64,000 nt of DNA from positions 292,020,001 through 292,084,000 of the forward strand of contig OZ024743.1 of NCBI GenBank assembly GCA_964016885.1, given 5' to 3'. A program made the translations under genes and the position numbers. The notes beneath the pieces were generated by a model. The model saw nothing but the letters and a program-made list of their open reading frames with translations. It did no database searches and was not told the DNA's origin. The stretch comes from Eledone cirrhosa (taxonomy: Eukaryota). Each line of letters opens with the position of its first letter. Within the stretch, counting starts at the first letter, position 1. Below, piece after piece: positions 1 to 64,000 of the stretch.

Positions 1-23
1 ACTCTTTTCTTATATATATATAT

Positions 24-195
24 AATTGTTTCTACTTTTGGCACAAGGCCAGCAACTACCCAGTACATTACTGGTACTTTATTTTATCGACCTCGTAAGG
101 ATGAAAGGCAAAGTTAACCCTGGCGGGATTTGAACTCAGATCGTAAAGGGACGTGTCTATGCTGATACTGCCGATACTGCCAATTCACCGCCCTT
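24..195 (-). mobile_element. tRNA-derived SINE (cephalopod-type)
   Basis: GGCACAAGGCC...CTGGTACTTTATTTTATCGAC...GGATTTGAACTC; the minus strand reads GAGTTCAAATCC (B-box-like). The same family recurs at about 18200-18415 and 28480-28660. Confidence 0.75.
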
Positions 196-209
196 TATAT
201 ATATATATA

Positions 210-422
210 ATAAGGAGTTGACGGACACAGCATATTTAACAATGCCAGGACTGGTTGTATTTCAGCGTACTCAATAGATAATGTAGAACACATTCCAGAG
301 TATCACATAGTTATTAGCTTCAATACAACACACGTAAACGGTGCCTATATTAGTTCCCGGACTCGTTTCGGCCACACTTAATGCAGCAATAGGGTGCATT
401 GCAACAATGCATAATCGGCGGG
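210..422 (-). mobile_element. PLE-like pLTR fragment with degenerate hammerhead
   Basis: Minus strand 356-422 reads CCCG-CCGATTA...GGCC-GAAAC-GA-GTC-CGGG. Stem I and the GUC site are intact but the core is mutated. TTGAGTAC box at 267-274; abuts (TA)n. Confidence 0.4.
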
Positions 423-711
423 TATCGCCTAATCAATAGCCATTCGATCGACAAAATTCAACTCCAGTCGATGCCCGCTATGACTGTATGTGACGGCCAA
501 CGCAATAAAGTGATTAGCAACTGGAATATGATACAACTCCGTCCCCCGATCGGCCACCCATTTACAAATTTACGCGGTGGCAGGAGATTAGGAAACACAT
601 ATTTTCGTTCCCACCAAAAGCTCTCAGCCAACGTGTCTCAAACACACATTGATAAGATAGTGAAAATTTGGTTATTAGAAAAAGCAGTTCCACATCTTTG
701 CGCAGTAGAAT

Positions 712-731
712 AGAGAGAGAGAGAGAGGGAG

Positions 732-825
<94 letters not shown>

Positions 826-831
826 AGAGAA
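712..831. repeat. (GA)n microsatellite
   Basis: Read directly from the sequence. Confidence 0.95.
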
Positions 832-2167
832 AGATCCAATTATGTATCTTTACTCCATCGTAAATTTATTTTTGTTTTCGTTAGAAATTGAAGATTATCG
901 TTGTATATATGTTTGTACTGATTGAGCCCATCTATGATAAAAAAGAAAAAACATTTTAACCGGCTTATATTCACTCATAGATTACACTGCCTATTTTATC
1001 ACGTCTTGCTTTTTTATAACAAAAGTGTGGTCTGAAGGTGATTTAACAGCCAACTCTACGAGCCGGAGTGATCATAACTTTTCAAGCCAACTACAACATA
1101 ATCTCGTGCTTTGCAAACACATATTTCGTATTCTTAGCTATCACTAAATAGAAGAAAATAAATCCATTAGAGAATTTTATATCATGCAAACAACCATTAT
1201 ATATGAGGTGTGATTTCGAATACAAACGAGCTTAATAATTTATTAACCAATACTTTAAGACTCAAATTTATTAGGAAGAAAATAAAGCTGGGAATATTTT
1301 GCCTCTAATTGTGTAAATATAGGATTATATTTATTAGTGTTGTTAAGAATTGAGCTTCGCAATCACATCTTTCTGGCATTAATTAATGCATAAAGCATTA
1401 AAAATTAAAATGGTAACTAGAAAAATATATGTGGCGAGAAAAAAATGACATTAGTTAATAATTGGCATCATTTTTCTTTTCTTCCGGCAATCCCCAAAGT
1501 TATTCCAGTAGTCTATTTCCTCCTGACTTTCTAAATCAGATGATGTATATAGAATTCAACTTAATGTTTCATATTTAAGAAGGTGTCCAATGATTTAAAG
1601 GTTACTCGTCTGGCTTTTCAAATACATCAACTATGTATCTGATTTCTCCTAAGTAAGGAAACGGTGAAACACTTAGTAAGCCGTTCGTAACCTTACAATA
1701 TAGATCAACATATTCTATATTTAATATATATAACCTCGCAGATAGGTCGATTGGAAACATGCGGCTAGAGAAAATGTTTCATAACAGGAAAGACCACAAA
1801 AACAAAATGAACGAAATGTGAAGCAGCTATTGCAAGTAGTGAAGGAAACAATAAAACAAAAATATATCTCTCGCGAAACGGATCATATTCTTTGCTCTTA
1901 TTTGAGATCGTGTGATTATTCCCTCAGCTAACTGCAGAGTCAGGCTTAGCTTTGACGCCACTATGTGCGAACGTTCACTTGCTAACGAAATTGCATTAAC
2001 TGAAGTATGTCTTAACTGGAAATGTTCATTCTTATATTTCCTGTGACTACTGACACTATGCTGATGTTAACAAGTTCGCATATTTGGACTGACAGATAAC
2101 ACGCTTCTCCCCCCCCCCCCTCTCTCTTACTCTCTCTCTCTCTTATGTATATATATATATATATAGG

Positions 2168-2359
2168 AGAAAGTATGACCCCGACGGCAGAGCTCAAGCC
2201 GTTTCGACGGCTATTTCTGTACTCCACAAATAGCCGTCGAAACGGCTTGAGCTCTGCCGTCGGGGTCATACTTTCTTCTATTACCCACTCTCTTACTCTA
2301 AGTATTAAGTACTCTGGTGTGTAATGGTCCATCTGGTTCCTTACCACAGCTCATTCGTT
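2168..2359 (+). mobile_element. Fold-back element carrying the 3' half of a hammerhead (family also at 30640-30870)
   Basis: About 48-bp inverted arms at 2168-2275 contain GAAAC-GGC-loop-GCC-GTC (stem III plus GUC). A tail with TTAAGTACTCT follows. Flanked by (TA)n. Confidence 0.65.
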
Positions 2360-2376
2360 ATATATATATATATATA

Positions 2377-3420
2377 ACAAAAAGTTTAACAAGGTTCATT
2401 GATTAATCAATGAATAAAGTTTTACATAAGTTTAGAAGCACTCAACAAAGAGATTATCTGGAGTTATTAATATTACTTCAAAATATTAATAAATATAGAC
2501 ATTCATGTGATCAAATATATTTTATTATACATATTTCAGAGGTACTGAGCTATATCATCAATTTATATAAGAACTAGACAAATGTTTATATCTAAATAAA
2601 TCTGGTTTAATAATATCATTTTTACTACATTTATAAGCTTTATGGATAGTTAATAACATTTTAAATTTTTATCTTTCTAACTAAATTATTGACTATATTT
2701 AATAATTTAAATATACTCTTGATTACCCTTGGAATTATGTTAAATTATCTATTTCACTATATATTTGTTTTAATTTTGATATAATACAATAATATAGGTT
2801 CTTTCAAATATTATAGTCTAACAATTTCAAGTTATTAAATTAATTGATTATTTCTAATTAACTTAATATTTGAAAAAAAACGGTCACGCATCATATACCT
2901 CGATTCTCCTTCTCCTTATGTAATTGTATGTTACCACACATAGCTCCCTTCCTTTGTTTTTAGTATCATCTCTCTTTCCTTTTCTTTCTCTCCTCTAGTT
3001 AACTCTCTCGCTCTCTCTTTTGCTCCTTCTATAATACGGAGGTATACATATTTTATTATTTAAATGTTTAACAGTTATGTAGTTATATGTTTATATTTTT
3101 TTACTTTTCTTTATATATACTTATTATATTTATTACTTATTAATATATGTTTTTTATACACCTTTTCCTACGTACCCTTTATATTATATGTAGTTTTTCA
3201 TGTTACAACTTATTGTATATAAATATTGAGATTTGTCATCACTAATCACTGCAAAAGACTGGAATTGAACCATCAGCACAGTTGAGGTATGTCAAACATC
3301 AATTTATTTTATTTGATGAGGACGTACTGATGAAATAGCTCAGTACCTCTGAAATATGTATAATAAAATATATTTGATTACATGAATGGCTATATATATT
3401 AATATTTTGAAGTAATATAT
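2377..3420 (+). mobile_element. AT-rich PLE-like element with inverted ~85-bp copy and degenerate hammerhead
   Basis: 2470-2558 is the reverse complement of about 3326-3418. Near 3313-3365: TTGATGA-GG..GTACTGA..TCAGTAC-CTC-T-GAAA-TATGTATA. Flanked by (TA)n. Confidence 0.5.
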
Positions 3421-3724
3421 CTATATATATATATATAAAATATTTGCTCTACGGTTCTTATATTTTTTATATATATTTATCCTTATCGAACCCTCTTTGG
3501 ATTTTAGTCTTCAAATTTATTATTATTACTATATATATATATATATATAAGTATGTATACGTACATACATATATGTGTACAGATGTACAATAGTATGTAT
3601 ATATATATACATACATGCACACATATATATATATGTACGTATGGGTTTACCGAACATTTATTATAATTACGCCGTACAGTGCACGGCAACCATCGTCGCC
3701 CTTTTGTTCAACACTGACACAGGA

Positions 3725-3766
3725 ACGATGTACTAGTTTCAAGCTTATTAGCTATCGTCAGCATCG
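3725..3766 (-). ncRNA. Type I hammerhead ribozyme (family B)
   Basis: CGATG-CTGACGA-T-AGCT-AATA-AGCT-T-GAAAC-TA-GTA^CATCG. Confidence 0.85.
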
Positions 3767-4158
3767 AATACCTTTGTGTCAGATGATTGAACGTTTGAAA
3801 GTATATACTTTCCTTATGCATAATAACGGCTGAGCAACCTAATTTGCATATCGAGTGAGTTAGTCGGCCGGGCGCACCGAAAACGATAAATGGAAAAGAA
3901 TGAAACAAAATTTCATTTCTCACTCTTACTACGGCTAATACCTAAATATAAGTATGTATACGTACATACATATATGTGTACAGACGTACACTAGTATGTA
4001 TATATATATGCATACATGCATACATGCACACGTCTATATATCTACGTATGCGTTTACCGAACATTTATTATAATGTTCGGTTTGTTTGTAAATAAACAGC
4101 CCGAATTACGCATTGCGCGGCAACCATCGTCGCCCTTTTTTTCAACACTGACATAGGA

Positions 4159-4200
4159 ACGATGTACTAGTTTCAAGCTTATTAGCTATCATCAGCATCG

Positions 4201-4201
<1 letters not shown>
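4159..4201 (-). ncRNA. Type I hammerhead ribozyme (family B)
   Basis: ACGATG-CTGATGA-T-AGCT-AATA-AGCT-T-GAAAC-TA-GTA^CATCGT. Confidence 0.85.
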
Positions 4202-4236
<35 letters not shown>

Positions 4237-4289
4237 CATACCCTCAATCTCATTTTGAACTGCGTCAATGGTAGTTAAATAGCCCAACC

Positions 4290-5860
4290 TTTGGTACAAC
4301 AAGTTTGGGCTCATTTTCCTCTAAGTATTGGGAAAGTGATTTGATGTCATATGCTGTCTCCCGCACAAGATCTGGGGCCAACGTATTAGCTTCCTCTCTG
4401 ACGGTTGACGGCAAGCCATACGTCGCCAGCTCACTCCCACCAATGTCGAGGAGGGTGTCCTCGATATCAATGAGTGCTCTGTTGAAGATTATGTCGCTGT
4501 AACCAAATTCCACTGAAGTATACTGCAGATGAGCCAGGCGCAGGAGGTCCTCAGACATGAAATCTCTGTACTTGACTCATAAAGATTTGGGATCACCCAA
4601 TTCACAATTTTGAAGCGAAATGGCAAAGAGTTCCCGTAGACCTTTAGGTGATTTCAACAAAGTGAAATCCCATTGCGAATCATCTTCCAAAAGACCACGC
4701 TTAAAGCAGGCTTCCCGGTACGTATCACATATTTCTCCATCAACAGTTTTGAGGTCCTGAAAACTTTGTGGGTCTACAACTTCATGCAGAAGAAGGCGGA
4801 GATGAAAGCACTCATGCTGACTTGGGGGCACAGTGTAAACCCTTCCAAGACAGCTGTCAAATTTTACACCAGGATGTCTTTCAACAGCCTGACCTGACTT
4901 TCTTCGCAACCACGTGTTTTTCGACCATATAAAGTAGGATGGAACTTGGGGGTACAAAATTGTTTGCGCAAATGTATCGAACTGGCAATGTTTGAAGAGA
5001 CCCGCCAGAGTGGTCTCTTTCAGATCGGCGGCCAACTTGGCGGCAGTTTGGTCCGTAAATAAACCCTTTGCCAATTTTCCAAATGTACCGCAAGCTGTAC
5101 GATGGCGGGGTGCCGTTGGTGTAGGGGTAAACTAAATAGGCGCCGAAAAGCTTCATTCCTACTGATGTACCGCCTCGCCAGGTATTCTGTGACCTCGTCC
5201 CTGCTATTTTCAGCTTGAAATGCGAATATTGCAGCATCAGAGCCCTTATTTACATATTTGCATATGTATTTTATCGACTTGCCAGAGTTGCAAAACTCAA
5301 TGTTGATCTGGGTGTTGAACATCTTCAAGAGAAGCGGGCAGTAAGGGACCATCCATCTATTGTCGACGACTTGACCTCCCTTTACTGTTGTGGTGAAACC
5401 ACCGTTCTCGGACCGTCGCAGCCTCTACAGGGGGTACCCGTCGCCACCAGTCTGAGTCTGGTCAACAAATTTTTTTGGGTGTCCCCTACTGCACGACCCC
5501 CCCTTTCAGACACGTGTGATGCTCATTAGGACCCGACGCACACGGACCATGTTAGTTTTGACGATGTAATGTAATTCCTGGTCAGTTGCTGGGTTAGTGA
5601 TTTCAGCCGAAATGAACCTGTCTATGGCATATGAATTGATTTTATCAGCTAACCAAATCAAAATGTGAGCATGTGGCAGCTCTCGCTTTTGCCATTCGAC
5701 CGTGAACATGTCACATTTTACAGCCCCAAATACCAGACTTTTTTTTATTAAAGCCATGAGTGAAGCCAGTTTCAGTCTGAACACTCTGGCAATGAGGTCA
5801 TGGCTATTCGAATAATTTTGCCCAGGAAAAAGTTCACCGGTTACATTCCGATTCATATGT
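4290..5860 (-). pseudogene. Helitron RepHel fragment (Rep/HUH nuclease region), frameshifted
   Basis: ORF pieces contain VEWQKRELPHAHILIWL (HUH motif 2), KYICKYVNKG (motif 3) and GRVYTVPP..ECFHLRLLL..V..PQSFQDLKTVDG. Confidence 0.9.
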
Positions 5861-6322
5861 CTATAGCATTAATCTGTTATATGAAGTGTTATTTTGCAGG
5901 TTGTTATTTGCAATAAGCCGATTGAAAATGCCCCAGATAAGCCGTATGTCAATACGGAACGCTGCACTTAGGTGTTGTCATATAGCGATTGAAGAGCGAC
6001 AGAGAGAGTAAAGCAGTTAAAGTATAGAGAGAGAGAATATACGGAACGCTCCATTTGATCTTAACATTGTTTATCTCTCGGCAGTGTTGTCATATGGGGA
6101 GTGAAGAGCAACAGAGAGAGTAAAGCAGTTAAATTATAGAGAGGGTGAATGATCATGATCGATGTTTGCCCTTATTGTTGATGGATTCGAAAGTTCTTTG
6201 CTTCATGACCCTTTCCTGACCGAGAGCAATAATCGTCCAGATTTTGAATAGAATCCGTTGGGAATTGTGGACGTGCATGCGTTACAAACCTTAACACACA
6301 CATCCTCAGCTTTATATATATA
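5861..6322 (-). mobile_element. Helitron 5' non-coding region and terminus
   Basis: Minus strand starts TATATATATAAAGCTGAGGATGTGTGTG, which resembles Helitron 5' ends, and lies upstream of the Rep fragment. Confidence 0.55.
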
Positions 6323-6380
6323 AAAAATAATTAAGTCAAATATGTATAATTTGGCTTCGTTTATTATATATTATAGATAT

Positions 6381-6435
6381 ACTGCTATATATATTTCGGT
6401 GACAGCCATCATTGGCTGTAACCTCTTCAGGCAGT
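6381..6435 (-). ncRNA. Type I hammerhead ribozyme (family C)
   Basis: ACTGC-CTGAAGA-GGTTACAGCCA-ATGA-TGGCTGTCACC-GAAA-TATATATA^GCAGT. Confidence 0.85.
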
Positions 6436-6629
6436 CCGAATTTGTGTTGGAAAGACAGGTACACATGTTGTTGAAGGGTGTTTTACTCCGTCAATACATC
6501 GATATGTCCAGCTTCTGTTGTTATTCTCCTGAGGATAACAACACAACCAGGAGCTGAACATATCGATGTATTGACGGAGTAAAACACCCTTTAACAACAT
6601 GTGTACCTGTCTTTCCCACACCAATTCAG

Positions 6630-6684
6630 ACTGCCTGAAGAGGTGACAGCCAATGATGGCTGTCACCGAAATATATATACCAGT
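6630..6684 (+). ncRNA. Type I hammerhead ribozyme (family C)
   Basis: ACTGC-CTGAAGA-GGTGACAGCCA-ATGA-TGGCTGTCACC-GAAA-TATATATA^CCAGT; perfect 11-bp stem II, one stem I mismatch. Confidence 0.8.
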
Positions 6685-6860
6685 ATATCTATAATTTATA
6701 ATAAACGAAGCCAAATTATACATATTTGTCTTAATTATTTTACATTACACCGGAGTAAACAAACAAAGCTGCGTACTTCGTCGAATTCTCCAATCTGCAT
6801 ACTGAAGTGTCGGTAAACAACCAACCTATACTCAAAATGTATATATATATATATATATAT

Positions 6861-6904
<44 letters not shown>

Positions 6905-7059
6905 ATATACACGGGTGTGTATGATTGTGTATAGAAGATTATATTAATAAGAGCAATTTCAACTTTGTCTGATTTACTCGTTTTATTTACAATCCTTTAA
7001 AATTTATAATGGTATTATAATGAAATAGTATGATAGAATATTAAATTCTAAGTGTTAAT

Positions 7060-7098
7060 TGAACAAGTACTTTCATGCTTTCGCAATCTTCAGGTTCA
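7060..7098 (-). ncRNA. Minimal type I hammerhead ribozyme (family D)
   Basis: Reverse complement of 7172-7210. Confidence 0.8.
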
Positions 7099-7171
7099 TA
7101 ATATGTGGTGACAGTCAAGTTTGCAATTTTCAACAGTTGAAAATTGCAAACTTGACTGTCACCACATATTA

Positions 7172-7210
7172 TGAACCTGAAGATTGCGAAAGCATGAAAG
7201 TACTTGTTCA
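7172..7210 (+). ncRNA. Minimal type I hammerhead ribozyme (family D)
   Basis: TGAAC-CTGAAGA-T-TGC-GAAA-GCA-T-GAAAG-TA-CTT^GTTCA. Confidence 0.8.
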
Positions 7211-7350
7211 ATTAACACTTAGAATTTAATATTCTATCATACTATTTCATTATAATACCATTATACATTTTAAAGGATTGTAAATAAAACGAGTAAATCA
7301 GACAAAGTTAGAATTCCTCTGATTAATATATATATATATACATATATATA

Positions 7351-9600
7351 CTAGCGCCATACCCGGCGTTGCCCAGGTGTAAGTCTACCATTAGTAAATA
7401 ATTTTTTAAAGAGAAAACAACGTAGCACAAACCTAAAAAAAACATTTATTTTAAACCCTAAGAAGTATGTGTTGTTCGATGTAAAAACAGTAAAATGTTA
7501 TGGCATATGAAATGTGAATGAGTATAAAAGTGTGACGTTCACGCGGTGGAGCTGCAAACGCGAACTATGCCAGAAGAAAGTCAGAAGCCCAAAAGTGAGT
7601 CACATGGAATGTATGACAATAATGTGGGATGTTTGGCAATTCGGGGACTGAAGTCGTTGCGGGATGGCGGAGATAATGTATGACGACTTTGAGTGAATGG
7701 TACAAATGAGAAGGGTGCCATACGTTTGCTACAGTAAAACCATGTGCATTTTTCGTTATGCATTGCGTATATGTAGGCATTCTAATGATTTACGTAGTTT
7801 GAAATGCTTATCACTCTGTATAGTTGTGGCTGCCAATAGAAACTCTGCAGTGACATAGACCAAATATGAAGGACGCTCAAAATTACTCAACACAAATTTT
7901 GCACCAACTCGATTGCTAAAGTAACAGAGAATAACGAATAGCTTTTATTACGCCAAAAGAAAAATGCTAAAGCAACTTCTATTGCACGAGATGCAGAAAA
8001 CGAAACACAACGTTCGATGCGACAGCAAATAAATGCTGAGGCAACTGCTGCTGCTTGAGGTGCAGAAAACGATTATCAACCCTCACTGCGACAGAAAGCA
8101 AATATTGAGGCAACGTCTATTGCAGGAGATGCAGACAACGAACCACAGCGTTCATTATGGCGGCATAGAAATGCTGAGGCAACTTCCGCAGCTCGAGCTG
8201 CATGAATCGAAACACAGTGTCAACTGCGGGAGCAAAGAACTGTGAGTCATCGTCTGTTGTTTGAGCTGTATCAACCGAAACACAGCTTCAACTGCGGCAG
8301 CAAAGACATGTGAATCAACGTCTGCTGCACGCGCTGGCAAATCCATGGAAAACTGGCTCAACCAACCAGAGGGGAACGTGCATTTCAATACCGTGCAGCT
8401 CAAAGTGTTCACAACGTTTACAGTCGAAAAGTATGGTGTTATGAATTTCAAAAAGGCAGTATGTTTACAATTTGGTAATTATTGAAAGCAGCGCGGTATT
8501 TGATTGTTAGAAAACGGTTTGTGTCGCAGTGTTGATTACAGAACTTCTTGGTACACAATGTTTGTGGTTTTACCGTTTGGAGCAAATGCATAAAGGTTTC
8601 CTTTGCCTCCCACTCTGGATCATCCAACGTATAGCTGACCGTGCTAAAAGCATGGCTCTTCTAGGTTTATTCCCGCGACGGACAATGTTTGTCCCTGAGA
8701 CTTATTAATCGTCATAGCGAAACTACAACGAACTGGAAACTGGAGCCTCCTGAATGAAAAGAGGATCTCTAATGTTGACGGACAAAGAGGAATCCTTGAG
8801 ATGAAAATATGTTCCTACTTTCCACATCCCGAGAGAATCGTCGCCTTGATCAAGTTTTGCGTTAGTTTATTTACTGTAAGGCGGGAGCCGTTGCAGAGTT
8901 TTGGTGTAGATCCTTGCTTAAGTTCCAATCGATGAGATGGCAACCCGGATAGGTTCAATGAGTTAAGAAAATCAATTGGGTAGTTAAAGGGGTTTGTGAC
9001 TATAACGATAGGCTTTTATGTACACGAAGCCGTAGGAAGAGACTTAAGCAGTTGTCCGTTGATTTTGTCGAGAGTCTTATTTTTCGGAGCCAGTATTGAC
9101 CTTTCGCACAGCCAGTTTGGATTTTGGTAGTTAGTGCTCAACTGCAGCTGTCAAGTCGTCAGCACTGTCGACTAAAGTGCAGACCGGTTCGAGGGAGATT
9201 TGTTCATCTTTATCAAGTGGTTGGTAGCAAAATCTGATGACACTTGTTCACCAAGCATCCGAGCTTTAATGTTCGTAGAGAGCGTTAATGTTGTGACATA
9301 ACACCAAAGCGGAGATAACATTAAGCATGCTCGAATAGCATCAGCCCTTGCTCCTTTGGGAATAATAGGGAGGGTTTGTCTAACATCTCCGGATAAAAGG
9401 ACAGTCACGCCTCTCATGGGATCCTGGGAGTCTCTTATGTCTCTTAAAGTCCGGTCCAGTGCTTCCAAAGCTCCTTTATGAGCCATGGTACATTCATGCC
9501 AAACTATAAGTTCACACCTTTTAAGCAGTTCTGCCTTTTCTGATCCTTTGGTAATATTACAGCAGAGTGTCATTTGCTGTCATATTGAGAGGGAGTTTGC
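7351..9600 (-). mobile_element. Helitron 3' portion with decayed PIF1 helicase and CTAG terminus
   Basis: ORF 9172-9573 has LIVWHECTMAHKGALEALDRTLRDI..GDVRQTLP; about 8600-8740 encodes QFPVR..FAMTINKSQGQTL..GQLYV. The minus strand ends with a GC-rich hairpin (CCTGGGCAACGCCGGG) and then CTAG at 7351. Confidence 0.9.
7930..8250 (+). repeat. Degenerate 69-bp tandem repeat encoding 23-aa STPR-like units
   Basis: AAT(G/A)(C/T)T..GCAAC recurs at 7963, 8032, 8101 and 8170; translates as AR.AE.E.QR..R...NAEAT with stops. Confidence 0.6.
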
Positions 9601-9949
9601 AACCACGCAGCACGTCTTCTTTTCATATTCACACATATATTTTCCTCCGATGTGACCCGTCTATTTCATTCTTACTTCTTCCTCTTTCTCTGTATCTTTC
9701 CCCTCCCTTTACCCTCCCAAACAGTCACTCTCTATGTTAGCCTCTTCCTCACCCTTCACTCACTCACTCTCGGCTAATCCCTCTCCTACTTCCTCCGGTT
9801 TGACCTGGGCGAAATTCCTTCCTCGCGCACACTTGACCAGGTTGGTTGTTCCTTTTTTTCTCTCTTGTCTACGATTTCACAGAACTTATGTTCACCGAAT
9901 TCAGGGACTAGACTCCTTCTTCCTCCCGTTCGACCTGTGCGAAATTCTT

Positions 9950-10225
9950 TCCTTGCTCACATTTCGACTAGGTTTGATGGTCTTTATTCTCTCTCGTCCA
10001 CGATTTCACAGAACTTATATTCATAGAATTCTGGGACTTGACTCCCTCTTCCTCACTTTTCGTTGCATTACCATATTTGATTGTTTACAGTCTCGCTCGT
10101 TCCCCTTATTTACATGTCCCAACGACTTTCTTTAGCCGTTGCTCGCACCAACCGGAGGTATATGGTCTTTAAAGCGATGAAATACCAATGAAGGTTGCAA
10201 GATCACTGATGAAGGACTAACTTTA

Positions 10226-10228
<3 letters not shown>
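9950..10228 (+). repeat. Dispersed repeat (family E), inverted copy at 34193-34440
   Basis: About 240 bp shared in reverse complement. Both copies end at (TA)n shortly after CTGATGA. Confidence 0.75.
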
Positions 10229-10291
<63 letters not shown>

Positions 10292-10989
10292 GGCTGCCAA
10301 CTCGTTTTCGAGTACGGCTACTACTTTATATCCATGTAGGAGAAACCCTACCGATGCGCTGAACGCGTGTGACTCTTTTAGTCCAGCCAGCGACTTGAAA
10401 ACTCTGGTGCAAACACTACACTTGTGACAATTATTGACACATAGTGCTGGGCCCATGGTACCATGTGACGACAAGTGCAGAGATAACTTCAGATATAAAG
10501 CAATGCCTGTGCCGTGGAGCTTTTATAGTGAGCAAAGGTACTGCACAAAGCCAGTCCCACTCTCTTAACCAAGATGATATTTACCAAAAAGAAGAACGAG
10601 TCAACATCATTGGATACTATCAGGGTTTCAGGTGTTATATCAGAGTTTTCCTTCGCCTAGAATTCTGCCTTGACAAAGGCTAGGGGGTCAAATAAATATA
10701 TACATTATATACAGAAACTCACGCACGCAAACGCTCAAACGCACGCACACTAACGCACGCACGTGTGCACGTACACACACATGTTAATAGATTTAACTCT
10801 TACTGGAACGCGGCACGAACACACAGACAGCGCACGCACACACCCACACATGTTAATTAGTTATAGCTTTCCTTCCCCTCTTTCACTGTCATGTATCAAA
10901 CACAGCGTCTTCGCTCTCCCTCTCCCGGTATCCCCCACTTTTAGTCTGTCTGTTTCTTTCACCCTCACTCTTTCTTTTTCATTTTTATA

Positions 10990-11216
10990 GATATAGAGAT
11001 GTTTTCTATGCAAAGTCGTACCTATAGGCAGCTTTATCAACTTTTTACCTGGACAACAAGTGAATCGATCATTCTCAATGGCGTGCTGACCTGCCCTGAT
11101 AAATTTGTGGTTGATTACAAAAAATATTTTGAAAATCGGCCTTGCGAATCAAAAGTGCTGTGGAACAGACACACACAGACAGACAGACAGACATTTTCAT
11201 TTTTATAGATATAGAT
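10990..11216 (-). mobile_element. Probable non-autonomous Helitron 5' end
   Basis: Minus strand starts TCTATATCTATAAAAATGAAAATGTCTGTCTGTCTG, a pattern typical of Helitron starts. Confidence 0.45.
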
Positions 11217-11225
11217 ATATATATA

Positions 11226-11662
11226 TGGGATAACAAGTTATCGTTATAGGTAATCCATTTAGAGGTAATCCGGTTAGAGTACTCTACGTCGTAGATGGTT
11301 TTAACGTACGGCTTTGTTTGACTCAACAAGATAATTCCATAGTTATGCAGCGAGTTCGCGGTAATTTCTATGCAGGTTATACTTGGAGTAATAAAAGTTA
11401 AAGAAAGAAGATTAACATGGTTGGCTGTACAGTAAGGCTTTTATTTAAAGTACTGACAATTGCTTCGTTGATCAGGTGTGTCTAGAGTTCGCTAATTGCT
11501 TGAGGTTGCGTCAATCGATCTCCAATACATTGTTTACCACTTGTCAACACATCAGAGTGATTAGCGAACTCCAGACACACCTGATCAACGAAACAATTGT
11601 CAGTACTTTAAATAAAGCCCTTATTGTACAGCCAACCTTGTTACTCTTCTTTCTTTAACTTA
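11226..11662. mobile_element. Fold-back PLE-like element with hammerhead 3' half
   Basis: Arms at about 11395-11497 and 11559-11660 contain GAAAC-AATT-GTC. Tail 11226-11394 has AGAGTACTCTA. Confidence 0.6.
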
Positions 11663-11835
11663 AAAACATTGTGAAGACCATACGCTATCGGTTTTAAAGT
11701 ATCGCCGAAAAGAAGTAAGCTACTTTAAAAGCGATAACGTATGGTCTTCAAAATGCTTTTAATTAAACATACGGTATATTGCCAAATATACTATACATAC
11801 ATTCAGGTATACATCGGTATTTCAGAGCATCAATC

Positions 11836-11838
<3 letters not shown>
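11661..11838. repeat. Second imperfect fold-back (about 42-bp arms) plus tail
   Basis: GAAGACCATACG..TTTTAAAGTA pairs with TACTTTAAAA..CGTATGGTCTTC. Confidence 0.6.
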
Positions 11839-11919
<81 letters not shown>

Positions 11920-11924
<5 letters not shown>

Positions 11925-12475
11925 ACATTTTGAGTTTATGTTGGTTGTATACCAACACCTCAGTATGCAGGCTGGGGCACTCGACGAAGTGCGCAGGTTG
12001 GTTTGGTTACTCCGGAGTAGTGTAAAATAAAGTTAAATAAAAGTCAAATGATTAAAATTTAGCTTCGATTATTACTGCTATATATATTTCAGTGACAGCC
12101 ATCTTTGGCTGTGACCTCTTCAGGCAGTTTGAATTAGTATGGTATAGACAAGTACATATGTTGTTTAGGTGTATGATATTGTCAATACTCTGATATGCCC
12201 AGTTCCTTGTTGGGTTGTTAATTCACTGGGGAACTGGAGTCATATGACTCCAATATGACTCCAGTTCCCCAGTGAATTAACAACCCAACAAGGAACTGGG
12301 CATATCAGAGTATTGACAATATCATACACCTAAACAACATATGTACTTGTCTATACCATACTAATTCAAACTGCCTGAAGAGGTCACAGCCAAAGATGGC
12401 TGTCACTGAAATATATATAGCAGTAATAAACGAAGCTAAATTTTAATCATTTGACTTTTATTTAACTTTATTTTA
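11920..12475. mobile_element. Palindromic family C element; hammerheads at 12074-12128 (-) and 12370-12424 (+)
   Basis: Near-identical arms of about 220 bp. ACTGC-CTGAAGA-GGTCACAGCCA-AAGA-TGGCTGTCACT-GAAA-TATATATA^GCAGT. Confidence 0.85.
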
Positions 12476-12634
12476 TATATGTATACACATATATATATAT
12501 ATAACATTAGTTGGCGTTTAGAAATAAATGCATGGAATTGTGGAATTGTGGAATTGTATGAAATATTTTCTCAGGTTTGACAGTTAATTTCAGGTTTTAC
12601 TATTTACATCTCATAAGATTGCAGAAGGAAAGAT

Positions 12635-12734
<100 letters not shown>

Positions 12735-13576
12735 TTCTGGATGTGTGTGCGTGAGTTTGTTTGTTGTGTGTGTATGTATGTGTGTATTTGTGGGTGTAGA
12801 TAATTACATAATTGCTAGTAAAAAGTGAAGCGTTACTCATATCGATTGTAGCGAAATCATCAATAATATATGGTGAAAAACCAACATGGATGACCGCAAT
12901 GGGCATGTTTTTCATATAGATTATATAGGAAGAAGTAGGAGGTAAGGTCATATCTATGATGGAATGTGGTTGGTAATGTATTTAGTTCGTTAGTTTATCT
13001 GTGTTTGATGTTGTTATTCTATTGGTTTATGAAATTAAGAAGCAACCCCATAATAGTTGAAAATAAAGATTTGATTGTTATAGATAAAATTATGAACAAA
13101 TATATGTAATTACATAGATAAGGTCGAGGCATTTTTAAATGGTTTTCTTGAAATTCATATTTTGAAATAAAATTTAGATTCAAGCTCGTATAAAACCGTA
13201 AATATATAAGTTATTACCAACGAATAAATAGAGCAATTTTAAAAGGATATCTAGAAATAATTCATTTTCATTGAAACATTGATTCAAAATTGATTAACTG
13301 TAAACTATATATACATTAGAGAAATTTAACTATAAATCATACACACATTAGAGTAATTTGACTGTAAATCATATATACATTAGGATAATTTATGTCATTT
13401 TTGGAAGAATGAATAAACCTATTTCTAAGTAAATAAGTAAATAGTGTAAATAACCATAAAATATTTATTGTTAATCGATTGAAAACGGCTAGATCGGTGG
13501 TAAGAGCACATTTCTTGCCATTTCATTCTCTCATCCTTTCACAACCTTTTCTTTATGTAAATAACCATGTCAATTA

Positions 13577-13614
13577 CGAGCTGAGGATCCGCTAAGGTGA
13601 AACAATTGTTCTCG
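13577..13614 (+). ncRNA. Minimal type I hammerhead ribozyme
   Basis: CGAG-CTGAGGA-T-CC-GCTAA-GG-T-GAAAC-AATT-GTT^CTCG; the tail to (TA)n at 13713 contains CTGAGTGCTCT. Confidence 0.7.
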
Positions 13615-13734
13615 GTATGGTGAACTAACTGTTGTGTAACCACTTCTACCTAACTCGCCCCATGGACTGAGTGCTCTACCACTACGGATATTACCTTCCA
13701 GTGTTCTACCACTATATATATATATATAAACGTG

Positions 13735-14220
13735 TGTATATGTATAATAAAGCCAAAACAGTGCAGGTATGGAATCGAATAAAGAATGCAAATGCAAAAT
13801 ATATTGTTGACAATTAGTCTTTTACCTTAAATTTATTTAAATGTCCTTAATTTTCGAGATAATATCTCTTCTTCGGAGGGAAACAAAGCGGTTAAACCAG
13901 TGTTCTAAATAGCTTGCCAAGTCATGCTGACAGGAAATGGTATAGAGTATCACACTCTCTACCATTTCCTGTCAGCATGACTTGGCAAGCTATTTAGAAC
14001 ACTGGTTTAACCGCTTTATTTCCCTCCGAAAAAGAGATATTATCTCGAAAATTAAGGACATTTAAATAAATCTAAGGTAAAAGACTAATTGTCAACAATA
14101 TATTTTGCATTTGCATTGTTTATTCTATGTCCATACCTGCATTGTTTTGGCTTTATTGTACATATACAAAATGTTATACCTCATTACACAATGCTTCAAG
14201 TGAACTATAACTTCCTCCTA
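13735..14220. mobile_element. 430-bp palindrome (family G) with degenerate hammerheads at 13844-13880 (-) and 14021-14058 (+)
   Basis: Arms of about 213 bp, centre near 13950. CCT-CCGAAGA-A-GAGATA-T-TATCTC-GAAA-ATTA^AGG. Confidence 0.7.
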
Positions 14221-14230
14221 TATATATAAG

Positions 14231-14590
14231 GAGTACTCATATATAGGTGCGACATCCACTATCTTTAAGGAGCGCTAGTATAACCACAGAAGATCCTTCA
14301 AACATAGACTGAAACGACCCCAAACCAGACTGTCCGACTTGATCTGGGACCTCAAGGACAGGAATATTGAACCCCAGATTTAGTGGTCAGTGAAAAGACG
14401 CGTGGCACATATCCCCAGTGACAGAAACCACTGCAGATTATGCCTGGCTGAGGCGGCGGAAATAATTAAAATAAAATCCGCCATAAACTATAGGTCGGAC
14501 ATAATTGTCAATTGCAGACACACCAGGCTGAACACCTTTTCCGCACAAACATTCGGGGGAGGGCCACGCACTAACCATGACCCACCATAA
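14231..14590 (+). pseudogene. Penelope-like element C-terminal GIY-YIG endonuclease remnant
   Basis: Manual translation from 14240: YIGATSTIFKER*YNHRRSFKH...TRLSDLIWDLKD...I*WSV...HCRLCLAEAAEII...INYRSDIIVNCRH. Two in-frame stops. Confidence 0.85.
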
Positions 14591-15650
14591 TAATAACCAC
14601 ATCCGCCCCGTATCAACATCGCCCATCTCAACGAATTTATTAATTTTAATTTTAATTTTATTTTACTTTATCTTATATTATTGTATTGCATGTAACCATC
14701 TGTAAGCCCTATTTTGTATATCATGCCGCATACATCACCCCCACCAATAATCACGCTAACCATGACCCAGCATAATAATAACCACCTATACCCCGTCTCA
14801 CCATCGCCCATCTCAGCGACCTTATTTTATTTTATTGTACTGCATGTAACCATTTCTAAGCTCGTATTTTGTATATCATGCGGCATACATCACCCCCACC
14901 AAAAATCACATAACCATACACCCCTTATCCTTGCAACATTTTGTTAGATCGGTCTCCTATGAAAGGTTTTACCTTACACTCCATAGTAACATGGGATCTT
15001 GTAAATACAATGTCGATCATATCACACCATCGCCACTACCACCACACCACACATCGTCATATGTCTACCATACACACCCGCAACCTTATACCCCCATGTT
15101 CCCTCTGTCTACCCTAACCTACAACCCCACGCTAAATTCGACCCCGTAAATGTACTGTAGCGCGCACACAGAACCACCGCCACCACTAGATACATCCACA
15201 TACTTCAACAATCATTAACATCATTAACTTCATCAACACATATCATCCCTCACTCCCAGATCGACTGTATTATATCCACCCACACTCCCCGTCTGCCTTA
15301 CCCTGTAACAAACCGTAACTTCTGATCATGTAATCATCTTGTCGAACATATCACCCCAGCACCACCACCACCACCATGACTACAACACACATCGCCATAC
15401 GTCCATAAACTCTTCTCCCCCGCGTTTCCTATGTCACCTTTTAACTTGTAACCCATCGTACTATTCGATCCTGTATATTTTTGTCGCTCACAACTCCACC
15501 ACCACCACGACAAGACACAACTCCATACTTCATCAACACCGCCAACACATACCTCCACTCCCGAACCAACGCAAGTGTGTGTGTCTGTGTGTAAGTATTT
15601 TTTACATATACCGGCGTATAAATATGCGTGCGTGTACGCATATTTATCTA

Positions 15651-15682
<32 letters not shown>

Positions 15683-15700
15683 GTCTGTGCACATATATAC

Positions 15701-15759
<59 letters not shown>

Positions 15760-16907
15760 TTAGTTTTGCGAAAACCAATCAAACAGTGAGTGTGTTCTAT
15801 TATTAATTCTGGCAATATTACACAAGTATGACCCGCCCCAAGTATAACAATATATATATATGTATGTCTACATATATGTATATAGGTGAATATGTGTGTA
15901 TGTGAATGTGTGGGCGTATATGTGCATGTATGTGTATGTGTGTGTGTGTATGTGTATGTGTGTGTATATATATGTGTGTGTATACGTGTGTGTGAGTGTG
16001 TATGTGTATATTTTGTATACGTGCCTGTGCGTGTATGTGCCCATATCCGTATGTGTGTAAGAGTGTATGTATGTGTATGTATATATGTATAAAACCTTCT
16101 CCATTGCCTCTCACCTTCCCTCCATCTTTGTACTTCGCCACCCCCACCGATACTCCCCCACTATTCATACTTGTTCCGCATGCGCGCATGCGCATACATG
16201 TGTGTATATATACATATGGCTGTGTATGAGCGTGTGTCGATATGTGTGGGAAAGGGTGTGCGTATGTGTTTTGTGTGTGATGATACAACAATATATGTGC
16301 GCATATATACATATGTGTGTGTGGTTATACATATATACAACGTATTTGTCAGACGAAGAGCGTCTAGCTATGTATCTCCGTAAGGACTTGACACCACCAA
16401 CACATCCACCACACCACGACAAACGCCACTACCATGAACAACAACACCACTACCACACCCCCACACACGTCAACCCGTCTACCGACAATCCACTAACCGC
16501 ATACCACAGTAAGCGACCATAACCACCATCATATCATCACATCCACCCCCACATACTCTACACGCCAAGGCCAACCCACAACCACCACAGCACAGCCCAT
16601 CTCATCCACTGACCGTCACCAACATCTCACCATCACATCCACCCCCACATACACTACAAGCCAATACATCCCCTTGATCCGTCCCACCAATTAAAACAAC
16701 TCATTTTGTCAAACTCTTGAAACTCTGACTTTACCACATAGCATGTATTTCATTTTCTAATAGCATTTTAAGAGGGTCCGTCGAGCTTCCGATTATTGAG
16801 TCGGGTAGGATCGATACAGATCGAACCTTGAGCTGATCAGTGGCGAAACGCGCGTCACCTATCAATAAATGCAATGAAGGAGTAATCAATCGTCCTTGTT
16901 ATCCTTT

Positions 16908-16910
<3 letters not shown>
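14231..16910 (+). mobile_element. 5'-truncated Penelope-like retroelement with long CA-rich 3' region and degenerate terminal hammerhead (16774-16860)
   Basis: GIY-YIG remnant, then internal repeats, then GGT-CCGTCGA-GC...GC-GAAAC-GCGC-GTC^ACC and (TA)n. The extent is inferred and probably includes nested insertions. Confidence 0.5.
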
Positions 16911-16952
<42 letters not shown>

Positions 16953-18199
16953 TAAAAACAAGGCAGTAGTAACAGGATATAATTTGAAGAATTCTACGTG
17001 TTGCCAGTGTTACGTTATATAAAAGAACTAATGCAACAAATAACATGTTAATAATATCCATAGTGATTTAAGATATAGGATGCATTTTAATAATTGTTGG
17101 TAATTCGTTTAATGCCAAAAAATTGAAAATATAAATTATTAAATATTGTCAACATATATTGTGAAATTACGTTCGCAGGCGTTTCTCTCTCACTCCGTCT
17201 GCGTGCGTCTGCATTTATGTGTATAAAAAATGAGCCTGCAAATATTTGGTAGAATCATCCATCATAATTTTCCTGCGAAAATATATTTCCAGTTAGATAT
17301 GCATGGATACAAATATAAAACTTACATAACTTATATTATCGCTACTCTTTGATATAATTTGTCAAATCAACATTTTACATTCCTGTAAATTATATTTTGA
17401 TAGTGTGGTCAATTTGATATGTCAAATCTCTTGTATTATCCAATCAAATATATTACTTTAAAAAAAAACAAAGTTTAATTTTAAATATACATTATCACAG
17501 GCTAAAATAGAATCATATTAAAATGAATACAAGATAAAATACACGTTTATAATATTGGAAGTATTTGTTGAGTATGTAAACTTGTAATCCAATCAATTTG
17601 AAGTTGTCACAAATCAATCTGTAATAAAGTTAACAAGTGTAAAACATATTAATGTAACGTAATAAATTGATGGATTTAAAAGAAAATAGTATTTGCAAGT
17701 TCAACAATTAAATATAATTAATTGTACAGCGTTAATTAAGTACAATAATAATGAATTAAATGCATTTATTAAATGATAAAACTGCAATGGATTATATGTA
17801 GTTTCCGCAATAGATAATTATTGACTTATAGTGCTCCATAATTAAAATAGTCTTAGCAATTTGTTCATGTGTACTATTTTTAGAGAAATTTCCCCTTTAT
17901 GTTAAAAACATTCTCTTTCGTACAAATCATTATAGTGTACGAAAAGTAAAGAAAGAGTATTATTTTACTAAATGAGTTTGTTGAGATTCGGTCGTTAACC
18001 TATCTAAAGAAATGATAGTTTTAACAAGTTAATATCTTAAAACTCCCATGACTAAAAGATGAGCATAAGTTCTGTTTGTCAAATAATTAGTTGGGGGGGA
18101 TGAACAGAGTTTCTGATATGATTATGAGCTACGCAACAGAAAAAAACTTTTAGAATTTGTCTAACGTTTTGAGAAGGATATAATTTCCTTTAAAATATT

Positions 18200-18415
18200 G
18201 GTTTCTGATTTAGGCACAAGGCCAACAATTTGTGAAGAGGGGAAAGGCGATTAAATCGACCCCAGTTCATTACTGGTACTTTATTTTATCGATTGCTTAA
18301 GGATTTAAGGCATAGCTAACATCGGCAGGATTTGAAATCAGATCCTGAAGAGGTGTAACACTATGCCATAAAGCATGTTGTCGAATGCTCTACACATATC
18401 GTCAATCCACCGCCC
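18200..18415 (-). mobile_element. tRNA-derived SINE
   Basis: Homologous to 24-195. Confidence 0.75.
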
Positions 18416-19743
18416 TAATTTTCCATAAAATATTAAAAGGGGTGCTGATGGAATTACATTCCAAATATAATTTCGTGTGTATGTATCAAGACATATGTAC
18501 AGGCTTATAAAGATGTGCTTGCGCTCGTCAAATCGAATTGACTGTAAATTCTCCATATAAAATTTTGGTCACGTTAGTATTGGCCGGAACACAATGTACT
18601 AATTATTTGATTTCCAAGTGGACAATTCTTAGTGTTTATAAAATTACAGTTTGGTACATTAGGCATTTTCATTTGAAAGATTAGAAATCATCAATGTTTG
18701 TGCAAAATTATAGCTAGTGCAATAGGATATTGTAACATATTTTATTATGGACTTTGTATTATTTATATTCCCTAGTGAGTTGTTGATATTCGTAATTGAA
18801 GCGTAGGTTATTCCAGACAGCATTTCTGTTTCATTTTTAACATTGTAAAACTGTATTGCTGCTAGATATAATTTCAACGTGAAGCAACGTCATGTAAAAG
18901 TTAGATGTATTGTTGAAAATATTTTTGTTTGAACATGAAGTTGAGAATCTTATGAATACATTATAACCTAAATTGTAAATAATTCTATTGTTGTGATTTG
19001 ACAATCTTGTAATAATTTGTGTTTTTTCATTAGATTAATTAAGGTTCACAATGTAGCTTATCTGTTAAACATAACGTCGAGTAGACTGCTATCATTTCAA
19101 TGAGATTCAATTGTAATTGAGATGTTAGGAATATGTTAAGAATATTATTAGTGACGATATAAATATTCAGAGTTACATGTGAATTTGTTAAATAATGTGT
19201 TTATAATATATAGTCAAATAGTAGCTTGAAGAAGAAAAAAGAGATGTAATTGAAGATGACATGGATTGATTAACACGAGAATCTTGTATACATTCACCCC
19301 GATAGTGAGCAGTTATAGGAAACTTCATGCAGATACAGACAAAAGACATAATTATTAAATGAAAAGAATACATCATACCGATTAGAAAAATAATATACCC
19401 AAAGTACTTCCTTTTTATATTTTGTTCAAGCTGGCCTCAACAGGTGGACACACAATATTTAATCTGATTTGATAACGATATAACATTTTTAATGTGAAAA
19501 TATGATACTATACGCTGTCAATGATAAAATCTAGAGCCACCACTACACTTACTACATAAATTCTAAAATGAATTGTAAAATTCATGTTTAAAAAAATGTA
19601 AAATTGAAGAGAATAAAAATAATTAAATATGATAGATAATGAGACAATCATAATACAATTAGATTACACACAGACTTATAGACACCTAAGAATTAACGGA
19701 CATGACAGCGTATAGCAAACATAAATTAAAGAAAGTGTCAGGA

Positions 19744-20176
19744 CAGGGGAAGCACCCCTCGGCCCACGAATTATTTTTGTCCGGCCCGACAACAGGTTTC
19801 GATCTTAGGCTAAGGGATCCCTGAAAAAGTGCTCTGTGTTATTTGGGGTTAGAATACCGACTAGAGAACACGTCTAGCCACAAGAGTCCCTTAGCTGAAC
19901 GTAATATTTTGCCTGATGTACAACAGGCAAAAACAAGTATCTCCTTAAACGAGTTACCATTTCTGCCTATATTTTATTTATAGCAGGCAATGCGATTAAA
20001 ATAATATAACATAAAATTCATTTTTCTTCTTTAAATCCTGGGATTAATGTAGCCGTCTGGACAGAGCAGTTGTGGTCGAGCAAGCTTATTATATTTTGAT
20101 ATCATGGCCCGCTGATGAGACACTGCAGAGCTATATGGCTCGCAGACGGGACACCCCAAACATTAGCTGACCCCTG
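19744..20176. mobile_element. Non-autonomous hAT-like DNA transposon
   Basis: Termini CAGGGG...CCCCTG with subterminal GGCCC(G/A)C motifs; no clean 8-bp target-site duplication visible. Confidence 0.5.
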
Positions 20177-23135
20177 AGTGAAGATATGTTGCAGACGTAT
20201 TAGATAGTTTTTAAAAACGAAGATAAATTCAAAATAATAGCTAACAGGCATCAGTAATCTACCAGACCCAGTAATAAGTCATATTTAAAATATTTTCAGC
20301 TGGACAGAAAGTGATTTAGTAAAAGTAAAGTTGAAATGATGGAATGTAATAATATTTACAATAGGCCAATGAAATACAAATTCCTTACAACAGAAATTTC
20401 TTGTAGGTAACCTGAATTTGATTTGCGTTTTAGCTCTACACATAGAGTGGGGAAGAGGCGTAATATGAGAGGATAACTAGCAAAATTAACAACAAATAAT
20501 CTTAGAATTCCAAAACTTATATTTGATGGATATTTCACTTGATATTCCAATTGATAAATTATTTATGGTGCGATGCTACAACTGAACATGATATGAAATG
20601 ACATCACAATTAAAGAATATTGAAATTGTTTACAAAAACATTGTTGTCGAATCAAGGACATTCATCTGATTGAATATATAATTTGAAAGGTACTGGAAAA
20701 ACATTAAATTTGCTCGTCATTCTGATATGCCCGAGGTGTGTTATTCCAATCAAATCAGAATGTACAGATTGGTCTATCAGCTGCAAAGCATACAAACGTT
20801 ATATAGATTATATTATTAATACCAAATAATGAACTATCACTTTCAACATATAGTCATTCATTGTTAAATGTAAGTTGCTTCATGTCAGAACATGGTAGAA
20901 GTATTTATTACATGAATGTTGATTGGTAAATCCCCAAATATTAAATACTCCTTATTGGTAATTCATAAAAAATTATAAAATCTACTTTGTAATTAAAGAA
21001 AAAGATGTTAACAAAATATGTGTTTATATAGGTTATTTATTTTTACAGTTTAGTTCAAATATTTAGTTCAGATATTCCTTCTCGGGCTTTAGAGAAGACG
21101 ATCAATATTTCGAGAGCATAGGACATGTCATGCCACGGAGGTGTAACATGAAATGATCTCACCTCAATTTATAAGCGGCACGGGTCCATCATATAGCTTT
21201 TTGATGTTCATAGTTCATAATTCTGTCAGGTTTGACTTGAGCCATCTTTGATGATCCTTGCACTAATCAATGTAGCTTTCACCCCACTCTCACACTCTCT
21301 CCCCAACAGTAACCCTGGGAGAGAGGAAAGGCAAGGAGGCAATAGAGTGATGCGGTTGATAAAATAATCAGTATTGCTGAACTCAAGCAGCTTAATTGGG
21401 TTTCAATATATTTGCCGTTGACATTTTGTTGAATTCATACGTTCTTGTAATCTGGTATTTGGTAGGCGTACAGTCTGTGAAGCTGTCTACCTACTATCCA
21501 CAAACCAGTGAGCAATCCTAGAATGGAGTTGCTGGTTTAGACGTCGATGGCCCCATCATGAAACGGGTGGTACTGCTATACACGATTCCCAGTAGCAGAA
21601 TATTTGATAGGACAAGGCACTAACTTCATTGTGTAGAGGTATGAAATGACGAATCTAAAATGACTATCTAAGGAATTTTATTAAGAGGTGAATAATTACC
21701 AATGGGTGTGTTTATATATTGCCAATTTATCAATGAAGCTAACAAACAAACATATTATATTAGCATTCAACAATACCTGTATTATCATATGCCTTATTTT
21801 CTCCTTCATCGAAATAACGTCGAAAGCTTCAGAGAAGCAAGTAAAGTATTAAAAGACATCAACTGTGTTGTCAGCATACGATCACTTTAGCTTCATAAAG
21901 TGCGGTATCTGCTCTAAGATCTACAATAGGATCAAGTCGGTGAGAAAGAACAAAAAGCCTCTGAAATATGTCACCAAATAAATAAAAAGTGACAGAAAAT
22001 ACCAAATTAAAGAAGAAAAATAGATCATTCAAACAAACATAACAAAATTATATCCCGACTTTATCTCTGTCGAAATTCAAAACAATAACATTATGATAAA
22101 TGTTATGTGGAAACTTGATTGGCAAACTGAAGTTGATCTTTTTAATTTAGAAATACATTTTCATATTATTCTATTAGAGAAGGTTTTATGCTATCAGAAT
22201 AATAATTTGGAAATTAAGAGAATTGATATTCATACGCAGGAAAACAATTAAAAAATATAATAGATATTACGATTCAATATATAATGTTTCTATTGACAGA
22301 GTATATCTATTTGATATTTAATGAAAAAGGAGACGCATTCAGATAGAGCATTTCTACAAAATAAAGATTTCTTCCCCTAAGATATATAATCAGAACATTT
22401 CTTTGGCAATCTAAAGATACATTAACGTCGTTACAAATAGTTGTCATTTATTGGTTAAGTGCCTGTCTGGCCTCAAGAATATAATATATCATTTAAATAT
22501 TAAATATTGCATTAATTTAATGCATTGGCCTCTTTCCTGTTAATTAGGGGACGAATTAATGTATTATGAATATATAAATTCACGTACACAAACAGGCTCA
22601 AATACACAGAGAGAGGGAAAAACAAGGACACACAAGTAGGAAGATAAAGTGAGAGTAATATATATATATATATGTGTGTGTGTATGAGTGTGTGTATAGG
22701 GAGACAAAGAGAGAGGTGTGTAGCTCTGTCTGTCTTTGTCTGTCTGTGTGTGTGTGTGTGTGTGTGCATCTGTATCGTGTGCCTGTAAGCGTAGGGAAAC
22801 ATAATTTAAATTGAAATGAAAATCTATTAATAAACACTTGCGTTTTTGACAGACATTGACAAGGAAAAAGGAAACTAGTGAAATAAATTCTTGTACATAA
22901 AATTTATTGTCCATTATATTTTCAGGAAAGTTAAGGTCCTTATTCAATAAGGAAAGAAATATGAGACATGGTTAAGCTGAGGTCTTTCCCAAAAGCATTA
23001 GGAGCATAACTTAAATTTATTGTTTTAACTAGTAATCTCTAACATCGTATCGTATTGCTACATAAGCAATTAGCTCATATTTTGGGCAACCAATCATACT
23101 TACACACGTACATACACACACATATATATATATAT

Positions 23136-23174
<39 letters not shown>

Positions 23175-24061
23175 CGTGGGTGTGTGTGTGAGTGCGTGTG
23201 TGCGTGTGTGTGTATGTGTGTGGGTGGGGGGTATGTATATATGTATGTATATATGTATGTATATATGCGTGTGTAAAGAAAGTGCCAAAGATATAGTCGA
23301 ATTGGCAGAGTTAATAACGCATCATGTTTCATGGTATCCTTTTCGGGTCTCTGTTCTTCGGGTTCAAATGCTGCTTCCGTCATCCATTCAAGAAATAAAG
23401 AGTCAGTTCTGTACTGGTTTCTATTCCTGTTCTTGGTCATTGTCTCCATTCTCCTATCTCATTCTCTCACTATTTTAACTCTCACTCTTTATGACATCGA
23501 CGACGTAGAAAAAGAAGAAGAAGAAGAAGAAGAAATCAGTAGGGATCTAGTCTGGAAAGTCGTCGCCTCCGTTATTTTTGGCACTGTACAAGAAACACCG
23601 CATATGGCGACTAAGACTGTCAGAATATCAGGCCACAATAATATTTGGATGTATCATTGAATGAATACATGAGATGATATCTGAATGTATCTATTGTTCA
23701 TTTACCCTTAAATTATATTCATACCCTAATCTGTCGGCATATGCATCAAGAAAATCCATAAATGACTTCTTTTCTTCTCTAATCATTTCATAATTTATCC
23801 ACTCTTCTATTCCCTCACACATGTAGTATGAGGCCAACATACAGACTTATGTTCCTTCCTTCCGAGTCCTGGCAATAACAGACTATAATATATATGAATA
23901 CGCATCTTCTTTAGCATTAATTTTGACTCGATTCCCTTTCCATATTTGGTAAATATTCTGAACATCCCTGCTTTCTTCGCATTCTGACAAATTTGATAGT
24001 AAAACCCATCAAAAGTGATTTCGAAAGCATCATTAAATAAACAACTAATTATATACTATTC

Positions 24062-24134
<73 letters not shown>

Positions 24135-24138
<4 letters not shown>

Positions 24139-24830
24139 CTCTCTCTCATATTTCCCGATCTTTTATTCTATTCCTTTCTATTTTATTCAATCTCTCTATC
24201 TCTCTCGCTATCTCTGAAAAGGCTACGTCTCAAAATCTGTGACAAATGAATGCAGGGTGCATCGTTTTCGATGACACGCATTCATTTGTTCAACCAACAG
24301 AATGGCCTGAACGTAAATTAACGTGTAAGAGGCTGAATATTCTACAGAAACGTAATCTCTAAATCGAATAAGTGTGACAGAATTTATGACAAAGTAGAGC
24401 GTTCGAATTATATTAGAATACAGTCGATGCCATACAGTTTCAAAATACCCACTTTTATTCAAAAAGCCTGTGTCGACAGTACTACAGTGCTATTAAAACA
24501 AAACAAAACCAAAAGACACTTGTCCAATATGTCAAATACTGAGATCAAATGCTTGCATATTAACAAACGAATAAGACGTTTAGTTGATCGAATTACTCGG
24601 AGATTTACTCGAAAACGACGGAGATTTCCATCACCAGCCTACTCATTAGATAAACATGTGTATAGATAAACACGTGCTATGTTTATCTATACAGTAACAC
24701 AAGAAATATTAATCTCAAGATTCTGTCACAGATTTCGAGACGTAGCCTTTTCAGAGATAGCGAGAGAGATAGAGAGATTGAATAAAATAGAAAGGAGTAG
24801 AATAAAAGATCGGGAAATATGAGAGAGAGA

Positions 24831-24832
<2 letters not shown>
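24135..24832. mobile_element. MITE-like element with about 110-bp terminal inverted repeats in (TA)n
   Basis: 24135-24244 is the reverse complement of 24724-24832; about 480 bp of unique interior; TA runs on both sides. Confidence 0.75.
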
Positions 24833-24913
<81 letters not shown>

Positions 24914-25679
24914 TCTGTACTATCCCTTTTAATTTCGAGAGGTCTTGATATTCTATTTTCCAATAAAACTGTTCAATATGATGTAAACTATCAGGATTAC
25001 TGCTGATATGTTCATTAATTACTTGACATTTGGTGCAAACGATTCAGAAATACTGTTTTGCGTGGTTTAGGTAAAATCTATCTAATCTAATCTGGCCGAG
25101 TTTACACTCGCAAACAAAAAGAACATGGGCCGCCCCTAGAAACATCGGATTTGGTGTACTTCATATTTGTTTCGGTTGCTGAATACAATCGGGGGTCGCT
25201 GCTTCTCCTGAAGGTCAATAGTTCTCTTCTAACTCGAGGGGGGAGCGCCTTTCCATTGTCAATTTGCATTGATCATCTGCAAAGCCGCATTGTTCTCAGA
25301 ACCACTACACCAGTCATTCGATGCGTGCAGCTGAAACTACTGCCACGCATTGATTCGGTAGTATTTTTTTTTTAATGGCCGTTAACTGCTATGAGTTCTC
25401 CCGCACTTTGTCAGGTTTTGATTTTTGTCCTACAGGGTGTCCAAAATCACCCTCCTCACCAAGTAAACCTGGTGGGATTGCCGGTTTAGTCGCCGACGAC
25501 CTGACCATGCGACAGGTTGTACTGGATTACATGCTACCAGTAGCACTCAAGAGTGACATGACTCAAAAGACTAGATAAAAGAAATAGGGTATTTGTCAAA
25601 GAAAGATGCTTTTCGTTATTTGAAATCTTTAATCGTGGAGGTGAATTCCATATTATTGGCCATGCTTCCAAAGTTACAC

Positions 25680-26930
25680 CTTTCTATTAATCCCTTCTTC
25701 CATTCAACTTCTTTATGCAAGAAAAATACTGCATTCATTTAGAGACATCGGGGCAACAAGATGCTGACCATCGATATCATGCTCCTGCAGAACCTCTCTG
25801 AAGAGAGAACCGCAGATAACTTCCTGATAGCATGCATGTAGGGGACATCTTATTATGAAGTCGGCGGATGGTCTAACAAAATACTTTATTTTCTGATCTT
25901 CAGTCAGATTCCAGCTTGACCCCAAGGTCTCCTATGTCATAACTTTGGATTCTTTTACTGTCTCTGCTGTGACTTTTCGCACCCGTTTGTACCACAAATG
26001 GAGGATTTCCAATCCAAGATTTGTAAAACTCCTTCTTTATTCGGAAGACCTCTTTGACTTCTTGATTAAACCAAGAGATCCTCCTCTCACCTGGCTCCCC
26101 TGGAAGTCGCTTTTAAAGACTCGCAGTATTTAATAGGTGAAGCAGAAACATCTGTGCTAAGCTGTCTGCACTTTGTTTCAACCTCCTCAGTGTGTTCAGT
26201 TAGTTATCTGAATATGGTTGCAATATCTACCTAGTCCTAACTTCCTTATCTGCCAGCTTTTCCTTAATTTATTCTGTACGATGTCTAGAAGTGCCAGTTG
26301 TATGAGCCCTCTAGTCTCGTGTTGCAGATAAATAGATTATGACTATTTGACAGCTCGGTCTTTCACTTAATGCGAACATTCAGCACGAATTGAAGAGATC
26401 AGAGTTAATAACAAAATCAGTCATTGATCGTTGTCCTCGATTCCTTTTATACCGTGTGTATTTTTGGATGTCTTTGTGCTGGAAGAAGTTGTTCATAATA
26501 GAGAGCTCCATCTCTCCCAGTAGTTTACCGCTGTTAATTCGGGGTTACTTATTCGTCCGGCAGCAGCCTGCTTATATCGCGATTATCCATGATATCTGGT
26601 GGTCGTATCGCTATCCGACACCTGGAACCTGTTATCCAGCACAACAGCTCTGTTGTGAATTTTATTCAGCACTTCCTTCTTTAATCTTGTGCCTTTTCGC
26701 TGATCGCAACACTTTTTGAAGCACAGCTTCTCCCAGTGTGTAGCTGTTGATGTCAACTTAAATTATTTTCTATTTTTTAAAACTATCTTATTCACATCAA
26801 GTTTCGCAGAAGTGTTTCAAAACATTTTCTCTATTATGATTGCTGATAGGATTTGCTTGATGCCCTCCTTCATTTGCCAGAGGTTATCTTTTATATTTGT
26901 GTTATGTGTACCCCTTCGTTTCACAACTAG
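25680..26930 (-). pseudogene. Highly decayed RTE-like LINE fragment
   Basis: Minus-strand peptides ELSIMNNFFQH and RSMTDFVITN (AP-endonuclease-like), plus an RT-like piece at 25713-25925. Confidence 0.55.
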
Positions 26931-28479
26931 ATGAGTAGAACGCGAAATGATGACAGACTTAATCGATTTTTTATTACTCTCAATTATATATAGTATATTT
27001 TCTAGGTACTCTTTTTCTTAGGTTTCGCATCGTGCGTCTTACTCTATTAGACTTAGCCGGATATTTCACAATACATTTTTAATCCACTTACTTAGATAAT
27101 TTAGCATGGTTGTATTTGAGTTAAGTACTATGTAAATAGTTTATCCTGTAAACCTCTTGTTTTGTCTATGTGCTTTGGTTACGCACAGAGCTTTCGTTTG
27201 TTCACTATCTTTTGTTTACTCGTAATATGTGTGCATTGCGTAGTAATCCTATTTTTATACGTTGTGTAAGTACTGAATTTATAGTTATGTATTACTCGGT
27301 ATCATTTTAACATTCACAAATCATTCACCATGTTGTGATTCTTTCTATTTCTATATCTCTGCATTTGAATACTTTTTCCATTTATTTTAGATATGTGCTG
27401 TCATTTGTTGGAATCAATACATCGAGTAAGAGACAATTCTCATCCTGATATCCTTGACATTAATATCTTGGTCGGTTTTTCTTTAATTCCTTTGTCGATA
27501 AAAATTGGCATATCGAAATGTACGGTCGCTTTGTCATGCTCTGAGACACACTGTAGAGTATATTCTCACAATATTTTTTCTATATAGATATTTCTCAAAG
27601 CTGGCATAATTTCTACTGCGTGAAAGCTCCAACTCTGACACGCCTGTATTTATATTCTCTTTTCTGTAAATCTTGGCAGCCAGAAACAATATAATCGTTT
27701 GCGTGTTGTTGTTTCTGTTGCATTCTCATTTATATTTCGTTAGCTACCATATATACTGTAGATTTGGTATAGGTTTTCCATATAATTTCGCTATTATTTA
27801 ATCGAAGACTATCGATATTTTTTGGAGCAGTAGAGCTGCAATATAGTTGTCATTTTTAGCTGGTGCAATTTTGTTGTTTGTTACTGTAACTACTTAAGCT
27901 ATTTACCTCTGACTCTACTTTTGATTTTCGCTAACCCCTTGACTTGGTCAATACAAATGCAAAGTGGGGAATTGATCATTGATATTAAGAGCTCTAATGT
28001 GTTCCGTTATTGGCCATGAGAAGCAGTCAATCTGTTTAGAATTCAACGAATAACAATTTGACCCTCTGTCGGTTTCGACGATGAACATTCTGTTGTTCGA
28101 TTAACTGAATATCACACTAAAGAATTAACATTTACGTTATCTTCCACAGACTCAAATATACCACACCGAATAAGTGGGTATTTGAATTAGAGGTACAATA
28201 TATCAGACGGTCTTACTCATTTTCCATTTACTCAATTTCACTCAAAAGGCTTGGATAAACACGGAGCTATGAAAACGACACTTTCTAAATTAGGTCAATC
28301 CTCATGAGATCCAGCAAAAATGTTATACACATTTTTATAACGTATATCATATACGTTTCATCCTCCTATTTCTATGTCAACCCTATCAATTTTTGTAAAC
28401 ATCTTCTAATGATCCATCGAAAGTTGCTCATGTGTCCAATACAACAAAGAGGGTTATCAATATCATTATAATTATTAGG

Positions 28480-28660
28480 GTTTGGGATTGGCAGTATAGG
28501 GTCGGACGTCATGCTCTGCAGCATAGAGGAACGTCACTTAACGATCTGAGTTCAAATCCCACCGAGGTAAACTTTGCCTTTCAACCTTACGGTATCGATA
28601 AATAAAGCACCATCAATGCACTGGGGTAATAGGCTGTCCTTGTGCCAGAAGTAGAAATAA
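28480..28660 (+). mobile_element. tRNA-derived SINE
   Basis: GAGTTCAAATCC...AACTTTGCCTTTCA...CCTTGTGCC, the reverse complement of the 24-195 family. Confidence 0.7.
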
Positions 28661-29423
28661 TTGTTATCAGCATCATTCGTATTTGTATTACGTAATTTTA
28701 TTACATTACCGTACCAAAGTTTATGTCCTCTTGATACGTATTTGCAGTGTTACGTTTTGATGTTTTCCCACTGTATTTAACATTGTTTACGGAATATATT
28801 TACTGTGTATAATATATAAGTCACCCACATTGTATATCCAGATTTTATATTTAGATAATTTCTTTTTTTCTTCGTGACATTTGTAATGTAATCTATTGAA
28901 TATGAGGTTTAGCTTTCTTTACTCTTGACTTGCAGCTGTTGTGCGAATTATGGATGTTAGAGTGTCGAGTATTTATTATGTAAGGCTATGAAATATTTCA
29001 TCGTATGCTGATTGTGTGTGTGTATGAGAATATATATATATATATATATATTCTCATACACACACACATATAATGTGGAGAGCGAAGAATCAGTGATGCA
29101 TGGGAATACACTCTATTACGTATTACAATTGTTCCTCCGGCGAACTGCTCGAGGTGCGATCTGTTTGTGGATCGAACCTGACTCTGGATTCTCAAGTTCC
29201 TCAGATACGTCTAGCGATTTCGAAGCAGATCTTCTTTCTGATGGACACCGACGGTTCGAATTTCTATCATCTGCCATCATCCTGTTTGCGCGGACCCTCG
29301 ATTGGTTACTAGCTCGAGACGTAATCTGTGTGTTTCACCATTCAAGTCTGCTCGCTGACCATTTCTATGCAGGCAGCGTGAGCAGTCACTCATCTTAATT
29401 CTTTCACCAGAAAGTACTGGTAT

Positions 29424-29584
<161 letters not shown>

Positions 29585-29624
29585 CATATATATATATACA
29601 TATATATATATATGTATATATATG

Positions 29625-30237
29625 TAGGAGGTGAGTTTTATTGTAGTACAATAACGCAATGCAGATATCGGATAAGAAGCACTCTACAGTTTGTGGACTG
29701 GAGTATGCATAATATAAGATCAAAAGATGGTTAAAGGAGTTCCATATATTTTATTCTGCGCATTTCAAAAACAAACATCATCAAACAATAATATTTGTGT
29801 TTTCATCAGATAAAACAGGAGAACATGATATGAAGGCTAAAAAACACTTGTTGATAGTGCAGTTTTAAATCAACATATGAAAAGTGGTTTTAGATTGATG
29901 TGTGATATTGGGAAAAATATTTTATTTAGAGAGGGGGGGGTTATAAAAACTATCTCTTTCTCTCTATCACCCATCTCTCCCTCTCATCTCCTTCCCTTTT
30001 CATCCTTTTCTCCCCCCCCTCTCTAAATAAAATATTTTTCCCAATATCACACATCAATCTAAAACCACTTTTCATATGTTGATTTAAAACTGCACTATCC
30101 ACAAGTGTTTTTTAGCCTTCATATCATGTTCTCCTGTTTTATCTGATGAAAACACAAATATTATTGTTTGATGATGTTTGTTTTTGAAATGCGCATAATA
30201 AAATATATGGAACTCCTTTAACCATCTTTTGATCTTA

Positions 30238-30240
<3 letters not shown>
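29625..30240. mobile_element. Palindromic PLE-like element (family K); hammerheads at 29749-29815 (-) and 30137-30203 (+)
   Basis: Arms of about 228 bp around a CT-rich spacer. TTTTAT-CTGATGA-AAAC..CAAATATTAT/ATGATGTTTG..TTTT-GAAA-TGCGCA-TA^ATAAAA. Confidence 0.8.
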
Positions 30241-30320
<80 letters not shown>

Positions 30321-30322
30321 TA

Positions 30323-30501
<179 letters not shown>

Positions 30502-30533
30502 CATATATATACATATATATACATGTATATATA

Positions 30534-30870
<337 letters not shown>

Positions 30871-30874
30871 TTTC

Positions 30875-30936
<62 letters not shown>

Positions 30937-30939
30937 ACT

Positions 30940-33830
30940 TTGACTTTGATAACTTTAACTTTGATAGGTTTCGGCGAGTATTGGCCCAGGCCATGTATAA
31001 CTTAATAGCACCATCTGGCGAAGTCTTACAAATCAGTGTTTCGGCACCATGGCCCACTGGTGCAGAGAGTTATTTTTTACGGAGGCATATCCGGGTGTAG
31101 GAGGCTTATCCGGGATTTCTTGAAGGAATTTATCCAAAGACTTCTTGAACTTGATGGGGTCTGTCTCTGCTCTGATGTGTCTTGGTGTAATGTTAAAGAG
31201 TGGAGGGCCAATTGAGGTGAAATAATTGTGCCGATTTGTTATGTGATGCGTGAGATTTTTGTCGTGGGCAGATACTACGCGACCCAAGCCTTGGATGTAC
31301 ACTAAAGGTGACGTCAACATCATTTGGGCAAAGCTGATGGAATATTTTCCACATCATATAGATAATGTGCGCTCACGGCGACGCTGGAGAGAATAAAGTT
31401 TCATTTTTTCTAATCGACCCCAATAGTCAAGGCCTGTCATGTCATCTATCCTTTTTGTAATTGATCTTTGTGGTGCTTCAACTTTCCTAATACTTTGTTT
31501 CGTGTGGGGTGACCACGGTGGACAACACTATTCAAGGTGGGGGTCGGGCAAAAGTGGAGAATAGAAGGATAACAGTGTGGATATCTCTCGACTGGAAAAC
31601 TGTAAGAATCCAGGAACACATTCAGCGGGCGATATCAACTTTGTTGTTTATATGAGTGGCCCAGCTTATGCTGTTGTCCACAATTACTCCCACGTCTCTG
31701 ATGTTATTGGAGGCCACTAGAGTTTCACCCGAAGGAAGAGAGTATGGTAGTTTTAGGGCATCATTTTTTCCAAAGTGGATTAATTCATATTAATCCTCAT
31801 TCAACAGCATATTATTCATTTCTGCCCATTGGATAACAGCCAGTAGGTCTGACTGAAGGCAAGTTCGGTCACCCACCCCATTGATGACCCTTTGGATTTT
31901 GGAAAAATCTGCGAAGATTCTGATGTTGCTGTGCTTGATGAAGTCAGTAATGTCATTAATGTATATGATGAAAAGAAGTGCGCCCAACACAGTGCCTTGT
32001 GGGACGCCACTGCTGACTTTGGCAGGGCTTAATTTTACTCCTTCGACTACAACATGCTGGGTTCTGCCTGTCAGGAAACATTTGATCCACTGTAGTAACC
32101 TTCCAGAGACACCAACATTGCATAGTCTTTTCAGTAGAATCTGATGATCAACCCTGTCAAAGGCGTTGCTGAAGTCAAGGTAGATGACATCAGTGTTGGA
32201 GCCCTCTCCCAAGGCTCTCAAAACATTTTCAAAGTGATGCAGAAGCTGCGTTAGGCAGTCTCTTCCATTACGGAACCCATGTTGGTTGGAGTTCAGCAGG
32301 CCGTTGCTTTCAAGAAAGTGGGTTATTTGTGATCTCACCACCCTCTCAAATACCTTGATAACATAAGAGGTGAGTGAGTTCGGACGGTAGTTCACTGCAA
32401 GGGACTTATTTCCCTTTTTGAAGACTGGGACAACGGACTGGGACAGAAAGTTTTCAGAAATATAGCCAGTGTCCAGTGAGTTCCTCCACAGATTAGCAAG
32501 AGAGGATGCAAGTTGGTGTCGACATACTTTCAGGACACATGCAGGGAACCAATCAGGGCCTACTGCTGTATTGTGTTTAATTTCGTTTATTGCCGCTAAT
32601 ACATCAGAGGCGCCAGACGTTATGTCTGATATAGTGTGTTGGGGGTTAACATCACTGATACGGCCCAGAACGGCCATATCAGGATTGCTGAAAACAGAGC
32701 AGTATTGTTTCTGCAGTATCTCGCCCATGGTTTTCGCATTGTCCTGGCGTGTTCCATTTTCATCAACTAGGGGGCCAACAGTAGAGACGGTGACCTTGTG
32801 GTGTTTTTTAGCAAATGAAAAGAACACTTTGGGGTTGAGTTTGATTTTCCCAATAGCCCACCTCTCTTCAGCTATTCTCTGGTTATTGATGATAGTCATC
32901 ATGCATTGCTGGCGGTTATATTATTTTGACACAAGCAGGGTGATAGCCATTGAATGTGTGTGTTGCTGTTGACAGTATTATAGTGTGTTGATTTTTTTGT
33001 TTGTTCTTTTTATTTTTCTGAATATTGTTACTTTCTGTTTTGGGGGAAACTGCACTTGGTTTTGTTCACAGGTTTTGGTGGGGTGTGTTTTGTACATATA
33101 TTTGTGACAGTGTCTACAAAGATCTGCCAAGATGTTTTGATGTTGGTAGAAGTGTGTGCGTGTGTAAAAGACCAGTCGACATGTGATAGTTCGTTCATAA
33201 TTGCATCCCAGTTGGCATTGTAGGGATCCATGTTATCAAACGGGTGGGCTGGAGTGAGGACCCTGGGATTAGCTTTCGGCTGATGGAATCTCAGGTTACA
33301 AAGAACCATGTCATGGTCTGAGAGAAGTGTTTTTTCCACTGTAATATTATGTATAGTGTTAGTGTGGTTACTAAACACTACATCCACAATGTTCTTCTGA
33401 TGCCTCGTTGGTGCAAGGACATGTTGGGACAAGAAAAACTCATTCATGAAGTCAAGTAGTGATTCGACAGCCTCTTTGTCAGTGGTTGAGGTTGGGGTGC
33501 CTGGTTTCAAACTACATGTAGACCAATCGACACAGGGTAGATTAAAGTCTCTCATCAAAAGTATGTTGTTTGAATGGCACTGTTTAATAAAGCATTTAAT
33601 ACTGTTGAGGCATTATTTGAAGCAGATTATGGGTATTTGTGGTAGCCTATTGAGTCCAGCTAATGTCAGGTCATTGGCTTTATTGTGCACCGTGACTGAT
33701 TCACAGTAGCCATTGGAGAATGTTGTTTTGCCATCTGCCGTAAAGGAATCATGCAGGAAAATGGTAGTTACACACTTCCTTCTGCCAACACGATCCGCTC
33801 GGATGGTTGTGAAATTTCTCACTCTTACTT
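30940..33830 (-). mobile_element. CR1-clade LINE, 5'-truncated and frameshifted (AP endonuclease plus reverse transcriptase)
   Basis: DFNLP.VDW and SDH (endonuclease, 33028-33558); YRP.SLTS, QHGFR, YLDFS.AFDRV and GVPQGTVLG.LLF.IYINDI (RT, 31790-32902; YADD degenerate to FADF); short (AAAGTT)-type 3' tail. Confidence 0.9.
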
Positions 33831-33834
33831 CTTA

Positions 33835-33924
33835 AATTTATGAATTTAATTTATAATAAATTGGAGTGAAAGCAACTGGTGCGTGTGTTTCTTATTGACA
33901 ACATGACCCTCCCAAAGCATAACA

Positions 33925-33925
<1 letters not shown>
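33835..33925. repeat. Dispersed repeat end shared with 62620-62705 (weaker match at 15820-15850)
   Basis: GCAACTGGTGCGTGTGTTTCTTATTG..AACATGACCCTCCCAAAG..TAACAATA. Confidence 0.7.
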
Positions 33926-33956
<31 letters not shown>

Positions 33957-33983
33957 TCCGATACATATATATGTATACACTTG

Positions 33984-34113
<130 letters not shown>

Positions 34114-34440
34114 GGTGTGTGTGTATTTGTGTGTGACTTCTATTCAAAAATACTCACTATATATATATATATAGATATATATATATATATATATGAATAA
34201 AGTTAGTCATTCATCAGTGATCTTCCAACCATCATTGGTATTTCATCGCTTTAAAGACCATATACCTCCGGTTGGTGCGAGCAACGGCTAAAAAAAGTCG
34301 TTGGGACACGTAAATAAAGGGGACACGAGAGTGTAAACAAACAAAGATGGTGAAGTAACGAAAAGTGAGGAAGAAGGAGTCAAGTCCCAAATTTCAATGA
34401 ATATAAGTTCGGTGAAATCGTGAACGAGAGAGAATAAAGG

Positions 34441-35244
34441 CAGCTTCGGAAGAACAATCAAGCATTCTCCCTTGATTGGCAAATTATTGTTGTTGCTCCA
34501 GCATAATTGCAAAATCACCGATTTTGTAAATTATGCAATATGGAGATATACTGCGTTTTAACGTCGGAAAACAAACTTTTGAACAGCAAAATTGAACGTT
34601 CACTTTACTGTAACCATCGTTTAAAAACGACTTTTTCTTTTTTTAAATGTATATACTGTTATCTTTTTACACCACCATTTGCACATTTTTATTTTTATTT
34701 TTATTTCATATTTTTATATGTTTATACACACGATATGGCTTTTTATAATAATAGCACTAAACACTGTTTTTTAGACCCCTTTAGAAATATCCTGCTACTA
34801 TAATAGCCCCAGTAACTTGTCTGTAATTATGTACTACATTGACCCTTTTAACTAAATTTTGCCCAAACAACACCACTAGAAGAATTTACTTCTCCCGCCA
34901 ACACTAACACGCCTCATTTGGCTAACTGCTGCCAAAACATTTTCTTCTATACAATCTCTACTACTCTGACAGTCTTGAATTCTAAGACTCCCTCCCCCTT
35001 ACCCACTTCCCACTTCCTCTTCCCTTCCTACCTCCTACTTTCTCTCATATCTAGTGTATAAAATATTTTCCTATTATTCTACCATAAAGGTCTGACGAAA
35101 TGGTGTGTTCTCTTACAGTGTACCTACGATTTATGATAATCTTTTTATATTATACAAATAGCGAGGTATAGGTAACCCACACACTATAGAAACAATTGTT
35201 ACCTAATATATTCTTTATACCCGCATTTCCGTTTCATAAACTTC

Positions 35245-35248
<4 letters not shown>
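34441..35248 (+). mobile_element. 5'-truncated Penelope-like element: GIY-YIG C-terminus plus 3' hammerhead
   Basis: 34441-34625 translates QLRKNNQAFSLDWQIIVVAPA*LQNHRFCKLCNMEIYCVL..LLNSKIERSLYCNH (same W..CxLC..E..N..CxH pattern as 14240); ends in (TA)n. Confidence 0.75.
35088..35204 (+). ncRNA. Type I hammerhead with long stem II insertion
   Basis: AGGT-CTGACGA-A-ATGGTGTG...CACACTAT-A-GAAAC-AATT-GTT^ACCT. Confidence 0.7.
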
Positions 35249-35304
<56 letters not shown>

Positions 35305-35311
<7 letters not shown>

Positions 35312-35609
35312 AGATCAAAAGGTGGTTAAAAGAGTTCGAAGTATTTTATTATGCGCATTTCAAAAACAAATATCATTATGGGATGATATTTGCGTTTTCA
35401 TCAGATAAAAGAGGGAGACATGATATGAAGCTTAAAAAACACTTGCGAGCAGTGAAGTGTTAAATCATCATAATAAAATACTTGGAATTCTTTTACCGAT
35501 CTTTTGATGCTATATTATTTTTATACTCCAGTCCTATAAACTGTGGAGTGCTACTTATCCGATATTCGCATTGCTTTATTGTGTTACAATAAAACTCACC
35601 TCCTACACA

Positions 35610-35610
<1 letters not shown>
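35305..35610. mobile_element. Family K element; hammerhead at 35344-35410 (-), sense tail from about 35473
   Basis: TTTTAT-CTGATGA-AAACGCAAATATCAT-CCCATA-ATGATATTTGTTTT-T-GAAA-TGCGCA-TA^ATAAAA. Confidence 0.8.
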
Positions 35611-35669
<59 letters not shown>

Positions 35670-35981
35670 AACGTAAGTTCGTGTTGATGACAATAATAAA
35701 TGTGATGATATGTTGTTACAAGGTAGATCTTTTAATAGATATTGAAAAGTACACTCAAATTGGTAGAAATGTTTACACGAACATAAATAAGTAATTGCTT
35801 GTACGTAGATATGTCCTGAAGTAAACACACATACAATCTTATACACACACGTACAAGTATATATATATATGCTAGTATATATACATTATACCCATTTACT
35901 TATATCTATCCAGCCATCTATCTATTTATTTCTATATATAGGTATGCGTGTGTGCGTAGCTGATTACATATATATCATATA

Positions 35982-36028
<47 letters not shown>

Positions 36029-36029
36029 G

Positions 36030-36615
36030 TATAAGTATGAATACTTACATACATACATGTGTACAGGCGCACAGTAGTATCTATATACATACATGCACAC
36101 ATATATATATGTACGTATGGGTTTACCGAACATTTAATATAATGTTCGGTTTGTTTGTAAACAAACAGCCCGAATTACGCCGTACAGTGCTCGGCATCCA
36201 TCGTCGCCCTTTTGTTCAACATTGACACAGGAACGATATACTAGTTTCGAGCTTATTAGCTATCGTCAGCATCCTATACCTTTCTGTCAGATGATTGAAT
36301 GCCTCAAATATATACTTTCCTTGTGCATATTAACGGCTGAGCAGCCTAATTTGCATATCGAGTGAGTTAAGGGCGACGATGTTTACCGAGCACTGTACGG
36401 CGTAATTCGGGCTGTTTGTTTACAAACAAACCGATCATTATAATAAATGTTCGGTAAACCTATACGTACATATATATATATGTGTGCATGTATGTACATA
36501 TATACATACTACTTTGCGTCTGTACACATATATGTATGTACGTATACATAGTTATATTTAGGTACCAGCCGTACTAAGAGTGAGAAATGAAATTTCGTTT
36601 CGTTTCATTATTTTC

Positions 36616-36620
<5 letters not shown>
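36030..36620. mobile_element. Family B element with internal inversion; hammerhead at 36233-36275 (-)
   Basis: Minus-sense copy runs to about 36369 and plus-sense copy starts at about 36370. CTGACGA-TAGCTAATAAGCTC-GAAAC-TA-GTA. Confidence 0.8.
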
Positions 36621-36689
<69 letters not shown>

Positions 36690-36868
36690 CGATATTAAAA
36701 AATGGAAAGTATATTTATAAAACCATATCTATTTTATTATACATATTTCCACTATACCATGTTAATTTATGGTATTCTTTCATCAGACAAAATACAATAT
36801 ATACCAGTTTTATAAATAAATATTGACATACCCTATCAAAATATTACCGTTACTTTTGGAAGACATCA

Positions 36869-37830
36869 GAAATATATTTCACCAATTAATCGGATGGTAA
36901 ACCACGGAAGTGGAGACTTGGATTTTAAACAAAGAAGAAGTTCCAGCGATCCGTGTTTACACTTCAAGTTCAAATCAGCAACTTTTGTTCAACACTGATA
37001 GTAACACGTGTTATATCTATTAGAAATATACACATCATACTAGCTTCATACCAGTGGCGTGAATAGGGTTATCGAATTGGTGAAATATATTTATTTTATG
37101 AAATATATACAGAGAAGATTAATCATATTATAAGGTATCTATTTTTGAAGTTCTGGTCAACTTTATTTAGTTACCAACCTAGCTATGTGTGGTTACACAC
37201 TTGTAAAAATTATCCCCTGTGATTATTCATGTTTATTTATATGTTAATAAATTTCTAGCTATTATAAAATTCTCGGACATACTCGTTAGAATCTTAGAGT
37301 TGATTTTGCGGGTGATATGTTGCATGGCTTTCTGGCAGGACACCCATAATTTTGATTTAGATTAAATTCATTTGATTTATCTTAATTTTGGATATAGATA
37401 TATAAATGCGGCTCCTTAATTGTAGAGCTAACCCTGTTGAAAGGACTCGACTGCAGTTTCTAGTTGTAGATAACCCTATTCACGCCACTGGGACGAAGCT
37501 AGTATGATGTGTGAATTTCTAATAGATATACCACGTGTTACTGGCCAGTTGCTGATTTGAACTTCAAGTGTAAACACGGATCGCTGGAACTTCTTCTTTG
37601 TTGAAAATCCAAGTCTCCACTTCCGTAGTTTACCTTCCGATTAATTGGTGAAATATATTTCTTTAATGGAATATATACAGGGAAGATTAATCATATTATA
37701 AAGTATCTATTTTTGAAGTTCTGGTCAACTTTATTTAGTTACCTACCTAGCTATGTGTAGTTACACACTTGTAAAAATTATCTCCTGTGATTATTCATGT
37801 TTATTTATATGTTAATCAATTTCTAGTTAT
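36869..37830 (+). mobile_element. Tandem (568-nt period) plus 5'-inverted element with PLE pLTR-like architecture
   Basis: 37075-37262 is repeated at 37643-37830; 36869-37073 is the reverse complement of 37469-37661. No canonical HHR core recognised. Confidence 0.7.
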
Positions 37831-37869
<39 letters not shown>

Positions 37870-37870
<1 letters not shown>

Positions 37871-38751
37871 CTATAGAGTAAAGCACGTCCGAGAATTATT
37901 TGATAATATATATACATCATTTCTACTGCCAATCAGCATAATTAACCACACAAAAATCAATTAGACCAGGCTATAAGAAGAAAAGGCATCTATGAAGAAA
38001 CAGTAAATAATTATACCATTGCGGCGTCTTCGTGCACAACCGCTATAGAATATTTACCCAACATTTCAACACCACGTGGAAATTAATTAAATATACGGTC
38101 AACCATACATAATTAGGTAAAAATTAATGTTAGAAATGCTTACATACATAGCAGGATTATTTCACTAAATCCCGACCGTAGAGTTTCGCTCACTTTTGAG
38201 ATACCTTATTAAGGAAATACTCGAGATTTAGAGCTATTCAGGGGACAAACTCGCTAGGACATATTATTTTTCAAAGTGGCCTCCGCCAAACACGAATTCG
38301 AAATGGTTGAGAACTGTGACGTGGCAGTGGTCAAGTCAGGAAGGGTGTGATTGTTTGCTATGTATGTATGCATTTCTAACCTTAATTTTTACCTAATTAT
38401 GTATGGTTGACCGTATATTTAATTAATTTCCACGTGCTGTTGAAATGTTGGGTAAATATTATATAGCGGTTGTGCGCGAAGACGCCGCAATGGTATATTT
38501 ATTTACTGTTTCTTCATAGATGCCTTTTATTGTTATAGCCTGGTCTAATTGATTTTTTTGTGCGGTTAATTATGCTGATTGGGAGTAGAGATGATGTATA
38601 TATATTATCAAATAATTCTCTGGACATGCTTTACTCTATAGTATTTTGCTCTGATAATTTAATTTATTAATTCTCCATTGAGCCACATCGTGAAGAGTTG
38701 CCAAAACACATATATACCTCTGACTTTGTCTAATTGGTGTATGTGTAAATA

Positions 38752-38760
<9 letters not shown>
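37870..38760. mobile_element. Inverted-repeat element (about 285-bp arms) with hammerhead-like motif at 38170-38245 (-)
   Basis: Arms 37870-38153 and 38355-38642. TCCC-CTGAATA-GCTC...GAGC-GAAAC-TCTACG-GTC^GGGA (G8 mutated). Confidence 0.7.
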
Positions 38761-38806
<46 letters not shown>

Positions 38807-38809
38807 AAA

Positions 38810-39100
38810 CTGACGTTCAATCATCTGGCAGGCAGGTATACGTTGCTGACGATAGGTAATAAGCTTGAATCTAGTACAGCGTTCCTTTGTCAGTGTTGAG
38901 TAAATGAGCAACGATGGTTGCTAGAAACTGTACGGCTTAATTCGGGATGTTTGTTTACAAACACACCGAGCATTTTAATAAATATTCGGTGAATCCATAC
39001 GTACATATATATATATATATATGTGAGCATGTATGTATATATATATATACATACTACTGTACGTCTGTATACATATATGTATGTATGTATACATACTTAT
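38810..39100 (+). mobile_element. Family B copy with degenerate hammerhead at 38840-38882
   Basis: ACGTTG-CTGACGA-TAGGTAATAAGCTT-GAATC-TA-GTA^CAGCGT. Confidence 0.75.
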
Positions 39101-39969
39101 ATATATATATATATATATATATTACATAATTCACAATGATTTGTATTAACTACTATATATTTATATATATATACATATTGGTTTGTGAGTGCGTGTGGGC
39201 GTATGCAAATATAATATTTATAAGCTTAATCGCATTTTTGAAGGTTTTCAATTAGCAAAATATTTCACTCTGTTTAATGCATCTTAGATTTAGCGTTAAA
39301 GTGCTATCTTCATATTTTTAACTATTTATACATCACTACATCTAGACTTCTCAATTACCAAGAAATTGTAAGAGATATAAAAGCTAGGAAGATACCATTT
39401 TATCTAGCTTTCCTGCGGGTTACATTATCTGTCTTAGTTGTCTTGAAAATCATAGATTTTTTCACTTACATTATGTCTGTTAGTTTCCTGCTACCAAATT
39501 ATTCATTGTATTGATGTCTTTCACTTTGTCACCAATTTGGAATTATATGTAACTTTGCTTGCAGTGTCACTTACCAAACTTCAACCTATATATGCCACTA
39601 TGTTAACGATTCTCCATTTTTATGTGTGGATATATAGAAGTACACGAGTGTAAGCCAATATATATATATCATACCAAACACATATACATGCAGTTACGTA
39701 GCACGAATACGGTATCATATAAATAGATTATTTGGCACTGACGTTCGGTTTTGCTTTATTAAATTGGTGTCTACACGACACGCTGGGTAATTGACATAGA
39801 CTCGTGCGTTTACATAACTGGTAAACATTGTTTATCAGGTTTTGTTTTATTTGTAGTGGTGTATGTTACCGTTTTTTCTTAATTAGGTATATTTAATATA
39901 TATCTTTTAATTCTCAATTATAAGTTGTTTGTTGATTATATATCTTTCTATATGTGTGCAGTCATATAC

Positions 39970-40030
<61 letters not shown>

Positions 40031-64000: not shown

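Follow-up and report, generated by a model that had tools for sequence, protein, structure and literature searches.

Two hammerhead motifs lie on the same strand of Eledone cirrhosa DNA, a single unit's length apart, and the question they raise is what kind of element carries them and how it is copied. The locus is part of a window of 64,000 nt, the whole stretch of DNA that was analysed. An initial annotation of the window called the element family B and read it as a candidate retrozyme spreading by rolling reverse transcription of a circular RNA. In this report, we found that the locus is one copy, truncated at its 5' end, of an abundant repeat of ~430 nt that encodes no protein and carries a hammerhead motif and the insertion signature of Penelope-like elements (PLEs). 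We put a probability of roughly 0.6 on the reading that the RT/GIY-YIG protein of a coding PLE copies this repeat into the genome, from a monomer RNA that is likely circular. The initial annotation missed the main feature, a complete PLE insertion signature, which points to the likely class of helper enzyme.

Structure of the locus

The two annotated motifs are present, with CUGANGA cores at 4195 and 3761 on the minus strand, 434 nt apart. That no credible ORF lies there also held: the longest ATG ORF overlapping 3540-4205 has 72 aa, and none is conserved as a coding frame. The five family B loci reported in the window are all real. The features are as follows, with consensus positions referring to the family B consensus (431 nt, 37.5% G+C).

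3542..4204, minus strand: family B insertion of ~1.5 units; 5' truncation at consensus 392, followed by a complete unit and a partial one that reaches the short 3' end
4159..4201, minus strand: upstream type I hammerhead motif; core from 4195, predicted cut after 4165
3731..4164, minus strand: cut-to-cut monomer, 434 nt, non-coding; the predicted fold pairs both ends
3943..4049, minus strand: TA/CA-rich hairpin region of the unit; ends at ~3946, the short 3' end of other copies
3886..3942, minus strand: 57-nt "tail" with a hairpin, from the short to the long 3' end (long end ~3886)
3842..3849, minus strand: ATGCAAAT, also kept in sister family A
3725..3767, minus strand: downstream type I hammerhead motif; core from 3761, predicted cut after 3731; stem I reaches ~3708-3792
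3542..3730, minus strand: 3' part unit covering consensus 1-219; a deletion of ~35 nt is private to this copy
3530..3547, no strand: (TA)n target run at the 3' junction
3231..3535, plus strand: end of a neighbouring repeat, outside family B, with a hammerhead-like core at ~3327; family B entered its (TA)n tail
36030..36620, both arms: head-to-head family B pair; minus arm with short end (215), plus arm with long end (274)
38813..39110, plus strand: family B copy, U.G subfamily of stem I; short end
~45312..45843, plus strand: family B copy of one unit plus tail; long end; ribozyme core changed
57926..58651, both arms: head-to-head family B pair; plus arm with short end

The ATGCAAAT stretch resembles what we take to be the octamer promoter motif; the likeness is by motif name, and such a function is putative. 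A TA/CA run (4202-4236) flanks the 5' junction too, and a target duplication is not resolvable at the locus. With its 1.5 units and two motifs, the 3542-4204 locus is not a tandem array, and TRF does not list it. The copy at 45312 has the core CUGAUGG and a broken stem I. It had been described as one monomer plus a terminal redundancy of ~55 bp; it is indeed one unit with consensus 217-276 repeated (~58 nt), but the supposed redundancy is the exact stretch between the two 3' ends.

The neighbouring repeat that family B entered is of PLE type and recurs in the window at 2470-2560 (minus strand). In L106, elsewhere in the genome, this repeat end lies directly beside an inverted RT/GIY-YIG fragment whose clade is a different one, taken here to be Hydra-like. 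The 3' flank common to our locus and another copy (L020) was considered as a part of the element or a duplication and is neither, the two being separate insertions into the TA tail of another repeat. Several other elements share the window. Further hammerhead-like cores belong to other repeat families (13581, plus; 40639-40699, both strands; 44564, minus; 59701, minus), those at 40639-40699 forming a small inverted pair. A GIY-YIG-like fragment at 14237-14539 (plus strand) matches the PLE protein of locus L095 (E 9e-15). Broken frames at 4240-9600 (minus strand) resemble what is presumably a Helitron Rep/helicase, one fragment having no Pfam match, and by eye 31790-33612 (minus strand) holds the endonuclease- and RT-like frames of a LINE.

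Family B is abundant. A 31-mer from its core has 4,002 exact matches across the 3.0-Gb genome and none for the reversed control, from which the total is likely of the order of ten thousand copies. Dispersed copies can hold 2-4 seamless units, up to ~4. There is also a satellite-like array on one contig, with at least 46 units over 20 kb (L171-L172, G000:C5:84391000-84410999), a lower bound, as the array ends beyond the region examined.

The ribozyme motif and its fold

Each motif comprises a 6-bp stem I, a stem II of U.U plus 4 bp, GAAA, a palindromic 6-nt helix III and the triplet GUA, which in both is followed by the 3' strand of stem I; in the 3761 motif the outermost stem I pair is mismatched. 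Stem I has an internal loop and an extension, and loop 2 has 4 nt. The upstream motif is without the extension, since the copy breaks off immediately 5' of the motif. In the predicted fold of the downstream motif stem I is extended (z -3.7), and the monomer folds with its ends paired (z -5.2). Rfam reports no hammerhead at the locus at the gathering score, nor at E up to 10, and its microRNA matches on the TA hairpin are far under their gathering scores. Because Rfam gives no hammerhead match, our ribozyme call is a motif-level one, based on the motif, its stems and their conservation, and cleavage is predicted.

The variation among copies bears on whether this fold matters. The proposed covariation in stem I is real as a subfamily trait, pair 398-3 being A-U in 136, G.U in 36 and U.G in 16 of 201 ribozyme segments; the U.G form, however, represents a single inherited event. 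Variants inherited by several loci break a predicted pair in 6 of 32 cases, versus 207 of 372 for singletons (p 6e-5, on the fold predicted from the consensus), and two of the six are the compensating U.G change. None of the 32 inherited variants falls in the 31-base core, where ~3 would be expected. On this predicted structure, the monomer is under selection as a folded RNA, with inherited variants sparing both the fold and the ribozyme core. As to a possible imprint of RNA editing, the ratio of A/G to T/C changes among these unpolarised variants is 21:10 when shared and 84:85 in singletons (p 0.08).

Insertion ends

The start phases of the copies had been read as circular permutation, and random phases would be evidence of a circle. 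This part of the annotation fails. Variation is confined to the 5' ends, as in ordinary truncation, and the 3' ends sit at fixed points, consensus 216-219 or 276. Ends were first surveyed at 30 loci picked by one half of the unit and 29 picked by the other half, where most 3' ends fell at two points. A second sample was drawn by position (43 loci along the chromosomes, of which four were dropped as repeats of the same insertion). In the remaining 39 copies, 20 3' ends lie at consensus 210-219 (short), 17 at 269-276 (long) and 2 elsewhere, so that 37 of 39 use one of two fixed sites 57 nt apart. A TA run follows the 3' end in 22 of these 37 by a strict rule and in 34 by reading the flanks. Sequencing contigs aligned to the locus, of unspecified kind and from three runs of one study, have loose TA ends at 3946 and 3886-3887, the same two sites.

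Among 75 head-to-head family B pairs, 25 were excluded for having at least one end at neither site. The 50 resolvable pairs are long+short in 49 cases and long+long in one, with no short+short pair (binomial p 4.5e-14). The short class is perhaps inflated by the TA-rich hairpin, but the absence of short+short pairs is not explained in this way. In four pairs (L035, L037, L121, L158) the long arm holds little beyond the tail, which could reflect a collision of two start sites.

Two ends, with the tail at one end of inverted insertions, are the PLE "tail" signature. Passages of PMC3846280 and PMC8557442 describe the tail as an extension that may or may not be present at one end of inverted PLE insertions. 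In vitro, the tail of an anole PLE lies between two internal RT start sites, and the protein, a predicted dimer, nicks and extends both strands (PMC11167929). Further, 5' truncation, partial tandems and head-to-head arms are all present in family B. Its end structure is PLE-like, not LTR-like, and we regard mobilisation by PLEs as very probable.

What is inherited

The cut site is crossed without an indel in 139 of 146 segments, with an indel in 2, and 5 stop nearby; the sample was partly selected for spanning the site. Among loci picked solely by the part behind the cut, 27 of 29 have the whole ribozyme upstream. A cleaved linear monomer, as the usual template, would stop cDNAs at position 1; we rejected this candidate, as only one of these 29 unbiased loci joins there without a ribozyme, and that one (L060) through an internal deletion.

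We then asked whether the units of one insertion are more alike than units of different insertions, using 39 multi-unit copies that were the best matches to a two-unit query or neighbours of exact matches, a sample biased toward long, young copies. The TA hairpin, the long-end bases and CpG sites were left out. At 326 of 11,843 site pairs a derived non-CpG allele is common to units of one insertion; when units are shuffled among copies the fraction is 0.0095, and none of 1,000 shuffles reaches the observed value. Thirteen alleles private to one copy are present in two units of that copy, where 500 null replicates give a mean of 1.1 and a maximum of 7. There are at least five nested subfamily haplotypes, each filling all units of its copies; a single multi-unit copy of the 39 (L127) switches subfamily midway. 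Between last and penultimate units no site differs by 0.2 in frequency, and between penultimate and earlier units one site does.

The sharing of variants within copies, together with the selection on the fold, makes the monomer the unit of inheritance; the replicating unit is the monomer. With the read-through of the cut site, these results bear out the initial description of the element as retrozyme-like, non-coding and monomer-based.

A young sister family

A related repeat, family A, is present in the window at 48420-48720 (minus strand), with its motif at 48687. It has a unit of 466 nt and no ORF, its copies are 98-99% identical, and it is co-linear with family B along the full unit. Stems I and II have changed relative to family B yet remain paired, and the helix III palindrome, the tail hairpin and ATGCAAAT are the same. 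All 23 inverted pairs readable by hand are long+short. In 24 multi-unit insertions, 12 private variants occur in all units, 22 in some and 87 in one, and several insertions have one haplotype common to both inverted arms. Family A is very young and is the best candidate for present activity.

Its arrays reach at least 12 units (L198-L203, L211-L240), with the same two ends. Two of them carry variants at periods of 3 and 4 units (G000:C4:23178600-23184700 and G000:C1:375637000-375644000), and another has two 484-nt units among the 466-nt ones, the additional 18 nt being a duplication exactly at the short end. Such periodic or mixed arrays did not come from a single monomer circle; multimeric circles, later DNA duplication or linear templates could give rise to them.

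Coding PLEs in the genome

A search for GIY-YIG domains yielded 10,597 candidates, of which 150 scored matches were listed and 65 loci read. Coding RT+GIY-YIG PLEs are abundant in this genome, with several families among the 65 loci (L091, L096, L094, L093 and L103). One frame of 938 aa matches RVT_1 and GIY-YIG; its start is frameshifted. Like family B, these coding PLEs combine a hammerhead-like motif with two 3' ends and TA junctions; their only resolvable inverted pair (L105) is long+short. By eye, CCAAT- and TATA-like motifs lie 5' of their ribozymes. The hammerhead core of the L091 family has a U3-A8 change, as noted for Schistosoma in a part of PMC4209133.

Four of the coding PLEs carry a C-x4-CxxC linker, which passages of PMC8557442 tie to the Neptune and Nematis clades and to a hypothesised role in microsatellite targeting. 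From this linker and the TA junctions, the helper of family B is likely Neptune-like, a suggestion drawn from sequence features. Since the insertion signature comes without homology of terminal repeats, it indicates the class of the helper, not its family. Neither family B nor family A is the terminal repeat of an endonuclease locus at any of the 65 loci read among the 150 matches listed. The last 32 nt of family B resemble the short end of one PLE family (shuffle p <=0.005), a pyrimidine-rich, low-complexity similarity and one of 35 comparisons. No PLE ORF was found within the unit or joined to it at a fixed point, the PLE protein matches near family B in 9 of 60 loci being unrelated neighbours. 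Copies beside PLE ORFs (L104 and L085 for family B, L103 and L257 for family A) were considered as links to a partner and set aside as mere neighbours in TA runs. Fixed ends and consistent attachment to a coding PLE had been named in advance as marks of plain solo terminal repeats; fixed 3' ends are indeed seen, and the attachment is absent at the 65 loci.

Route of amplification

We propose the following cycle. A locus with two ribozymes, such as 3542-4204, would be transcribed, perhaps by read-through. The two ribozymes are predicted to pair through the palindromic helix III and to excise a monomer, whose ends, held by stem I, would then be ligated, as in other retrozymes. The protein of a PLE, which likely acts as a dimer, would then attach near the tail hairpin and nick each strand of a (TA)n target, and cDNA would start inside the RNA at both ends of the tail, one strand each, as the genomic pattern suggests and the enzymology of PMC11167929 allows. 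The cDNA would cross the cut site and may circle more than once before stopping at variable points, consistent with the read-through and with copies of ~4 units. Finally, the two cDNAs would be joined head to head, or one would be lost, either outcome matching structures that are seen. In this cycle the circle is probably the recycled form, and rolling reverse transcription is probably the best explanation of monomer inheritance. A circle model has been proposed for PLEs in passages of PMC4209133, and parts of PMC7229834 report the detection of retrozyme circles in coral, mussel and axolotl. Three reports count against a circle. Ribozymes with a minimal helix III cleave poorly in vitro (the relevant part of PMC4209133); only one of nine frog retrozyme dimers was cut, in a section of bioRxiv 10.64898/2026.07.22.740005; and for the anole PLE cleavage is dispensable, uncleaved RNA being the main template (PMC11167929).

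The strongest alternative, which we judge unlikely on balance, is a non-autonomous PLE that does without the circle. Its template would be uncleaved, multi-unit read-through RNA, tandems would be rebuilt by template jumps, re-priming or self-insertion, and the ribozyme would act elsewhere. It predicts the same insertion signature, and the anole PLE takes unprocessed RNA as template and is able to nick its own terminal repeat (PMC11167929); the chimeric copy L127, the heterogeneous family A arrays and the 18-nt duplication exactly at the short end are also in its favour. However, private and subfamily variants fill all units and both inverted arms, and last and penultimate units show no position-specific variants. 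A template jump over a cut end would be expected to leave a scar, and 139 of 146 junctions are clean. Moreover, a purely linear lineage could presumably only shorten, and the ribozyme core is selected in a non-coding unit.

It is improbable that family B consists of plain solo terminal repeats of an unsampled coding PLE, the short copies being truncations of it. All terminal features of PLEs are present, the GIY-YIG loci read were 65 of 150 listed (from 10,597 candidates), and frog retrozymes match PLE terminal repeats in the part of bioRxiv 10.64898/2026.07.22.740005 concerned. Against this, copies continue 5' of the ribozyme into another unit and never into a common ORF, dispersed copies hold 2-4 seamless units, the nearby PLE protein matches (9 of 60 loci) are unrelated neighbours, and family A is co-linear over a whole unit without an ORF. 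A DNA-level satellite, amplified by unequal exchange or extrachromosomal DNA circles with the ribozyme as a passenger, is most improbable. In its favour are the 20-kb array with its 46 or more units, the higher-order periods of family A and the homogenising capacity of conversion. Against it, that array is 86-89% like the consensus versus 96-98% for young dispersed copies, the RNA fold is selected, and reverse transcription is marked by the fixed 3' ends, the truncated 5' ends, the TA junctions and the 49/50 long+short pairs. Exchange explains secondary arrays only, the pairing largely refuting it as the main route.

Returning to the circular monomer, a wider reading can be offered tentatively, at somewhat less than even odds. 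Families B and A may represent an old, still-active lineage of viroid-sized circular RNA, evolving as RNA monomers apart from the terminal repeat of any helper and integrated by a PLE dimer with coupled starts at the two tail ends on one RNA source.

Relationship to known elements

Family B is a non-LTR retrozyme-like, non-autonomous PLE. The kind of element is already known, and bioRxiv 10.64898/2026.07.22.740005 has argued, in passages of that preprint, that animal retrozymes are non-autonomous PLEs. No published description of family B was found in a survey of mostly open-access papers; the supplements of that preprint may list invertebrate families. Within the portions of the literature surveyed, neither a count of long-short pairing nor a unit-level test was found, and a term search of the accessible text of an octopus repeat paper (PMC13282606) gave no mention of hammerheads or ribozymes.

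The metazoan non-LTR retrozymes of Cervera and de la Pena (2020), as treated in parts of PMC7229834, are the nearest in composition. Like family B, they have a type I hammerhead per unit, a unit of 150-450 bp, a G+C content <45% (to 50%) and no ORF; they form dimers to long arrays, their monomer is self-paired, and PLEs are proposed as their helpers. The U.U at the base of stem II is common to family B and one axolotl retrozyme family. In contrast, family B is mostly dispersed, 5'-truncated and of <2 units, with two fixed 3' ends, a tail, inverted arms and TA junctions, features not described in those parts of the paper. Its helix III is minimal, and it is known from sequence, whereas circles and cleavage have been shown for the metazoan retrozymes.

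In their insertions, the closest relatives are the EN+ PLEs (passages of PMC3846280 and PMC8557442; anole Poseidon, PMC11167929), which likewise have two 3' ends bounding a hairpin tail 3' of the ribozyme, 5' truncation, head-to-head arms, a tail at one end and AT-rich targets. Family B differs in having no ORF and a tail of 57 nt versus 30-40 in the cited passages of the first two papers, where the one-end tail is qualitative; in family B it is 49 of 50. Anole Poseidon in vitro has no strand difference in start site, unlike the family B pattern (PMC11167929). The non-autonomous Chlamys PLEs, such as MRC1, are also non-coding and multicopy in head-to-tail arrangement with pseudo-LTRs, but they share a 3' end with autonomous families, and most Chlamys elements have no canonical hammerhead, according to sections of PMC8557442.

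The retrozymes of frogs and other vertebrates (Li, Clavereau and Pollet, bioRxiv 10.64898/2026.07.22.740005) were interpreted, in the portions cited here, as parasites of PLEs, the same conclusion as ours, with monomers dispersed and multimers local. The evidence there is co-occurrence and homology with PLE terminal repeats in vertebrates, and local tandem amplification is favoured; ours comes from the insertion signature and from inheritance at the level of the unit, and helper homology was not found in 65 loci. PMC11167929 and parts of PMC7229834 and that preprint leave open how PLE tandems and inverted copies build up, what the hammerhead does and by which enzyme animal retrozymes are moved. 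A PLE signature on an ORF-free ribozyme monomer, with thousands of copies and a very young sister family, makes the circle model and the coupling of start sites directly testable. If true, the circular-lineage reading would provide a cis-element of 430 nt for insertions driven by PLEs and would be the first genome-level evidence to join the circle model of retrozymes to the two-site initiation of PLEs.
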